From the IMG/VR virus record IMGVR_UViG_3300048861_000178, positions 64,001-128,000 of that record: 64,000 nt of DNA; one strand, 5' to 3'. Both the position numbers and the translations under genes were made by a program. Every line of letters starts with the position of its first letter. Positions within the stretch are counted from its first letter, which is position 1. The stretch is from a virus. Lineage: Duplodnaviria; Caudoviricetes. The notes beneath the pieces were generated by a model. That model worked only from the letters and a program-made list of their open reading frames with translations, ran no database searches and was not told the DNA's origin. Shown here one piece after another: positions 1 to 64,000 of the stretch.

Positions 1-525
1 GCGCGTGCGCAACACGTCGAGGAGCTGATCAAGCCCGCGTTGGATGCAGGCTACATCGTGCTCTGCGATCGCTTCTCGATGTCGAGCTACGCGTATCAAC
101 AAGTTGCCCGCGGCCTCGGTCCGGATGTGACGATGCTCGATAACTTCGCCCGTAACGGTGCGTGGCCCGACTTCGTCGCGTATTTCGATGTGGACGTGGA
201 AGAAGGTATTCGTCGCCTGAATGCGCGCGCAGCAGATAACGGCAAGAGCGACCGGATCGATCAGGAAAGCATCGAATTCAAGAAGCGTGTTAACGCAGGG
301 TTCAAGCAAGCCTACGACGAGAAGCTCTTCAAGAACGTCTATCGCGTCGACGCGAACATGACGCCGTTCCTGGTCGAGATTCAAGTCTCCCAGTGGCTGG
401 AGTGGGATGTGCTACCGTGCCACACGGGTGAGAACATGCCGATGTTCGGTTATCCGGACCGGCCTGACCTCTCGCGCTTCGTCAAGGAGTGGATTGAGAA
501 GAGCGAGAAGAGCACGGTGGTTTAG
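1..525 (+). CDS. tmk: Thymidylate kinase (5' end outside window)
   Basis: Frame open from base 1: ARAQHVEELIKPALDAGYIVLCDRFSMSSYAYQ, then PD and DRIDQE motifs typical of dTMP kinases. Confidence 0.92.
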   Translation, partial: ARAQHVEELIKPALDAGYIVLCDRFSMSSYAYQQVARGLGPDVTMLDNFARNGAWPDFVAYFDVDVEEGIRRLNARAADNGKSDRIDQESIEFKKRVNAGFKQAYDEKLFKNVYRVDANMTPFLVEIQVSQWLEWDVLPCHTGENMPMFGYPDRPDLSRFVKEWIEKSEKSTVV

Positions 526-552
526 GCGGGAACAAAAAAAACAAGGAAGAAG

Positions 553-1305
553 ATGGGTACCAATTATAATAGCGGGGTCAGTAATCTGAGTCCCGCTCGC
601 CATCGCCGCCAGAAAGCTCTCGTGGTGGAGCGCACCAATGCTGTCCGTGCCTCTTACGAACGACGGCGTGCCGAACAAGCACAACAAGCACGGGACGCGG
701 CGTTTGATCGGGCTTTGATCCAAGATACGATCTGCAAAATCAAGACCGCCCTCAACTTCACAGTCTCGGAATGCGAGCGCCCGGTCTGGCCTTCCGGCGA
801 TCATCGCCATCCCAAGATATTGAAGCAGGCTTTCGTTGATTACGCCATGCGGTACTTCGATCCGGCGCAGAGCGAAGAGTCTTTTCACGAGCAACTTCAG
901 TATTTCACGGCTTCCTGGCAGATCCAGCAGTGGGTAGGTGCTCGTTACACTCTCGTCGAGCGTATCGAGTTTGATGGGCCGTGGTACCGAACGCCGAATC
1001 GACACGACAAGCAGTATCCGTATTGGGCCGATGTAGCCTACTATCTCGACATGTCACGCATCGAGCTGGTAGTGCCCGAGGAAGACAAGGAGGGTCTGGA
1101 AGAAAGCTCTCACTGGCGCTACCTTAGGCTTAAGCCTGTCTCGTTGTCATGCGCCGCGCCGGTAGATCGCGAGACCATCGATACGGTCTACCAGCAGGTC
1201 TTCAGTCCCGAAGTTCAGTTGGCGATGGCAGATAAGATCCAGGGTTACGTGCCCGGTGAAATGTGGTGGAATCGCCTGTGGCGCTTCCTGACCTTTTGGA
1301 AATAG
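553..1305 (+). CDS. Hypothetical protein
   Basis: 250 aa ORF with AAGGA RBS. Confidence 0.75.
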   Translation: MGTNYNSGVSNLSPARHRRQKALVVERTNAVRASYERRRAEQAQQARDAAFDRALIQDTICKIKTALNFTVSECERPVWPSGDHRHPKILKQAFVDYAMRYFDPAQSEESFHEQLQYFTASWQIQQWVGARYTLVERIEFDGPWYRTPNRHDKQYPYWADVAYYLDMSRIELVVPEEDKEGLEESSHWRYLRLKPVSLSCAAPVDRETIDTVYQQVFSPEVQLAMADKIQGYVPGEMWWNRLWRFLTFWK

Positions 1306-1315
1306 GAGAGTAGTC

Positions 1316-2494
1316 GTGTCAGAACAACAACAGGGTCGCATGACCTACGAGGAAGCGAACGCAGCCAAGTCGGTAGGTTACATCTACACATGTCGCACGG
1401 TGCAGAACAATCTTGCCCCCGTGATGATGGAGCATATCGCGCTGGGCACACCGGAAGCCGCCACGGGTACGACAGGGGTCTATCGCGAAGAAGTAGTCAA
1501 TGCACTCAAGGCCCAGATCGCGCACCTGGAAGGATACATCGAAGGCCTGAACACAGCACTTGAAATTCGCAACCAGGCCCTCGCTGAAGCGCGCAATCGC
1601 ACGTTCACCGAACCCGGCTGGTTCCTGCCCAAGGAAATGGTGACGGACAACGTCGGTATCTCGCTGGACCATCTGATCAACAAGGCCAAGCACACTTCGA
1701 TCGTCAATGTCGTGGTCGCGCCAGGTCAACCCTACGAGATCGTCTATGAGGCCGATTGGGTCAAATATCTGCGCAAAGTCGAGCCGTCAGCCATTAAGGA
1801 CGATCAAACCTGGATCGTTAAGCTGGGTTCAGCCGTGGCCAGTTTGCACGAGCCCGTTCTGATCCATCGGCTGACCGTCACCAAGCTCGAGGAGATGGTC
1901 AAACGCATGATGGAACGTTGCGGGCATCCGGAAAGCCGTAGTGTGTACGAGGCGTTCATGCAGTTGGCGAACGAAATCACCTACGGCAGTATTTCGCTGG
2001 AAAGCGCAGTGCAGGAGGCTGCAGGGACGAACGGTAATCCTCACGCCGTGTCTGCTGAGCGCTTGGCAGGCAATGCTTCGGCCCAGTCGGACTGTGCTGA
2101 TCCGAAGAACTGCTGCACACGTAACCGACCGCTCAATGATCAGGACTGCAAACGCAAGCCGTCGATCGTAAATGCGGCTCCGGAGCAAGTCAAGGTCCAC
2201 ACGGATCTCGGCGTACCGGATGTCAGCAGCAGGGAATTCACCTGTGCGGAATGTCCGAACCAAGCCGTGCTGGAAGGCTGCTGCGGACGCAACACGCTCG
2301 TCTATCCGGAGCAAACCAAACCAGTCTACGCTGTCTCAGCATTGACGGACCCGACCACGATCCAGAAGGCCGTGGTCATGGGGATGGTTGGCACCCCGAA
2401 GCAGCAGGAAGAAGCGCGTGAATTCCTCGCGCAGCATATCCAACTGGTCAACGATTATCCCGTGACCATGAGTACGGCGATGCAAAGGCAGTAA
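1316..2494 (+). CDS. Hypothetical protein with Cys-rich C-terminal region
   Basis: 392 aa, GTG start after GGAG; CADPKNCC and CAEC..CCG clusters. Confidence 0.75.
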   Translation: MSEQQQGRMTYEEANAAKSVGYIYTCRTVQNNLAPVMMEHIALGTPEAATGTTGVYREEVVNALKAQIAHLEGYIEGLNTALEIRNQALAEARNRTFTEPGWFLPKEMVTDNVGISLDHLINKAKHTSIVNVVVAPGQPYEIVYEADWVKYLRKVEPSAIKDDQTWIVKLGSAVASLHEPVLIHRLTVTKLEEMVKRMMERCGHPESRSVYEAFMQLANEITYGSISLESAVQEAAGTNGNPHAVSAERLAGNASAQSDCADPKNCCTRNRPLNDQDCKRKPSIVNAAPEQVKVHTDLGVPDVSSREFTCAECPNQAVLEGCCGRNTLVYPEQTKPVYAVSALTDPTTIQKAVVMGMVGTPKQQEEAREFLAQHIQLVNDYPVTMSTAMQRQ

Positions 2495-2543
2495 AACGTC
2501 AAGCAGTATGTGTAACCCCATCACGTTAGGAAGTTAATTAGAA

Positions 2544-4298
2544 ATGGAACAAGTGCAAGCTGGTTCGACCGGCACCACAAAGCCGTTCACGCAGTACGAC
2601 GCCGATTACAAGGCGCTCGTGAAGCACATGCAGCGTACGCTCGACCAGCGTCTGTCCGAAGGCCGCTCGTCGCTCTTCCGCACCAAGACGGAAATGAAGC
2701 CGACTCCGCAAATGGTCGAGAACAAGATTTCGGTGGACGTGACGCTCAATCACGTCTATCTGGGCGCACTGACTGAAGACGAGCGCGCCTACCATACCTG
2801 CTCGTGCTGCGCCTCGTTCATGAAGCACTACGCAGGTACTGTCATGATCGACAAGGACGGCAAGACGAAATCCGTCCTGTGGGATTCGACGACGTTCCCG
2901 ACGGATAACTACTACTTCACGCTCGTCGAGCGCATGCAAGAAGTCGTGGAATCGGGTCGCGTGGTTGGTCCCTTCAAGGACAACAAGCAGATCTGGGGCG
3001 CGTACGAAAAGGGCGGCTTCGAGCACTTCGCGATTATGGTGCCCTCGATGCTGCAGCACACCGGTCGTCTCACGCCGCGCCAGCGTCAGGCCCAGCTGCG
3101 TGAAGACTACAAGCTGATGGCGAAGTTCTTCGAGACCGAGAAGGGGTCGGTCGCCACGCTCAAGAAGCTCATGCAGATCATCGAAGCGGAAGTTCTCAGC
3201 GGCGACGAACTGATCGAAGGCTCGGGTCGTTGGCTCTACGAAACGGCCGTCGAACGCGCCGCGGAAAAGAACAGCCGCGCTCGCGAGAACAAGCTCTGGC
3301 GTGCCGTGTCGGCTGCAGCCGCTGGTTGGGCCCACCCGAACAATACCGTGGTCGGTACGGTGCTGGACGATCTGCTCGAAGGCAAGTCGTTCGAGGTGAT
3401 CAAGAAGAAGTTTGGCGCCAAGACGCGGGCTGACGTCTACAACCGTCCGGTTGCAGCACCCACGATGAACCAGCTCCAGATCGCGGAAAAGCGCATCGCC
3501 GAGCTGGGCATGCAGCAGTCGCTGCGTCGTCGCGTGGCCTACCTCGAAGACATCCCGAAGGATGCGTTCCACTGGGATGCGCGTGATCTGCTGAACTTCA
3601 CGCCCGCTGCAGAAGAGCGCCCGGCTGGGGTGTTCGCTCACCTGGCACCGAAGACGAAGGATGTCATCGACACACAGCAAGAAGACCTCAAGCTGCCGCC
3701 GGTGACGATGTCGTGGAACAAGTTCCAGGCTGAAGTCCTCCCCAAGGCGCTGGACATCGAAATCTACATCCCGTGGGCAGCGGACTTCTTCACTGGCATG
3801 GCAACGGCGGCGGATCTGGAAGCACCGCCGATCCTGATGTACGATTTCGACGACTACCGCAACCCGATGTCGATGTACCAGCGTTCGTCGAAGGACTTCC
3901 GCGATCGCCTGATCGGCACCACGCCCGACATCTGGAACCTGACGAACAATCAGTACCACAAGGTGCAGGGGATCGTCAAGGCGCCGCACATGTTTGGCAC
4001 GGCTGTGTTCCCGCAACTGGGTGAGCAGGCGCTTTTCATCATCGAAGGTGCGTACGACAAGCAAAACGAGCGGGGCGATAAGGGCATTGCGCTCTTCCCG
4101 CAACTGCTCAAGCAAGATCTGTACGACATCTCGCGCGTGGTGGAAACGTATTCCAACGAAGCTGTCTTCGAAGGCGACGTGAAGCGTCAAGCGTGTGGCC
4201 TCATGGTTGTGAAGAACGGCAACGCACAACAACACCGCCGTCTGAAGGTGAAGACCGAGTTCGGCGATCGCACGATCATCATCGACCGTTGGGAGTAA
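2544..4298 (+). CDS. Conserved phage protein of unknown function (HxCxCC motif)
   Basis: 584 aa, strong codon bias, YHTCSCCASFM motif, followed by a terminator. Confidence 0.85.
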   Translation: MEQVQAGSTGTTKPFTQYDADYKALVKHMQRTLDQRLSEGRSSLFRTKTEMKPTPQMVENKISVDVTLNHVYLGALTEDERAYHTCSCCASFMKHYAGTVMIDKDGKTKSVLWDSTTFPTDNYYFTLVERMQEVVESGRVVGPFKDNKQIWGAYEKGGFEHFAIMVPSMLQHTGRLTPRQRQAQLREDYKLMAKFFETEKGSVATLKKLMQIIEAEVLSGDELIEGSGRWLYETAVERAAEKNSRARENKLWRAVSAAAAGWAHPNNTVVGTVLDDLLEGKSFEVIKKKFGAKTRADVYNRPVAAPTMNQLQIAEKRIAELGMQQSLRRRVAYLEDIPKDAFHWDARDLLNFTPAAEERPAGVFAHLAPKTKDVIDTQQEDLKLPPVTMSWNKFQAEVLPKALDIEIYIPWAADFFTGMATAADLEAPPILMYDFDDYRNPMSMYQRSSKDFRDRLIGTTPDIWNLTNNQYHKVQGIVKAPHMFGTAVFPQLGEQALFIIEGAYDKQNERGDKGIALFPQLLKQDLYDISRVVETYSNEAVFEGDVKRQACGLMVVKNGNAQQHRRLKVKTEFGDRTIIIDRWE

Positions 4299-4310
4299 TC
4301 CCTAACTGAG

Positions 4311-4334
4311 GAGAGGGCTTCGGCCCTCTCTTTT
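4311..4334 (+). terminator. Intrinsic terminator
   Basis: GAGAGGGC-TTCG-GCCCTCTC followed by TTTT. Confidence 0.9.
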
Positions 4335-4355
4335 ATTTCCTTTTAGGATGCGCTC

Positions 4356-4826
4356 ATGTGGTTTTACGTGGGACTAGGCATGTTTGCAGTGGGTCTTACC
4401 CTTCTGAGTTGTTTTGGGATCACGCAGGAAGAGCACAAGCAAGGCAAGCCGTATACCGCCAGTGACCGCGTGGGTTCTTTCTTGTTTCTGTCGGGCTGTT
4501 GTATTACCGGCGCCACCTTAGTCTGGTGGTTCGCGCAGTTCCTGCTGAGTCTGGCGCAACAACTTTTTTACGGCGTAGAGGCAGCTTATGCCGACACCCC
4601 GCTCGAACGTTGTGCGCTGGTGTCCTTTAGTAGCGCACTTTTCTTTCTGTTGGCGTTACTGTGTTGCTTTCGGGCAGAAGGCCAATTTCGTCAGTATCGT
4701 CGATCCGATCACGCCCGCGCGCGGCGTATCCGGACAAGACATTTTCATTACGCTGGAGTTTTGATCCGCTTCGGACAGCTCGCGCTCTTAAGTAGCGTGC
4801 TGCTCTTCGTGCTCAAACACTTATGA
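4356..4826 (+). CDS. Membrane protein
   Basis: About 4 hydrophobic segments. Confidence 0.7.
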   Translation: MWFYVGLGMFAVGLTLLSCFGITQEEHKQGKPYTASDRVGSFLFLSGCCITGATLVWWFAQFLLSLAQQLFYGVEAAYADTPLERCALVSFSSALFFLLALLCCFRAEGQFRQYRRSDHARARRIRTRHFHYAGVLIRFGQLALLSSVLLFVLKHL

Positions 4827-5008
4827 TCTTTTTCCCCCTCTTTTCGATTTTCGTTCTCTCCTTCATCGTGTTCGCTGTGTGCGCCATGCGTGAAGAGAAG
4901 TCCCGGATAGTTTGTCGGGTAGAAACCAGCGCGCTCATGACGACGCTGGTCAGCTTTGCCAGCATCCTCGTTTGGGTGGTGACAGAGTCAATGAACAAAG
5001 TCGGATAA
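4823..5008 (+). CDS. Small membrane protein
   Basis: 61 aa, two hydrophobic stretches, ATGA overlap. Confidence 0.6.
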   Translation: MIFFPLFSIFVLSFIVFAVCAMREEKSRIVCRVETSALMTTLVSFASILVWVVTESMNKVG

Positions 5009-5021
5009 CCAAGGATTAGTA

Positions 5022-6902
5022 ATGACTAAGCTTGTCATCATCGCTGCGCGCGACCGTAACAGTGTAATTGGTTTGAACAACCAACTTCCCTGGCACCTGC
5101 CGGAGGACTTGGCGTACTTTAAGCGCATCACGACGGGCAAACCCGTCATCATGGGGCGCAAGACGCACGAGTCCATCGGCTTCGCTTTGCCGGGTCGCGA
5201 GAACATTATCGTGACCACCAAAGCGACCGCGCAGTTTAGAGGGTGTCTGACCGCAGGCTCGCTCGAAGCCGCGATCGAGTACTGTAAGTACCGCGGTGAG
5301 GAAGAGATGTTTCTCATCGGCGGCGCAACCCTCTATGAACAAGCTTTACCCAAAGCCGACAAACTGCTCATCACCGAGATTGATCGAGAGTTTGAAGGTG
5401 ATGCGTTCTTTCCAGCCATTTCTTCGACCAAGTGGGCTGAGACCCGGCGCGAAGATCACACCTCGGGCATTCACGGCATCAAGTACAGTTTCGTCACTTA
5501 CGAGCCTGTCGATGTAGTGCAGGAGCGTGAGCGGGCGGAACAGGCGAAGCGTTTGCTTTCACCCCAAGAGCGCTGGACGAGTGAGTTTCTCGCCCAGATG
5601 CTTTCCCATCGATCGATTCACAAAAACAAAGGAACCACGATGAAGACCTATAAACACCCCGGACACATCCTTGCTATCGACAAGGACTTCACGGACAACT
5701 TGCCTGGCATGGGACTCACGCACGGCCTCACGCGCCTAAGCGCCGAGGAGTACAAGACGTGGCTCTCGATCGTCGGCGCAGAGACGGTCATCCGTCAGCG
5801 CGATGGCTTGGAAGCCAATCCGTTCTATCGTCAGCTGCTGCCGTATTCGCCAGTCGTGTTTCAGGACGACGAAGCTTTCCGCCAGGGCTTGCCGATTAAC
5901 TGGGAAACCGACGAGCTCTCTTCGTATCAGCGCACCAAGAAGGTCGGCGAAGAGCGACTCGGCGGCAAGTTCTCGGTGGGCTACGGTGGGCACGTCGACT
6001 ATCTGGACGTCAAAGTGAACGACCAGTCAGTGCTCGACACCGAAACGACCATCAACACCAACCTGCAACGCGAAGTCGCAGGCGAAGAACTCATTTTTGT
6101 CGACGCCGACGGCCTCACCGCCACCCCGCTCAATACGCCGTCGCTGTTTCGCTTCGAACACCTGGGCTTCATCCGTGACGACAGCGATAACGTCGGCAAG
6201 GTGCACTTGGGTCTCGTGAACCTGATCGTCGTGCCCAAGTCGCTCAAGGCGCGTGTGGCCGAAGAAGAACTGAAGGACGGCCCGCGTGGCACGGTCAAGG
6301 AACTGCTCGCTGCTGGCCTGAAGTTCGAGAACTGGTCGCGCATCGTGCTCGAAGCACTGGCAGGTGTGGAATCGACGGTGCAGCCCGCGCAAGTTCGTCC
6401 GTCGATCTTCGATCCGGTCACCCACCAGTATTACATCGAAGCGAAGGAAGACGACAAGATCACCGAACTGGCGATCGAGTTCCACACCACAGTCGCTCAG
6501 CTGCGCCGAATGAACCTGCATCTGCTGGGTACCGGTCCGATTCCGGCAGGCTTGCGCGTGAACGTGCCGCAGCCGGATGACGAACTGCCGATGGTGTCAG
6601 CCCCGCATGTGACGCTCGAAGCCATCAGCAATGTCACCAACATCGAAGACGCACGCGCGCGCATGACGGTCAAGGTGCTGCAGATGGTGCTGTCGCTCAC
6701 CGGTGACGATCTGGCCGATCACTCGATGCGTTACTACGTGACCGAAGACATGGCCGCTCGCCTGCTCAAGCTCGACGAACGTGTCCAGGCACTGATCGAC
6801 GCGAAGGTGGTGATCGTCGTGGCGGCGGATACGCCGGTGGTGATCAATGGGAACCTGAATATCTCGGGGGACCTCATCGGCGCTGACGAGCCGACGCTGT
6901 AA
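5022..6902 (+). CDS. folA: Dihydrofolate reductase fused in frame to a COG4112-type Nudix hydrolase and a LysM-like domain
   Basis: aa 1-160: VIGLNNQLPWHLPEDLAYFK, IMGRKT, IGGATLY, GDAFFP. Then YRQLLPY, GEERL, SVGYGGHV, REVAGEE, VGKVHLG. LysM-like EDDKITELAIEFHTTVAQLRRMN..IPAGLRVNVP. Internal RBS and ATG at 5640. Confidence 0.85.
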   Translation: MTKLVIIAARDRNSVIGLNNQLPWHLPEDLAYFKRITTGKPVIMGRKTHESIGFALPGRENIIVTTKATAQFRGCLTAGSLEAAIEYCKYRGEEEMFLIGGATLYEQALPKADKLLITEIDREFEGDAFFPAISSTKWAETRREDHTSGIHGIKYSFVTYEPVDVVQERERAEQAKRLLSPQERWTSEFLAQMLSHRSIHKNKGTTMKTYKHPGHILAIDKDFTDNLPGMGLTHGLTRLSAEEYKTWLSIVGAETVIRQRDGLEANPFYRQLLPYSPVVFQDDEAFRQGLPINWETDELSSYQRTKKVGEERLGGKFSVGYGGHVDYLDVKVNDQSVLDTETTINTNLQREVAGEELIFVDADGLTATPLNTPSLFRFEHLGFIRDDSDNVGKVHLGLVNLIVVPKSLKARVAEEELKDGPRGTVKELLAAGLKFENWSRIVLEALAGVESTVQPAQVRPSIFDPVTHQYYIEAKEDDKITELAIEFHTTVAQLRRMNLHLLGTGPIPAGLRVNVPQPDDELPMVSAPHVTLEAISNVTNIEDARARMTVKVLQMVLSLTGDDLADHSMRYYVTEDMAARLLKLDERVQALIDAKVVIVVAADTPVVINGNLNISGDLIGADEPTL

Positions 6903-6970
6903 CATGCCGGGACACTGTTGTATGTCTATGCAGTGTCCCATCTACCTTAACAGCAAGGATTGTAGTAGCA

Positions 6971-7297
6971 ATGAGCGAAATCATCAAAAACGCTTCTGAC
7001 GCAACGTTCGAAGCAGACGTAGTGCAGTCGTCCAAGCCGGTTCTCGTCGACTTCTGGGCACCCTGGTGCGGTCCGTGCAAGACGCTGGTCCCCACGCTTG
7101 CGGACATCGCGCCCGAGTACGCTGAGAAGCTGCAGATCGTGAAAGTGAACGTCGACGAAAACGATGCGATCCCGACCAAGCTCGGCGTGCGCGGTATTCC
7201 CGCACTCTTCATCTACAAGGACGGCGCCATCGTTGCGCAGAAAGCCGGTGCGCTCTCGAAGCAGGCGTTGAAGGCCTGGCTCGATCAGCACGTCTAA
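6971..7297 (+). CDS. trxA: Thioredoxin
   Basis: DFWAPWCGPCK active site, GVRGIP motif, 108 aa. Confidence 0.97.
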   Translation: MSEIIKNASDATFEADVVQSSKPVLVDFWAPWCGPCKTLVPTLADIAPEYAEKLQIVKVNVDENDAIPTKLGVRGIPALFIYKDGAIVAQKAGALSKQALKAWLDQHV

Positions 7298-7339
7298 CCC
7301 GACATCGTGGGGACCTCGCTTTGACGGGCGAGGCTTTTC

Positions 7340-7373
7340 GAGACCAGCTTCGGCTGGTCTCTTTTTTATGCCG
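7340..7373 (+). terminator. Intrinsic terminator with TATGCCG tail
   Basis: GAGACCAGC-TTCG-GCTGGTCTC-TTTTTTATGCCG. Confidence 0.9.
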
Positions 7374-7519
7374 TTGCCCCATTGATTGGACTTAGAATGC
7401 CGCTGGTGGCGTTTCCGAATAAGCCCGTCGTAGAAATCGAACCGCTGTTGGTGGCTGCGGAGCCGCCTACATTGCTGCGTACGGTTTTTGCGTTCATTCA
7501 AGATAGCAAGGAGTAAAGC

Positions 7520-7966
7520 ATGACCGAATTGGTGCGTAAGGAAGATGGTTCGCTCGAAGTGGTGGTGAAGGTACTGGGAGAGCCGGATCAGCTGGGTCGA
7601 GTCTGGAACCCCGAAGCCATGGCCAAAGCCGTGGAGAAGTTCAATGCCCGCGTCGAACGCGGTTGCGCGCATGGGGAGTTGGGTCAACCCGCGCGTTATG
7701 CAGGTCAGTCCCACGAGCAATACAAGGAACGCTGTCAGACCGTGGAGATGGGGAACACCTGCTGTCAAATTACCGGCGTGAAGATCGAAGAGAACAAGGT
7801 GGTTGCCTGCATGAAGCCCGCGGGGCGTTGGAAGGGCTCGCTTGAGCAACTGCTGGAAGATGACGTCCCTGTCACGCTGGGGATTCGCGCAATGTGCGAC
7901 ATTAAAGCGGATGGGGAAGTCAAGGTGAAAGACATCGTCACCTTCGATGTGATCTCACCGACCTGA
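7520..7966 (+). CDS. Prohead-protease-like protein (T4 gp21/phiKZ gp175 family), catalytic residues apparently lost
   Basis: GRVW, HGELGQP, MKPAG, LGIRA, IVTFDVI correspond to family motifs GRxY, GExGHP, KPxGP, SxR, TxD, but the His and Ser are replaced. Confidence 0.7.
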   Translation: MTELVRKEDGSLEVVVKVLGEPDQLGRVWNPEAMAKAVEKFNARVERGCAHGELGQPARYAGQSHEQYKERCQTVEMGNTCCQITGVKIEENKVVACMKPAGRWKGSLEQLLEDDVPVTLGIRAMCDIKADGEVKVKDIVTFDVISPT

Positions 7967-7999
7967 ATCAACCCACATTTCTAAAAACGAGGAATCACC

Positions 8000-8887
8000 A
8001 TGTTCTACACAACTGAGGAAATCCGTCAGACGCTGCTGGCTGATCCGCAATCGTACTTCAGTGTCGCGGTTGCGTTTGCCAAAGAAGAACTGGCTAAGGC
8101 AGGTCATCCGGACCATGAGCCGCACGTTCCGCTCACGGAGTGCTGCTACCACTACATGACGACCAACGAGCAAGGTAACCCGATGGTGATGGGTATCCCG
8201 TGCTGGTTGTACGCGATGCGGGAAAGCGAGGGTGAAAAGATGTTGGCCACTTTCGCGGTCTGGACGGATGTGGCGGATGTAAGCGTGGTGATTCCCGAGA
8301 TTGAAGTGGTGGGTTTTTATGCCGAGAACGCTGTCGGCGAACGCGATCACAGCCGCATGCTCTTCTGTAAGCAGGAGGAGTTTGCAGCGATTCGTCAGAT
8401 CCTGCAGATCGTGCCGGTCAACAAGAAGACCAACCATCTGTCGCTCGTGGTGGATAACGTCAATACGGTCGAAGCGCTGGCGGCCTCGCTCACGACGGAT
8501 GAGACCGTAAATCTCTCCGACACATTGACGCTCGACTACGCGAAGCTCATCGAGCAGTTGGAACTGCATGTCTCGACCAACGTGATGCCGTCGGCAAAAA
8601 CGACTCACTATCGTCATCATGGGGCGATTGCCGTGAAGGCGGAAGACGACGGTCACTTCCTGCGGATTTTGCGCGATCGTGCGAAGAGCGGCTTCTACTA
8701 TCGTGACGCTTTGCGGCGTGGCGAAACCTACGCAGTAATCGCGCTGCGTGAGTATGTTTTCATAGTGGGATTGCGGTCACACTTTGCCATCTGGTCGCCA
8801 ATCGCTGGGGATCGCTTTTACGACATGCATGAGCAGACTTTCACCGTGTTGCGTGAGCCGTTCGTGAAGATCCTGCAGTCACTCTAA
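8000..8887 (+). CDS. Hypothetical protein
   Basis: 295 aa, GAGGA RBS. Confidence 0.8.
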   Translation: MFYTTEEIRQTLLADPQSYFSVAVAFAKEELAKAGHPDHEPHVPLTECCYHYMTTNEQGNPMVMGIPCWLYAMRESEGEKMLATFAVWTDVADVSVVIPEIEVVGFYAENAVGERDHSRMLFCKQEEFAAIRQILQIVPVNKKTNHLSLVVDNVNTVEALAASLTTDETVNLSDTLTLDYAKLIEQLELHVSTNVMPSAKTTHYRHHGAIAVKAEDDGHFLRILRDRAKSGFYYRDALRRGETYAVIALREYVFIVGLRSHFAIWSPIAGDRFYDMHEQTFTVLREPFVKILQSL

Positions 8888-8902
8888 ACAAGGAAACCCG
8901 GA

Positions 8903-9490
8903 ATGAAGACTCAAGAAGAGTTGCAAGCCATCGTGAACCAGCTTCGCGAAGTCTGCAATTTGCACGGCGTGGTACTGTTGCCCGCGCCGGATCAGGAAGC
9001 AGGGGGTTTTGAGATCCTACTGGTGGAGTCGAAAGACATCGCCCAGCTCGATCCGCACTGCATTTACTTTGGCGGTGAAGTCTCGCCCGAGAAGCTCACC
9101 CTTACCAATAAGGTGCTGGACCACTCGCACCGGGTGGACGGCAGTGACAAATCCCTCGATCGGTTTGCCATCAAGGGTATTGGGGACGTGGCAGGGCACA
9201 CCAAGCCGCGTATCGTGGTGTCGGAGTATCACGAGGGCGACACCGATCTCTTTAAGGGCGCAGTGAACGCGGTGGACGTGGAGTCGCTCAGCGACGTCGA
9301 GGACATCCTGTTTGTCAAGCATGCTCGCCTCGGGATCGGCTTCACGCATTTCAGTATCGAGCTCTCGCACGGTCCCTTCGGTGTGCTGGTCGCCCATTAC
9401 CAGGACAGCAAGCCCCTCACCGTCGGCTTTATCGAAGGGGCTCCGGAGGAAGACCTCAAGAAGCACTGGCCGGAGCAACCCAATGCCTAA
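8903..9490 (+). CDS. Hypothetical protein
   Basis: 195 aa, AAGGA RBS. Confidence 0.75.
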   Translation: MKTQEELQAIVNQLREVCNLHGVVLLPAPDQEAGGFEILLVESKDIAQLDPHCIYFGGEVSPEKLTLTNKVLDHSHRVDGSDKSLDRFAIKGIGDVAGHTKPRIVVSEYHEGDTDLFKGAVNAVDVESLSDVEDILFVKHARLGIGFTHFSIELSHGPFGVLVAHYQDSKPLTVGFIEGAPEEDLKKHWPEQPNA

Positions 9491-9896
9491 GATGGTTGAC
9501 GCACTTCTGCCTGAGGGCTTCGATCCCAAACGGTACGTGAAGCATGCGGCTGATACGGAGGCCGTACGCTCTCACGTTCAGCGTTTGCAGACGATGCTGT
9601 TGGAAAAGGATGTCGGCAATAAAGGCTCAGGTCTTGCCTGTGAGCAAGCCATCCTGATCGGCACCCATCAGCATTACAAGGGCGGCATCTATCAGGTGCT
9701 CTTCGAGTGCCCCCATTCGGAGAGCGGTGAAATGCTGGTGGTTCGCAAGCATCTGTGGCCGTACGACTTTTCGATCATGGCGGTGCCGAAGGAGGTCTTC
9801 TTGCAAGACATTGCTCTAGGTGTCCCGCGCTACCGCGTCATCACGGCAGCCGAGAAGGACCACGCCGAAGAGCAACTGAAGAAGAAGTACGCTTAG
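9483..9896 (+). CDS. DUF1653-domain protein
   Basis: GTHQHYKGGIYQVL..HSESGEMLVV motif; ATG at 9483 overlaps the upstream stop. Confidence 0.75.
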   Translation: MPKMVDALLPEGFDPKRYVKHAADTEAVRSHVQRLQTMLLEKDVGNKGSGLACEQAILIGTHQHYKGGIYQVLFECPHSESGEMLVVRKHLWPYDFSIMAVPKEVFLQDIALGVPRYRVITAAEKDHAEEQLKKKYA

Positions 9897-9897
9897 G

Positions 9898-9935
9898 CGG
9901 CATAAGCGGGGCTTAGACCACCCCGCTTTTCTTTT
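9898..9935. terminator. Terminator, possibly bidirectional
   Basis: CGGCAT-AAGCGGGG..CCCCGCTT-TTCTTTT. Confidence 0.7.
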
Positions 9936-9952
9936 AATGTAGGGGAATAAAA

Positions 9953-11368
9953 ATGAACTACCTCACGAATCTCTGGTTGGCGTTTAACGCTTACTCACAT
10001 TCGAATCCCATGATTGCGGGGGCAGTCTCACTGTGGGGTTTAGGCCTCGTCACCTGGGTCTTTCGCAAGATCCCGATGAAGCTCATCAGCAAGATTCACG
10101 GCCAGATCACCACCACGCTCACCTTCGACAATACGGAGCTGGGCTGGGCACGGGAGAATTATGCAAGCTTCATGGAGTGGTTCATGCGCAACCGCTTCTC
10201 GCACTATTCGCGTAACCTCTCGCTGCAAAGCTACGGCGCACAGTTCTTCGAACGCCATACTGCTCAGGGCGGCGATCGCAATGCGGCCGATTTGGCCATC
10301 GGTGACGGCAACCACTTTTTTTTGTACAAACGACGCCTGTTTCTGATGAATCGGCGCACCGTCGAAAAGCAAGGGCGAGACAACATCATCTATCTCGTCA
10401 CGCTCACGATGTTTGGTCGCAACAAAGCGATCATGCAACAGCTCGTGGATGAGTTTTGCCACAAGTTCCCGGAGAACAAGCTGAAGCTGATGCGCTTTAA
10501 GAGCAATTACTGGGCCGATTATGCGATGCTCGATCGACGGGAACTGAAAACCGTCATCATCGAGAAGACACTGAAGCAGTCGCTGGTGAAAGCCATCGAA
10601 GACTTTCAGAAAAGCGAAGACTGGTATCTCTCACGGGGTCTGCCCTGGAAGAAAACCTTCGTGCTACATGGTAAGCCTGGCACCGGTAAAACCAGCCTTA
10701 TCAAGGCGCTGGCCAGTCACTTCAACCTGAACGTGTGTCGGCTCAATCTGAATTCACTGAGCGACGCCATGCTCGAAGAGGCGCTCGCGAACCTGCCCGG
10801 TAATTCCATTCTGGTGATCGAAGACTTCGATTCGGCAAAAGCTACGCGCATGCGCCATGCCATGAAGAAGAATGAGGCCATGCAGGCTCACACAGTGAAG
10901 CTCGATAGCAGTGGTAAACCCGACTTGGAGTTGACCATCAACGCGATCCCGTCAAGCCGGGATGAACCGGTTGATCCGATGGCGAAGCTCATGGAGAACA
11001 TGGAACCCTTGACGCTCTCGGGGATTCTGAATGCACTCGATGGGATTGCCTCACTGCATGGCACGTTGATCTTCCTCACGACGAATACGCTGCAGGACAT
11101 TGATCCGGCCGTGATTCGTAAAGGTCGCGTGGATCACATCTTCGAGATCAAGCCGCTCGGCCACGCAGAAGTGCTCGACTACATCGCCCTGATGTATCCG
11201 GACGAAGTCGTACCCGACGTGCAGTTTCGCACCATTCTCGGGTGTGACTTGCAGGCGCTTTACTTTGAGCGCCATGAGAGCTTCACGGCGTTCATCGACG
11301 CCATTCCGAAAATCAACGATCTGGAAGACACCATTCGCCAGATCGACACTCTGATTAAAGCTGCTTAA
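9953..11368 (+). CDS. BCS1-like AAA+ ATPase with N-terminal membrane anchor
   Basis: TM helix, BCS1_N-like region, Walker A GKPGTGKT, Walker B VIEDFD, LTLSGILNALDG, FLTTN, DPAVIRKGRVD. Confidence 0.88.
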   Translation: MNYLTNLWLAFNAYSHSNPMIAGAVSLWGLGLVTWVFRKIPMKLISKIHGQITTTLTFDNTELGWARENYASFMEWFMRNRFSHYSRNLSLQSYGAQFFERHTAQGGDRNAADLAIGDGNHFFLYKRRLFLMNRRTVEKQGRDNIIYLVTLTMFGRNKAIMQQLVDEFCHKFPENKLKLMRFKSNYWADYAMLDRRELKTVIIEKTLKQSLVKAIEDFQKSEDWYLSRGLPWKKTFVLHGKPGTGKTSLIKALASHFNLNVCRLNLNSLSDAMLEEALANLPGNSILVIEDFDSAKATRMRHAMKKNEAMQAHTVKLDSSGKPDLELTINAIPSSRDEPVDPMAKLMENMEPLTLSGILNALDGIASLHGTLIFLTTNTLQDIDPAVIRKGRVDHIFEIKPLGHAEVLDYIALMYPDEVVPDVQFRTILGCDLQALYFERHESFTAFIDAIPKINDLEDTIRQIDTLIKAA

Positions 11369-11390
11369 GAACAACAGGAACAAAAAGAAA

Positions 11391-12155
11391 ATGGATAGTC
11401 GTCCGCGCGTTATTTGTGGTTTCCCTGGCGTGGGTAAAACCACCCTGTTTAACAAACTGCGTCACTCCGGGATTTTGATCCACGACTCCGACAGCAGCCA
11501 GTTCAACAAGGACCAGTTCCCCGAGAACTACATCGCCCATATCCAAGCCTGCCTCGCAGCGGGCGCCTGGGTACTTTGTTCGACGCACACGGTTGTGCGT
11601 GAAGCGCTGGCGAAAGCCGGGATCAGTTACGCCATTGCGGCACCCGCGCACAAGTACTTGAAGGACGAGTACATGGCGCGTTATCGGGAACGTGGCTCCC
11701 CGGAGGGCTTTCTTAAGCTGATGGACGCGAAGTGGGACGAGTTCATGGATGACGTGTGGGTCAATGACAAGCACGGCATGCATATCGGCCTGAGTGAAGG
11801 CGAGTATCTGGAGCTCATTGCCAAGGACATCCTCAAAAGCGATGAAGGCATGCGCTTTAAGGTCTTCCACAACCCGCTGAATTCGAAAGAAGCCTTGCGG
11901 GTGGGGCAGCCGTACTTCACTACCGAAATGCTGAACGGCTTTCAAGCTGGTCTCATCTGGGCCGAGCTGCTCGAAGCCAAAGCACAAGGCTGGATCAACC
12001 CAGCCCAAAGCGCACAGTACTCCGTGCGCGCGGACGCGCATCGGATCTACACGGACATCGCCGCGGCGCTTTCATTGGACCTGGATGTCAAGGTCTCGAT
12101 GAACCCGCAGGCGATCGATCTCACGTTCCGACCCCGTCTGAAGGTGCCAGCATGA
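11391..12155 (+). CDS. P-loop kinase-like protein
   Basis: N-terminal ICGFPGVGKTT, DSDSS. Confidence 0.75.
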   Translation: MDSRPRVICGFPGVGKTTLFNKLRHSGILIHDSDSSQFNKDQFPENYIAHIQACLAAGAWVLCSTHTVVREALAKAGISYAIAAPAHKYLKDEYMARYRERGSPEGFLKLMDAKWDEFMDDVWVNDKHGMHIGLSEGEYLELIAKDILKSDEGMRFKVFHNPLNSKEALRVGQPYFTTEMLNGFQAGLIWAELLEAKAQGWINPAQSAQYSVRADAHRIYTDIAAALSLDLDVKVSMNPQAIDLTFRPRLKVPA

Positions 12156-12535
12156 GGACCGCGTTCTTTGCTCGTATCTTGAACCGCAGTTTCGATCCGG
12201 TGCGTGACTGTGGGGTGTACCGCAATAAAGCCGAAGGCGGCTGCGTGCATGTAGATGGCATGCTCTGCGAGGAATCTTGCTCGATGCGTCAAGAGTACGC
12301 TGACGTGCGAGCCAAAGTGCCGGTACTGGAGGCATCCGGGGATAACCCGATCGTCTATCAGTACCGGCATTATGAAGCAAGTCCATACGTTGCCGAAGCT
12401 AGTCGGGGTTGGCAAGCGTGGAAGACTTGCGATGAACAAGAATTAGTCGACATTCGCACGTATATCTCCCGTGGTCTCAAATATCAGATCCGGATTCTGC
12501 GTGAAAGTCGCGTGGAGGGCTTCAGCCCCTCCTGA
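12152..12535 (+). CDS. Hypothetical protein
   Basis: ATGA overlap; Cys/His cluster. Confidence 0.65.
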   Translation: MRTAFFARILNRSFDPVRDCGVYRNKAEGGCVHVDGMLCEESCSMRQEYADVRAKVPVLEASGDNPIVYQYRHYEASPYVAEASRGWQAWKTCDEQELVDIRTYISRGLKYQIRILRESRVEGFSPS

Positions 12536-12550
12536 GCATTGGGATTTAAC

Positions 12551-12889
12551 ATGAGTGAGCATAACGCAGTAGTGTATCTGGGCCGGGGTAACCTGAACAT
12601 CCTCCAGCAGACCAACGATGCCGGGACCGATTACACGGACTCGATCGCCAAGCTGGAAGTCGTGGGCGTGAGTGGCGGGCATCAGCCGATCAGCACGGAG
12701 CGCATGACCGCGATGCATTCCACGACCATCATGTTTCGCACTGGCCATCGTCATCGGGGTACGGTGACAGTCGACCACCAGATCGGCGATGTGGTGGTGC
12801 AAGGCGATGACTTGAGTGGGTTGGACGACGTGTGTCTGCATTTGCGCGTCGTGCGTCAGAACCTGAACAAGCGTCGTAAGGCCGCATGA
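12551..12889 (+). CDS. Hypothetical protein
   Basis: ATG at 12551, operon packing. Confidence 0.65.
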   Translation: MSEHNAVVYLGRGNLNILQQTNDAGTDYTDSIAKLEVVGVSGGHQPISTERMTAMHSTTIMFRTGHRHRGTVTVDHQIGDVVVQGDDLSGLDDVCLHLRVVRQNLNKRRKAA

Positions 12890-13050
12890 AGACCTGCTTC
12901 TCGGTTAACATGCGCGTCAAGCGGCTGCGGCAGGCAGGATCGCGTCGGATTAAGATTGCGATCCGTCAACTCAGCCAAGAGGCGCTCACGGAGGATGAAA
13001 TTGTCCGTGCTGTGAAGCGCCTTCAACAACAGATCAAGAACAGGAAATAG
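12886..13050 (+). CDS. Small basic protein (54 aa, not in ORF track)
   Basis: MKTCFSVNMRVKRLRQ...KNRK; ATGA overlap; fills the gap up to the next start. Confidence 0.6.
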   Translation: MKTCFSVNMRVKRLRQAGSRRIKIAIRQLSQEALTEDEIVRAVKRLQQQIKNRK

Positions 13051-13052
13051 CG

Positions 13053-13856
13053 ATGGCAGTAGATGAAAACGTGCTGGCTCACTTGGAAGCCATCAGTCGG
13101 AAATACGACGTGACCATCCTGCATGCGGTGGAAGTAGGTAGCCGTACGTGGGGACTGGCCAACGAGCACAGTGACCACGATATCGGGTTCATCTACGTGC
13201 GTCCTAAACACACGTACTTCCAGATCAACCAGGGTCACCGTGACCCGTCGTTGCTGGAAAACCGTGACACGATCGAATTCAAGGTAGACGGCTTCGGCGA
13301 CCTGAATGGCTTTGACATCGAGAAGGCGACCACCATGGCGTACAACTCGAATCCGGCCATCGTCGATTGGCTCCGTCTGCCCGAGTATTACACGACAGAC
13401 AACATGCCCGAGCTGCGTGAACTGATGTGGAAAGGATTTTCGACGCTCAAGCTGCGTCAGCACAACGTCTCGACCTTGCGTCGCAATTACAAGACCTACG
13501 TCGAACCGCGCCCCACCGTCTCGGTGAAGAAGTACTTGCACACCGTACGGCCGTTGCTGAATGCGATCTGGTTCGAACGCACCGCGAGCCTCGAGCTCGG
13601 TACGGAATGCCCGCCGGTGAATTACCTGGCACTCTGTAATGTGGCGGCGTACAACCACGACCTGCTCGAAGGCTGCATGCAGCTGCTGCACCTGAAGCTT
13701 AAGGGCGAAGAGCGTGTGCAACGTATCTCAGGCATCGACCGTGTGATTGAGAAGATGCTGGAAACCCGCGAGATCCCCCAGGGTCTCACCCGTATAGCCC
13801 CGGACATTGTCCAGTACGATCGTTTCTTTGCGGACGTTGTCCTCCAACAGAACTGA
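13053..13856 (+). CDS. Pol-beta superfamily nucleotidyltransferase (RlaP/PF10127-like)
   Basis: VEVGSRTWG..SDHDIGFIY, SNPAIVDW, KKYLHTVRPLL. Confidence 0.85.
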   Translation: MAVDENVLAHLEAISRKYDVTILHAVEVGSRTWGLANEHSDHDIGFIYVRPKHTYFQINQGHRDPSLLENRDTIEFKVDGFGDLNGFDIEKATTMAYNSNPAIVDWLRLPEYYTTDNMPELRELMWKGFSTLKLRQHNVSTLRRNYKTYVEPRPTVSVKKYLHTVRPLLNAIWFERTASLELGTECPPVNYLALCNVAAYNHDLLEGCMQLLHLKLKGEERVQRISGIDRVIEKMLETREIPQGLTRIAPDIVQYDRFFADVVLQQN

Positions 13857-13858
13857 TC

Positions 13859-14092
13859 ATGAAACTGAGCGAAGCACTAAGCGTCATTCGACGCCATGGA
13901 CGTGGAATCGCCATCTGTCAGAACGGTCGCGATGAGCATCACGTCCAGTATAGCTACGACCGCCATTTGCGGCTTACGTGGCAAGCAGGTAGCACTGCGG
14001 GCGGGCTGGTGACGGGTAGTCTCATCCCGGATATGAATAGCGAGGGCTGGCAAGTGTTTGCTAGTCTGTACTCGCAGACCCAACTATCGTGA
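13859..14092 (+). CDS. Hypothetical protein
   Basis: 77 aa, operon packing. Confidence 0.6.
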   Translation: MKLSEALSVIRRHGRGIAICQNGRDEHHVQYSYDRHLRLTWQAGSTAGGLVTGSLIPDMNSEGWQVFASLYSQTQLS

Positions 14093-14101
14093 GGACGCAG
14101 C

Positions 14102-14503
14102 ATGATCAAGATCAACATCGAACATGGCGACGCCGGTGTGGCCGCTGCAATCGCAGGTATCGTCGACAAGGCATTGGCTGAACACGGTTTCACCAATGTG
14201 AAGGGCAGGATAGTGATGGTCCATCAGGAAGTCAAGCGCGGCGCCGCAGGCAATGTCGTGCCCAGCTTCGGTAAGGTCAATCAGCTTTCCCCGCTGGTAG
14301 ATCCTGCTATCGAACTTCGACCGAAGATGTATTCGACCGAACTGATGGAAGCCCGTATTGCCTACGGCTACCCCGTCGTGGTCGACTGGATGAAGGAAGA
14401 TCGTCCCGACGTCTTCGCCTCCCCGGTACTGATCGATACTGGCATCGAACCCACACCGTATCAAGAACAACTGAAAGCCTTCAAGGAAAGCCATGACTGG
14501 TAA
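14102..14503 (+). CDS. Hypothetical protein
   Basis: GAGGA RBS. Confidence 0.7.
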   Translation: MIKINIEHGDAGVAAAIAGIVDKALAEHGFTNVKGRIVMVHQEVKRGAAGNVVPSFGKVNQLSPLVDPAIELRPKMYSTELMEARIAYGYPVVVDWMKEDRPDVFASPVLIDTGIEPTPYQEQLKAFKESHDW

Positions 14504-14993
14504 CATGGAAGCAATTGCATCGGTTCAGGGGCTGCGTCCCTGGGTGATGGAGCTCGTGAAGAACGACGAGTGGTTGGACCGGTTTGATGCGGATACGGCG
14601 CGGCTGAACAAGGTGGTGATCCTGACGGCGACCAAGCCCTTCAATGGCGAGAAGGTCGACGTGTTTGGCATCATCCCCAAGGAAGCGCTCAAGCCCTTCG
14701 GATTGCACGAAAGCTTCATCGGCCGTCCGGCGCCCGTCCATCAGCTGGGTGCTGATCAGGCGATGGTGTTGATGGTGCGTTCGGTCGTCATTCCACACAC
14801 GCAAACCGCCTGGACACCGGGCCGAGACCCCAACAGTCGGGAAGTGGATTACTGCGACTTCATTGCGGCAGAACACGGCGTGAAGGACTTCGTGCACCGC
14901 ACGCTCGTGCATCAACGCCATACGGCCAAGTTCGGCGAGCAGATTGCCAACTTCCTGGGCAAGGGTGTGAAGCCGATCATCCTGCTCACATGA
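14493..14993 (+). CDS. Hypothetical protein
   Basis: 166 aa, operon packing. Confidence 0.7.
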   Translation: MTGNMEAIASVQGLRPWVMELVKNDEWLDRFDADTARLNKVVILTATKPFNGEKVDVFGIIPKEALKPFGLHESFIGRPAPVHQLGADQAMVLMVRSVVIPHTQTAWTPGRDPNSREVDYCDFIAAEHGVKDFVHRTLVHQRHTAKFGEQIANFLGKGVKPIILLT

Positions 14994-15313
14994 GCGCGAA
15001 CCTCGATGCGTTTGCGCAGCAGTGCATGGCGAAGTATCCGGCTGCTCACGTATCGTGGTTTCTGATGTCCTCGTTCATTTACTACTACCACTGCAGTTCC
15101 TTGATTTCGGATGATCTGTTCGAAGGGATCTGCAAGTGGCTGGAACGTAATATCGACACGATCGAGCATCCGCACAAGCACCTCGTGACACCCGACATGT
15201 TTGCGATCGGCAGTGCGTTCGCGCTGAGTTACAAGGACTACCCGTTGCGGGTACGCTCAGCGGCCATGGCATTACTTTTCCAACTCGACGAATTGAATAA
15301 GAAGGAAACATGA
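14990..15313 (+). CDS. Stand-alone protein resembling domain Ia of NAD-dependent DNA ligase
   Basis: IYYYHCSSLISDDLFEGICKWL resembles the LigA Ia pattern YY..PxISDxxYDxLxxxL. Confidence 0.55.
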   Translation: MSANLDAFAQQCMAKYPAAHVSWFLMSSFIYYYHCSSLISDDLFEGICKWLERNIDTIEHPHKHLVTPDMFAIGSAFALSYKDYPLRVRSAAMALLFQLDELNKKET

Positions 15314-15657
15314 TTAACCTGAATAACGCGAATCCAGAGTTCTGCTTTGTCCTCGGCGTGGTGCTTCTGATTGCGATGTTTTACTTCGTCATGCGCGAAG
15401 AACAGGCGAAGAAGATTCGCGAGAGTCGTTACTGGCCCATTGCCTTTATTGGTTGGCCGCTCGCACTGTCGATTCCCGCTAAGTTGATGCTGCCGTTCTT
15501 TGACCAAGTGCCAATCAACGAAGACATTTTCGTGCCGTCATTGTTCGGTGCCGTCATGTTGCTTTGCAGCGGGTTGCTCTTCATTCAGCATCGCCGCATG
15601 AAGAAAGAAGCTGAGCGAGATTTCCAAAACGCCCTCCGACGAGCTCGCCATGGTTGA
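15310..15657 (+). CDS. Membrane protein
   Basis: Three hydrophobic segments. Confidence 0.7.
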   Translation: MINLNNANPEFCFVLGVVLLIAMFYFVMREEQAKKIRESRYWPIAFIGWPLALSIPAKLMLPFFDQVPINEDIFVPSLFGAVMLLCSGLLFIQHRRMKKEAERDFQNALRRARHG

Positions 15658-15967
15658 TCCAGACATCCGGGCCGATCCGAACCTCACTAGCTCACTTAAG
15701 TGCAACGTGCTTTTAGTGGCGGATGAAGTTCACTATCGGCTCCAACTCGAAGAGAAGTGGATCGGGCATCTGCGAGAAGGCAAGCTGTACATCCGCAGTA
15801 CCAAGTGGCTGACACGGGAATGGAAGCACTGGCAGGAAAACACTGACATGGCGGTGGCGATCTATTCGTTGCTGCGTGCGGAGCTCTGCTACGAGATTCG
15901 TGATCTGCGGGTGGAGGCCGATCCCGATGCCCCTCACGCCGTCTTCAGCTTTTACGTAGTGACGTAA
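15650..15967 (+). CDS. Hypothetical protein
   Basis: 105 aa, operon packing. Confidence 0.65.
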   Translation: MVDPDIRADPNLTSSLKCNVLLVADEVHYRLQLEEKWIGHLREGKLYIRSTKWLTREWKHWQENTDMAVAIYSLLRAELCYEIRDLRVEADPDAPHAVFSFYVVT

Positions 15968-15979
15968 CAAGGATAAACA

Positions 15980-16876
15980 ATGTCTAACATTCTTCGCGCT
16001 GAACAACAATACCTGGACGGCCTACGCCGCATCCATGACGAAGGCGTCGATCTCCCCAATGCTCGTACCGGCATCGTTTGCCGCACGGTGATCAACGTCG
16101 ACCTCACGTACGATGCCACCAGCAACAAGGCGCCGATCGTCACGACGCGTAAAGCACCGACGAAGCTCCCGATCGCTGAACTGCTCGGTTACATCAAGGG
16201 CGTCACGTCGGCGGCTCAGATGCGTGCATTGGGAACCAAGTCTTGGGATGCCAATGCGAACGAAAATGGCTCGTGGCTGAAGAACCCCAATCGTGAAGGT
16301 GAAGACCATCTCGGACTGATCTACGGTGCGGTGGCCAAGAACTGGCCGGTCACTGAATTCTACACGTCGGATGGCGGTGAATCCCACGACACCCTCGACC
16401 TCTTCCGCAAGGTCTACGAGAACCTGAAGAAGGGCGTCGATGATCGGGGCGAAATCATCACGTTCTGGAATCCGGGCATGTTCCACTTGGGCTGCCTGCG
16501 GCCGTGCATGTACGAACATCAGTTCTCGCTGTTGGGTGACGACCTGTATCTGAATTCGACCCAGCGCTCTTCAGACTGGCCGCTCGGCACCGTGGCGAAC
16601 ATGGTGCAGGTCTGGTTGTTCCTGCGACTGATGGCGCAGATCACGGGCAAGAACCCGAAGTACGCGTATCACCGTAATGTGAACTCGCACATCTACGGCA
16701 ACCAGCTGGACTTGGTGCCCGTGCAGTTGAGCCGGTCGATTTTGGCTGAGCCGACGATTGACATCAACCCGGACATCAAGACGCTGGAAGATCTGGAAAC
16801 CTGGGTGACGGTCGACGATTTCAAGGTCACGTATCCGGAATACCATCCGGCGATCAACTATCCGTTTGCGGTGTGA
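15980..16876 (+). CDS. thyA: Thymidylate synthase
   Basis: RTG, LGLIYG, WNPG, LRPC (catalytic Cys), QRSSDWPLG..N, HIYGNQ. Confidence 0.95.
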   Translation: MSNILRAEQQYLDGLRRIHDEGVDLPNARTGIVCRTVINVDLTYDATSNKAPIVTTRKAPTKLPIAELLGYIKGVTSAAQMRALGTKSWDANANENGSWLKNPNREGEDHLGLIYGAVAKNWPVTEFYTSDGGESHDTLDLFRKVYENLKKGVDDRGEIITFWNPGMFHLGCLRPCMYEHQFSLLGDDLYLNSTQRSSDWPLGTVANMVQVWLFLRLMAQITGKNPKYAYHRNVNSHIYGNQLDLVPVQLSRSILAEPTIDINPDIKTLEDLETWVTVDDFKVTYPEYHPAINYPFAV

Positions 16877-17145
16877 GCATGTCCGAGAAAAGCCTAGAAG
16901 AAGAACTCGCGTTCTTGCGTGAGCGCGAGATAGAGGTCATCGGTTTGCTGGGGTTCTTGAAGCCCGTCATGCAAGCAAACGTCGATGTCAATTTCACGCT
17001 CAGTCGGGACGAGCATGGATTTGGAAAGCTCTATATGCATCCGCTCGCGGCCTCTGCAGAAGACGCCGGAGATAAGCCTGTCTGGTATGGTTCGGTGGCG
17101 GTGCTTTCACCGAGCTTTCTGAAGACGTTTGTCGATAAGGACTGA
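16873..17145 (+). CDS. Hypothetical protein
   Basis: Overlaps the thyA stop. Confidence 0.6.
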   Translation: MSMSEKSLEEELAFLREREIEVIGLLGFLKPVMQANVDVNFTLSRDEHGFGKLYMHPLAASAEDAGDKPVWYGSVAVLSPSFLKTFVDKD

Positions 17146-17146
17146 C

Positions 17147-17392
17147 ATGGCCTACGCAAAAGTGCTCTGGCATCCGGCACAGAACCGCGCGCTCACGGAT
17201 GAGGAAGCCGCTTACGTAGATGCGTGTGCGATGCGGGCTATGGAAGGCTATATCTCCCGTGGTACGAATCTCACGTCAGCAGACATCGCGGACATCTCGT
17301 ACAAAACAGCGTTCATGATGCTAGACGTTCGCCAAGATCGCTACATGAAGATGATCAAGTACGAGGTCAAAGAAGAAACCCGACCGGCTTGA
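17147..17392 (+). CDS. Small phage protein
   Basis: AAGGA RBS; AMRAMEG..ADISY..AFMML resembles a common small phage family. Confidence 0.65.
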   Translation: MAYAKVLWHPAQNRALTDEEAAYVDACAMRAMEGYISRGTNLTSADIADISYKTAFMMLDVRQDRYMKMIKYEVKEETRPA

Positions 17393-17403
17393 AGGATAGA
17401 ATA

Positions 17404-18207
17404 ATGAGAAAGGACAAACTCGGCGATCGCATGAAGCGCTACGAGCTCTCGGACGATCGTCGTCTGATGCCGTTGTTGCCGATTGTCATCCGCATGGACG
17501 GGATCGCTTTCAGTACATTCACACGGGGTTTGAAGCGCCCGTACGACGAGCGGCTATCGACCTGCATGATCGAGACCACCAAGGGTTTGGTCGAGCGCTG
17601 GCACGCTACGTTGGGCTATACGCAAAGCGACGAGATCACGATCTTCCTGAAGAACGACGACCCGATGGCGCTGATGCCGTACGATGGTCGCGTACAGAAG
17701 TTGATCGGCGCGTTTGCCTCGTCGGTCACCGGCAAGTTCATTCGCCAGATGAATCTGCATCTGCCGGAGAAGGTCCACAAAGATCCGGAGTTCGACTGCC
17801 GGGTCTGGCAACTGCCGAACATGGCGGAAGTCTTCAACATGTTCCTGTGGCGAGAATCGGATGCGACCACCAATAGCATCCAGATGGCGGCACAGTCGCA
17901 GTACAGCCACAAGCAGTTGCACAAGAAGGGCTGGTCGGATCTGAACGAGATGCTCTTCCAGAAGGGCATCAACTACAACGACTACCCGGCCTTCTTCAAG
18001 CGCGGTACGTACGCACGTCGTACGGTGGTGCATCGCATCCTGACGGCCGAGGAATTGAACAAGATCCCTGACAAGCATCGTCACTTGCATCAAGGGATCG
18101 TCACGCGCAGTGAACTCATTGCGATCGACATGCCTGCGATCCATTCGATCAAGGGCGGCATGGAAGAACTGCTCGGCTACACGAAGCCGCGCGCATTGTT
18201 GGGGTAA
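17404..18207 (+). CDS. thg1: tRNA(His) guanylyltransferase-like protein (Thg1/TLP)
   Basis: LGDRMKRYE, IRMDGIAFSTFT, GYTQSDEIT, FDCRV, FLWRESDATTNSI, FKRG. Confidence 0.93.
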   Translation: MRKDKLGDRMKRYELSDDRRLMPLLPIVIRMDGIAFSTFTRGLKRPYDERLSTCMIETTKGLVERWHATLGYTQSDEITIFLKNDDPMALMPYDGRVQKLIGAFASSVTGKFIRQMNLHLPEKVHKDPEFDCRVWQLPNMAEVFNMFLWRESDATTNSIQMAAQSQYSHKQLHKKGWSDLNEMLFQKGINYNDYPAFFKRGTYARRTVVHRILTAEELNKIPDKHRHLHQGIVTRSELIAIDMPAIHSIKGGMEELLGYTKPRALLG

Positions 18208-18209
18208 GC

Positions 18210-18917
18210 ATGGGCGCACAATACAAAGAAACTGGCTATCAGCCGGACATTTCCGAGTGGATTAGCAATCAGGTGTACGTACCGCGTAATCTGATCGCGG
18301 CGGTGACGCGGAATGTCTCGACTGACCAGGACAGCGGCGAGCTGTACGCAGGCATGATCAAGGCCGTGCTGGAGCTCCATCCGTACTCGATCGATGGTTT
18401 CTGGACCGGCTTCAATGAAGATGGTTTCTTCGCGCCGGACCCGCGCTTTAAGGTCTGCGAGAAGTACGGCCGTCCAGTCGATCGCCTGCTCACGCACTGG
18501 CGGCGTGATTACAACTGCTACCAGCACACCGCGCATCCGATCCAGGGCAAGGAACGTCCAACCAAGGAACAGTGCACGATCGACGTGATGTTTATCGAAC
18601 CGGACCCCACCTGTACTAAGGTGGTGCAGGCGTGGCACATGTTCCAAATGTTTCCGGAAGAATACGCAGGCCTGCAATCGAAGCGCGATCTGATGCGTGC
18701 TTCGCCGGTGTTTAATTTCCACGGTTTTCGCGTTCATCGACGTGTCAAGGGCTCCGTGTGCGAATTCACGCTCGGTTACGAGTCGTACCAAGAAGGTGAC
18801 GGCGCGATCGAGCAGGCGCAGGAGATCTTGAACGGCATGGTTATTGAAAGCGCTAATCCATTCAAACGACAAGAATTCGTCACCGCTATTGCGGCAGACG
18901 TTAACAGTAAGGAGTAG
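18210..18917 (+). CDS. Diverged paralogue of phiKZ-type tail tube protein (gp30-like)
   Basis: GYQPDISEWISNQVYVPRNLI, MFIEPDPT..KVVQAW..MFP, AQEILNGM..ANP..R..F..IAADV match recalled motifs of that family. Confidence 0.6.
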   Translation: MGAQYKETGYQPDISEWISNQVYVPRNLIAAVTRNVSTDQDSGELYAGMIKAVLELHPYSIDGFWTGFNEDGFFAPDPRFKVCEKYGRPVDRLLTHWRRDYNCYQHTAHPIQGKERPTKEQCTIDVMFIEPDPTCTKVVQAWHMFQMFPEEYAGLQSKRDLMRASPVFNFHGFRVHRRVKGSVCEFTLGYESYQEGDGAIEQAQEILNGMVIESANPFKRQEFVTAIAADVNSKE

Positions 18918-18921
18918 GAAG

Positions 18922-19980
18922 ATGTCGGCAGGATCACGTAAGAAACACAGCAACGGCCACAAGCAGTATCAAGGCGGCACTCAGGACCATCTGGAAGTCG
19001 AGTCTTTGCTCGCCGGGGCAGGCAATGGTCGGGACATCGAAGAACGTCTGAACGCTGGCTTGAAGGCAACCGAAGTTCTGGACCTGAGCGCAGAGCAACG
19101 TCTGGACAAGGCTATCGACGGCGCCACCAATTTGCCGACCAATGAACAGGGTCAGGTCAATGCCGACGATCTGGTGAAGGCCGGGAACGAGCTGAATGCC
19201 GCGCTGAAGGAAGTGGCTCGGCGTCCGGAAGCAGGTCCGGCACCTGCGGCAGAAGGTGTGGCATGGGTCAAGAAAGACGCACCCGAAGACGGTGTAATGG
19301 GCGGTGTACCGGGTTTCGGTATTGGCAATGAAGGTCCGGTCACTGCAGGCAACGCAGATACCGAGAAGCAACCGGAAGGCCTTACACCCCGGAAAGTCTA
19401 CGAGGGGCGCAACATCGTTGCCGTGGTGGTGCGCGGCGTGCGTGACGCGCTCTTCACCGCGAAGTTCAACGCGGAGCTGAAAGACCTGATCGAATTTCAG
19501 TCGTTTCGTATCAAGGGCTTGCGTACGGGCTTTAAGGTCGGCGACATCTCGAAGACGCAAGTGCGCGTCATTCAAGCTGACTCGCAAGTCCAGCTCAGCT
19601 GGCTCGAGCGCGAAGGGCGCCACATCGACACCCTCATGCATCAGTGGGGGGACCGCTACAACGACTACCTGCTCGACGCTGAGCAAGCAAAAGACAATCG
19701 CGCTTACAAGGCGAAGATCGCGCAGGAAGACGTGACGATCGACGTCGTGTTCTTCGAGCCTGATCCGCAGCACCGTACGGTGCTCGCGGCGTGGAAGGGC
19801 GTGAATCTGTATCCGGCTCTTTATCTCGGACTGGATTCGATGCGCGATACGAACGGCTGTGCATACGGCGACCAGGCTGTTTCGGCGCATTTCGCGGGCA
19901 CCTACGTGCGCGGTAGCAACGTCATGGAAGAAGCGCAGAAGTTGCTGGATGGCATTGCGTGCCCTGTGGCTGAATGCTAA
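18922..19980 (+). CDS. Second tail-tube-like paralogue with low-complexity N-terminal extension
   Basis: VYEGRNIVAVV, TIDVVFFEPDP..VLAAW..NLYP, RD, AQKLLDG; aligns by eye with 18210..18917. Confidence 0.6.
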   Translation: MSAGSRKKHSNGHKQYQGGTQDHLEVESLLAGAGNGRDIEERLNAGLKATEVLDLSAEQRLDKAIDGATNLPTNEQGQVNADDLVKAGNELNAALKEVARRPEAGPAPAAEGVAWVKKDAPEDGVMGGVPGFGIGNEGPVTAGNADTEKQPEGLTPRKVYEGRNIVAVVVRGVRDALFTAKFNAELKDLIEFQSFRIKGLRTGFKVGDISKTQVRVIQADSQVQLSWLEREGRHIDTLMHQWGDRYNDYLLDAEQAKDNRAYKAKIAQEDVTIDVVFFEPDPQHRTVLAAWKGVNLYPALYLGLDSMRDTNGCAYGDQAVSAHFAGTYVRGSNVMEEAQKLLDGIACPVAEC

Positions 19981-20114
19981 AGCTCGGCGTCATAAGCGCA
20001 GTGATGGTCCTCGCGGGCCTCACTGCGATCGGTGTAGTAGGGTGGGAGGTGGTCGAAGGTACGGCTCACTTCTTTCGTTTTAGCATGACGGGTCTCGGCT
20101 CGTTGCTGCGGTAG
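19974..20114 (+). CDS. Small membrane protein (46 aa, not in ORF track)
   Basis: MLKLGVISAVMVLAGLTAIGVVGW...; overlaps the upstream stop. Confidence 0.55.
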   Translation: MLKLGVISAVMVLAGLTAIGVVGWEVVEGTAHFFRFSMTGLGSLLR

Positions 20115-20150
20115 CTATGAGGTGAAACCTTCTTCAAACCAGGAGGGGCA

Positions 20151-20399
20151 ATGTATCAGCATGACGTGTTGGTGCAGATCGGCAGTCTCTGGTTTACGCT
20201 GGTGTTTTTCCTTGTATTGTATTGCCTCTGGCGCTGGTTAGTTTTACGTTCCCGGCGTCTTCAGGGTAGGATCAGCTATCGTCGCTACGAGATGTATATA
20301 CAGCAACTGCACCGACGCAGCCGCTGGGTGCTCGTCGCTTCTTTGCTCGTTGTGACGTTTCTCTACGCAGTGATTACCGAACTCAATTCAAAGGGGTAG
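20151..20399 (+). CDS. Small two-TM membrane protein
   Basis: AGGAGG RBS; two hydrophobic helices. Confidence 0.7.
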   Translation: MYQHDVLVQIGSLWFTLVFFLVLYCLWRWLVLRSRRLQGRISYRRYEMYIQQLHRRSRWVLVASLLVVTFLYAVITELNSKG

Positions 20400-20401
20400 G
20401 C

Positions 20402-20725
20402 ATGGCATTTGAACAACCGAAGAGCAGCGAGAACCGTGATGGGTTCTGCTTCGACACCCTTCTCGCGCTGGCTAAAGACGGTCCGTGCTGGGATGGGGAT
20501 GTGCCGTCAAAGTCTGGCCGCAATGACCTGATCGAACACGGCATGGCGATCCGGGTGGTCGTCAAGGGTGAAGATGGTTTCACGGCACTCACCTACAAGG
20601 GGCGTGACTTCTTCGTGAAGTACATGGAGTGCGACACCCTCAAGCAGGCACTCGAGAAGCAGCGCCAGAGCTTTATCAAGGGCTGGCGCGAGCGTAACGA
20701 ACTCACGGATATTGCGGTCAATTAA
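20402..20725 (+). CDS. Conserved phage protein, possible winged helix
   Basis: GPCWDGDVPSKSGRNDLIEHG..LTYKG. Confidence 0.7.
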   Translation: MAFEQPKSSENRDGFCFDTLLALAKDGPCWDGDVPSKSGRNDLIEHGMAIRVVVKGEDGFTALTYKGRDFFVKYMECDTLKQALEKQRQSFIKGWRERNELTDIAVN

Positions 20726-20796
20726 CCTTCCACTCAGATACCACATTCTGTGAGGAACATGCACGGCGTTTGTAGGAGTTCGACAGACGACTGGGC

Positions 20797-20865
20797 TTTT
20801 TAGCGTGAGCAGGGGTTGCCTAGTCAGGCTGCCTCCTGCTTTCGCTAGAAAATCTATTTATGCCG
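20797..20865 (+). terminator. Long imperfect hairpin with TATGCCG tail
   Basis: TTTTTAGCG-TG-AGCAGG-GGTTGCCT-AGTC-AGGCTGCC-T-CCTGCT-TT-CGCTAGAAAA. Confidence 0.6.
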
Positions 20866-20961
20866 TTGTTCCGTTAGGGAATAGATGAGCCATGTCTAGT
20901 AAATTCTATCCAGACGCGGCATTTTGTAGAAGAGTAAGACCCTTATAACCGACAAGAAACC

Positions 20962-21609
20962 ATGGCCGCTAATCACGGGGCACGTAATACGCACGGGATG
21001 TCACGAGACCGACTGTACTGGCGCTGGATGGGGATTCACGCCAAGTGCTACCGTGAAGACAATCAAAGCTACAAGCGCTACGGTGCGAGGGGAATTAGTG
21101 TTGAGTGGGTGTGGCATCGGGATAACAACCTCGGGCTGCAGAACTTCCTCAACTGGCTGAGCGAGAAATTGCAAGAACAGGGTAATCCTGAGAAGTACGC
21201 AGTTGTGCTAGATGATCAGACGAAGAACTTCGGACCAGGCAACTGCTTGGTGCGCAGTCACCAATTCGCTATCCAGCGGCGCGAGCACAATGCGTTCAGT
21301 CCTGCTAAGGTGCTCGAGATGCGCCAGTACAAACGAGCGCAGCCGGAGGCCACACTGGAGCAGATGGCTGAACTATTCGGGGGGTCCGTTTCAAGCGTCT
21401 CACGAGTACTGTCAGGCGTAGATTACGCCAACCTGAATGAGATTGCACCACCCATTGACGTCGACCAAATAAGAAAGGGGATTAAAGCGACGCACGGAAA
21501 ACGCCGTAAGGCGAAGAAGCCTGCCCAAGAAAAGAAACCTGATCCCAACCCACCGACGACCGTTCGCCGTCTATACCGAAGCGGACAACTCCTGGTAGTA
21601 ATTGAATAA
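20962..21609 (+). CDS. Degenerate HNH homing-endonuclease-like protein with C-terminal HTH
   Basis: THGMS.DRLY.RW..I..KC..YKRYGARGISV; the usual IDRIDN..Y.PGNCRW segment is degraded; TLEQMAELFGGSVSSVSRVLSG HTH. Confidence 0.7.
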   Translation: MAANHGARNTHGMSRDRLYWRWMGIHAKCYREDNQSYKRYGARGISVEWVWHRDNNLGLQNFLNWLSEKLQEQGNPEKYAVVLDDQTKNFGPGNCLVRSHQFAIQRREHNAFSPAKVLEMRQYKRAQPEATLEQMAELFGGSVSSVSRVLSGVDYANLNEIAPPIDVDQIRKGIKATHGKRRKAKKPAQEKKPDPNPPTTVRRLYRSGQLLVVIE

Positions 21610-21631
21610 GCATCTTTTCGGGGATAACAAG

Positions 21632-22315
21632 ATGTTTGGCTTCTTTGTGTGGTTTCGTGTAGCAGTAGTAGTTGTAACCGTGTGGATGTTGGTCAGTGCG
21701 CGGGTGTCGCACCCGAGCCACCTCCTCACTTTCTTGGCAGGCATGGCGCTGCTCAGTCTTCTCTCCGATGAGAAGCTCAAGCAGTGGTTCGTTCTACCCG
21801 AACCGCCCCGTGCTGTCAAGGTTCCCGATCATGATGGCGCCTCGCCCGGTCTGGAATGTTTGATTGGTAGTCCGGACGAGTTCAAGGAACATCGCGCGGA
21901 CCCGTACGACGAAGAGCGCATTGTGGGCTCCGCAGTGCTGCACTATGGTACGGGTCAGATCTGGGCAGTCGAGGCACCTGGGCGCCATCATCACGTCCTG
22001 TGGGCCATGGATATGCTGAAGGTCCCGCCAGTGTATCACCGAGACCAGGGCTTTCTCACGAATTGGGGACGTTACGTCGACCGGAAAGAAGCAGCATTGA
22101 TCGCCGCCGCGGCGAATCAGTTGCTCGATAAACAATTTACTCCGCCCGAACTTTATAGCGAAGACGTTTGGGTGACACCCCCGTGGGAGAACAAGCATGA
22201 CGGCAGTAGCGGTACCGAAGGACTACACCAGCCCGCAGTGGGACAGGACGATGGAGCATGGGGACTGGAAGAACTACATCAACGAGGGGCTTCAGAAGGT
22301 CTGGGCGTCGTTTAA
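21632..22315 (+). CDS. Membrane-anchored conserved phage protein
   Basis: Two TM segments, then RHHH..QGFLTNWGRYVDRKEA..LYSEDVW. Confidence 0.65.
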   Translation: MFGFFVWFRVAVVVVTVWMLVSARVSHPSHLLTFLAGMALLSLLSDEKLKQWFVLPEPPRAVKVPDHDGASPGLECLIGSPDEFKEHRADPYDEERIVGSAVLHYGTGQIWAVEAPGRHHHVLWAMDMLKVPPVYHRDQGFLTNWGRYVDRKEAALIAAAANQLLDKQFTPPELYSEDVWVTPPWENKHDGSSGTEGLHQPAVGQDDGAWGLEELHQRGASEGLGVV

Positions 22316-22397
22316 CGCTGCGCAACAGATGCTGATCGCTGTGAACGCGCAAGAACAAGCGGACGCCCTCAGCGGCGCGGCATTCAAACGGGGATAA
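22197..22397 (+). CDS. Small phage protein
   Basis: GGAG RBS; PQW..DWKNY..W.SF pattern. Confidence 0.6.
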   Translation: MTAVAVPKDYTSPQWDRTMEHGDWKNYINEGLQKVWASFNAAQQMLIAVNAQEQADALSGAAFKRG

Positions 22398-22400
22398 GAA

Positions 22401-22730
22401 GTGACGAAGCTTTTGAGTAAAGTGCTTTCCCAAGAGGAAGCCGATGCTTTTGCTGAGACGGCGGTGCGCACCAAAGCCCGCGAACTGCTGGAGCTCGCTG
22501 ACGCGCTCGGTCTGAAAGTCACGATCGATCTCGTGCCGAACCAGCCGCTTTCGACCGCGGATGTGAAACCCCGTGTGGAGTTGCGGCGCAAGCGTATCCT
22601 GCTCGATAAGGGTGCGTACCTTTTCACTGATCCGGATGTGATCAAGAAGGTCGTGACCAAAGCGTTCCCGATCGATCAGTTGCAGCACGTCGCCTTCAAG
22701 ACGGAAATGAAGCTGAAGCGCGAGCAATAA
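22401..22730 (+). CDS. Hypothetical protein
   Basis: 109 aa, followed by a hairpin at 22737-22758. Confidence 0.65.
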   Translation: MTKLLSKVLSQEEADAFAETAVRTKARELLELADALGLKVTIDLVPNQPLSTADVKPRVELRRKRILLDKGAYLFTDPDVIKKVVTKAFPIDQLQHVAFKTEMKLKREQ

Positions 22731-22787
22731 CACGTACCCAGGGGCTACGGTCCCTGGGACAAGACCACGACTTTTTTTGGCATTACC

Positions 22788-23978
22788 ATGACTTACAGCG
22801 AAATGGTGGGACAACTCAAAAGCACCATCGAAGAAGATGGCCATAGCGCCTCGGCGATGGTGACACTAGAGCTTATCGGGCTTCTGCAAAGCAGCATGAA
22901 GAAACCCGAACCGCAGTTGGAGAGTTTGGCCAAGTCGCTGAATAGCCATATCGTCGCCATGGCACAGCACAAGTGGAGTGTGGCGAAGTACTTCTCGGGG
23001 CGCGGCCCGATTGCCAACAAGCTGCGCGATTATGCCGCCATCAGTCGTCACTTCTCGATGGGCATTTTCAAGCTCGAAGACAAGCTGAAGAAGTTTGACT
23101 TCCAGCCACTGACCGACGATGCGGATCGCGCCAAGGCGTTTCGGGCCTGGCTCGAAGAAGTGGCGATGAACGCGTTCGGCACTTACCACGACATTCAGCT
23201 GCCGCTGCCGTACAACCCCGGTATCGAAGTGGGCCTGCCCTCAGGCATCCACCGTACGAACCCTGAGTCGTACGTAGCCGGAGCGGAGAGCCCGCAGTGG
23301 CTGGTACTGGCTGCTGACCTCGAGAACGGCCTGAAGGCCCGCTACATCGTGCGACGCGACCATCGCGCTGTCTTGTTGTACTGGCACCCGCATGAAGAAG
23401 TTTGGCTGGCCGATGCGGGTGAGGTGATCTTCCCTGGTGTGCTCGAAGCGTTTGCTGCCGAGTGGGAGAAGCTTGCCAACAAGAGCGGCTACACCGCCGA
23501 GAAGCCCGTGGATGTCGAGGCGAACCTCGCTGAGCTGCACACGAAGATGAATCAGCTCTTCGATGCAGAAGAGAAGCTCCCCGATGTCACGCAGCACTAT
23601 GTCCGCAACGACGACGGCATGTCTTCTTTTATCCGGCTCCAGATTGAAGACTACCTGCTCACCTTCATGAACACGAAGGGCCAGTGGGCAAGCCGCAATA
23701 TCTTGCTCTCAGTCGGCGGGGCAGGACCGTACGACATGCGTGTCCAGTGGAGTGATCTGCGTGAATTCACCCGCCAGGAAATCTTCAAGCAAGCGCATCT
23801 GGTGCTCGACGGGCTGATTCAGCAGTACATCAACCTGCCGGAAGAACCCCCGGCTTTGCCTGATGCACCTGAGCAGGCTGACACCGTGGCTGAAGTGCAG
23901 GCGCAGCTCGCCTCAGAAACCCCGGACTACACCCCGGTGTATGTGAAGCTGCGGCGCCAAGCGAAGAAGGAGAAGTAA
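22788..23978 (+). CDS. Hypothetical protein
   Basis: 396 aa ORF. Confidence 0.8.
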   Translation: MTYSEMVGQLKSTIEEDGHSASAMVTLELIGLLQSSMKKPEPQLESLAKSLNSHIVAMAQHKWSVAKYFSGRGPIANKLRDYAAISRHFSMGIFKLEDKLKKFDFQPLTDDADRAKAFRAWLEEVAMNAFGTYHDIQLPLPYNPGIEVGLPSGIHRTNPESYVAGAESPQWLVLAADLENGLKARYIVRRDHRAVLLYWHPHEEVWLADAGEVIFPGVLEAFAAEWEKLANKSGYTAEKPVDVEANLAELHTKMNQLFDAEEKLPDVTQHYVRNDDGMSSFIRLQIEDYLLTFMNTKGQWASRNILLSVGGAGPYDMRVQWSDLREFTRQEIFKQAHLVLDGLIQQYINLPEEPPALPDAPEQADTVAEVQAQLASETPDYTPVYVKLRRQAKKEK

Positions 23979-24328
23979 TGCTCCCCTTCTTCCATCACTC
24001 CGCAGCTACTCTCCTGTACTTGTTGATCTTCGGCCACTTTGTGGCTGACTATCCGCTGCAGGGACCGTACCTCAGTGAAGCGAAGAATCCCGATAGTGCG
24101 TTGGGTCAGAACGGCGTGTGGAAACATGCGCTGTTCGCCCATGCGTACATTCAGTCCGGATTCGTGTTCCTCTTTACCGGCTCGATGCTGTGCGCAGTGA
24201 TTGAGTTGGTGGCACACACGTGGATCGATTACGGCAAGTGCAAGAAGTATATCACCTACAACACCGACCAGGCGCTACACATCGCCTGCAAGGTCCTTTA
24301 CCTCTTTGTGGTGTTTGGTCAGTTATGA
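23978..24328 (+). CDS. DUF3307 membrane protein
   Basis: HFVADYPLQ, AH, HTWIDYGK, DQALH. Confidence 0.8.
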   Translation: MLPFFHHSAATLLYLLIFGHFVADYPLQGPYLSEAKNPDSALGQNGVWKHALFAHAYIQSGFVFLFTGSMLCAVIELVAHTWIDYGKCKKYITYNTDQALHIACKVLYLFVVFGQL

Positions 24329-25044
24329 ACTCCCAACTCAAGGTCTACGATGTCGATCCGGTGTTCGGACGGCATGCGAAAGACAGCAAGATTACTGCCC
24401 CCATGCGGGTCGGTTACACGACCTTTCGTCCCGGTATTGCCGTGACGACGGTGCTCGATGCGGCGGCGCGCCGTTACGAGATGTCGATGGATGCGGATGA
24501 CGCCATTGCGGTGGCAGATAAGATCAGCTTTGAGCGACTGCAAGAGCTCGATGAACTGATCCCGCAAACGGGTCGTGAATTCGTGCCCTACACCTCGTAT
24601 CTGAGCCTGCAGCGTGAGCTCGCTGATTATCAGTTGCAGGTGTTACAGATGCAGCGTGTCCCGGTGCCTTCGTTTCAGCACCGTGTGTGGGAGTGGTTCA
24701 AGTCCTGTTTCGGTCCGGCGGGTATCAAGGACAAACTGCAGCGCTACTTCCGCTTTTACGAGGAGGCCACGGAGCTGGTGCAGGCCGGTGGCATGAGTCG
24801 TCAAGAAGCGCACCGTATGGTCGATAGCGTTTACGACAAAGCACCGGGTAAGGTCTATCAAGAAGTGGGCGGCGTGGCCACCACCTTTGCGATGGTCTGT
24901 AACGCTGAAGGACTCGACCTGGACAATACGGCTGACACTGAGCTCGCGCGTGTGTGGGATAAGCAGGACGAAATCCGCGAAAAGCAAAAGCACAAGCTGC
25001 ATCCGAAGTCGGGACCGACGCCGCGCCTCTACGCGGACGACTAG
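24325..25044 (+). CDS. Protein with MazG-like (all-alpha NTP pyrophosphatase) domain
   Basis: FQHRVWEWFKSCFG..RFYEEATELVQA..QEVGGV. Confidence 0.6.
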   Translation: MNSQLKVYDVDPVFGRHAKDSKITAPMRVGYTTFRPGIAVTTVLDAAARRYEMSMDADDAIAVADKISFERLQELDELIPQTGREFVPYTSYLSLQRELADYQLQVLQMQRVPVPSFQHRVWEWFKSCFGPAGIKDKLQRYFRFYEEATELVQAGGMSRQEAHRMVDSVYDKAPGKVYQEVGGVATTFAMVCNAEGLDLDNTADTELARVWDKQDEIREKQKHKLHPKSGPTPRLYADD

Positions 25045-25106
25045 GCAAAGTTCACTCGCGCAACTCATCTCTTGCAGAGTGAAATCAACAATTAAAAACA
25101 AGGACT

Positions 25107-25517
25107 ATGGCCATGGAGTTGGTGTACTTGCGGTTTGGCACGCTGCCCATCGGGGGTAAGAGCTATAACCGGGAAAAGAAGAAACACGAGGCGGGCGTGG
25201 GGGTCTGGGAAGCGATTCAGGAAGGCGGCACGGAAACGAGTCGGCCGCTGTATCGCATCTTGTTGCCGCGTTTGAAGCGCGAGGAATGGCAAGCGGCGAT
25301 GGTGGAGCTGCACGCGTCGCATGGCAAGCCCTGCTTCTTGGTGACAGGCAAGGTCCTGCCGAAACTGGGGAGCTTTGGCGAGACGCTGCTCACTGACGTG
25401 AAGATCGTCGACGAAGTCAATCCGTGCGCTGGTCGTAACTGGCGCGAACTGCTCGATCGTCCGCTGGATGCGGAAGCTGAGTCGGGCGAATACGAGCATG
25501 AAGGAGCAGGCGAGTAA
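25107..25517 (+). CDS. Hypothetical protein
   Basis: AAGGA RBS; YLRFG.LP..KSYN..EAGVGVW. Confidence 0.75.
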   Translation: MAMELVYLRFGTLPIGGKSYNREKKKHEAGVGVWEAIQEGGTETSRPLYRILLPRLKREEWQAAMVELHASHGKPCFLVTGKVLPKLGSFGETLLTDVKIVDEVNPCAGRNWRELLDRPLDAEAESGEYEHEGAGE

Positions 25518-25518
25518 C

Positions 25519-26004
25519 ATGGAATTTCACCTCATTCCCAGGTACCGTTCGACCAACGTTATCGAAGCACTGAAGATCAAGGAAGTGCATCACTCTATCA
25601 AAGCCGGAGCGAAGGTCGTGACCATCGTGCCGGAAGACGAACGCTTCAAACCGTTCGACGCCTTGAAGGATTCGTTCGTGTGTGGCAGTTTCGAGCCGGG
25701 TGAATATTGGACGCGCGGCGAGGATGGTCAAATCTCGGCCCTTCCGGCCAGTCTCGTCGAAAAGCACTACCAACCGGCGACTGAGCTCACACCGGAACTG
25801 CTCAAGCGCATGCGTAGCGTCGTCGCGAAGGATCTCGTCTCCGACGAAGAAATCAGCCGTCTGAACCAGATGGTGCTCACCGAACTCCACGAGGAAAACC
25901 GTGGCGTGATCGGTGGTCCGGACGTGATTCACATGCAGCATCCGGCGCGCCTCGCTGAAGCCGTCACCGAGATGGTGCTCAACAAGCTGGCGGCGATGGC
26001 ATGA
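25519..26004 (+). CDS. Hypothetical phage protein (PGxY..DG type)
   Basis: RYRS..IEALKI..PGEYWTRGEDG..EKHY. Confidence 0.7.
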   Translation: MEFHLIPRYRSTNVIEALKIKEVHHSIKAGAKVVTIVPEDERFKPFDALKDSFVCGSFEPGEYWTRGEDGQISALPASLVEKHYQPATELTPELLKRMRSVVAKDLVSDEEISRLNQMVLTELHEENRGVIGGPDVIHMQHPARLAEAVTEMVLNKLAAMA

Positions 26005-26444
26005 TCGTCTACGAGCGCGCGAACCGCTTGGTCGATACGTTAAACGCGTCCAAGCTACTCGATGGCATGGACGCGCTCTATCCGGACTTCGGCTACTGGT
26101 TCACCAACAAAGTCATGCCGGGCCTACTCGTGGGCAAAGACATTCTGCTGCTGGCCAAGGACAAACACCAAGTGATCGGTGTCGCCTTAGGCAAGCGCAA
26201 TGCCCACGAGACGAAGCTGCGCTGTGTGCGGGTGTTGCCGGAATACCAGAAGCGGGGCACCGGGATTCATCTCGTTGAAAAGATGCTCGTTCAATTGAAC
26301 GACGACAAGCCGAGCTGTACCGTGGCTGAAGAGATGTTTCACCAGTTCTCCCGACCGTTTATCAATCTGTTCGATTTCGATCTGACCAAAGTCGAAAAAG
26401 GCATGTACCGTCCGGGGAAGCTCGAGTACGTGTTTAATCAATAG
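26001..26444 (+). CDS. GNAT family acetyltransferase
   Basis: Motif A VRVLPEYQKRGTGIHL; LYPDF..WF. Confidence 0.85.
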   Translation: MIVYERANRLVDTLNASKLLDGMDALYPDFGYWFTNKVMPGLLVGKDILLLAKDKHQVIGVALGKRNAHETKLRCVRVLPEYQKRGTGIHLVEKMLVQLNDDKPSCTVAEEMFHQFSRPFINLFDFDLTKVEKGMYRPGKLEYVFNQ

Positions 26445-26453
26445 GGATGCGTC

Positions 26454-26741
26454 GTGGACACACCGGTCAAGTTGCTGACCATCGGGGACGTGTGTCGCTT
26501 GACCAAAAAGAGCCGGGAGAAGATCGAGCTCTATTTGAGGCGACCAGAGAAGGCACCGGTGCCCTTTCCCCTACCCGTGGTGGTAGAAGGTAAGGAGCGC
26601 TGGTGGGACCGCAAAGCGATTAGGCGTTGGGCAACGTGTTATGCGCAGTATCGGAGCATTGTGAACTTACGCGTGCGGGGCAATACGCGCGTACTGCATA
26701 CACTTCCGAGCGCACGGATCAAAGAGACTGATCCAAAATAA
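26454..26741 (+). CDS. AlpA/excisionase-like HTH protein
   Basis: LLTIGDVCRLT..FPLPV..RWW..I..W. Confidence 0.65.
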   Translation: MDTPVKLLTIGDVCRLTKKSREKIELYLRRPEKAPVPFPLPVVVEGKERWWDRKAIRRWATCYAQYRSIVNLRVRGNTRVLHTLPSARIKETDPK

Positions 26742-26767
26742 TTTCAGACCTATATAACAAAGGTGAG
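26742..26767 (+). promoter_or_regulatory. Putative phage early promoter (TATATAAC)
   Basis: TTTCAGACCTATATAACAAAGGTGAG; near-identical to the 42598 site; resembles the phiKZ early consensus TATATTAC. Confidence 0.65.
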
Positions 26768-26818
26768 TTGGAAACAATACCAGCTTAATCCACTTCACCA
26801 ACGGAAAATACAATTATC

Positions 26819-28858
26819 ATGAAATCGAATTCGATCAAGAAGAATGCCCTCCTCATCGCTTTGCTCGCTTCTGTCTCGGTTGGCGCTTATGCCAACTGCG
26901 GAAACGGCTCCAACGGTAACGGTAACGGCTGCGGCGAAGGTCAAGTCGGCCCGCAAGGTCCGCAAGGCCCCGCAGGTGCCAACGGCAAGGACGGCGCGTC
27001 GGTTACTGGCGTGAACATCAGCGGTTCGACGGTGACGACCACGCTGTCGAACGGCACATCGGTACAAGGTTCCGTTTCGGGTCTGGCCACCTCGGCTCAG
27101 CTGAACAGTACCAACCAGATCGTGTCGCAACTGCAGCAGACCACCCAGCAACAAGGCTCGGCGATCAACAACCTGCAGGTGAACAGCGCCACGCATCAGG
27201 AAGTGACCGACACCGCCGCAGGCACGCTGGCTGCAGCGAACGTGCATACCGACGCTTCGGTGGCGGCGGAAGCAAGCCGTGCCAAAGGCGCGGAAGCCAA
27301 CCTGCAGTCGCAAGTAAATGGTGTGTCGAGCACGGCTAACCAAGCCTTGTCGAACTCGCAAGCCGCGCAAGCAACGGCCGGTCAAGCGAAGTCGATCGCG
27401 CAAGGTGCAGACGCCAAGGCCAATACGGCAATCGGCATTGCCACCGGCGCCGCTATCACGGCAACGGGTGCAGCCATCGTCGCGGGTCACGCTGAAGGTG
27501 TCGCTGAAGGTGCAGCAGCTCTTGCACAATCGGCTACGGCTACGGCAAACACCGCCAATGCGAAGGCCGACGCCAACGCAACGGCGATCAGCAAGGAAAC
27601 CACCCGTGCGACCACCGCAGAAGCAGGTCTGCAAACCGGTGTGAACAAGGCGCAAGCGACGGCAGACGCAGCGGGTAAAGCCGCTTCGCATGCACAAGGT
27701 ACGGCAGATGCCGCCCTGGTCGTCGGTAGTGCAGCACTCGGTCTGGCAGGTAAGGCCGAAGGCGACGCACAGCACGCTCAGTCGACCGCGAACACGGCGC
27801 TGAATCAGTCCAAGCAAAACAGCTCGGCGATCTCGGACCTGCAAGCGAACAGCGCAACCCACGCTGAAGTTGCGACCGCCACGCAAACGGCGATCGACAC
27901 GTCGATGGACTACACCAACAACGTCGCGCACGATTTGCAAGCCCAGCAACAAGCCGGTGATGCGGCTACCCTGAGCGCCGCTAACGCGAACGCAGCAGCA
28001 GGGGATGCGAAGACGCTGAAGTCGGCGAACTCGCACGCAGATGCGGCCGCAGCCGCAGCTTACGTCGGTGCAGTGGCTACGTCGGGTGCTTACACCGACT
28101 ACGTCGCAGGCAAGACGCTTAACTCGGCCAAGGGCTACACCGACAAGCAAGTCGGCGCAGAATCGAGCCGTGCCCAAGCTGCCGAAAGCACGTTGCAGTC
28201 CAACATCAATACGGAGTCGAATCGCGCCCAGACTGCGGAAGCAGGCCTGAACACGAAGATCGACAACGAAACGACGCGGGCAACGACGGCCGAAGCAGGC
28301 CTGCAAAAGCAGATCACGGGCAACACCTCGTCGATCAACAACCTGAGCAACTGGGCCAAGACCGTGAACAACGGTGCAGTCGGCGCAAATGCCCAGGTCT
28401 CGTCGAACAACTCGGTGGCGCTCGGTGCGAACTCGGTGGCTGATCGCGACAACACGGTATCGGTGGGTTCCGCCGGTAACGAACGTCAGATCACCAACGT
28501 GGCGGCTGGTACGGCGCCGACTGACGCAGCGAACGTGGGTCAAGTGAACTACGCGCAGCAACAGTCGTACGCTTACACCGATCGCGCGGTTGCGAACCTG
28601 CAGAACCAGTTCGACAGCTACAAGAAGGACACCTACGGTGGCCTCGCTTCGGTGCTGGCGATTGCTGGTCTGCCGCAACCGACGCAAGCAGGCAAGTCGA
28701 TGATCTCCGCCGCGGTGTCGAACTACCATGGCCAACAAGGCGTGGCAATCGGCGTCTCGACGGTGACGGGCAACAACCGCTGGGTCATCAAGGCAGGCGT
28801 GTCCACCAGCAGCCGCGGCGACGTGGCAGCAGTGGGTTCGGCTGGCTTCCAGTTCTAA
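26819..28858 (+). CDS. Trimeric autotransporter adhesin (YadA-like)
   Basis: Signal peptide, short collagen GPQ repeat, Ala-rich coiled-coil stalk, [11 protein letters not shown] head motif, [19 protein letters not shown] neck, beta-barrel anchor ending GFQF. Confidence 0.93.
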
Positions 28859-28869
28859 GCTGCTTCATG

Positions 28870-28929
28870 CCCACTACTTCCGGCTTCGGCTGGGGTAGTG
28901 GGTTGAGGGATTTCGATCCCTCTTTTTTT
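28870..28929 (+). terminator. Tandem hairpins with T-tract
   Basis: CCCACTAC..GTAGTGGG followed by GAGGGAT-TTCG-ATCCCTC-TTTTTTT. Confidence 0.85.
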
Positions 28930-28963
28930 GGTTAGAACGAGACAATTAAGTTAGGAGACCGCT

Positions 28964-29305
28964 GTGAATTCATTGGTTCAATTTCTCACCACCGTGTTTA
29001 CGGAAGGCGTGTTTCACGAGGAGCACACGGCTGAGGAACTGTTGGAAAAGTTGAAAGCGCGACCGGACTGTTCGGAAGACACCATCACGTTTCTCAACCA
29101 TGCGGCCAAGACGGGCTTGCTGAATCTGAACGTCTGTGAGCTGCTCTCGGGCAAGCGCAGTGAAGTCAAACGCGCCGCGTTCGGGCTAGACTATCTGCAA
29201 GCGAAGTGCTTGGCGTGGCCGGTCGAAAACCGGGTGGCCCAAGTGATCAAAGAAGCCAAGTGGTGGGATCACCAGCGCACGCAAGCTGGGTACGCCGTCG
29301 CTTAA
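28964..29305 (+). CDS. Hypothetical protein
   Basis: AGGAG RBS, GTG start. Confidence 0.7.
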   Translation: MNSLVQFLTTVFTEGVFHEEHTAEELLEKLKARPDCSEDTITFLNHAAKTGLLNLNVCELLSGKRSEVKRAAFGLDYLQAKCLAWPVENRVAQVIKEAKWWDHQRTQAGYAVA

Positions 29306-29315
29306 AGGAATCCTG

Positions 29316-29435
29316 ATGTACAAGCGTTACTGTCATTACCTGCCGTGCATGTTTAAGGGTTGTATTAACCCGACCATGCTCAACAGCGACTATTGCTATC
29401 TACACTTCGATGTGCAAGGACGTGAAGCCAAGTGA
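29316..29435 (+). CDS. Small CCCH zinc-finger-like peptide (39 aa, not in ORF track)
   Basis: AAGGA RBS; C-x4-C-x10-C-x2-H. Confidence 0.55.
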   Translation: MYKRYCHYLPCMFKGCINPTMLNSDYCYLHFDVQGREAK

Positions 29436-29797
29436 AGAAGATCGTTAAACTCCCCGTGCATCGACCGATGGTGAAGGACTACGAAGTTGAATTTCCGATC
29501 TATCGCGAACACGACGTGTCGGGCGACCTGGACTCGACGATCATCTACTACCGTGTCGACTTCGTCGGCGGCAAGATGCGTGAGACGAGGGTCAAGGTGA
29601 GCAAGCAGCAATCGTTTCGTCGCGAACTCGTTTATGAGATTCATCTCGATCCGAACTATTACTTTGATCAACGTAGCGAGGCTGATTATACGTTGGGGCA
29701 CGGCGCTTATGCTTCCAGTGCGCAGGCGTTTAACAAAGCCATGGCCGAAGCAATTGCGTTCGCGCAAGGACTGCAAGCACCTTCACTTCAAGCGTAA
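29432..29797 (+). CDS. Hypothetical protein
   Basis: GTGA overlap. Confidence 0.7.
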   Translation: MKKIVKLPVHRPMVKDYEVEFPIYREHDVSGDLDSTIIYYRVDFVGGKMRETRVKVSKQQSFRRELVYEIHLDPNYYFDQRSEADYTLGHGAYASSAQAFNKAMAEAIAFAQGLQAPSLQA

Positions 29798-29806
29798 GGA
29801 GTCAAT

Positions 29807-30307
29807 ATGCGGCGATGGGGGAACGTAGTTGCGTTTTACACTCGTCGTGACTTCATGTCTAACCACTACCTCTGTCACTTTAAAGTGAAGGACGTTTCGT
29901 TCTCGTCGCTCGAGCAGTTCATGATGTACTGCAAGGCGATGCTCTTTAAGGATCGAGATGTAGCGGAGCTCATTCTAAAGACGGATAACCCGCAAGCGCA
30001 GAAAGTCTTAGGTCGCAAAGTGCGCGGTTACGTCGATGCAGAGTGGGTGGCCAAGCGAGAGCAGTTCATTCTCATTGGCATGATTGAGAAGTACAGTCAG
30101 AACCCGCAGGAGCGCCAATGGCTGCTGGATACGGGTGATGACATCCTGGTTGAAGCCAGCGAACGCGATACCCTCTACGGAGTGGGTCTGAATGAAGACG
30201 ACCCCCGGATCGGGAATCCCTATGAGTGGAAAGGTGCCAACTTGTGTGGTGTCCTAACCATGAAGGCTCGGGAGCATTTACGGACCCGAGCAGTTCGTGT
30301 GGGGTAA
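29807..30307 (+). CDS. NADAR (YbiA-like) family protein
   Basis: MSNHY, EQFMMYCKAMLF.D, KVLGRKV, LLDTGD.ILVEAS.RD..YGVG, W.G.NL.G. Confidence 0.92.
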   Translation: MRRWGNVVAFYTRRDFMSNHYLCHFKVKDVSFSSLEQFMMYCKAMLFKDRDVAELILKTDNPQAQKVLGRKVRGYVDAEWVAKREQFILIGMIEKYSQNPQERQWLLDTGDDILVEASERDTLYGVGLNEDDPRIGNPYEWKGANLCGVLTMKAREHLRTRAVRVG

Positions 30308-30323
30308 GGCCAGGAGGGAGGTG

Positions 30324-30731
30324 ATGGCAGAGAAGTGTAGTAACTGCAAGACGGCGCGGGCCTTTGACGCGTCGACTTGCGTAAAGTGCGGTCGTGCTTT
30401 TCCTGCGACTGCGGTATCAGCGGAAAACGCCTACTGGGCGCTCTTGCCTGTCATGCGTGACATGGCGCGACGACTGGGCTGGTGTTTGGCGCTCTATGGA
30501 CCACTGCGTCGGGATCTTGACATGGTGGCGGTACCGTGGAAGGAAGACGCTGTGCCTCACGAACAGCTTCTCGAAGAAATCATTAAGACTTTTGGCGATC
30601 GCTATTCCGACCCGCAACCCGATTCGATCATCGGCCGACAGGGCGTCACCGTGATCTGTCGCAAGCGCATTGTGCGCGAATGTGGCAGCTACATCGACGT
30701 CTCGGTAGTAGACCCTCGCATCCAAGAGTGA
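30324..30731 (+). CDS. Zinc ribbon plus minimal nucleotidyltransferase-like protein
   Basis: CxxC..CxxC; LYGPLRRDLDMVAVPW; YIDVSV. Confidence 0.6.
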   Translation: MAEKCSNCKTARAFDASTCVKCGRAFPATAVSAENAYWALLPVMRDMARRLGWCLALYGPLRRDLDMVAVPWKEDAVPHEQLLEEIIKTFGDRYSDPQPDSIIGRQGVTVICRKRIVRECGSYIDVSVVDPRIQE

Positions 30732-30741
30732 AAAGGAACCT

Positions 30742-31077
30742 ATGCGACTCGTTAATCGTCGTTTGATGTTGCAGATGCCGATCTCCACTGTGTATTCGAT
30801 GTGGATTCCGAATAGTTACGTCGAGCTGTTTGTGTTCACGGGCCTCCGTGGCACAGAAGACTGGGAAGCCATTAAGTTGGTCGACGGTGTGAAAACCGCG
30901 TTCTTCCTCGATCCCGTCTTTGTCAAGTCCGTGCCGCGCTTCACACCCGCACCGGGTGATACGCGCAGCCAACTGTATCTGATCTGGGACGAGGCAGACA
31001 TTCAACGCATGTTGGGCCGCATGCAAGCGGCGCTGGCATCCGTGCCGAATCAGGCACACGTATTCTTAGGGGACTAA
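30742..31077 (+). CDS. Hypothetical protein
   Basis: AAGGA RBS. Confidence 0.65.
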   Translation: MRLVNRRLMLQMPISTVYSMWIPNSYVELFVFTGLRGTEDWEAIKLVDGVKTAFFLDPVFVKSVPRFTPAPGDTRSQLYLIWDEADIQRMLGRMQAALASVPNQAHVFLGD

Positions 31078-31078
31078 A

Positions 31079-31318
31079 ATGAGCTGGTGGGTGAAGATCA
31101 CAGCGAGTGCCTTTGGCTGCTACGCGCTGGGCAGTTGTTTGCTGGCCATGATGATGGTGTTGCACTACGTGGGACATCGTCGCAAACTCGGGCGAGCAGA
31201 ATGGCTGACCGTATTCACGTGTTTGCCAGTGGTCAATGCCGTGCTCATCGCCTACCTGGTCCTCGAAGGTGTCACCAAGATTACGGGCAAGCCGATTAAT
31301 ATCGGCGCCAAGAGGTAG
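31079..31318 (+). CDS. Small membrane protein
   Basis: Two TM segments. Confidence 0.65.
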   Translation: MSWWVKITASAFGCYALGSCLLAMMMVLHYVGHRRKLGRAEWLTVFTCLPVVNAVLIAYLVLEGVTKITGKPINIGAKR

Positions 31319-31320
31319 CG

Positions 31321-31680
31321 ATGAGAATCGTAGGCTTGGAAGAATTCCTCGCTCTGCCGAACGAGACCCTCTTCTGTAAGTATTACAACGAGGCGAGCTG
31401 GGGCGATCTACGCATCAAGACGGGACTGGCTGCTCAAGGCGACTACATGTTCCAGAACGTGTTGGAGGTGAAAGCCGATGACGCCGACCATCGCAGGATG
31501 CTGCAGCGTACCGCGGTAGCCAGTTGCAGTCGCTTCAGTCTGGACTTACGCTGCCCAGCCCGCGATACCTTGGGCCACGCCAATGCGAAGTTCGTGGTAT
31601 TTGAGAAAAGTGATGTTAAAGCCATCATGGAGCGGCTTAGGCCCGTGATGAAAGCATTCGAGGAAAAGAATGGCAGTTGA
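31321..31680 (+). CDS. Hypothetical phage protein
   Basis: MRIVGLEEFLALP.ETLFCKY..FVVFEK.DV. Confidence 0.7.
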   Translation: MRIVGLEEFLALPNETLFCKYYNEASWGDLRIKTGLAAQGDYMFQNVLEVKADDADHRRMLQRTAVASCSRFSLDLRCPARDTLGHANAKFVVFEKSDVKAIMERLRPVMKAFEEKNGS

Positions 31681-31846
31681 TTCGGGTTGCATCGGCGTGT
31701 GTTCCACGCTTTTCGATGCAGTGTGTAAGGGCTGTGGTCGCACTCAAGCAGATGTTGATGGCTGGGTGTTTCTCACGGAAGATGAACAACGTGAAGCAGT
31801 CCGAAACGCAAAGGAACGACTGCAGCAGGCGGAGGCGGAGAAATGA
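31670..31846 (+). CDS. DUF1289-like small Cys protein (58 aa, not in ORF track)
   Basis: SGCIGVCS..VCKGCGRT..V.GW; GAGGA RBS; overlaps both neighbours. Confidence 0.75.
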   Translation: MAVDSGCIGVCSTLFDAVCKGCGRTQADVDGWVFLTEDEQREAVRNAKERLQQAEAEK

Positions 31847-32328
31847 AGCAGTTGGCTCAAGGGCTGGATAAGGGGTACACGAACTCGTTCCGCGAGTATT
31901 TCGAGAACTTCCTCTGGGCACGGGAAACCACCCCGGAAGTGAACCTGACGGACATCGGCTTTACGCTGACGCCGAAGGGGGCGATCGACATGCGTCACGG
32001 CGTGGACAAGGTGCGCTTTGCTTACGGCACGTTTGCCAAGTTCAAGACCACGACTGGCATGCGAGTGGTGCTGCTCATGACGCGTCTGGGAGCGATCGGG
32101 TTGTACGAGTACATCGAAGACCCGAGCAAACCCAATCAGCTCAAGCTCGGTCTGTTGCAGTCCACCGCCATCGCCACGCACTGGTTTATCCGCAAGGTCG
32201 ATGGCAACGACGCCCAACTCGAACAACTGCTGTGGCTCTTTGGTGTTCCTGAGAAGGGCATCATGAATCTGGCTGAGCGACTGGACGCACTTGCCGAGCA
32301 ACTCGTCGTGACGCCTCAGCCTCAGTAA
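31843..32328 (+). CDS. Hypothetical protein
   Basis: GGAG RBS. Confidence 0.75.
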   Translation: MKQLAQGLDKGYTNSFREYFENFLWARETTPEVNLTDIGFTLTPKGAIDMRHGVDKVRFAYGTFAKFKTTTGMRVVLLMTRLGAIGLYEYIEDPSKPNQLKLGLLQSTAIATHWFIRKVDGNDAQLEQLLWLFGVPEKGIMNLAERLDALAEQLVVTPQPQ

Positions 32329-32341
32329 CGGGGGTAAGACC

Positions 32342-32626
32342 ATGCCGTACCAGTTTGTTTTGGGTTCACCGACGCGCGCGGGTACTCACAGCAACATCGA
32401 GTACTTCAGCGAACACGCCGACCGGGGGGATGTACCCAATATCGTGACGCTGGAGGCTCGGGCGATGCGTTTCGATACGCAGGCCGAAGCCGGTGCTCGC
32501 ATTGCAGATTTCATGCAAGCGAAGCAGGGCCAGAAGCAAGCGATTCGTCGTTCGTTGGGTCGGGAAGAGAAGCCGCTTTACGAACCGCAGGATAGTTCAC
32601 CGATCTACATCTTGCCAGTTGAGTGA
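32342..32626 (+). CDS. Hypothetical protein
   Basis: 94 aa, ends before a terminator. Confidence 0.65.
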   Translation: MPYQFVLGSPTRAGTHSNIEYFSEHADRGDVPNIVTLEARAMRFDTQAEAGARIADFMQAKQGQKQAIRRSLGREEKPLYEPQDSSPIYILPVE

Positions 32627-32634
32627 CTGGACTT

Positions 32635-32664
32635 GGGGCGAGCTTCGGCTCGCCTCCTATGCCG
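32635..32664 (+). terminator. Hairpin with TATGCCG tail and no U-tract
   Basis: GGGGCGAGC-TTCG-GCTCGCCTC-CTATGCCG. Confidence 0.75.
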
Positions 32665-32714
32665 TTAAATCGCAAGCCATCGTATGAATCTATTCTTTCT
32701 CACTGGAGCAGTAC

Positions 32715-33260
32715 ATGTCCCTCTCTACCGAACTCGCTCAGCTTCAAACTGCAGTTACCAGTACCGGTACCGCGATCCACGCTAAGGATTCGGCCAATAG
32801 CGGTGCAATCAGCGCCGAAGCGACGACACGCCAGAATGCAGATACTGCGCTTGGCGCGCAAGTCGGCAGTCAACGGGGTGTGGTGTCGATCAAAACGGGC
32901 GCCAGCGCCTTGCCAGCCGATCCCTGGGGGTATGTGTACCAGACCGATGCGGCGAACACCACGGGCGCGCTGAGCACTGCCCTGCCTGCTGCCTTGCCCG
33001 CTAATGCCGGTAAGCGCATGGTCTTTGAAAATACCTCGGCGTTTAACTGGACGCTCACGGCCTCTAACATCCTGTCCTCGCAAAGCAACGGCGCAGCGTC
33101 GCTGGTGCTGGCCCCTGGCACTACAGCTGAAATCTATCACGATGGCGCCAGCTATCTGGTGGAAGGTGGCACGTATGTAAGCGGTGGCAACGGTAAGACG
33201 ACGGTGTCTGCTGCGGCTCCCTCGGGCGGTGCGAATGGCGATACTTGGTATCAGGTGTAA
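32715..33260 (+). CDS. Putative tail-fibre-associated virion protein
   Basis: A/S/T/G-rich, EATTRQNAD repeat-like segment, C-terminal SAAAPSGGANGDTWYQV. Confidence 0.7.
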   Translation: MSLSTELAQLQTAVTSTGTAIHAKDSANSGAISAEATTRQNADTALGAQVGSQRGVVSIKTGASALPADPWGYVYQTDAANTTGALSTALPAALPANAGKRMVFENTSAFNWTLTASNILSSQSNGAASLVLAPGTTAEIYHDGASYLVEGGTYVSGGNGKTTVSAAAPSGGANGDTWYQV

Positions 33261-33262
33261 GC

Positions 33263-33976
33263 ATGCCGATCTACAAGAACATCAGTGGAACGTGGACCGT
33301 CACCAAACATTTGTGGCGCAACATCAATGGCACCTGGACCAAGGTCCGTCGAGCCTTTCGCAATGTGAACGGAACCTGGACGCAGTACCACGGCGATAAC
33401 GACTTTACGGCGTATTCGTTGGGACTGCTTCAGAACCGGACCGCGGCAGCCAACGGTGGACTGTGGATGAATGGCGCTCAGAAGTTGGGTCCGATTCGCT
33501 CCTACAGTCTCGTTACCTTTGACAAGTACGGCAACATCGCTTTTAGTCGCTCGTACGATATTTTCGGTGAAGCCTCGGATGGCGCACCGAGCTCGACACC
33601 TTATGGTTCCGCGCAGTTTTCAGCGGACGTAAGTGCACTCGCCGCAGGCACGAACTTCGTGCTGGTCACCTATGACGAACCGGCCAGTGGTGTCGCACCC
33701 GTTGAGCCAGGGGTAACGAATCCCCCGATTGCGGCAGTCGACAATGCATTGGTGGCGCTCGGTGCGTCAAGCTCGGTATTGAACGGTATTCAGTATCGCG
33801 GTGCTTATCTGCTGCTTGGTAGTAAGGGTGGCGCGAAGGCAGCGGAGCTCTACGCAGGCACGTATCAAACTGGCATTGGTAGTGGTGGCACGGACGCGGG
33901 GTGTTTGGATGGCGCCGTGGGCATCACGTTCAATGTGGTCAATGGCGTCATCAGTAACGTCGTAAGGACGATTTAA
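33263..33976 (+). CDS. Virion protein with ILEI/GG-type lectin-like domain
   Basis: Three N(I/V)xGTWT repeats; RSYSLVTFD..SYDIF..VLVTYDEP..ALVALGA..YRGAYLLLGSKG. Confidence 0.7.
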   Translation: MPIYKNISGTWTVTKHLWRNINGTWTKVRRAFRNVNGTWTQYHGDNDFTAYSLGLLQNRTAAANGGLWMNGAQKLGPIRSYSLVTFDKYGNIAFSRSYDIFGEASDGAPSSTPYGSAQFSADVSALAAGTNFVLVTYDEPASGVAPVEPGVTNPPIAAVDNALVALGASSSVLNGIQYRGAYLLLGSKGGAKAAELYAGTYQTGIGSGGTDAGCLDGAVGITFNVVNGVISNVVRTI

Positions 33977-33979
33977 GCA

Positions 33980-34699
33980 ATGAACCCACTCGCACTTCTG
34001 GCAGCCGCGCAGCGCGCACAAGCTGTTTACATTGCGGACGCTCTGGCTGCTCAGAAGGCGTTCGAGGAGCTCGGCTACACCTTTCTCGGCCAATACCAAG
34101 ACGCTACGCACCAAGGGGTCGTCTCGCAGGATGCCAAGGGTCGTTACTATGTGACAATTGCAGGCACGCGTTACAACCAAGGCTACGGGGCTGACCTCGT
34201 CATGGATGTCTGGTTAGCCCCGCACGACTGTCTGAAAGGCGGTCAGGTGGCAGCGGGTGTCATCGAGGGCATGGATAAGTTCTGGGCCTGGGCGCTCTCA
34301 AAGATTCCGGCGACCGCCGCCATTAACATTGAAGGGCATTCGTTGGGTGCGGAGCGTACCTTGCTTGCACCGATGTTTATCCCGAAGGAACGGCTCGGCG
34401 ATCTCTATGCGTTTGAGCCACCGATGTTCGCTACGCCTGAATGGTGGAGCGCCTATGGGAGCGATCTCGAAGGTGCAGTCTGTACCGTGCAAGGGGCCGA
34501 TCGCTGGTTTGCCTGGCCGCCACGTCAGGGGTACATCCACAACCCCAACGGCAAGTACCTGTGGTTGCTCTCCACCAGCGTGCAAGCAATTAATGTCGCT
34601 GACTGGAAACCCACGGCCCTCTCGGAAGGTGACCACTCGATCGAACTCCTCGTCAGTCGGGTACAAGACGCGCTGACCAAGAATCTCTTTCCGCATTAA
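33980..34699 (+). CDS. Class 3 lipase-like alpha/beta hydrolase
   Basis: IAGT, GHSLG nucleophile elbow, YAFEPP, D and DHS triad positions. Confidence 0.85.
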   Translation: MNPLALLAAAQRAQAVYIADALAAQKAFEELGYTFLGQYQDATHQGVVSQDAKGRYYVTIAGTRYNQGYGADLVMDVWLAPHDCLKGGQVAAGVIEGMDKFWAWALSKIPATAAINIEGHSLGAERTLLAPMFIPKERLGDLYAFEPPMFATPEWWSAYGSDLEGAVCTVQGADRWFAWPPRQGYIHNPNGKYLWLLSTSVQAINVADWKPTALSEGDHSIELLVSRVQDALTKNLFPH

Positions 34700-34708
34700 G
34701 TATTGTAT

Positions 34709-34810
34709 GGAACTGTTCGTGATGGGGCATCGTTCCTTCTCCTGAGAGGTGGTTGTCGTTCGGCGCGAGCCGGTCATAGGGGCGGCCTCTCCGGGCCCGC
34801 CTTTATGACG
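34709..34810 (+). ncRNA. Candidate small RNA antisense to an RBS and start codon
   Basis: Begins at a TATG; contains GGGCATCGTTCCTTCTCCTGAG (reverse complement CTCAGGAGAAGGAACGATGCCC); ends in a GTCATAGGG..CTTTATGAC hairpin. Confidence 0.45.
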
Positions 34811-34824
34811 CTATGTTATGCAGT

Positions 34825-34950
34825 GCCTGTGTGGCCTGTTAAGTCTACGCGATGAGAGCGCTTCATTGAAAGCGCATACGCTCGATGAGACCGTGAGACC
34901 TCCTCCGGAAAGGGGACATGGATGCCGGGACTTCGGTCCCGGCTCTATGC
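34825..34950 (+). ncRNA. Candidate small RNA
   Basis: Own promoter motif (34802-34825), internal hairpins, terminator CATGGA-T-GCCGGGAC-TTCG-GTCCCGGC-TCTATG. Confidence 0.4.
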
Positions 34951-35000
34951 TGCAAATTTTACGTACACGGCTTACGGTATGCGGAAATGAGGAGCTCATC

Positions 35001-35411
35001 ATGGCAAACATGGGAACAGAATACATCATCATTGACACGATGGAACCGATGCGGCGGTTCTTGCATGACACAGCTTTCTTTAAGCACAATACGACGTGCG
35101 AGGGCGAGCAGATTGCCCAGGAATACCTGGAAGAGTATCTCGACATGGTGCTCGATCGCGTGGTCGACTGTGTGTCGCACGAACAAATGGCGTACTCGCG
35201 CCTGTGGGATTACGCTAATCAAATTCGCGACGAGGGCTTTCTGACCGATGAAGGTCAGTCCTCGATTGCGCTCGCTCAAGGCGTGGTGGAACTGGGTGAA
35301 CAGTTAGCCCAGCAGTTCAAAGAGCTGCGCGCCTATGACCACAACAAACAACTGAACTATTATCTCTCAGGTCGCATTGCGCATGCTGATCTGATTCTCG
35401 CAAGGATCTAG
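35001..35411 (+). CDS. Hypothetical protein (paralogue of the next gene)
   Basis: GAGGAG RBS; IIID..LG..L..QF..L..Y pattern. Confidence 0.75.
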   Translation: MANMGTEYIIIDTMEPMRRFLHDTAFFKHNTTCEGEQIAQEYLEEYLDMVLDRVVDCVSHEQMAYSRLWDYANQIRDEGFLTDEGQSSIALAQGVVELGEQLAQQFKELRAYDHNKQLNYYLSGRIAHADLILARI

Positions 35412-35413
35412 TT

Positions 35414-35827
35414 ATGCTCTATCCTAAAACAGTGGAAACCCCACCGGGGCCAGAGCGCATCGTGTTCGATCTGTGGGACATCGAACCGGTGTTTCGCAAG
35501 AAGGTCAACTGGATGAAAGACTTCGAGGGTTCACTGCCCGAAGTGCTGGAACTCTTGCCACCCTACATCAACAATCCGATTGATGCAGAAGCGGGCCTAA
35601 AGTCCTACATGGAGTGGACCGTGAAGGAACACGCAATGCAAGGCTCAGAGAACGACGGTAAGATCTATGCGGGGGCGATCCAGTTAGTCGGCCAGTACAT
35701 GATCGACCAGTTCATCAAGCTCGGGCTTTATCGGGACGGCATGTGTCACTACGTACCCGATGGCTGGTTGGATAACTACTCACCGGTCTACAAGAAGGTG
35801 AGCATCGAAGAACTCTTTAACGTCTAA
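35414..35827 (+). CDS. Hypothetical protein (paralogue of the previous gene)
   Basis: IVFD..VG..M..QF..LGLY. Confidence 0.75.
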   Translation: MLYPKTVETPPGPERIVFDLWDIEPVFRKKVNWMKDFEGSLPEVLELLPPYINNPIDAEAGLKSYMEWTVKEHAMQGSENDGKIYAGAIQLVGQYMIDQFIKLGLYRDGMCHYVPDGWLDNYSPVYKKVSIEELFNV

Positions 35828-35831
35828 CACC

Positions 35832-36578
35832 ATGGAAGAAGAAGAGAACAAGAAAGTCCCCCTCCTGCTTTTTTCAGGCGGCATGGACTCGACCTACCTG
35901 CTTCAATGGTTCCTGCAGTATGGCGATGTGGATACGCTCTTTGTTCAGGCTAATCCGCATCCGCTGAAACTGGTCAAGGAGAAAGAAGCGCGCAAGAAGC
36001 TCTTCGCGCTCTTTGAAAAGCACTATAAGCACCGGGTGCTCAAGGATCACGAGATTGAGCTGAATCGGCTCTTTGGCGAGAATAGCGACATCAAGGCAGT
36101 GCAGCCCATCAGTTGGCTCACGGCGGCGCTAATCGCCTTTGATTCGGAGCGCCATCATTCGGTGAGTGTCGGCTACGTGCTCGGGGATCAAGCACCGGTT
36201 TATCAGCCCCAGTTTAAAGCCTACTGGGAAGCAGGTTGGGTGATGACGCGTGGCCCCCGTGAAGCGGTACCGCAGTTAGTCTTCCCCCTGGTGGAAACGC
36301 ACCACACCAAGTACGACACCGTTGATCGGATCGATAAGCGGCTCGTGATGGCCACCTGGGTGTGTGAGACGCCCTACGAGGTTGGCGAGGGAGCGCACAA
36401 GACTATCAAAGCGTGTACGCGCTGTAACCCGTGTCGACTCCTGCATCACACGGTCAAGGACTGGGAAGACAATCACCACCAGAACTACATGGGTGAAGTG
36501 ATCAAAGCCATGAACCCGGATAAGTACCCGAGTTCCTTGTTGCACGAGCTGGCTGCCCAACCGAAGGACTTCGTGTAA
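35832..36578 (+). CDS. QueC-family PP-loop ATPase
   Basis: LLFSGGMDST, FPL, TWVC..CTRCNPC zinc site. Confidence 0.78.
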   Translation: MEEEENKKVPLLLFSGGMDSTYLLQWFLQYGDVDTLFVQANPHPLKLVKEKEARKKLFALFEKHYKHRVLKDHEIELNRLFGENSDIKAVQPISWLTAALIAFDSERHHSVSVGYVLGDQAPVYQPQFKAYWEAGWVMTRGPREAVPQLVFPLVETHHTKYDTVDRIDKRLVMATWVCETPYEVGEGAHKTIKACTRCNPCRLLHHTVKDWEDNHHQNYMGEVIKAMNPDKYPSSLLHELAAQPKDFV

Positions 36579-36766
36579 AAGTAATTTTTGTCTTGCATTC
36601 ACCATGTTGTGCACACAAGACCACTTGACCGATCTGACCGTATTCTCCACTCGATTGCGAGGCTAACAGGAGAGCACAACCTGATCGTCCTGCTCGAGGA
36701 GCCAACATGAAAAAGGAAGCGTGATGAAGAAGACCTAATTCATTTCAGTTTCTGTTTGAGTGTAAG

Positions 36767-37153
36767 ATGAGCAATTACGACGAAGTTAAGATTGACCTGG
36801 GGATGCCCGCCTCGCACAACTTGTTGTCTGAGACGGATCGCATGGAGTACGCCGATGACACCGATTGCGTGGAGTCGGTCGAAGTACTAAGTGTTGAGGG
36901 ACAAGGTTTTGAGTGGCGCGCGATCAGGCGCATGCCCATGGCTGCGTGGCAGATCGGTTTCGAGCTGAAACGCAACGGCAAGCATGAAGGCTTGGTGGTG
37001 TTTAACACAGAGCTCGGGGATGTCACCTTGGCACCAACGACCAATCGGGAAGCATTGGAAGGCGTGACGATGACGGTGCGCGTAACCCGCGTGAACTACA
37101 ATCGTCGCCTGCGGTCAACCGGTGAAGTGCGGGAACGGCCGCACGATCGATAA
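36767..37153 (+). CDS. Hypothetical protein
   Basis: 128 aa ORF. Confidence 0.65.
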   Translation: MSNYDEVKIDLGMPASHNLLSETDRMEYADDTDCVESVEVLSVEGQGFEWRAIRRMPMAAWQIGFELKRNGKHEGLVVFNTELGDVTLAPTTNREALEGVTMTVRVTRVNYNRRLRSTGEVRERPHDR

Positions 37154-37166
37154 GCAGTAGATGTAA

Positions 37167-37219
37167 ACCTTAATGGTGAGGGGTGATGGGATCGAAAACT
37201 TCGAACTCAACATTAAGGT
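37167..37219 (+). promoter_or_regulatory. RBS-sequestering leader containing a segment complementary to a tRNA 3' end
   Basis: ACCTTAATG/CATTAAGGT stem covers the TAAGGT RBS; 37174-37196 is the reverse complement of TTCGATC-CCATC-ACCCCTC-A-CCA. Confidence 0.6.
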
Positions 37220-37225
37220 GTAGTT

Positions 37226-37804
37226 ATGCAGAAAATCATGTCGCTGTTTCAACGTCTTCGTGAAGCTGATCCCGTTCGGGGTCGTCTCGTCCACGACGTC
37301 GTGACCGAAGGTGCAGAGTGGGTAATTCGCGGTGAAGGTATCGCGACGCGCAAGTGGGACGGCGTAGCGGTCTTGATCAAAGAGGGTGTGGCGTTCATGC
37401 GCTACGATCTCAAGCAAGGTCGCCAAGAGCCGGAAGGCTTTATCCCTGCCCAAGCTGCCCCTGATCCGATTACCGGTCATTGGCCGGGTTGGATTCCTGC
37501 TGTCTGCCTGTCGGGCAAGTGGGTCATGGAGGCGGTGAACAAAGCGAAGCAGTTGTGGGAAGACGGGGTTCCGGATGGTACCTACGAAGCATGTGGTCCG
37601 AAGATTGGTACGCGTCATGGCGCCAATCCCGAAAAGCTCACCGAGCATGTTCTGATTCCGCATGGAAAAGACGTGATCGAGGATTGTCCGCGTGACTTCG
37701 TAGGCCTGAAGGACTATTTGCAAGCTCGCTCGATTGAGGGCATCGTGTGGCATCACGAAGATGGTCGCATGGTGAAAATCAAGAAGGCAGATTTCCCGTA
37801 TTAA
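37226..37804 (+). CDS. DUF5565 / RLIG1 (C12orf29)-like RNA ligase
   Basis: Motif I ATRKWDG, HWPGWIP, DGTYEACGPKI, LIPHG, IEGIVWHH..MVKIK. Confidence 0.8.
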   Translation: MQKIMSLFQRLREADPVRGRLVHDVVTEGAEWVIRGEGIATRKWDGVAVLIKEGVAFMRYDLKQGRQEPEGFIPAQAAPDPITGHWPGWIPAVCLSGKWVMEAVNKAKQLWEDGVPDGTYEACGPKIGTRHGANPEKLTEHVLIPHGKDVIEDCPRDFVGLKDYLQARSIEGIVWHHEDGRMVKIKKADFPY

Positions 37805-37810
37805 AGCCTT

Positions 37811-37847
37811 GCATGGGCCCGGAGGGAAACCTCCGGGCTTTATGCCG
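37811..37847 (+). terminator. Terminator with TATGCCG tail
   Basis: GGGCCCGGAGG-GAAA-CCTCCGGGCTT-TATGCCG. Confidence 0.85.
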
Positions 37848-37885
37848 CTCGTCCATGCTATGTTAATACTAAGCAAGAGGACATC

Positions 37886-40800
37886 ATGAGCTTGATCAAG
37901 ACCAAGCTGGCAGCGCTGGTCAAAATACTCGATCCGACTGGCGAACTGATGCCACAAGAAGCGCCGCAAGAAGTTCAAGAGACTGCGGCACCAACTGAGA
38001 CGACTGAGTCTACCGAGACCCTCAGTGTCGCTGAAGCACCCCCACAAGAACCCGCTGTCGTTGAGCCCGTGGAAGAACCGACCCCCGAACCTGAACCCGC
38101 TCCTGAACCCGAACCAGTGGTCGAAGAACCTGTCGCAACGGTTGAGCCTGAGGTCGAACCTGAACCAACGCCCGAGCCCGACCCAGTAGTGGTCGACGAC
38201 TTCGTCGAACCTGCTCCCGCTCCGAGGATGGCCTTGCGGATGATGGCGGCACCGCATCGAGCACTGAGAGCAACCCCCAGCGCGAGCCCGCTCACCTCCT
38301 CGTTGCAAAGTCTGCAGACTGCCATGACGGACTTTGTGGCGCCGTATAACTCAGCGCTCGTGAATACCAAGGTGCAAGAAGCGCTCACGGCCGACAATGC
38401 GGCTGAACTGAGTGATGCCACGCCTGCTGAAGTGATCACTGCCTTGGAAGCCGATCTGGATGCGCACGCGGCGACGTACGGTCAATCGCACAACGTCACA
38501 CCGCTTCAGGCGGGCACCTATTCGAAGACGCAGGTCGATAGCCAGTTGCAGGGACGGGTAGCCTTTAGTGGCATGCCGCTCACCCGCTATGGGGAGCTCA
38601 GTTATCTTCCGGCTGGAGTATCGGGTTCGTTTGAGGGTGCCACCACCAACATCGCCATTTACGGGGAAGCACGGAACTATCCGGGCATTGTCGAAGACGA
38701 CGGCACCTTTGTGTTCTTGCGCAGTGGCACCAATGGCTCCAAGCAAGGGGTTTACTACGCGTACACGAAAAACGTCTTGGCTGCTACGGATCTGACACCC
38801 ACGCGCACCAACCGCAAGTATGCTCCGGCGTATTTCCCGTCGGGCTCCAGTGCGCGCTATGTGTGTCGCAGTGACATCAATGGCGCCTGTATTTTGGGTC
38901 GGCTGCAAGATGCCAGTAACAATCTCACGGACTGGTTCCTCTCGCTCACCCACGGGACCTTTAACGACGCCAATCACACAGGCTGCGTGATTTCGGCAAG
39001 CAACCTGCCGGGCGTGATTAATAACGCTTATCCGGAAGCGTTCGTCGGTAATGATTCGGTGTTCCTAATCTTCCCCACAGCGGACTTGGCGGATAATACC
39101 GGCCTGCCGGTGGAATACCAGATCTACCAGATTCCTTTGTCATCTATCGGCAATGGCAATACGGTTGTCCCCACTGCACTCACGGGCTGGACGATCAATA
39201 GTTTCTACGGACAGAACATCTCTACCACCAACATGCGTTTTGCCAACGCCTGTGTGGATGTGGCAGCCAATCAACCGCTGGTGATCCGCGACCCGAGTGC
39301 GAACGGCTGCTATATCGTGCCGTTCTACCCGAACCAGTTGGGTCATTGTACCTATAGTGCACAAGGCTCGGATGGCAATGTCCGCACCCGCATCATGGTG
39401 GAGTTCCTGGTGCAAAATCCAGCGACTGGCGAGCAACCGGTGGTCAACATGTTCTACACTTTTGTGTGGAATCCGACGAATCGCACAGGTGGGGTGGAGT
39501 CCGCCTATAAGGGACCGTTGACTGTAGCCGTGAATGGCAGTAATAAGGTTGCGCTCTCAGGTCCTATTCTGCTCGCCGATCGCAGCTCGATTTCCTCAGG
39601 CAACTGGCTCACTGGTGAAACACTCTCCTATCACCCTTCGGGCTACTGGGTGTCGGTGGTGGATCAGAACCAGCCAGATTTGAACTGCTGGGTCACCCGG
39701 TGTAAGTTAAACGCAGGGGCGACGGCGCCGGTGGTGGCGCTTGCCGGTGGGTTGACGGTTACGGGTAAGCTTAACACCGTGTTCACCCCTGCGTATGGGT
39801 CGGCTGTAGGCGGAGGGCTGTTGGGTTCGTTTCAGCTCCCCAGTAACCGAGTGCTGGTGTATGGGGGTGGCAAGAACGCCGCAGGGAGTTTCCAGACTGA
39901 CCTGATCCTGGCTCAAAAGGGCGCAGATGGCTACACCTACAGCTCGCAGAACTTTGGCACGCTGACAGGCTTTGCTCCGAATGCTTACCGGCAGTTTGTC
40001 ACCGACCTCGGGAAGAATCCGGTTAGCTATGCAGGCATGATCAGTGAAATCACTGCTGCTGGTGCCATTACCTGTACGGGGGCTTCGTATATGGAGAACA
40101 TTTCCAATACGGGGTTCACGAACTGTGATAGCAACCTGACACTCACGGGCAATACGTCGATCGCACCGGCGCTGTATGGGTCGATCAAATCCGCCATGCT
40201 GTCTGCACTGGGCGTGGGTGCAGTGGATTCACGTGTCACCATCGTGGTGCCGCAAAATGCTTCGATTCCGCCGTTTGCTGTGCTGAACTGGATTTCGACT
40301 GACGCCGTGGCGAGAGACATGGCGGCCTTGGGAGAACTCTCCATTACCGCAGGCTCTCGGGCAGGGGCGATTACGGGCTTGTCGCTGGTATCGGTGTCAC
40401 CCGCAAAACAGAATTACAGCTTTGCGGGCGCTTTCACGGATAACCAGAATAACTACAAGTACACCTACATGGGCGGGGGTGTGACGATTGTCGAGTGTTC
40501 GGATTGCTGGCTTATCGGCGGGACCTCCAAACACTTCCTGAATCGGGTGATCTTCACGGGCATCTACACGTATCGCTTTGCGGTACCGAAGAGTACGAAC
40601 CGGCCAGACTGGAATCGACTGGTGACCAATCCCGTGTGGGGACAAATCGCTTCGGTCTTTTGGGGTGGGGTACCTGGCAAGGGTTTCGGGGAATTCCAGC
40701 AACTGGTGACGAATTCCGATGACTTGACGAAGCTCACCTTCCGACCCTTTGCGACCAACCTCTCGACCTACGATGCCTGGACCCAGTCCGCGCAAGCCAA

Positions 40801-41197
40801 TTGGTCCGTGCAGGTGTCGCAGGATGTGGCGCAAGGCTGGATTGTTTACTTTACGGACATTCAGCCGCTGATCATGAATGGCGTGTATTACAAGCTGCAA
40901 CCAGCCACGATTGATCTGACCACCATCCAAGCCAACCCGGCGAGCACAACGTTCTACATCTACGTGGTGTTCACCAATGGGACCCCAGCCTACGTGATCC
41001 GCACCACTGATCAGCCCGAGTCGCCGACCGTGCTTTTCATTGGCACGCTGGTCACCAATGCCACGCAGATCAGTGCAATCAACATGCAAAAGGTCACCCG
41101 CTTAGGGAACTATCGAGTCTCAGCCACCCGTGCAGGTGCGGCGATTCCGGTCTCGAGCGGCACGCCTGATGCAGCAGCAGTGCTTGCCTGGAAGTAA
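37886..41197 (+). CDS. Large tail fibre/baseplate virion protein
   Basis: 1103 aa; P/E-rich N-terminus; T/S/G/N-rich body; shares the ADNA..DAHA..H segment and the C-terminal YRVSAT.AG.AI.VS.GTPD..LAW with the 41293 protein. Confidence 0.8.
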   Translation: MSLIKTKLAALVKILDPTGELMPQEAPQEVQETAAPTETTESTETLSVAEAPPQEPAVVEPVEEPTPEPEPAPEPEPVVEEPVATVEPEVEPEPTPEPDPVVVDDFVEPAPAPRMALRMMAAPHRALRATPSASPLTSSLQSLQTAMTDFVAPYNSALVNTKVQEALTADNAAELSDATPAEVITALEADLDAHAATYGQSHNVTPLQAGTYSKTQVDSQLQGRVAFSGMPLTRYGELSYLPAGVSGSFEGATTNIAIYGEARNYPGIVEDDGTFVFLRSGTNGSKQGVYYAYTKNVLAATDLTPTRTNRKYAPAYFPSGSSARYVCRSDINGACILGRLQDASNNLTDWFLSLTHGTFNDANHTGCVISASNLPGVINNAYPEAFVGNDSVFLIFPTADLADNTGLPVEYQIYQIPLSSIGNGNTVVPTALTGWTINSFYGQNISTTNMRFANACVDVAANQPLVIRDPSANGCYIVPFYPNQLGHCTYSAQGSDGNVRTRIMVEFLVQNPATGEQPVVNMFYTFVWNPTNRTGGVESAYKGPLTVAVNGSNKVALSGPILLADRSSISSGNWLTGETLSYHPSGYWVSVVDQNQPDLNCWVTRCKLNAGATAPVVALAGGLTVTGKLNTVFTPAYGSAVGGGLLGSFQLPSNRVLVYGGGKNAAGSFQTDLILAQKGADGYTYSSQNFGTLTGFAPNAYRQFVTDLGKNPVSYAGMISEITAAGAITCTGASYMENISNTGFTNCDSNLTLTGNTSIAPALYGSIKSAMLSALGVGAVDSRVTIVVPQNASIPPFAVLNWISTDAVARDMAALGELSITAGSRAGAITGLSLVSVSPAKQNYSFAGAFTDNQNNYKYTYMGGGVTIVECSDCWLIGGTSKHFLNRVIFTGIYTYRFAVPKSTNRPDWNRLVTNPVWGQIASVFWGGVPGKGFGEFQQLVTNSDDLTKLTFRPFATNLSTYDAWTQSAQANWSVQVSQDVAQGWIVYFTDIQPLIMNGVYYKLQPATIDLTTIQANPASTTFYIYVVFTNGTPAYVIRTTDQPESPTVLFIGTLVTNATQISAINMQKVTRLGNYRVSATRAGAAIPVSSGTPDAAAVLAWK

Positions 41198-41202
41198 GCA
41201 CA

Positions 41203-41243
41203 CATGAGAACCAGGGTACTTCGGTATCCTGGTTTTTATGCTG
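41203..41243 (+). terminator. Terminator
   Basis: CATGAGAACCAGGGTAC-TTCG-GTATCCTGGTTTTTATG. Confidence 0.85.
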
Positions 41244-41292
41244 TCGTTTTAATCGGCAATCTTATAGAAGATCTCTTTACACGGATGTGATC

Positions 41293-41976
41293 ATGGACCT
41301 GAGCGGATTGAACGGCGCGCTGAATACCTTTAGCGATGCAGTAGTAGGTGGGATTAGCCGCAAGGTGCAAACTGCCTTCTCGGCCGATAACGCACTGGCT
41401 CTCAATGGCCAGACCGCCACCCAGTTGACCAACACGGCGAATGCCCATACGGACGCGCACGCCAATAACACCAACAACCCGCACGGTACCACCGCCAGCC
41501 AGATTGGTGCGTATAGCTCGGGCCAGATTGACACGGCTGTCGCCTCACTCTTGCCTTCGGGCATTGTTCCGCTGTCCGCTTTTGGCGATGCGATGGGTAC
41601 GGCGATTCCGGCGACCATCAATACGTCAAACAAGACAGTGAATTTCGCCGCAGGCATTCCGTGTCTGATTGCGGGTCAGGCCTTTACGCTGGGCGCTTAC
41701 AGTCTCGGTTATGCGACCAACGCCACGACGCTTTACTACCTGAAGCTAACGGCCGGAGTGGTCAGCATCATCGCATCATCCACTGTGCTGGCTGAATCCA
41801 ACACCAATATGTACATTGGTAAGATCGTGACGGATGCCTCGGGCAATGTCACCACGAACACGATTGGCCGTGTGGTGCGGGTCGATGTCTATCGGGTGTC
41901 GGCCACGGCGGCGGGCTCTGCGATTGCTGTGTCCAACGGTACTCCTGACCAAAGCGCGAGTCTCGCCTGGTCCTAA
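41293..41976 (+). CDS. Short tail fibre paralogue
   Basis: NNPHGTTASQIG repeat; N- and C-terminal similarity to the 37886 protein. Confidence 0.8.
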   Translation: MDLSGLNGALNTFSDAVVGGISRKVQTAFSADNALALNGQTATQLTNTANAHTDAHANNTNNPHGTTASQIGAYSSGQIDTAVASLLPSGIVPLSAFGDAMGTAIPATINTSNKTVNFAAGIPCLIAGQAFTLGAYSLGYATNATTLYYLKLTAGVVSIIASSTVLAESNTNMYIGKIVTDASGNVTTNTIGRVVRVDVYRVSATAAGSAIAVSNGTPDQSASLAWS

Positions 41977-41996
41977 TTTTATTTTGAGGTTTTCCG

Positions 41997-42497
41997 ATGC
42001 CTTACTACCGCGACGCGAGCGGCAATATTCTGTTTTTCAACTCGATTGCGTTTGCGCACGATCTGCCCGCGGGCGCCACCGTGATCAGCGATGCGGAAGC
42101 GCTTGCGAACACGCCCACGCCCTTGGGTGAAATCCAGAACCTGCAGATCCAGCAAATCGACGACGCCTGTGCCGCTGCAATTGTTAATGGTTTCAATTCC
42201 AACGCACTGGGTGCCACCTTTCACTATCCGGCCAAAAGTACTGACCAGGCGAACCTAGCGGCCGCAGTGCAGCGCTCGATGTTGCCGGGGTTCACCTCGG
42301 TGCTCTTCTGGTGTGCAGACCGTTACGGCAACTGGGCCATGCGGGGTCACAACCAAGCCCAGATCCAGCAAGTCGGCATCGATGGCTTTAACTGGATTAG
42401 CAAGTGCATTGCCCAAAAGGCCCAGCTTGAAGTGCAGGTGATGAGCCTGCAAGATCCAGTGGCCATTGCCAAGATCGTCTGGTCGAACCCGACCTAA
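41997..42497 (+). CDS. DUF4376-like tail fibre assembly protein
   Basis: ACAAAIVNGF.S.ALG..YP..DQANL..WCAD..H..AQIQQVG. Confidence 0.78.
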   Translation: MPYYRDASGNILFFNSIAFAHDLPAGATVISDAEALANTPTPLGEIQNLQIQQIDDACAAAIVNGFNSNALGATFHYPAKSTDQANLAAAVQRSMLPGFTSVLFWCADRYGNWAMRGHNQAQIQQVGIDGFNWISKCIAQKAQLEVQVMSLQDPVAIAKIVWSNPT

Positions 42498-42503
42498 TCG
42501 ATG

Positions 42504-42532
42504 CCCAGGGCTACGGCCCTGGGTCTATGCCG
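42504..42532 (+). terminator. Hairpin with TATGCCG tail
   Basis: CCCAGGGC-TACG-GCCCTGGG-TCTATGCCG. Confidence 0.75.
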
Positions 42533-42597
42533 TTTTTACTTGCGGCAGCCATGATTTGTCTATGGTGGAGTAAGGACCCAGATCAAGGATTCCAGAT

Positions 42598-42625
42598 AAA
42601 ATCAGCCCTATATAACAGGAGTGAG
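42598..42625 (+). promoter_or_regulatory. Putative phage early promoter (TATATAAC)
   Basis: AAAATCAGCCCTATATAACAGGAGTGAG; matches the 26742 site. Confidence 0.65.
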
Positions 42626-42689
42626 AAGGTTGTAGTACACTCTTCTCCTAGGCTTGAATTGATCAACGAAGAAGATAAAGGAGCTGTTT

Positions 42690-44369
42690 GTGATGGCTAA
42701 AGGTCGTGCACTGAAAGAACTGCGTAACATTCACCAATTGTTCACTCCGGCAAAGCCTGAGAAACCTTTTGCGCAACAACTGGCAGAGGCTGAAAATGCA
42801 CCGCCCCCGCCCGAAGACATCGACGTGGCGATGCTTGCACTGATGACCAACTACCGGGGTTGGACAGTAGGCGATGTGCAGCGTTGTTTGGCCAAGCATC
42901 CGGACGCAGATCAGATTCCGGCTCTCATGAACAAGTTCGTCAATGAAGGAAAATTCGAAATCATGACTATTACAGGTCGCCCCGCAACCTATACCCTCAA
43001 GCGCAAACCGGTGGAAACCATCACCAGTGCGCGCAACAAAGCCGCCGCGTTCAAGCTCACTGATCCGGTGGGCACGCGCCAAGCTCCGGACCCCAAGGGC
43101 GTGATCGTCCTCGAAGAAGGTCTGGATGTGGCGATCTGGAAGGTGATGTCTGATAACAAGGCGCGCACCAAGAACGAAATCTGCGCGATGCTGGCCGAGT
43201 ACAAGTTCGATCGCGTGCAGATCAATCGTCGGGTCGATTCGATGATCAACTCGCGTAACTACTTCGACCGTCGCGATGGCGGCTCGGGCGGCATGCGCTA
43301 CTCGATGAAGAAGCACGTGCCGATGCCCAAGCCGCTGAACCAGGTGATCCTGGAAGAGCAAACGGCGCTCGCTCAGATCCGTGACAACCTCACGACCTCC
43401 GCGGCCGAGAGCGAACGCGAAGTGCGTATCCGTGCGATGTACGAATCCAGCGCACAGGGCAACTTCGCGCCGCTGCATTCGGCGTCACGTGAAGTCGGTT
43501 CGATGTTCTCGATCGTCTCCGAGGCGCTCAATGCTGAGCGCGCTGAGAAGGTGGACGGCGCGAGCGTCCTCGCTCAGGAAGAAGCAGGCGCTGAAGATCT
43601 GGCCGCAGTGAATGTTGCTCCGGCTGCACCGCTTAACCCTGTGATCGATCACGCCATCACAATGGCTGAAGACGACCACTTGACGACGCTGATCTGGAAA
43701 GCGATGGCGGACTTTAAGCCTTACAAGTCCGAAGAAGTTCACGTACTCGTGTCGATGTTCCGTCCGACCCAATCGCTTAAGAGCGTGCAGAATAAACTCT
43801 CCGAGCTGGGTATCGAAGGCTGGTTCACGATTACGAAGTCGGGCCGGGCCAACGTCTATACGCTCAAGGAAGGTATCTCCAACCCGAATCTGAAAGTCAA
43901 CGATTTGCGCGCTGCTCAGTACGAAGCACAGCGCGAGTCGTTCAAGGCCGCGGCGCAATCCACCGCACCGAAACAACAAGAACTGCCGGTGCAAACTGAG
44001 CAGAGCGCAGCCCAACCCGAAATCACCGACAACAAGGAAACCGAAGACATGTCTGCCGCAACCAATTCGAAGTACAACACCACCCCGTCGCTCGTGCAAG
44101 TCACCCCGAAGGCTGCGCCGATCGCTGCACCTCTGATCGAGTTGGCCATTCCTATCAAGGGCGAGAAGTTCAGCTTTGCCGAATGCCGTCAGCTCGTCGA
44201 AGAACTGCGCGCGCTCGGCTACGGCCGTGAGTCGGGCGCCGTCTCGCAACTGTCGCTGGTGAATCAACAAGTAACCATCAAGGGCATCGTGTTCGAGAAG
44301 AACGAGCTCGATGACATCGTCAAGGCGCTGATCGCCGAAGGCTTTGGTAGCCACGCGGTCAAGCGTTAA
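42690..44369 (+). CDS. Protein with three winged-helix-like repeats
   Basis: Repeats DVAMLALM..YTLK, DVAIWKVM..YSMK, TTLIWKAM..YTLK; duplicated IKG..F..E..LxAxGxG at the C-terminus. Confidence 0.8.
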   Translation: MMAKGRALKELRNIHQLFTPAKPEKPFAQQLAEAENAPPPPEDIDVAMLALMTNYRGWTVGDVQRCLAKHPDADQIPALMNKFVNEGKFEIMTITGRPATYTLKRKPVETITSARNKAAAFKLTDPVGTRQAPDPKGVIVLEEGLDVAIWKVMSDNKARTKNEICAMLAEYKFDRVQINRRVDSMINSRNYFDRRDGGSGGMRYSMKKHVPMPKPLNQVILEEQTALAQIRDNLTTSAAESEREVRIRAMYESSAQGNFAPLHSASREVGSMFSIVSEALNAERAEKVDGASVLAQEEAGAEDLAAVNVAPAAPLNPVIDHAITMAEDDHLTTLIWKAMADFKPYKSEEVHVLVSMFRPTQSLKSVQNKLSELGIEGWFTITKSGRANVYTLKEGISNPNLKVNDLRAAQYEAQRESFKAAAQSTAPKQQELPVQTEQSAAQPEITDNKETEDMSAATNSKYNTTPSLVQVTPKAAPIAAPLIELAIPIKGEKFSFAECRQLVEELRALGYGRESGAVSQLSLVNQQVTIKGIVFEKNELDDIVKALIAEGFGSHAVKR

Positions 44370-44373
44370 GCAG

Positions 44374-44411
44374 CATACGGCCCGAGGGTTTACCCTCGGG
44401 CGTTTATGACG
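44374..44411 (+). terminator. Terminator
   Basis: GCCCGAGGG-TTTA-CCCTCGGGC-GTTTATGACG. Confidence 0.8.
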
Positions 44412-44434
44412 TCGCTTTCTTTCAGGAGAACGTA

Positions 44435-45172
44435 ATGATTAAGCATCTGTTAGCAGCTGCATTGCTTGTTAGTGTCTCGAGCATGGCGCTCGCAGACGGC
44501 CCGCTCAGCGCCTATGATAGCACTGAGGATCTTGCGCTCGCCCCGAACGAGCGCGTCATCCCCGAAAGCCAGTACAACATCGATGGAGCGCAAGAAGACC
44601 CCGCTGCACCGATGACGGGAACCGCACGAGCCTTCCGCAATGGTCGGATACAAGGCGCGGCAGAACAAAAAGAAAAAGATGCCCAAAGCTATCCGCCCCT
44701 GCCTCCGTTGCCGAAAGGTTACGCAGGCTACCCCCAAGCCGCCCAAGTGGCTGCCATCCCTAAACCTGTTGTGCGTCAAGCGCCAGCGCCCGTCTATGCT
44801 GCGCCCCAACAGCAAGCTGAGGTCGCCTATCAGCCGCAACCGCAACAGTACGTACATGCTGCTCAGCCACCGGTTGTGGTGAACGTCATGCCGCCGGACC
44901 CGCGCTACTACCAACCTGCTACGGACTTTGGTCGTGCACCGAGCTGGCGCAATCGACAAGAAGCCATGGAAGAGTATGGCTACGACCCGTATCCGCCGCC
45001 CGGCTATCAGCCGCCGCCCCGGCCGGTTTATATCGCTCCGCAACCAGTCTATGTACAGCCGGGTTATGTGGTGCGTTCACAGCCACGTTACTACCAACCC
45101 TATCCTGTTTATCGCGACAGCGGTTACGCGGTCATTCGGGGTCGGGGCTGGTCGGTGGGGACAGGATGGTAA
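44435..45172 (+). CDS. Exported Pro/Tyr/Gln-rich protein
   Basis: Signal peptide ending ALA; low-complexity P/Q/Y tracts. Confidence 0.8.
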   Translation: MIKHLLAAALLVSVSSMALADGPLSAYDSTEDLALAPNERVIPESQYNIDGAQEDPAAPMTGTARAFRNGRIQGAAEQKEKDAQSYPPLPPLPKGYAGYPQAAQVAAIPKPVVRQAPAPVYAAPQQQAEVAYQPQPQQYVHAAQPPVVVNVMPPDPRYYQPATDFGRAPSWRNRQEAMEEYGYDPYPPPGYQPPPRPVYIAPQPVYVQPGYVVRSQPRYYQPYPVYRDSGYAVIRGRGWSVGTGW

Positions 45173-45197
45173 AATTAACGTAGTGGCATCATCGAGT

Positions 45198-45301
45198 GAG
45201 TACTGTTCCATGAACGGGGGGAGGGCACAGACCGTTGTGCTCGCAAGCGACACACGCTCTGCTAAGAGTTAGTCCTCTCCTCGTTCAAAAATCGACGATG
45301 C
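45198..45301 (+). ncRNA. Candidate structured RNA or leader
   Basis: 16-bp stem 45211-45226/45272-45287 with three G-U pairs enclosing two small hairpins; promoter motif at 45175-45198. Confidence 0.5.
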
Positions 45302-45304
45302 GTA

Positions 45305-45403
45305 ATGAGTAAACTGAAAATAACAAAAGCCGATCTTATTTTTGCACTCTTGTGTCTGGGTGCATTAATAGGAGGTATGATAAGTGGCTATTATAGCCCA
45401 TAA
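45305..45403 (+). CDS. Small single-TM peptide (32 aa, not in ORF track)
   Basis: MSKLKITKADLIFALLCLGALIGGMISGYYSP; no clear SD. Confidence 0.45.
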   Translation: MSKLKITKADLIFALLCLGALIGGMISGYYSP

Positions 45404-45413
45404 GAGGAATGAA

Positions 45414-46109
45414 ATGAACAATGCACCGACCTGGGTGAAGAAGATTACCTTTGAACTCCGCCACCCGGCGTATAAGGACAATAAGCTCGTGCGGACGCTC
45501 GTCGTGTCCGACACGCTGCACGTGCCAGAGGGAATGCTGACACCGTCGATGGACAGTCTCGGGCTGGTGGATTTTGACTACCGTGATCCGGGGGATTACG
45601 ACAAGATCCGTGAGCTCATCATCAAAGAAGTGATCCGCTCCAAGATCGATGGTTTGCCACCGCATGCCGTCTCAGATGTGATTCGGGTGACCAAGGAAAG
45701 CACCTTCCAGATCGTCACCACAGCAACTGAGCGCATCGCAGGCAAACCCACGAGACGCTTTGGGATCAAGCTCACACTGGAAGGACGCGAAAACGAGTCC
45801 CTCTGGTACGGCGGTAGTGACATGCCGGTCTACCATTTTGTCGGGGGAGAGTGGTCAGGCGTGGGTGACCCGATGTTCGACGCGCATTGCTGCTGGGTGA
45901 GCAAGCTCGTCGCGACGCAGAAGGCCGAGGAAATTCTGCGGGAGTGGAAGCGCATGGGTTTTAACCAGGCGCCGATTAAAACCGATGTCCAGGAACTGTG
46001 CTACGCCAAGCAAACCATTCAACTGGTGAGCGAAGTGCGGCGCGATGCGCTGGCGGGCGGCGTGACCGCCTTCGGTTCGCATGCATTGGCGGAATTGGAC
46101 TCGCACTAA
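45414..46109 (+). CDS. Hypothetical protein
   Basis: GAGGA RBS, ATG at 45414. Confidence 0.75.
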   Translation: MNNAPTWVKKITFELRHPAYKDNKLVRTLVVSDTLHVPEGMLTPSMDSLGLVDFDYRDPGDYDKIRELIIKEVIRSKIDGLPPHAVSDVIRVTKESTFQIVTTATERIAGKPTRRFGIKLTLEGRENESLWYGGSDMPVYHFVGGEWSGVGDPMFDAHCCWVSKLVATQKAEEILREWKRMGFNQAPIKTDVQELCYAKQTIQLVSEVRRDALAGGVTAFGSHALAELDSH

Positions 46110-46115
46110 GGTGCA

Positions 46116-46163
46116 TCGGGAGCCCGACGGGCTCCCGACTCGTCCGCTTCCTTTTTCTTTTCT
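46116..46163 (+). terminator. Hairpin followed by T-rich tract
   Basis: TCGGGAGCCC-GAC-GGGCTCCCGA. Confidence 0.6.
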
Positions 46164-46173
46164 ATTGAAGGAC

Positions 46174-46198
46174 AAAATAAACATATATCATCAAGTAG
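46174..46198 (+). promoter_or_regulatory. Possible early promoter variant
   Basis: AAAATAAACATATATCATCAAGTAG. Confidence 0.4.
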
Positions 46199-46235
46199 CA
46201 ATGCAACCGAGGTCGTTAACTTTGGAGGAAGTATT

Positions 46236-46568
46236 ATGACCGATACCACACAGAAAGAGCTGGGTCAAGAGTTCGTGCGGAAACTCAATAATCTAGCGCT
46301 GGAGGCCGAAAAGGTGCGCGGGTCGGGGGCGATCATGCAGGATCGTCGCCAGTTTTACCGCCGTCGCTTGGCGAAGTATTTCATGGATGCGAACTACACG
46401 GTGGTGCTCGAACGTATCAACCGCGGTGAGTACCCGGATGCATTCCTGCAAGAGAAGATCAAACAGATGGACGATCTCATGTCGAACTCCTCGGCGCTCG
46501 AACGAGCCCTGAGCGATGGTGCTCACGCGGAGAGCACGTTTGACCTGGGTTCTTTTAACCGTTCTTAA
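46236..46568 (+). CDS. Hypothetical protein
   Basis: GGAGG RBS. Confidence 0.75.
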   Translation: MTDTTQKELGQEFVRKLNNLALEAEKVRGSGAIMQDRRQFYRRRLAKYFMDANYTVVLERINRGEYPDAFLQEKIKQMDDLMSNSSALERALSDGAHAESTFDLGSFNRS

Positions 46569-46582
46569 CGAGGAGCAGTGAG

Positions 46583-47674
46583 ATGAATGAGTTGCAAGCG
46601 ACCAGCCCGATGCAGTCGCAGTACATGATCAAATGCGTGAAGTCCGGCAACACCGCAGAGGCCTTTTACGCGTTCTTGTTCGATCGGGAATTCTGGGCGC
46701 AACGCGACCAGGCGGCCCAGTTCAGTGATCTGGCCATGGCGATTACGAAGCTGGAGGCGATTGCCAATGATGAGATTGGCGACGGGCTTTTCATCAGTCT
46801 GAAAGAGCAACTCGATGGGGACGTGGCAGCACTGTACGTCGTGCGCACTGATGACGATGCGATCATGCACAGCATCGCTTACCTGGACGATAGCGCCAAG
46901 GCGCCTGCGAGCTCGCAAGACTCCGAGGCTTTCCAGCTGAAGGTCGTGCGCGAAGGCCAGGACGACGTGTATATCAACGTCGACGAAGATGCCAACATCA
47001 ACCTCACCGTGAACAAGGAGCAAGCAACCCTCTACGGGCACATTAACTTAGTGCGACAGATCATCCAGCAATTGCAGGATGCGACGATTGGTGAAATCGG
47101 TGTGGACCATGAGTCGGTGGAGAGCGCAGACACGGCACTCGAGCAAAGCGACGGCTGGTCGCAGCTCAAGCTGCACCTCTGTAGGCGCCCGGCTGACTAT
47201 ACCGAGGAAGTACCCCAGGACGCCGACGGCAGCCCCTCCAAAGGGCTGTGGTGGTACGAGAAGGTGGGTCTGGAAATCGTCGACGTGAATCGAGAGGAGA
47301 CCGTCGAGACGCACTTGCTGCGCACGGTAGTGAAGATCAGTGACGCCCATCATTTCACCGTACGTATCGTACGCGAACCGATGGCGGACCTCTGGCTCAC
47401 CGCCGATGGGCAGACCAGTGAAGACTACGTACCCGATGAAGCGCTTATCGTCAGCATGAACGAGGGCGTGGAGTTATTGCGCAGTCTGATGGAAATGAGC
47501 GACGTGAAGGACCTGGAAGTCGGACAAGAACCTTTGCCGTTCCAGGCGTTGAAGTCGCAGTTGATTCGGGGCAGTGAAGAAGTATGGGCAGAGTTGATTG
47601 ACATCGAAGACCAGAAGGCGGTGGGTTCGGTGTACCTGAAGCAGCCGTTTTACATGGAAGAAGTCAAGCTCTAA
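46583..47674 (+). CDS. Acidic hypothetical protein
   Basis: 363 aa, GAGGAG RBS. Confidence 0.8.
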   Translation: MNELQATSPMQSQYMIKCVKSGNTAEAFYAFLFDREFWAQRDQAAQFSDLAMAITKLEAIANDEIGDGLFISLKEQLDGDVAALYVVRTDDDAIMHSIAYLDDSAKAPASSQDSEAFQLKVVREGQDDVYINVDEDANINLTVNKEQATLYGHINLVRQIIQQLQDATIGEIGVDHESVESADTALEQSDGWSQLKLHLCRRPADYTEEVPQDADGSPSKGLWWYEKVGLEIVDVNREETVETHLLRTVVKISDAHHFTVRIVREPMADLWLTADGQTSEDYVPDEALIVSMNEGVELLRSLMEMSDVKDLEVGQEPLPFQALKSQLIRGSEEVWAELIDIEDQKAVGSVYLKQPFYMEEVKL

Positions 47675-47683
47675 TCATAACGA

Positions 47684-47741
47684 GCATAAGGAGCGCTATT
47701 CCCGCTAGGTAAAACTAACGGGGTAGCCTCCTTTTATGCCG
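47684..47741 (+). terminator. Long hairpin terminator with TATGCCG tail
   Basis: GCATAAGGAG..CTCCTTTTATGC-CG. Confidence 0.7.
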
Positions 47742-47777
47742 TATATGGATTAGTTGTGAACAATAACAAGGAGTTAG

Positions 47778-48383
47778 GTGATGATCCCAACGAATATCCC
47801 AACGGAAACGCTGCGTGACTGGAACTGTATCGATGAAAAGACGCAGCAGCCCCAGTCGCTAACGCCGTTGATTGAACGGAGTTTGCATGACCTTGCACTC
47901 ACTTTGTTGTCGTGGGTACGGGGCCATAACTTGAACAACCCGCAGAACCCGCAAGCGCTCACTTACGGACAGGAAGCGGGTGACGGTTACGTCGCATTTG
48001 AATTCAAGCTCCACGGCGATCTGGTGACCAAACGCACCCAGGCCTCGAGCACGTACCATTTGGCGAAAGTCATCTGTTTCGATGATGATCGCACGAAGGT
48101 CCGGATTCGTTACCTGGTCTGGCGCAAAGTTCGTGGCCCGTATGGTCGTGCGCACCCTATCGCCCAAGAACTGCTCGATATGCTGGAAGTGGATTATTCG
48201 CTGAACGCACATCCTGGCATGAACAACATAAAGAAGGCCGCGGTCGACGTGTACAACCACATCAGCGATGGCACGTTTAACTTTACGCTGTATCGCGAAC
48301 ACCTCGCGCATGAACCGCGCATTAATGGCAAGCAAGGTTTCAAGCAGTTGCCTGCCAAGCGTCTGATTCAGCCGGACTATTGA
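47778..48383 (+). CDS. Hypothetical protein
   Basis: AAGGAG RBS. Confidence 0.75.
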   Translation: MMIPTNIPTETLRDWNCIDEKTQQPQSLTPLIERSLHDLALTLLSWVRGHNLNNPQNPQALTYGQEAGDGYVAFEFKLHGDLVTKRTQASSTYHLAKVICFDDDRTKVRIRYLVWRKVRGPYGRAHPIAQELLDMLEVDYSLNAHPGMNNIKKAAVDVYNHISDGTFNFTLYREHLAHEPRINGKQGFKQLPAKRLIQPDY

Positions 48384-48412
48384 CGGCATAAACCCCCGGC
48401 AGCAGCCGGGGG
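48384..48412 (-). terminator. Minus-strand terminator with TTTATGCCG tail
   Basis: + strand reads CGGCATAAA-CCCCCGGC-AGCA-GCCGGGGG. Confidence 0.8.
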
Positions 48413-48429
48413 AAAGCATCAGCCTCGCG

Positions 48430-48825
48430 TTACGCGGTGGGCGCTGCTTTTTGGATGGCGGGAACCATCTTCCCGTTTTCATCCAGGGTGATCGTGAAGG
48501 TCAGACCCACGGCATTACACTTGGCGATCATGCGCTCGATGTATTGCCACAGATCCTGCTCACTGGTCACCGGTTTGGGTTGCGTCGCATCGTGCTCTTC
48601 GCGTTCTTTCGTGAACGCAACGGCTGCAAAGATCGCGTGCGCAAAGTTGAGCACTACCCCTTGCGGATTGGCAAGGACAGCAGCACCGAGTTTGGTAGGA
48701 TCGGTTGCTTCCAGAACACCCAGACGTTGGGCTTCCTGGAGAATGCCGGGGTTGTTGGGACGATCACCGCTAGATGTTGTTTGAACCACACTGAGGATGG
48801 TGGTCACTGGGGTATCAGCAGTCAT
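48430..48825 (-). CDS. Hypothetical protein (only convincing minus-strand gene)
   Basis: 131 aa MTADTPVTT..., GGAG RBS, own correctly oriented terminator. Confidence 0.75.
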   Translation of the reverse strand: MTADTPVTTILSVVQTTSSGDRPNNPGILQEAQRLGVLEATDPTKLGAAVLANPQGVVLNFAHAIFAAVAFTKEREEHDATQPKPVTSEQDLWQYIERMIAKCNAVGLTFTITLDENGKMVPAIQKAAPTA

Positions 48826-48895
48826 TATAACGCGCTCCAGGAAAGAGGACCGGTGTGGGGGTTCATCAGATATGTGTTTCCCTAGGGGAGGTTGT

Positions 48896-49180
48896 ATGCT
48901 TAATCTGATCATACTCAACTGCGACGATGGTCGCAAGCTCTACTACTCCAACGGACAACGTACGCCGCAGGGCTTCCATGAGAACATCCAGGACGCTACG
49001 TTGTATCCGCATGGAGAAGCAGCGAGTCATGATTTTGGGATGTTGCGCTCGACGCTGCAGGGTCAGTCGCTAGTTCGCAATGCATTGATCCGGCCGACTT
49101 GGAAACAAGTCTCAGGCCACCTGACCGTGGAGCAGTTCGGTCACGGCGAAGCAGTCACGAGTGCGGCGGTGCGTCTCTAA
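48896..49180 (+). CDS. Hypothetical protein
   Basis: GGAGG RBS, MLNLIILNCDDG. Confidence 0.7.
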   Translation: MLNLIILNCDDGRKLYYSNGQRTPQGFHENIQDATLYPHGEAASHDFGMLRSTLQGQSLVRNALIRPTWKQVSGHLTVEQFGHGEAVTSAAVRL

Positions 49181-49201
49181 CTGCGAAAAAAGGTCATTAC
49201 A

Positions 49202-49492
49202 ATGGACAAAACGAAGAAAAAAATAGAGGTCCAGGCTCGCGTGAGAGTGATCGGTAAGGTCAAGCTACAAGAGCTCATTCGGCCTGAGACCTTTAATACC
49301 GTAGTCGAAGTGGATCGCTCGACCATTCACATGCCGGGTCTTCACCAAGCTGCGGTTCACAAAGCCACTCGCGAGGCCTTCGAACAGCAATTCATTCGAC
49401 GCATGCGCACGGACGCTGACACCAAACGTAAAGTCGGCGGCACGAGGTGGATGGTCGAAGTGGTGGAACTTCGCTATAAGGACGCGGTATGA
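49202..49492 (+). CDS. Hypothetical protein
   Basis: 96 aa. Confidence 0.65.
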   Translation: MDKTKKKIEVQARVRVIGKVKLQELIRPETFNTVVEVDRSTIHMPGLHQAAVHKATREAFEQQFIRRMRTDADTKRKVGGTRWMVEVVELRYKDAV

Positions 49493-50049
49493 AATTCGGT
49501 GAAAGGACTTGGCGACCGAAGCTGTGGCAAATCGGCTATGCACCTAAAGGTGAAGAATGGCGTTGCTGGCATCCTGGGCTGATGACTCGGCCGGGTGAAG
49601 TGTGGTCCGAAACGATCTCGCTCTCACTCACCGAGCGTTGGCATATGGCAGTTGGCTACGGTTGGGCTCGCGAGTTGCAAGAACGCATGGTGGATTGCGA
49701 CGTCTATACGCGCGTTCACGATGCTGACTTCTTCCGGTTTGTGCTGACGCTGCCCAAGCCGCTTGCCGAAATCCTGGACGATATCAGGATTCCGCGCACA
49801 CGCACTGTCGAGCGTTTCATTCCGATGTTCGGACCGCCACCGGAATTCCATGGTCCGTTGGAACCGACAGGCATTCGCTCTGCTGAACAACGACTTCTTG
49901 ATGCCGAGAAGGATCGCAATGAGCTCAATGCGCAGCCGTCGTTCAAGCACATCGAGAACCTACCGCTCATGAAACCGACTTCACCGGAGACATGGACGAA
50001 GGTGCTTCATTCGTTAGTAGAAGTAACGCCACTATCACCCATGCAATAA
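49489..50049 (+). CDS. Hypothetical protein
   Basis: ATGA overlap. Confidence 0.7.
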   Translation: MKFGERTWRPKLWQIGYAPKGEEWRCWHPGLMTRPGEVWSETISLSLTERWHMAVGYGWARELQERMVDCDVYTRVHDADFFRFVLTLPKPLAEILDDIRIPRTRTVERFIPMFGPPPEFHGPLEPTGIRSAEQRLLDAEKDRNELNAQPSFKHIENLPLMKPTSPETWTKVLHSLVEVTPLSPMQ

Positions 50050-50132
50050 GACGTCTTATCGCCGGTGTTATTCAAGAGAAACCGTAACTTAACCAGGAGT
50101 ATTGCCCACTTGTAATATGGAGGATAAGAAAC

Positions 50133-50495
50133 ATGCCGTCGAATGTTATTACTGCACGGCTCTATACGGGAAAGATGCTGTATCTCGGTAGAGTAGAGTC
50201 AGGAAAGCTCGGAGATTGGTATGGTGAATTGGACCGCGCTGAAATCCTCCCTAATGAGGGAGATCTCTCGTCACTTTTCGATGCACTCTGTATGCACGTG
50301 CAATACAAGACTGGTCGGACGCTGTTTGATCCGAACCTCTTGAAGACACTGCAACAAAAGGCCCGCCTCTTTGAATTGGGGGCGGCTCGGGTGGTGGACG
50401 GGCAGGTACGCACCTTCCGTCATCGCATTATCGACACCTATGCGCTGGAACAACGCTTAAGTAGTCCTGTCTTAAAGCTTGTAGCAACAATCTAA
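50133..50495 (+). CDS. Hypothetical protein
   Basis: GGAGG RBS. Confidence 0.7.
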   Translation: MPSNVITARLYTGKMLYLGRVESGKLGDWYGELDRAEILPNEGDLSSLFDALCMHVQYKTGRTLFDPNLLKTLQQKARLFELGAARVVDGQVRTFRHRIIDTYALEQRLSSPVLKLVATI

Positions 50496-50529
50496 GTAGA
50501 GGGCGGCCTACGGGCTGCCTTCTATGCCG
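50496..50529 (+). terminator. Terminator with TATGCCG tail
   Basis: TAGAGGGCGGCC-TACG-GGCTGCCTTCTA-TGCCG. Confidence 0.8.
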
Positions 50530-50577
50530 TTTTTACGCCGTCGCCCCATCGGTTGAGTACCCATACAAGGATAAATC

Positions 50578-51099
50578 ATGCCCACTAAATCAGGTCGTAT
50601 CAAGCTCGAAGATCTCCGTCAAGGCAGAACCATTTGGCAACCCGCAGTCGGTCGCGATGGCAAGATGGTCGCCAAGCCCTTTCTGATCACCCTCGGTTTC
50701 ACCTACCGCTTGGTCGGACTGGTGGAAAACGAGCAGGGTCAGCTGGTGGGCTACAGCCTGCCGATGTATTCGATCGGTAAGCCCCGCACCATGAGTCACT
50801 ACCAAGGCCCGGCGCTCTCGACGTTTCATCCGACACGCAACATAGCGATCGTGGAATTGCCTGATGGCTCGCTCTGCCAGTGGAATGGCTTTACCAGCCA
50901 GAAAGCGTGTCAGCGTTATATCAACGACGTGCAAGCAGGTCGGCTGCCCAATTTCGCGACGGTAGGGGTGACCCTCGGCACGCCTGCGCGCGAGTCCGTC
51001 GCCAAGCACGCCAAACCGGCCGCGCAGTTCGAGCAGGTCGATTTCAACGATCTGAAGTGGGTGCCCTCTGACCCCACACCGAACTACGGTCACCGTTAA
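50578..51099 (+). CDS. MxTKxGR-family paralogue 1
   Basis: MPTKSGRIKLEDLRQGRTIW..FTSQKACQRY. Confidence 0.8.
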   Translation: MPTKSGRIKLEDLRQGRTIWQPAVGRDGKMVAKPFLITLGFTYRLVGLVENEQGQLVGYSLPMYSIGKPRTMSHYQGPALSTFHPTRNIAIVELPDGSLCQWNGFTSQKACQRYINDVQAGRLPNFATVGVTLGTPARESVAKHAKPAAQFEQVDFNDLKWVPSDPTPNYGHR

Positions 51100-51109
51100 G
51101 GAGGCGGCC

Positions 51110-51388
51110 ATGCGTGTCTTCTCTTGCCGTGCTGAGTGCGAGCATGATGTCAAACAGCTGCGCATTCGGCTGACGCGTTTACGCAATGCGGGCGAAGTGG
51201 ATTCTGCTGCCTTGTGGTTAAAAGACCATGAGTATCCGGATCGCGCGGTGGAGATTCACACCAACAAGAATCTGCACTTCCTGCGTTACTTGTTGCGCCA
51301 GATCCCGGACTCACACGTGATGATCCAATCGTTGCGCGAGGGTCCACTTTCGACCAACTCGCTGGACCGCGATCACGATGTCGAGTGA
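51110..51388 (+). CDS. Hypothetical phage protein
   Basis: AGGAGG RBS; CRAEC..PDSHVMIQSL. Confidence 0.75.
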   Translation: MRVFSCRAECEHDVKQLRIRLTRLRNAGEVDSAALWLKDHEYPDRAVEIHTNKNLHFLRYLLRQIPDSHVMIQSLREGPLSTNSLDRDHDVE

Positions 51389-51614
51389 AAAACATCCATG
51401 CTGCCGGGGTGAGTACCGGGACTCACCCGAAGGTATTGTGTACGTCTGCGGGTACAACACCGTGATTCAGTGCGAAGAGTGCCGCTATCGCACCAATCGC
51501 AACTTCAGCTATCTGGAAGTCCGCAAGAATCCAGAGGCCAAAGGGAACCGCCCAATGGGTGGTCGTGCAGTCCAACTGACGTTTTTCCCGAGGAAAGAAT
51601 ATGGAACCGAATAA
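51378..51614 (+). CDS. Small Cys-rich protein
   Basis: CC..C..CEECRY. Confidence 0.6.
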   Translation: MSSEKHPCCRGEYRDSPEGIVYVCGYNTVIQCEECRYRTNRNFSYLEVRKNPEAKGNRPMGGRAVQLTFFPRKEYGTE

Positions 51615-52029
51615 GGACACACCGGCTGAGCCGTTGAAAATCGTTGATTACCTCGATCTAATCCCGCGCAAACCGGACCTCAATCCGAAGGCGACCCAGC
51701 AGTTGTGTGACCAGATCCGCAACATGCTGAAGGATCACGAGTTTGTGCCGGTCATTCCGACGAACTTCAAGCGCTTCGAGGACATGATCCCGAAGGGTGG
51801 CTTTAAGATGGGTGAGCTGGCCCTGTTTGTGCCACCCATTCCGCCACATGAGCGCAAATCGAACCTCGTGTTCCACATGGTGCTCAAGCGCATGGCGGAA
51901 GATCCGAATTACAAGCCCGTCTTCCATTTTGAAAACGAATGGACGGCGTACGATCAAGAACGCTTCGAAGCAGCCTGCAAGAACATGGGGCTGGAAATTA
52001 CCAACGACAACAAGGAAACCAAGTCATGA
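51601..52029 (+). CDS. Hypothetical protein with DnaB-like motif remnants
   Basis: GGFKMGEL..HERKS..KPVFHFENE. Confidence 0.6.
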   Translation: MEPNKDTPAEPLKIVDYLDLIPRKPDLNPKATQQLCDQIRNMLKDHEFVPVIPTNFKRFEDMIPKGGFKMGELALFVPPIPPHERKSNLVFHMVLKRMAEDPNYKPVFHFENEWTAYDQERFEAACKNMGLEITNDNKETKS

Positions 52030-52571
52030 GTAAGTCCAACGCCGCGCAACGCCGTCTCGCGCAAAAGAAGCTACCGCTGGTTATGCAGAAAATGCTCGCT
52101 AACGGCTACTCGGGTGCCCATCGTCCCGCAGCCGGTGAGCACGCCGACGAGTTCTACCTGAACTATCTGGAGAACCGTCGCCAGGCTGCGTTGGAACAAA
52201 AGCCGTTCCGTGACGCATTGCACGCGCTGCACGAGTCCAATCCGTTCAAGGAAGTCGCGTACGGTGCGGCGCTCTTTACCTACGTGCCCACCGAACTGTC
52301 GCTTAAGATCGGCGCGTTGTGTGCCGAGTGGAAGGTGCCGGTGCAGGAGAACTTGCAAGGCAAGAGCTGGTCATCCGTGCGCTACCCGTGGAATGACGGC
52401 AAACCCGTCAGCCAGGAGTACGTGTTGCCGTCGCCAGATCATGCGGACTTCATGAAGTTCGTCACGTACGAGCAACTGCGTGCCACGCCCGAGCAGGATC
52501 TGAACATGCGTGCCTTGCTCACCCAAATGGCCAAAGATCTGGGGATCGCCGATGAAGCTCAAAACGTTTGA
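52026..52571 (+). CDS. Hypothetical protein
   Basis: ATG at 52026, AAGGA RBS. Confidence 0.75.
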   Translation: MSKSNAAQRRLAQKKLPLVMQKMLANGYSGAHRPAAGEHADEFYLNYLENRRQAALEQKPFRDALHALHESNPFKEVAYGAALFTYVPTELSLKIGALCAEWKVPVQENLQGKSWSSVRYPWNDGKPVSQEYVLPSPDHADFMKFVTYEQLRATPEQDLNMRALLTQMAKDLGIADEAQNV

Positions 52572-52860
52572 CATTCTCATGAACGGCAAGTTAAGGCCGT
52601 TCGAAGTCGTGCTCGATAAGGGCACGAAGGTGTTGGATTTTATCGACCATACGGGCGAAAGCACCGTGCAGTTGGTGATCCTCGAACCCGAGAACATGGG
52701 CGATGAGCTCGAAACGCGTAAGCTCTGCTTCTATCAGGTCAACGATAAGGAGACGAACGTGCCGGAGCTCGCACGCTACATCGCCACCTCCAAGGGTAAG
52801 TACTGGGCACCGTTTATGCTCTTTGACGTGACGGGGTGCGTGCTCGACGAAGAAGAGTAA
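52552..52860 (+). CDS. Hypothetical protein
   Basis: ATG at 52552. Confidence 0.7.
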   Translation: MKLKTFDILMNGKLRPFEVVLDKGTKVLDFIDHTGESTVQLVILEPENMGDELETRKLCFYQVNDKETNVPELARYIATSKGKYWAPFMLFDVTGCVLDEEE

Positions 52861-52887
52861 ATAGGCTAATTAAAAGGAGTAGGACAA

Positions 52888-53430
52888 ATGGCAGAAGAAA
52901 AGGCAATCCCGGCGATCCTCTCGTTTAACGAAAAGCGCATGCGGCCGGTAGTGGCACGGGCATTGCCCATGATCGGTAAACTCTTGAACATGCAGCGCGA
53001 TATTAACTTTGTTTTGCCGCGGGTAGACAAGCCGATTGGAGACTTCTTTGTGGTGGCGTTTCCGTACGGCGGGCCGATCGGCGTCAATAGCCGAGGGGTC
53101 GTGAACGAGGAAGGCGATTTCTTCTGCCTGGTCGAGAACTCCGCCCATGCTGCTTTTGAGCGCGAAGAGCTCACGCTCGGGCAAGTGCTGCACGACGCAC
53201 TCAGCTTCGTGTGTATCGAGCACAAACTCGTCGACGGCAAGATCAGCGTGTTGTTGCGCAATCGCGCGACGGAACTGATGGCACGTGCGTACTTTGTGGG
53301 CAGCACCACGTTTGACATGGCGGTAACCGTGACGCAGGCGCTCATGTGCATGAATGCACCGTCGCCGCGAGAAGCAGCGGCCCTCGCGTCCTCGGAACTG
53401 CAACGCATCATGAGCAAGAAGGAGGCGTAA
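52888..53430 (+). CDS. Hypothetical protein
   Basis: AGGAG RBS. Confidence 0.75.
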   Translation: MAEEKAIPAILSFNEKRMRPVVARALPMIGKLLNMQRDINFVLPRVDKPIGDFFVVAFPYGGPIGVNSRGVVNEEGDFFCLVENSAHAAFEREELTLGQVLHDALSFVCIEHKLVDGKISVLLRNRATELMARAYFVGSTTFDMAVTVTQALMCMNAPSPREAAALASSELQRIMSKKEA

Positions 53431-53681
53431 TGCCGCGGCTTGCCCATACCGTTGAAAAGGTCCGTCTGAATCTGGACATGCATCCGGAAGTGAAAGCCGA
53501 GATTCAGGCCTTACAGGAGCGACTTAACGCAGACAGCATGGGGGAAGTCATCCGGCGCTGCGTGAAAGCCGTCACTGCTATCCTGAAGGAAACCGACGAG
53601 GGCAATCGCGTCATGCTCCATCTTCAGGACGGCAGTCCTCCCCAGCAAATGTTGCTCTTTCCACCAAGGAGGGAAAAGTAA
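53430..53681 (+). CDS. Ribbon-helix-helix (CopG-like) protein
   Basis: KVRLNLDM..IQALQERL..SMGEVIRRCV. Confidence 0.7.
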   Translation: MPRLAHTVEKVRLNLDMHPEVKAEIQALQERLNADSMGEVIRRCVKAVTAILKETDEGNRVMLHLQDGSPPQQMLLFPPRREK

Positions 53682-54112
53682 TGAGTAGGCGAAGTGAAAT
53701 CCGCAGACGTCGTCAAGTCATGCGGGGCATTGGCGACAGACGACTGACCTATCGGCAGCAGATGGACTTGATTGCCATGCGCACGGTGAAACGGATCATC
53801 ACCACCGTGGGTTGGGACCACGTGAAATTCATGCAAGACACGTCGTTCTCCCTGGAAGCCGCCATCACGCCAGAACGAGAAGCCATCGTCGAGCAAATTT
53901 TGCTGGAGGAGGGGTATCTTAAGACACGCACTGGAGAGTTCGTCCACAAGAAGATGCGGCTGAACGACTTCGCCTCAATAGGCACGATAAGTATTGTGCC
54001 TACCGTTATCAGCGAACCTGATCGGATGCCAGGGGCTTTTGACTGGCCGGAAATCACTCCGGAAGAAATCAAAGCCGTCAAAGAACGGCTCGCAGCGCCA
54101 CACGGGATTTGA
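53681..54112 (+). CDS. Hypothetical protein
   Basis: GGAGG RBS. Confidence 0.7.
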   Translation: MSRRSEIRRRRQVMRGIGDRRLTYRQQMDLIAMRTVKRIITTVGWDHVKFMQDTSFSLEAAITPEREAIVEQILLEEGYLKTRTGEFVHKKMRLNDFASIGTISIVPTVISEPDRMPGAFDWPEITPEEIKAVKERLAAPHGI

Positions 54113-54122
54113 GCGGTATTAG

Positions 54123-54290
54123 TGCTAGTCACCTGAGTGCTGGGCGCGGCACTCACGGGGAGTGGTCCATCGTGCCGGTTTACAGGTTTGGCCGGATTAT
54201 CAAGTCGATGGTAAAAGGCCCGTTGGTAGGGGTGAGCGGCGTGGAAACCTCTCTGCCTGAATCCAACCCCCAGCACTCAGGTGATTGGTG
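54123..54290 (+). ncRNA. Unclassified multi-stem structured RNA
   Basis: 22-bp closing stem (18 Watson-Crick and 4 G-U pairs) enclosing three stem-loops with two possible pseudoknot pairings. Confidence 0.7.
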
Positions 54291-54319
54291 AACCATATGC
54301 GCATAGTCGGGGATTCACA

Positions 54320-54649
54320 ATGTCTGATTTAGTTCGGAGTTCAGTAAGGGAGACAATCGAACTGCTCTATGGCCTGATTGCCAATCCCGAATCGATCGAT
54401 AAGTTTGCTGCTTTCTTTAGCAAAATCAACGAGCGTCCGTTCGTGATGTCGGTGTCAGAGGGCAGGTACAACAATAAAGAACTCGGAACTGTGGTGACCA
54501 TTACGGTCCACGACAGCAAAGGCACGTTTGAATTGCTGCAGGGTTTCTTACCCTTAGCAGAAGAGATGTTTGAAAGAACAGGTAAGCGCTACTTCACTGA
54601 CTTCTTTGAGCCCGAGTTTGGCTCGATTCTGTTGGTCGAGAGCGAATAG
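54320..54649 (+). CDS. Hypothetical protein
   Basis: ATG at 54320. Confidence 0.65.
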   Translation: MSDLVRSSVRETIELLYGLIANPESIDKFAAFFSKINERPFVMSVSEGRYNNKELGTVVTITVHDSKGTFELLQGFLPLAEEMFERTGKRYFTDFFEPEFGSILLVESE

Positions 54650-54684
54650 GCATAATAACTAGATTTACACTACAGGTCGATAAC

Positions 54685-55563
54685 ATGACTACCATCCTCT
54701 ACCACGACGGCCGACTCTTTGCGGACTCGACTATCTACAAAGGTAGTGATCGCATCAACAGTCTGGAAAAGATCGTGTTGCTTAACCCGCCGTTTAAAAT
54801 CCTCTCGGACCGGCCGGAGTTCGAGTTCGATGACATCGTCTATGGCTACTCGGGCACGGGCAGCCAGGATGCGATGCAAGCCTTTGCTGAGCACTTGGAG
54901 GGCAATGTCAAGGAGCGCGAGGATAGCAAGCTCACGCTCGCTTTCTACGACATGGTCTCGACTGCCAACATGATCGTGCCCGGTAACACGTTCGAAATCT
55001 TCTTCATCGGCGAGAAAGCCAACCACAGCTTTCGGCTGGACCACCAGGGTTTTGTCTACACACGCTACGAGCTGGATCAGACGGTGGCGCTCGGTAGTGG
55101 CTCGCAAGACGTCATTCGCAATATCACGCACCATCGTGATCCCATTCGCGCGATGATGGAAACCTTCATCACCGATACAACATCGGGCGGCTGGATCGAC
55201 TGTTGGGCGCTGCGAGAAGATGATGGGCTGAAGCGCTTTCGACGTGTGGGGTTGTGTGAGCCGATTCCGACTGATCTGATCCGTCCCGTCATGGAGAAGT
55301 TCCATGCTGACATGGACGAGATCCCGCTGCAATTCGTACGCAATGCGAAGAACACGCAAGACATCATCAACATTGCCAATATGAATCAGAAGCTTTTCGA
55401 TCAGAATAAGCGGCTGAAAAAGCAGCTTGACATCTTGCGCAAGCAGGGTGTGCCCATTCCGGTCGTGCCGTCTAAAGTCGCCAAGGCAAAACCGAAAACC
55501 CAGAAGCTCCCTTACACGAAGCTCTCGGGTGAAAAAGCAGTCACTGAAGTGAAGAAGAAGTAA
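54685..55563 (+). CDS. Ntn-hydrolase (HslV/proteasome-beta-like) protein
   Basis: M-TTI..ADS, YSGTG, ALGSGS, D..SGG. Confidence 0.7.
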   Translation: MTTILYHDGRLFADSTIYKGSDRINSLEKIVLLNPPFKILSDRPEFEFDDIVYGYSGTGSQDAMQAFAEHLEGNVKEREDSKLTLAFYDMVSTANMIVPGNTFEIFFIGEKANHSFRLDHQGFVYTRYELDQTVALGSGSQDVIRNITHHRDPIRAMMETFITDTTSGGWIDCWALREDDGLKRFRRVGLCEPIPTDLIRPVMEKFHADMDEIPLQFVRNAKNTQDIINIANMNQKLFDQNKRLKKQLDILRKQGVPIPVVPSKVAKAKPKTQKLPYTKLSGEKAVTEVKKK

Positions 55564-55628
55564 AGATTTTTTGCTGGGCCCACAACTAAAGGTAGTATCC
55601 GTTAAACAAACGAGAAAGGAACAGTGTC

Positions 55629-55991
55629 ATGAAAGCAATCGTCAAACTCCTCGCCGCTGGCCTCAAACACAACTCCAACAAGGAACAAATCGCCAGCGAC
55701 ATCGGCCTGTCGGTCGACGACTTCAATCTGGTGCTCGACGGCACGATGGAAATCAGCCCGGCCCTCGCCCTGAAGCTCGAACAGACCATGGGCGTTGACG
55801 CCCACGACATCCTGAACGCGCAGTCGGCGGATCAGCTCGCCCAGCTCGGTAAAGCCCGCACCAGGAAGGTCGACGTGCCGAAGGAAACCAAAACCGCGAA
55901 GGCTGCCAAGCCCGCCACGGACGGTCAGCCGAAGCAGTCGCCGATGCATCGTGGTCCGCGGCTGACCGGCGCAATCGCAGTCAAGCTGTGA
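55629..55991 (+). CDS. HigA/XRE-like HTH protein
   Basis: QIASDIGLS..NLVLDG..ISPALALKLEQTMG..LNAQ. Confidence 0.75.
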   Translation: MKAIVKLLAAGLKHNSNKEQIASDIGLSVDDFNLVLDGTMEISPALALKLEQTMGVDAHDILNAQSADQLAQLGKARTRKVDVPKETKTAKAAKPATDGQPKQSPMHRGPRLTGAIAVKL

Positions 55992-56284
55992 ACGGGCCCG
56001 AGATTCTCTGCGAGATCAGTCGCGTACTTACTTCCGAAGCTTACGCTGTCGGGATGGAACCGACACGCCACCCTGGGGTAAATTTGTGCCAGGGTTCGCT
56101 CGACGTGGGTTATGAAGCTCTCTCGCGGGTCGAATGTGCGCAGTACGCAACTAGCTTGAAGGCGCAGATGGTTTTGCATGCCATCCTGCTGCAACACGGG
56201 ATTGACAACGTGGAGCATCTGAAACTCGTCTGCTTCAAGCCCGAAGGTGCGTACTTCACCTTCAGCAGTTACGTCGGCGACTAA
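55988..56284 (+). CDS. Hypothetical protein
   Basis: GTGA overlap. Confidence 0.6.
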   Translation: MNGPEILCEISRVLTSEAYAVGMEPTRHPGVNLCQGSLDVGYEALSRVECAQYATSLKAQMVLHAILLQHGIDNVEHLKLVCFKPEGAYFTFSSYVGD

Positions 56285-56290
56285 TGCACA

Positions 56291-56313
56291 GCGGAGCCTT
56301 CGGGCTCCGCTTT
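56291..56313 (+). terminator. Terminator
   Basis: GCGGAGCC-TTCG-GGCTCCGC-TTT. Confidence 0.8.
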
Positions 56314-56346
56314 GTGACTGCCTTTCTTTTTTGGCATTCATTTCGA

Positions 56347-56370
56347 TTTCAACGACATATTACTCCCTAG
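56347..56370 (+). promoter_or_regulatory. Putative early promoter (CATATTAC)
   Basis: TTTCAACGACATATTACTCCCTAG. Confidence 0.5.
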
Positions 56371-56403
56371 TGCTGTAACCGAAACTTCTTTAAGGAGCTG
56401 TAC

Positions 56404-56934
56404 TTGGCTAAGAGTTTGCTGTATTTCACCTGCCCTGAGCCCAAGTGTGGGAATTCGGGTTATGTGGAACTGGAAAACGATGATGGTAAGGTCGTCAGTC
56501 ACTGCACCACGCACAATGCCCCCAAGGCGATGTTCGAGAAAGCACTCGCACCGGGCTTGGAGGTCGTTTGTCATCGTTGCAAGACCAAGATCGAGTTCGA
56601 AACCGAGACGATCACGGTATTGAAAGCGGTGAAGTACAACCCTTACACCAAACTTAATCGCTCCACCGAGTGGCTGGTGTGTGGGGCTGATCTCGCCGGG
56701 GGCAAAGTCCACATGGACGTGATTGTCACCCAGCCCGATTACGTTCGCATTATGGATCGAGAGCTGGGCAGGCTCGACTCCACGCATTATGCCCGTGAAC
56801 ACAAACTGAAGATCGCAGGCAAATGGCTGCGCTCGTTCATTACGGCTTGGGCGAAGAGCACTCGCACAGGCAAACCCGATCATGCCGCCTTGGAAGCTGA
56901 GTACGCTAACCTGATGGCTTCGTATATTCGTTAA
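56404..56934 (+). CDS. Zinc-binding hypothetical protein
   Basis: AAGGAG RBS, TTG start; CPEPKC and CHRC. Confidence 0.7.
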   Translation: MAKSLLYFTCPEPKCGNSGYVELENDDGKVVSHCTTHNAPKAMFEKALAPGLEVVCHRCKTKIEFETETITVLKAVKYNPYTKLNRSTEWLVCGADLAGGKVHMDVIVTQPDYVRIMDRELGRLDSTHYAREHKLKIAGKWLRSFITAWAKSTRTGKPDHAALEAEYANLMASYIR

Positions 56935-56945
56935 GGAGTGTAAAG

Positions 56946-57194
56946 ATGTCGACTGTTGGAATGGTTCGTGGTAAGACCGCGCACAAGCGCACGGAACAAA
57001 GCAACAACGGTGGCGTGGCGAATGTGTTCACGCCCGAGCAGATTCGGGAGTGGGAGATGTCCACCCCCAATCACGCTGGGCAGTGGGTCTGTGCACGACC
57101 GGTCGGCTGGCAGGGTCTGTGTCTGCTCAAGCGTCTGAAGCTCGCCTGGGGTGTGTTCACGGGTCGCTACGATGTGCTCAAGTGGCCGCTCTAA
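56946..57194 (+). CDS. Hypothetical protein
   Basis: AAGGAG RBS; WVCARP..RLKLAW.VFTGR.D. Confidence 0.7.
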   Translation: MSTVGMVRGKTAHKRTEQSNNGGVANVFTPEQIREWEMSTPNHAGQWVCARPVGWQGLCLLKRLKLAWGVFTGRYDVLKWPL

Positions 57195-57200
57195 GGAGGT

Positions 57201-57554
57201 GTGATGCAGACAGACCACTTGCAGCGCATCGCCATGAACGCAATGGCCCATGTGTACGTGGAGAATAACGTCGAAGAAGCGGCGCTGCTGTGGCAGTTCC
57301 ATGCATGGTGTCGTAAACAGTTCGCCGTCTTCGATGCCTGCGACCTCGCGGAAGCGGTGACAGTCTCACTCACGGAACGGGCCTGGCTGCAAGTGCCGGG
57401 CTACACCAACAAACAGTACGGGCATGTGTTTTTGATGATCTTCGAAGACCCGCTTCTGAAGCCCGAGCAGTACAAGAAGGCCGAACTCTTTATGCGGGTG
57501 TCCGAGTGCGGAAAGATTGTTGAGTTGTTGCAGTTCCAACCGACTATGCATTAG
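57201..57554 (+). CDS. Hypothetical protein
   Basis: AAGGAGG RBS. Confidence 0.7.
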   Translation: MMQTDHLQRIAMNAMAHVYVENNVEEAALLWQFHAWCRKQFAVFDACDLAEAVTVSLTERAWLQVPGYTNKQYGHVFLMIFEDPLLKPEQYKKAELFMRVSECGKIVELLQFQPTMH

Positions 57555-57563
57555 GAGAAGGAC

Positions 57564-57761
57564 ATGAATCAGCGCAAACCCATGAGAGAACACATCGACG
57601 ACAAGGTGATGGAGCTCGTCGACGTATTCGCAGCGTTTCCTGCTGAAACCAAATCAGTCGACTCTCGTGCCTGGCAGCAATTGCTGGTGTACGTGCCCAA
57701 AGAAGAACTCGAGGCGCGACTGAAGAAGATTAACGAAAGGAAAAAAGAAGATGGCAACTAA
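57564..57761 (+). CDS. Hypothetical protein
   Basis: AGGAG RBS. Confidence 0.65.
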   Translation: MNQRKPMREHIDDKVMELVDVFAAFPAETKSVDSRAWQQLLVYVPKEELEARLKKINERKKEDGN

Positions 57762-58311
57762 AGCAGGCCGCGCCGAAGTCAGTGATGTCCGGGCGGGGAA
57801 GACGCTGTGGTATGCAGCAATCGATCATGCTACGGGTAAGCGTTATCCGCTACCGACGCTGGTAGGGACATGGGCCAGAAAGCTTATCAGTCAGCGTGAG
57901 TTGCCAGCTGGTAGCGACGCGCCCGAAGCCTTCTGGGTTTTCTACGAGTATCGCCGCGGCAAACTCAGCGGCCGCTTGATTTACATCAAGAACTTCCCCC
58001 TGAATCACAAGGAGGAACCGTCCTTCGACAAGTGCTTTGTCAGTCGCTCGGCTGTGCTGCGCTGGATCAAGCGCTACGAAAGCAATCGGGTCGAGACGCT
58101 CTGCGAAGATCGGCGTGTCTTCAAGTACGGTTCGCACTTTATGCGTCGTTCCGGCATTGACGTGATCAATCTGGCCGATAACCAGTTTGTCATGACGGAA
58201 CAATGGTTGGTGAACGAAGCCAAGTACGAGCGGCATCCGAAACAACCCTTCAATCTGTTCGAGGCGGCGCAGGCAGCCCAGGAAGCGCTGGCGGAAGCGC
58301 TGCCCTCTTAA
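57751..58311 (+). CDS. MxTKxGR-family paralogue 2
   Basis: MATKAGRAEVSDVRAGKTLW..FVSRSAVLRW. Confidence 0.8.
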   Translation: MATKAGRAEVSDVRAGKTLWYAAIDHATGKRYPLPTLVGTWARKLISQRELPAGSDAPEAFWVFYEYRRGKLSGRLIYIKNFPLNHKEEPSFDKCFVSRSAVLRWIKRYESNRVETLCEDRRVFKYGSHFMRRSGIDVINLADNQFVMTEQWLVNEAKYERHPKQPFNLFEAAQAAQEALAEALPS

Positions 58312-58337
58312 CGGAATAGTGAAACAAGGAGAGCAAC

Positions 58338-59531
58338 ATGGCAACGAAAGCAGGTCGTGCAACACTGAAGGATCTCAAAGCAGGGAAGACGTTCTGGCTT
58401 GTGCGGGCAGGCTGGGGTAAAGCGATGGTAGATGATGGCAAGGGTGGCAATCGCCTGAGTCTGACCTGGTGTCATCAGCCTGAACGCATGGAAATCCTCG
58501 AGCGTCCCTGGCGTTCGATGACGGACTACAGTCCGAGCGCGGTGTCGAATCCAACTCCTGACTGGTCGTTCAGGGCGCGCGTGTATTTCGAGCACGAGCA
58601 CGTCGAAGAGCTCGTCTACGATTGCAGCAGCTACGGCATTCCGACGCCGGAACATCCGCAAGTGCAGGCGACGTTCATCTTCGTCACCCGGAAGGCTGCC
58701 CAGCGTTACTTCGAGCACGTCAAGTCGGCGAACTACCAGACGCTCTTCGAGCATCCGGCACAGTGGAAGCCTACAGGCCTGCGTAAGCGCGTCAGCACGC
58801 TCTACAACGGCCGTCGAGCGGTCTACGGTGACATCCCTACCCGGACCAACAGCCATCGTCCCTGGCTGCATCTACGCCCCACTGAGTTTCTCATGGGCGG
58901 CATGGTGATGGATCAGCATACGCCACAGAGCACGCGCGAGCATTTCCAGCGTGAAAGTGCTCGGGAGCTCGCAATGATGTATCCGCACACGATCGACACA
59001 CTCATCGATCCGAGTCTAGGGGTGGTCAAGCACTTCAGCGACGTGCATCTGGGTGTGACGCCGAAAGAGCAGTTCAAGGACATCGACAAGTTCTTCAAGG
59101 ATTTCTGGGAACAGTTCCCCACACCGGAAGCACAGAAAGCCCACATCCGTGACGACGGCGCGCGTAAGCTCTATCCGGGGCAAGTGATCATTCCGGGCGA
59201 CCTAATGCCGGAGCAACGTGCCCAGATCGAGAAGGACTTCGTGATTCTGGACGAAGCGCACATCATCGATCCGCCGGGCAAACGTTTTGTTGGGATTGAT
59301 CCGGCAGGTCCGACTGTCGTCTCGGTCAAGATCGGTAACGGCGACAGAATCCATCACGAATGGCACGTTGATCCGGCGAAAGATGTGCCGCTGGAAGAAC
59401 CATCGCCTGGGGTGCTGAAGTTCGCTGACGAGATTCTGAACGGTACGAAGATCACAGCGCAAGGTAGCTTCGAGAAGTTGGAGTTTAATGATCCTGAAGT
59501 CAGGAAGGGGAGCGACGATGACGGCATTTGA
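58338..59531 (+). CDS. MxTKxGR-family paralogue 3 with mosaic C-terminus
   Basis: MATKAGRATLKDLKAGKTFW..FVTRKAAQRY; later HFSDVHLG, VILDEAH, VGIDPAG. Confidence 0.8.
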   Translation: MATKAGRATLKDLKAGKTFWLVRAGWGKAMVDDGKGGNRLSLTWCHQPERMEILERPWRSMTDYSPSAVSNPTPDWSFRARVYFEHEHVEELVYDCSSYGIPTPEHPQVQATFIFVTRKAAQRYFEHVKSANYQTLFEHPAQWKPTGLRKRVSTLYNGRRAVYGDIPTRTNSHRPWLHLRPTEFLMGGMVMDQHTPQSTREHFQRESARELAMMYPHTIDTLIDPSLGVVKHFSDVHLGVTPKEQFKDIDKFFKDFWEQFPTPEAQKAHIRDDGARKLYPGQVIIPGDLMPEQRAQIEKDFVILDEAHIIDPPGKRFVGIDPAGPTVVSVKIGNGDRIHHEWHVDPAKDVPLEEPSPGVLKFADEILNGTKITAQGSFEKLEFNDPEVRKGSDDDGI

Positions 59532-59904
59532 CATCAACAATCTCCGGCAGTTCTACGACGACGTGCAGCATAAACTGCCGTTGGAGTTTCCGCAGGAGAT
59601 CTGGGCGGGTACCATTTCACCGAAAGCCGCCACGATGACTGCTGCTATCGTTGTCGAATCCGATCGCAAGCAGAAGATCGCCCGGATGCTGGACCTGTCG
59701 CGCTGGCTGCACGGCGAGATCGGGCCCGCGATGGACAAGTATCGCACTTACCTCAGCACGCTGGCCCCGGAGAAGATGACGCCGGAAGCCAAGAGCGCCT
59801 ACGAGGATGCGCGGATGCATCTGAACCTGTCGGGGACGTTGCTCGTGTCGTACTCAACGTTCCTGCATCAGGTGGCCAGCATCTTCAAAGCGGAGGGGGA
59901 ATAA
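59518..59904 (+). CDS. Hypothetical protein
   Basis: GGAG RBS. Confidence 0.7.
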   Translation: MTAFDINNLRQFYDDVQHKLPLEFPQEIWAGTISPKAATMTAAIVVESDRKQKIARMLDLSRWLHGEIGPAMDKYRTYLSTLAPEKMTPEAKSAYEDARMHLNLSGTLLVSYSTFLHQVASIFKAEGE

Positions 59905-60278
59905 TGGGCGCTAGTGTTTCGGTGGATCTTCCTGGGCTCGTCTACGGAACGATGGAGACATCCGGCAATTCAGTTGCTTGGTGCGTCATCGAGATGTGCA
60001 GCCCGTGGATGGATGGTTCGGTCAACGCGAAAGAGTTTCGGACCATTCCGAGCGCGGCCATGCGCGCAGCGGACAAAGAGGTTCCGCAAACGCTGGAAGC
60101 TTACAACCACTGGCGTCGTTTGCGTCATGCAGAGGCACTGCCGAATCAACCGGGTTCGGGCAAGCTCTGGTTGATCGAGATGAATGACTGGAATTCCTAT
60201 CCGTTCGAAGAAGCGCGAGAGTTCCTGCGCAACTACGGTAAATCTTCGTCGACCGATGATGCACACGTGATGCTCTAG
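59904..60278 (+). CDS. Hypothetical protein
   Basis: TAATG overlap. Confidence 0.7.
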   Translation: MGASVSVDLPGLVYGTMETSGNSVAWCVIEMCSPWMDGSVNAKEFRTIPSAAMRAADKEVPQTLEAYNHWRRLRHAEALPNQPGSGKLWLIEMNDWNSYPFEEAREFLRNYGKSSSTDDAHVML

Positions 60279-60333
60279 CTTTAAATTACACCCACGACCC
60301 ATCAAGTGGGTATAGAAAACAAGGAAGATTGAA

Positions 60334-61206
60334 ATGAGTATTCTGAATGACCGCGCGATTAGAAGGCTCTCGCTGATGCCCACGCACCAGCGTGTTGATA
60401 ACAACCTGCGGCGCACGCTGTATTCGCTCGTCGGGGACGAGCTGTATTGTGTCGACGACGGTTATCGGGACGACACGCGCTGGAAGGGCGGCATGGAAGA
60501 CGCCATGCGGCACCTGAAGGAGCTCACACCCGAACAGTCGGTGGGTTTCGCACCCGGTACGTGCTTTGTACCCGATCCGGATCAGGGCTTGGTGGTCGGC
60601 CAGCCCGACGGCCAGTGGGGACGCATGATCACACCCTTCGTGCCGGGTCAGGTTCGTACTGCCGACAAATACTGGGATGATGACAAGCAAATCTGGCGCT
60701 TCGGTACTAAGGACGGCGCCATTGCAACGAATCCCGGCCAGAAGATCATCTCCTACGGCACATCGAGCATGGGCTACGATGTTCGGCTCGGCCGCAAGTT
60801 CAAGATCTTCACCAACGTGTTCTCGGAAGTCATCGATCCGCTGAATATGCCAGAGAAAGCTTATGTCGATCACGAAGGCGACTACGTGGTGATCCCGCCC
60901 AACAGCTACGTGCTGGGCCACACGATCGAGTACTTCAACATGCCGACCAATGTGGTGGCGATCTGCGTCGGCAAGTCGACGTACGCACGCGCAGGTTGTG
61001 CGATTAACGTGACGCCGATCGAACCCGGCTTCAAGGGTCAGGTGGTCATCGAGATCGCCAATCAAACGCCGCTACCCATGAAAGTCTACGCGGACATGGG
61101 CATCGCGCAGTTCATGTTCTTGCAGGGCGACCACTGCGAGATTGACTACGCGAAACGCGCAGGCAAGTATCAGGGCCAGATGGGCATCACAACAGCCAAA
61201 GTGTAA
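60334..61206 (+). CDS. dcd: dCTP deaminase with N-terminal insertions
   Basis: IISYGTSSMGYDVRL, IIPPNS-like VIPPNS, GKSTYARAG, NVTPIEPGF.G, GIAQ, GKYQGQ. Confidence 0.95.
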   Translation: MSILNDRAIRRLSLMPTHQRVDNNLRRTLYSLVGDELYCVDDGYRDDTRWKGGMEDAMRHLKELTPEQSVGFAPGTCFVPDPDQGLVVGQPDGQWGRMITPFVPGQVRTADKYWDDDKQIWRFGTKDGAIATNPGQKIISYGTSSMGYDVRLGRKFKIFTNVFSEVIDPLNMPEKAYVDHEGDYVVIPPNSYVLGHTIEYFNMPTNVVAICVGKSTYARAGCAINVTPIEPGFKGQVVIEIANQTPLPMKVYADMGIAQFMFLQGDHCEIDYAKRAGKYQGQMGITTAKV

Positions 61207-61222
61207 TAATAAGGAGAACAAG

Positions 61223-61552
61223 ATGGCAGATTTTACCAAGATGGAATTCAAAGAAGGCCGGGACCCGATTCCGGACAAGAAGCTCGACACCAGTCGCAAC
61301 CTGACGAGTCACCTGCAGAATCCGGAAGCAGCCACACTCGTCGTCGTAGCGAAATACGGTATCGACGCGACGCTGCGTGAAATGCGTGAGAGCGGTCTCT
61401 TTTGCAAGGACGAGATCGACGAGATGCTCCAGTCGGACTCCAAGACGATCACGGTGAGCAAGGACCAAGTGATCCTCAAGTGGGTCAAGCTGGGTCCGAG
61501 CGCTTCGGAAATCCGTCAGTTCACGATCAACTACGTGCCGGAGCCCGAATGA
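61223..61552 (+). CDS. Hypothetical protein
   Basis: AAGGAG RBS. Confidence 0.75.
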   Translation: MADFTKMEFKEGRDPIPDKKLDTSRNLTSHLQNPEAATLVVVAKYGIDATLREMRESGLFCKDEIDEMLQSDSKTITVSKDQVILKWVKLGPSASEIRQFTINYVPEPE

Positions 61553-61911
61553 GCTACGTCCCCCTCACTAACAATGTCGGGGTGAACCTCGCTTTGAGTG
61601 CGGCCATGGATGATAGCAATTCGCATTCGGCGAGTCAGCAATCCCAACCCCAAGTTATCATCGTGCAGGCTCCAGCAGGCACGACGGTTCAGGTGGTGCA
61701 ACCGCCGCATCAGTTGCCGCTGCCGGAAGAGAAGCCGCTGTCGACTGATTTCACCGTCTTCATTTTCATGATGGGGGTGACAGGTGTGTTATTGATCGCG
61801 CTGGCGGCTACTCGTCGAGCAGGTATTCGCAGAGTCATCGGAGCCATCATCGTGATTCCGTGGGCTGTGTTTGCTTGCTACAACCTGTTCTCCTTGGCGA
61901 GAGCAGGCTAA
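61549..61911 (+). CDS. Membrane protein
   Basis: Two C-terminal TM segments. Confidence 0.65.
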   Translation: MSYVPLTNNVGVNLALSAAMDDSNSHSASQQSQPQVIIVQAPAGTTVQVVQPPHQLPLPEEKPLSTDFTVFIFMMGVTGVLLIALAATRRAGIRRVIGAIIVIPWAVFACYNLFSLARAG

Positions 61912-61977
61912 ACGTTTTATCCAACCCGAGCCAGACTTTGAGGTCGGCTCAATCTCAAGCTTAAAGGAGCTGAGTAA

Positions 61978-62382
61978 ATGACTGAAGTAACGTTGTTGCG
62001 TAAAGGCGGTAAAGGTATCAAAGGCACGGTAGCGAACGCGGATCATCACGCGAAGTATATCCTGCCCTTCATCGAAGCGATGCAAGGTGCTGTGAAGCAT
62101 CTGGGTTTCAAGCAGTGGAAGCAAGGTGCGAACATCCATGAGTTCATCACGCACCATGGTGCGCGTTACACGTTGCGCCCCATCTGTCAGCAAATCGATC
62201 CGAGCAAGCCGTTTTACTGCGGCATTCGTCTGTCGTTGCGCCTGTCGCGCAGCGAAGAGCATCGCCTGCTGGAAATCGATAGCGTCACCGACGTACCGCG
62301 TCTGCTTGACGTGATGCGCTTGTTGGCCCTCCCCATTAAAGGACGCCTCAATACAGGCGCAGAAGCAAAGGAAGCAGCGTAA
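61978..62382 (+). CDS. Hypothetical protein (ADHHA motif)
   Basis: AAGGAG RBS. Confidence 0.75.
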   Translation: MTEVTLLRKGGKGIKGTVANADHHAKYILPFIEAMQGAVKHLGFKQWKQGANIHEFITHHGARYTLRPICQQIDPSKPFYCGIRLSLRLSRSEEHRLLEIDSVTDVPRLLDVMRLLALPIKGRLNTGAEAKEAA

Positions 62383-62672
62383 TGGCACGCGTACAAGCAG
62401 GTAAGGTCTACCGACTCATCAGTTCGCATAGCGGTCCCAACGGTATTTCGGTTGGCCGCAAGTGCAAGACGATTCACCAGCAGCCCATGGATCACATTGA
62501 ACATGGCCCGCTCTGGTACGTAGAATCGGCAGATGGTAAGGAGTTCGTTTCGCACATGGGTGCAACGGGCATGTATATCACGGTAGCTGAGGATTGGCTC
62601 GAGGAAATCCCGGAAGATCCGCCGGAGGAACTGCCGCGTGTCGTCGAGAAAGACCTCGACAAGGTGGCGTGA
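62382..62672 (+). CDS. Hypothetical protein
   Basis: TAATG overlap. Confidence 0.7.
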   Translation: MARVQAGKVYRLISSHSGPNGISVGRKCKTIHQQPMDHIEHGPLWYVESADGKEFVSHMGATGMYITVAEDWLEEIPEDPPEELPRVVEKDLDKVA

Positions 62673-62842
62673 TGCCGTTCAATCCCACTACGTTGCTTAT
62701 CGTGATTGGGATTTTCTTCGTGATCACTCTCTTGCTCACGGCGATTAATTTGGGGATCTTGGCACTGGGCCTGAAGCTCTACACCGAGATCCTCAAAGAT
62801 CAATCCCAGAACCGACGTGCTAATAAAGAGAAGGTAGGATAA
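62672..62842 (+). CDS. Small membrane protein
   Basis: MPFNPTTLLIVIGIFF..., TGATG overlap. Confidence 0.65.
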   Translation: MPFNPTTLLIVIGIFFVITLLLTAINLGILALGLKLYTEILKDQSQNRRANKEKVG

Positions 62843-63219
62843 TGCTCAGCAAACGAACCAAGGACCGCATCCGGGCCAATAAGCTGCGCCGTGAGGATTG
62901 GCGTGATGCTGAAAAGCGCCGGGGTTATAAGGCTGCGCTCGTAGCGGTGCGTACTGCCATGGGCGGTCGCGTTGAGAATAACGATGCTTACCGAGTCATC
63001 AGTTTCGCTCGGGGCTTTGTCGATATTCCGGATGTCTGGCCCTCTATCGAAGAAGCGCGGCAGCAGCGCAAATGGACCATCCGTCCGGATGATTTCCAAA
63101 GCTACATCATCGGTCGCTGGCAGCGTCGCGTCGTACCGCACTTGCCACGTGTGACGACTGCGTTGCTCATGGCGTGCCAAAAGGCGAGGAGGGACAGTGT
63201 TCCGGCAGCTACTGCCTAA
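62842..63219 (+). CDS. Basic hypothetical protein
   Basis: TAATG overlap. Confidence 0.65.
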   Translation: MLSKRTKDRIRANKLRREDWRDAEKRRGYKAALVAVRTAMGGRVENNDAYRVISFARGFVDIPDVWPSIEEARQQRKWTIRPDDFQSYIIGRWQRRVVPHLPRVTTALLMACQKARRDSVPAATA

Positions 63220-63580
63220 GTGGGAAGAGGGGCGTCAGAAGAGCGGTTATCGCATCATGACGTTCATCAACAACTCCCGGTTCAAGTTTGACATGCACTT
63301 GATCCATTATCCGGAAAAGTCTTCGATTCCACCGCACAAGGACAAAGCCAATTTTGATCAGCGTCACTATCGACTCAACATCGAGGTGAAGCGACCCAAA
63401 GTCGGTGGGTTCTTCGTGGTGGAAAAGTGTATCTTCCGTTGGTGGCGCATTGCGCTCTTTCGGCCCGATCAGTGCTTGCACATGGTCACGCCGATTGAGC
63501 AAGGCTCGCGCTACGTCCTGAGCTTCGGGTGGTTACGCGCCCCAGCTAGGCAGCGCTTGCGTGATATTAAGTTCGACTAA
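63197..63580 (+). CDS. 2OG-Fe(II) oxygenase superfamily protein
   Basis: IPPHKD (HxD), GGFF, FRPD..HMV, RYVLS. Confidence 0.8.
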   Translation: MFRQLLPKWEEGRQKSGYRIMTFINNSRFKFDMHLIHYPEKSSIPPHKDKANFDQRHYRLNIEVKRPKVGGFFVVEKCIFRWWRIALFRPDQCLHMVTPIEQGSRYVLSFGWLRAPARQRLRDIKFD

Positions 63581-63598
63581 CAAGAAGGAAACAAGGAA

Positions 63599-64000
63599 AT
63601 GCTGATTTATCCGCTTAAGGTAACGGTCGACGATCCGGGCTGGCTAGTCCAATCGCGCGATATTCCGCAATTGACCACAGGTGCCCCGCGCGGCTCGACC
63701 CGAGAGTACGCGGTGAAGATGGGTTACGAAGCGTTCAAGGTGATCGCGGAGCTGCTGATGGAGCAAGGCAAGCCGATTCCGTTACCCTCGAACCCGCAAG
63801 CCAACGAAATGGCCATGACGCTCAGTCTGAACGTCGAGGCGAAGGTGTTGATCTGGAACGCCATGGTGAAGAAGGGTATCAAGCCCGCCGAGGTGGCAAG
63901 ACGACTTCGGCCGCTCCAGTACCCGATGACCAAGTTCAGGAATCTGGACGACCCGATTTCGCTGGACGTATTGGCCAAGTTGTCTGCCATGCTCGAGCTG
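63599..64000 (+). CDS. HicB-like antitoxin with HTH (runs off window)
   Basis: MLIYPL..WLVQSRDIPQLTTG..GKPIPLPS..AKVLIWNAM..AEVARRL. Confidence 0.75.
   Translation, partial: MLIYPLKVTVDDPGWLVQSRDIPQLTTGAPRGSTREYAVKMGYEAFKVIAELLMEQGKPIPLPSNPQANEMAMTLSLNVEAKVLIWNAMVKKGIKPAEVARRLRPLQYPMTKFRNLDDPISLDVLAKLSAMLEL

What the first reader, a model, noticed from the sequence alone, without database searches (positions are those of the whole stretch)
54123..54290. Unclassified ~168-nt RNA: 22-bp closing stem, four-way junction, two possible pseudoknots
Seen: P1 54123-44/54269-90 (four G-U pairs favour + strand RNA); P2 CACTC/GAGTG; P3 CCATCG/CGATGG capped by CCGGTT/GGCCGG; P4 TTGG..TAGG/CCTG..CCAA. The P2 loop ACGGG can pair with CCCGT (54219-23), and the P3 loop AGGTTT (54184-89) can pair with AAACCT (54245-50) in the P4 loop. 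An alternative hairpin TGAGTGCTG/CGGCACTCA competes with P1. I cannot match it to a known class. This complexity suggests a ribozyme, riboswitch or protein-binding decoy; the terminal inverted repeats also recall retron ncRNAs.
Basis: seen in the sequence. Interest (0 to 1): 0.8.

Follow-up and report, generated by a model that had tools for sequence, protein, structure and literature searches.

The report
New folded RNA of jumbo phages
The gap between two small genes of a giant, nucleus-forming phage (a relative of Burkholderia phage FLC9) encodes a real, compactly folded non-coding RNA of about 165 bases that matches no catalogued RNA family, is kept in shape by matching mutations in 15 related phages, and has no known job.

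Summary
The element is real. The window belongs to a 315-kb chimallin- and PhuZ-encoding jumbo phage related to Burkholderia phage FLC9. I found 15 distinct full-length homologues (core identity down to 46%). In a 14-sequence alignment, 34 of 51 pairs show compensatory change; P2, P3a, P3b and P4a are 100% paired. G-U bias (64 versus 8) places it on the plus strand, as RNA. The long stem and four-way junction hold. The second pseudoknot is not conserved, and the first survives at most as a 1-2 bp contact in another register. P1 keeps length, not sequence; the invariant bases lie in the junction core; the P4 arm is optional. It is single-copy, lacks its own terminator, and sits in three gene contexts, once in a distant genus-level phage. 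No Rfam match, no reverse transcriptase (not a retron), no Ro60 (not a Y RNA), no canonical T loop. Best reading (about 45%): a trans-acting stable small RNA, cut out of a polycistronic transcript at P1, whose core binds a protein. Expression and function are untested. The scan had not noted this family on other DNA, although it has noted other unrelated jumbo-phage RNAs of similar shape.

The parts
54123..54290 (+). Whole structured RNA element (predicted boundaries = ends of P1)
   Evidence: CM hit 191 bits, single copy in the genome; descriptor scan gives one hit in 315 kb
54123..54146 (+). P1 5' strand
   Evidence: 19 of 21 P1 pairs show changes on both sides; only 2 invariant columns in P1
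54147..54149 (+). J1/2, YGG, GG invariant
54150..54164 (+). P2 hairpin, 5 bp, 5-nt loop of consensus RCRSG
   Evidence: 100% paired, 3 of 5 pairs compensatory
54167..54211 (+). P3 arm: P3a (54167-72 with 54206-11), 2x10 asymmetric internal loop with invariant CAA (54201-03), P3b (54175-78 with 54192-95), loop L3 with conserved GGUU
   Evidence: P3a and P3b 100% paired, 3 compensatory pairs; segments
54212..54221 (+). J3/4, A-rich linker with invariant AAAG followed by C; candidate tertiary-contact strand
54222..54267 (+). P4 arm: invariant-length 5-bp P4a (54222-26 with 54263-67) stacked on P1, flanked inside by UA and invariant AAU; variable peripheral extension 54229-59, absent in L191
   Evidence: P4a 100% paired, 2 compensatory pairs; extension 88% paired, 7 compensatory
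54268..54290 (+). P1 3' strand
53681..54112 (+). Upstream gene, Arg-rich N-terminus, orthologue of FLC9 gp199; lies downstream of the RNA in FLC9 and L196 (context, not part of the RNA)
   Evidence: no family found
54320..54649 (+). Downstream gene, orthologue of FLC9 gp198, confident alpha/beta model without clear fold match; absent from carrier genome G003 (context, not part of the RNA)

Best explanation
A phage-encoded, trans-acting stable small RNA. Shown: it is a conserved plus-strand RNA fold, non-coding, single-copy, with a four-way junction whose helices covary, a sequence-free closing stem of 18-25 bp, invariant junction bases and an optional peripheral arm; it occurs in three gene contexts. 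Inferred: it is co-transcribed in a polycistronic message (in this window the unit of about 50578-56284, bracketed by terminator-like hairpins). P1 clamps the ends and serves as the processing or exonuclease-barrier stem that frees a roughly 140-175 nt RNA, for example by an RNase III-type cut. P4a stacks on P1; P2, P3 and the A-rich linker pack into a compact core held by a few tertiary contacts. That core presents a binding surface for one protein (host or phage), acting as decoy or scaffold. The partner is unknown; the cloverleaf-like topology points first to proteins that read tRNA-like or ribosomal RNA shapes.
For: Covariation: 96.4% of cells paired, 34 of 51 pairs compensatory, against 15 in shuffles and 7-12 in slid controls. 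G-U 64 versus C-A 8. RNA 86% identical to FLC9 while flanking genes are 65-77% at DNA level. Indels of 1-4 nt and a 30-nt deletion among homologues exclude coding. 17 invariant unpaired bases, all in the core. Position independence: after the gp199 orthologue (window), before it (FLC9, L196), and at the head of an unrelated operon in G003, which lacks the gp198 family and has a 45%-identical chimallin yet an RNA core 88% identical to L163. No U tract or terminator after P1, no early-promoter motif in front.
Against: No expression, end-mapping or binding data. Every copy lies 10-40 nt upstream of a start codon on the same strand, which also fits a cis role. Two related phages (L164, L194) lack it at the syntenic site, and ten other nucleus-forming phages have no match, so it is not core to the lifestyle. 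No partner protein co-occurs strictly.
Confidence: 0.45

Rival explanations
1. Cis-acting messenger element: a processing, stabilising, translation-enhancing or nuclear-export signal that works on whichever gene lies downstream.
For: Always intercistronic or leader-positioned, sense strand, 10-40 nt before a start codon; in G003 it heads an operon. P1 resembles RNase III-type processing stems (own knowledge).
Against: A simple stem would do for processing or stability; it does not explain 17 invariant unpaired core bases. The downstream gene differs among contexts. The ribosome site is never inside the fold.
Confidence: 0.24
2. A new class of ribozyme (self-cleaving or other) whose junction core is the active site.
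For: Compact multi-helix junction with invariant single-stranded bases, independence of gene context, position between cistrons.
Against: No Rfam ribozyme family matches three divergent members even at E up to 10. The double-pseudoknot picture that suggested it failed. An 18-25 bp closing stem would hold cleavage products together.
Confidence: 0.12
3. A ligand-binding aptamer: riboswitch in cis or a sponge for a small signalling molecule in trans.
For: Conserved junction pocket; size typical of aptamers; leader position in G003.
Against: No conserved expression platform; the alternative hairpin is lost in 4 of 13; downstream genes share no function; no Rfam match.
Confidence: 0.1
4. A ribosome- or tRNA-engaging mimic that acts by base pairing or shape: L3 GGU could pair with a tRNA RCCA end, and in five homologues the P4 extension ends in the ten bases of the 16S rRNA 3' tail.
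For: GGUU in L3 of all homologues segmented; GATCACCTCC in L144, L153, L161, L192, L193, never elsewhere in this 315-kb genome; identity with the 16S tail is from my own knowledge.
Against: The 16S-like stretch is absent from the window copy and from most others, is half explained by a GGAGG/CCUCC stem, and was noticed after the fact. GGUU can equally pair inside the RNA (with J3/4 or CAA). No canonical T loop.
Confidence: 0.06
5. DNA-level element (MITE, cruciform or single-strand origin) or retron ncRNA.
For: Long terminal inverted repeat; changes position; single-stranded DNA also tolerates G-T.
Against: One copy per genome; repeat sequence not conserved, no target duplication seen; strand-asymmetric G-U; no RVT_1 in four carrier genomes; msd-like arm deleted in L191.
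Confidence: 0.03

Closest known systems
Orphan small RNAs of lytic phages: T4 RNAC and RNAD (roles unknown, PMC3014915); UTR-derived and processed ncRNA candidates of phiKZ and PAK_P3 (PMC10914365)
   Same: Phage-encoded, 100-200 nt, intergenic, probably produced by processing of a longer transcript, conserved within a narrow clade, function unknown.
   Different: No sequence or model match (Rfam; no CM hit in phiKZ-like PA7, PhiPA3 or EL). Not in the tRNA cluster (tRNAs lie 40 kb away). Here the structure rests on covariation, but expression is not shown.
YrlA-type bacterial and phage Y RNAs (Chen et al. 2014, PMC4201824)
   Same: Long stem joining 5' and 3' ends, carrying a multi-helix, cloverleaf-like domain; similar size.
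   Different: No Ro60/TROVE gene in four carrier genomes, no GNCGAAN motif in the 5' strand, no canonical T loop, arms not permuted as in YrlA.
tRNA and tRNA-like elements
   Same: Four-way junction; a 5-bp stem closed by G-C stacks directly on the closing stem; loop remnants U...AAU recall U54, A58, N59, Y60.
   Different: U55 and C56 are missing and a hairpin replaces the T loop in all but one; no 7-nt anticodon loop, no CCA end; ARAGORN finds nothing.
Retron msr-msd RNAs
   Same: Terminal inverted repeats enclosing small hairpins and one longer hairpin.
   Different: No reverse transcriptase in the genome or relatives; the long hairpin is G-U rich, variable and dispensable.
Candidate viral structured RNAs predicted at scale from IMG/VR (PMC10690425)
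   Same: Same kind of object and a source collection that holds some carriers.
   Different: Could not check whether this family is among the 10,000 candidates: no supplement is held.

Membership tests
Any Rfam 15 family | Covariance-model score at gathering threshold | tested here: not met
   None in the window; only chance miRNA/lncRNA hits at E 0.8-6 for window, L191, L162
Retron ncRNA | Cognate reverse transcriptase encoded next to it | tested here: not met
   No PF00078 match in G000, G002, G003, FLC9; controls ring
Retron ncRNA | Conserved msd hairpin template inside a1/a2 repeats | tested here: not met
   P4 extension variable and deleted in L191
Retron ncRNA | msDNA produced in vivo | not testable with these tools
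   needs bench work
YrlA-type Y RNA | Ro60 (TROVE) orthologue encoded adjacent | tested here: not met
   No PF05731 in four genomes; controls ring; criterion from PMC4201824
YrlA-type Y RNA | GNCGAAN(0-1)G motif near the 5' end and a tRNA-like T loop | tested here: not met
   Absent from all aligned 5' strands; no UUCRA loop
tRNA / tmRNA | Cloverleaf with T loop, anticodon loop or tag, CCA end | tested here: not met
   ARAGORN 0 in window; alignment
Known self-cleaving ribozymes (hammerhead, HDV-like, twister, twister sister, pistol, hatchet, glmS) | Class-specific core and pseudoknots | tested here: not met
   No Rfam hit at E up to 10 for three members; proposed pseudoknots fail
Ribozyme of a new class | Self-cleavage or other catalysis | not testable with these tools
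   needs in vitro assay
Riboswitch | Expression platform and functionally coherent downstream genes | tested here: inconclusive
   No terminator or sequestered ribosome site; three downstream gene types; all genes of unknown function
MITE / DNA inverted-repeat element | Multiple copies with conserved terminal repeats and target duplication | tested here: not met
   Single copy; P1 5' strand 33-38% identical in L199 and L192
Orphan phage structured small RNA | Covariation-supported fold in non-coding phage DNA | tested here: met
Orphan phage structured small RNA | Accumulates as a discrete transcript | not testable with these tools
   no RNA run holding the stretch was listed, which says nothing either way

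The most novel reading that the evidence does not exclude
The RNA is a new functional class: either a new ribozyme or ligand-binding fold, or a processed RNA that acts inside or at the shell of the phage nucleus (a 20-bp helix is wider than the reported 1.4-nm chimallin pores), or an RNA-only counter-defence decoy that nucleus-forming phages of different genera exchange as a self-contained unit.
Probability: 0.25. Interest if true: 0.85.

Novelty: new variant of a known kind. Interest (0 to 1): 0.55.

Why it matters
No trans-acting structured RNA has an assigned function in nucleus-forming jumbo phages in the papers I searched. This one is small, has a well-determined secondary structure, a natural minimal form (L191, about 135 nt) and a cultured carrier (FLC9 on Burkholderia glumae), so assays are straightforward. 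It also bears on an open question: chimallin pores average 1.4 nm (PMC12908238), narrower than an A-form helix (own knowledge), so a message carrying a -42 kcal/mol stem must be threaded before folding, unwound, or cut. Where this RNA ends up would test models of mRNA export. Its appearance in a distantly related phage at another locus suggests a selected, portable function.

Tried and rejected
Rfam at gathering and E-value thresholds: nothing. ARAGORN: nothing in the window. Second copy or paralogue in the own genome: none by BLAST, nhmmer, CM or descriptor. Homologues in ten other Chimalliviridae (RSF1, LucasX, RTH11, PhiPA3, RP12, RAY, Goslar, PA7, Eowyn, EL): none with R1 or R2; remote homologues below the filters are not excluded. 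Prokaryote genomes: exact core pattern absent; plasmids: only chance hits. Loose DNA patterns gave mostly chance loci or none. Sequencing runs: no RNA holder listed; the DNA contigs laid show only structure-neutral variants in the element. The overlapping 60-aa TTG frame and the GTG start at 54281 are rejected as genes because of frame-breaking indels in homologues. Neighbour proteins: no Pfam or PHROG family for the two flanking genes; Atlas hits under 0.8; best fold match Z 4.6, uninformative. Resemblances recalled from memory and dropped because the matching bases are not conserved: yybP-ykoY riboswitch L1/L3, SRP Alu domain and helix 8, twister P4, phi29 pRNA loop pairing, c-di-AMP and cobalamin riboswitch fragments, 16S helices 44-45. 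A possible L3-CAA pairing (UUG/CAA) and an L3-J3/4 pairing (GGUU/RRCC) are compatible with most sequences but have no clean covariation. Supplement of PMC10690425 not available.

Full report
Source. The window is part of a 315,190-base virus record. It encodes chimallin (PF25677, E 1e-54) and a PhuZ-type tubulin, so it is a nucleus-forming jumbo phage. Its nearest cultured relative is Burkholderia phage FLC9 (chimallin 80% identical; all other isolates 32% or less), an unclassified genus infecting B. glumae (PMC12388082). The element fills the gap between a gene ending at 54112 and one starting at 54320, all on the plus strand.

Observation. The 168-mer folds better than all 200 shuffles (z -4.55), and P1 is the strongest inverted repeat of the window. 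The single-sequence MFE keeps P1 and P4 but rearranges P2 and P3, so homologues were needed.

Homologues. BLAST found the element in FLC9 at 86% identity, against 65-77% for flanking coding matches. DNA patterns and look-ups of contigs encoding the flanking proteins gave more. A covariance model recovered 15 distinct full-length copies at 87-194 bits and one partial copy. Core identity to the window copy falls to 52% (L162) and 46% (L191).

Structure. On 14 aligned sequences 96.4% of cells pair and 34 of 51 pairs change on both sides, against a mean of 15 in shuffles (0 of 500 reach it) and 7-12 in slid controls. The alignment was fitted to the model, so I also cut the sequences by a separate pattern: P2, P3b and P4a pair in 13 of 13, and so do five of six P3a pairs. 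G-U cells outnumber C-A cells 64 to 8, which places the fold on the plus strand. P1 is 18-25 bp in all but has only two invariant columns; 17 invariant unpaired bases lie in the core: GG in J1/2, C and G in loop 2, a U in loop 3, CAA and U in the internal loop, AAAG and C in J3/4, AAU in P4. The P4 extension varies freely and is reduced to three bases in L191. Indels of 1-4 bases exclude a coding role.

Pseudoknots. The 6-bp loop 3 / loop 4 pairing exists only in three near-identical phages, and its 3' strand belongs to the covarying hairpin P4c. The 5-bp loop 2 pairing is broken in L191, L162 and L192, and two of its bases belong to P4a. A shifted contact survives: loop-2 position 4 with the last base of J3/4 changes G-C to C-G in L162 (one event), and the neighbouring pair holds in 12 of 13. 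Loop 3 could pair with CAA or with J3/4; neither shows clean covariation. The competing hairpin is kept in 9 of 13 copies, including parallel changes in L162, and lost in 4.

Context and range. One copy per genome in G000, G001, G002, G003 and FLC9. It follows the gp199 orthologue in the window but precedes it in FLC9 and L196. In G003 (253 kb, terminal repeats, chimallin 45% identical, no gp198 family) it follows a divergent gene and heads an operon of a membrane protein and phosphatase-like genes, yet its core is 88% identical to L163; this suggests horizontal exchange (inference; no tree was built). It is missing at the syntenic site in L164 and L194 and was not found in ten other nucleus-forming phages, in prokaryote genomes or in plasmids. 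In the window it lies inside a unit bracketed by terminator-like hairpins near 50502-50540 and 56292-56330; the only early-type promoter motif nearby (56356) serves the next unit. No terminator follows P1; start codons follow 10-40 bases downstream.

Mechanism. Shown: a conserved non-coding RNA fold with a sequence-free clamp, a sequence-constrained junction core and an optional arm, independent of its neighbours. Inferred: P1 is a processing or protective stem that frees a stable RNA; the core binds a macromolecular partner as decoy or scaffold (0.45). Rivals: cis-acting mRNA element (0.24), new ribozyme (0.12), aptamer (0.10), base-pairing or shape mimic at the ribosome (0.06), DNA element or retron (0.03). 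No RNA run holding the locus was listed, so expression is open.

Comparison. It is in no Rfam family. It fails the retron test (no reverse transcriptase), the Y RNA test (no Ro60, no GNCGAAN motif) and the tRNA test, though its topology is cloverleaf-like, with a 5-bp stem stacked on the closing stem and remnants resembling U54 and A58-Y60. It works most like the orphan processed small RNAs of lytic phages, such as T4 RNAC and RNAD, whose roles are unknown (PMC3014915), and the UTR-derived candidates of phiKZ and PAK_P3 (PMC10914365), but shares no sequence with them as far as tested. I could not check the 10,000 viral candidates of PMC10690425. This scan holds no look-alike sequence but lists other jumbo-phage RNAs of similar shape; my models found no match in two Xanthomonas jumbo phages.

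Verdict. A real, undescribed RNA family of FLC9-like nucleus-forming phages; four-way junction confirmed, pseudoknots mostly rejected, function unknown but directly testable in a cultured phage. Interest 0.55.

Noticed in passing
L144, L153, L161, L192, L193 (P4 extension; equivalent of window 54229-54259): The P4c hairpin is a Shine-Dalgarno-like strand paired with GATCACCTCC, the sense sequence of the 16S rRNA 3' tail (own knowledge); variants in FLC9, L155, L199; replaced in the window copy by a GGA-bearing loop.
   Followed up: partly
L153 and L161, P4 internal loop: UAUGG opposite CCUAAA resembles the 11-nt GAAA tetraloop receptor (own knowledge); no conserved GNRA loop to dock into it.
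   Followed up: no
window:54685-55563: HslV-family peptidase-like gene (phrog_1040, E 6e-11), second gene downstream; shortened to 77 aa in L191.
   Followed up: partly
window:53681-54112; FLC9 gp199 and gp200 (L001:5743-6592): Small proteins with Arg/Lys-rich N-termini often flank the RNA; candidate RNA binders, but they also occur where the RNA is missing and no family was found.
   Followed up: partly
window:53346-53681 and 55629-55991: Weak ribbon-helix-helix match (PF01402, E 0.09) and an HTH antitoxin-like gene (phrog_1381, E 3e-4) in the same transcription unit.
   Followed up: no
L194:5270-5399: At the site where the RNA would lie, this relative has a different 128-nt gap with two strong hairpins; not matched by the model.
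   Followed up: partly
window: 7367, 20859, 32658, 42526, 47735, 50523 (+), 48390 (-): Recurrent TATGCCGT motif after hairpins, 35 copies genome-wide; probably the phage's own terminator signature.
   Followed up: no
G000:C1:158207-158878: Four tRNA calls (Tyr, Asn, His, Phe), 40 kb from the element.
   Followed up: no
L191:11122-11652 versus window:56404-56934: This gene is 92% identical between the window and a phage whose neighbouring genes are about 47-68% identical: the region is mosaic.
   Followed up: no
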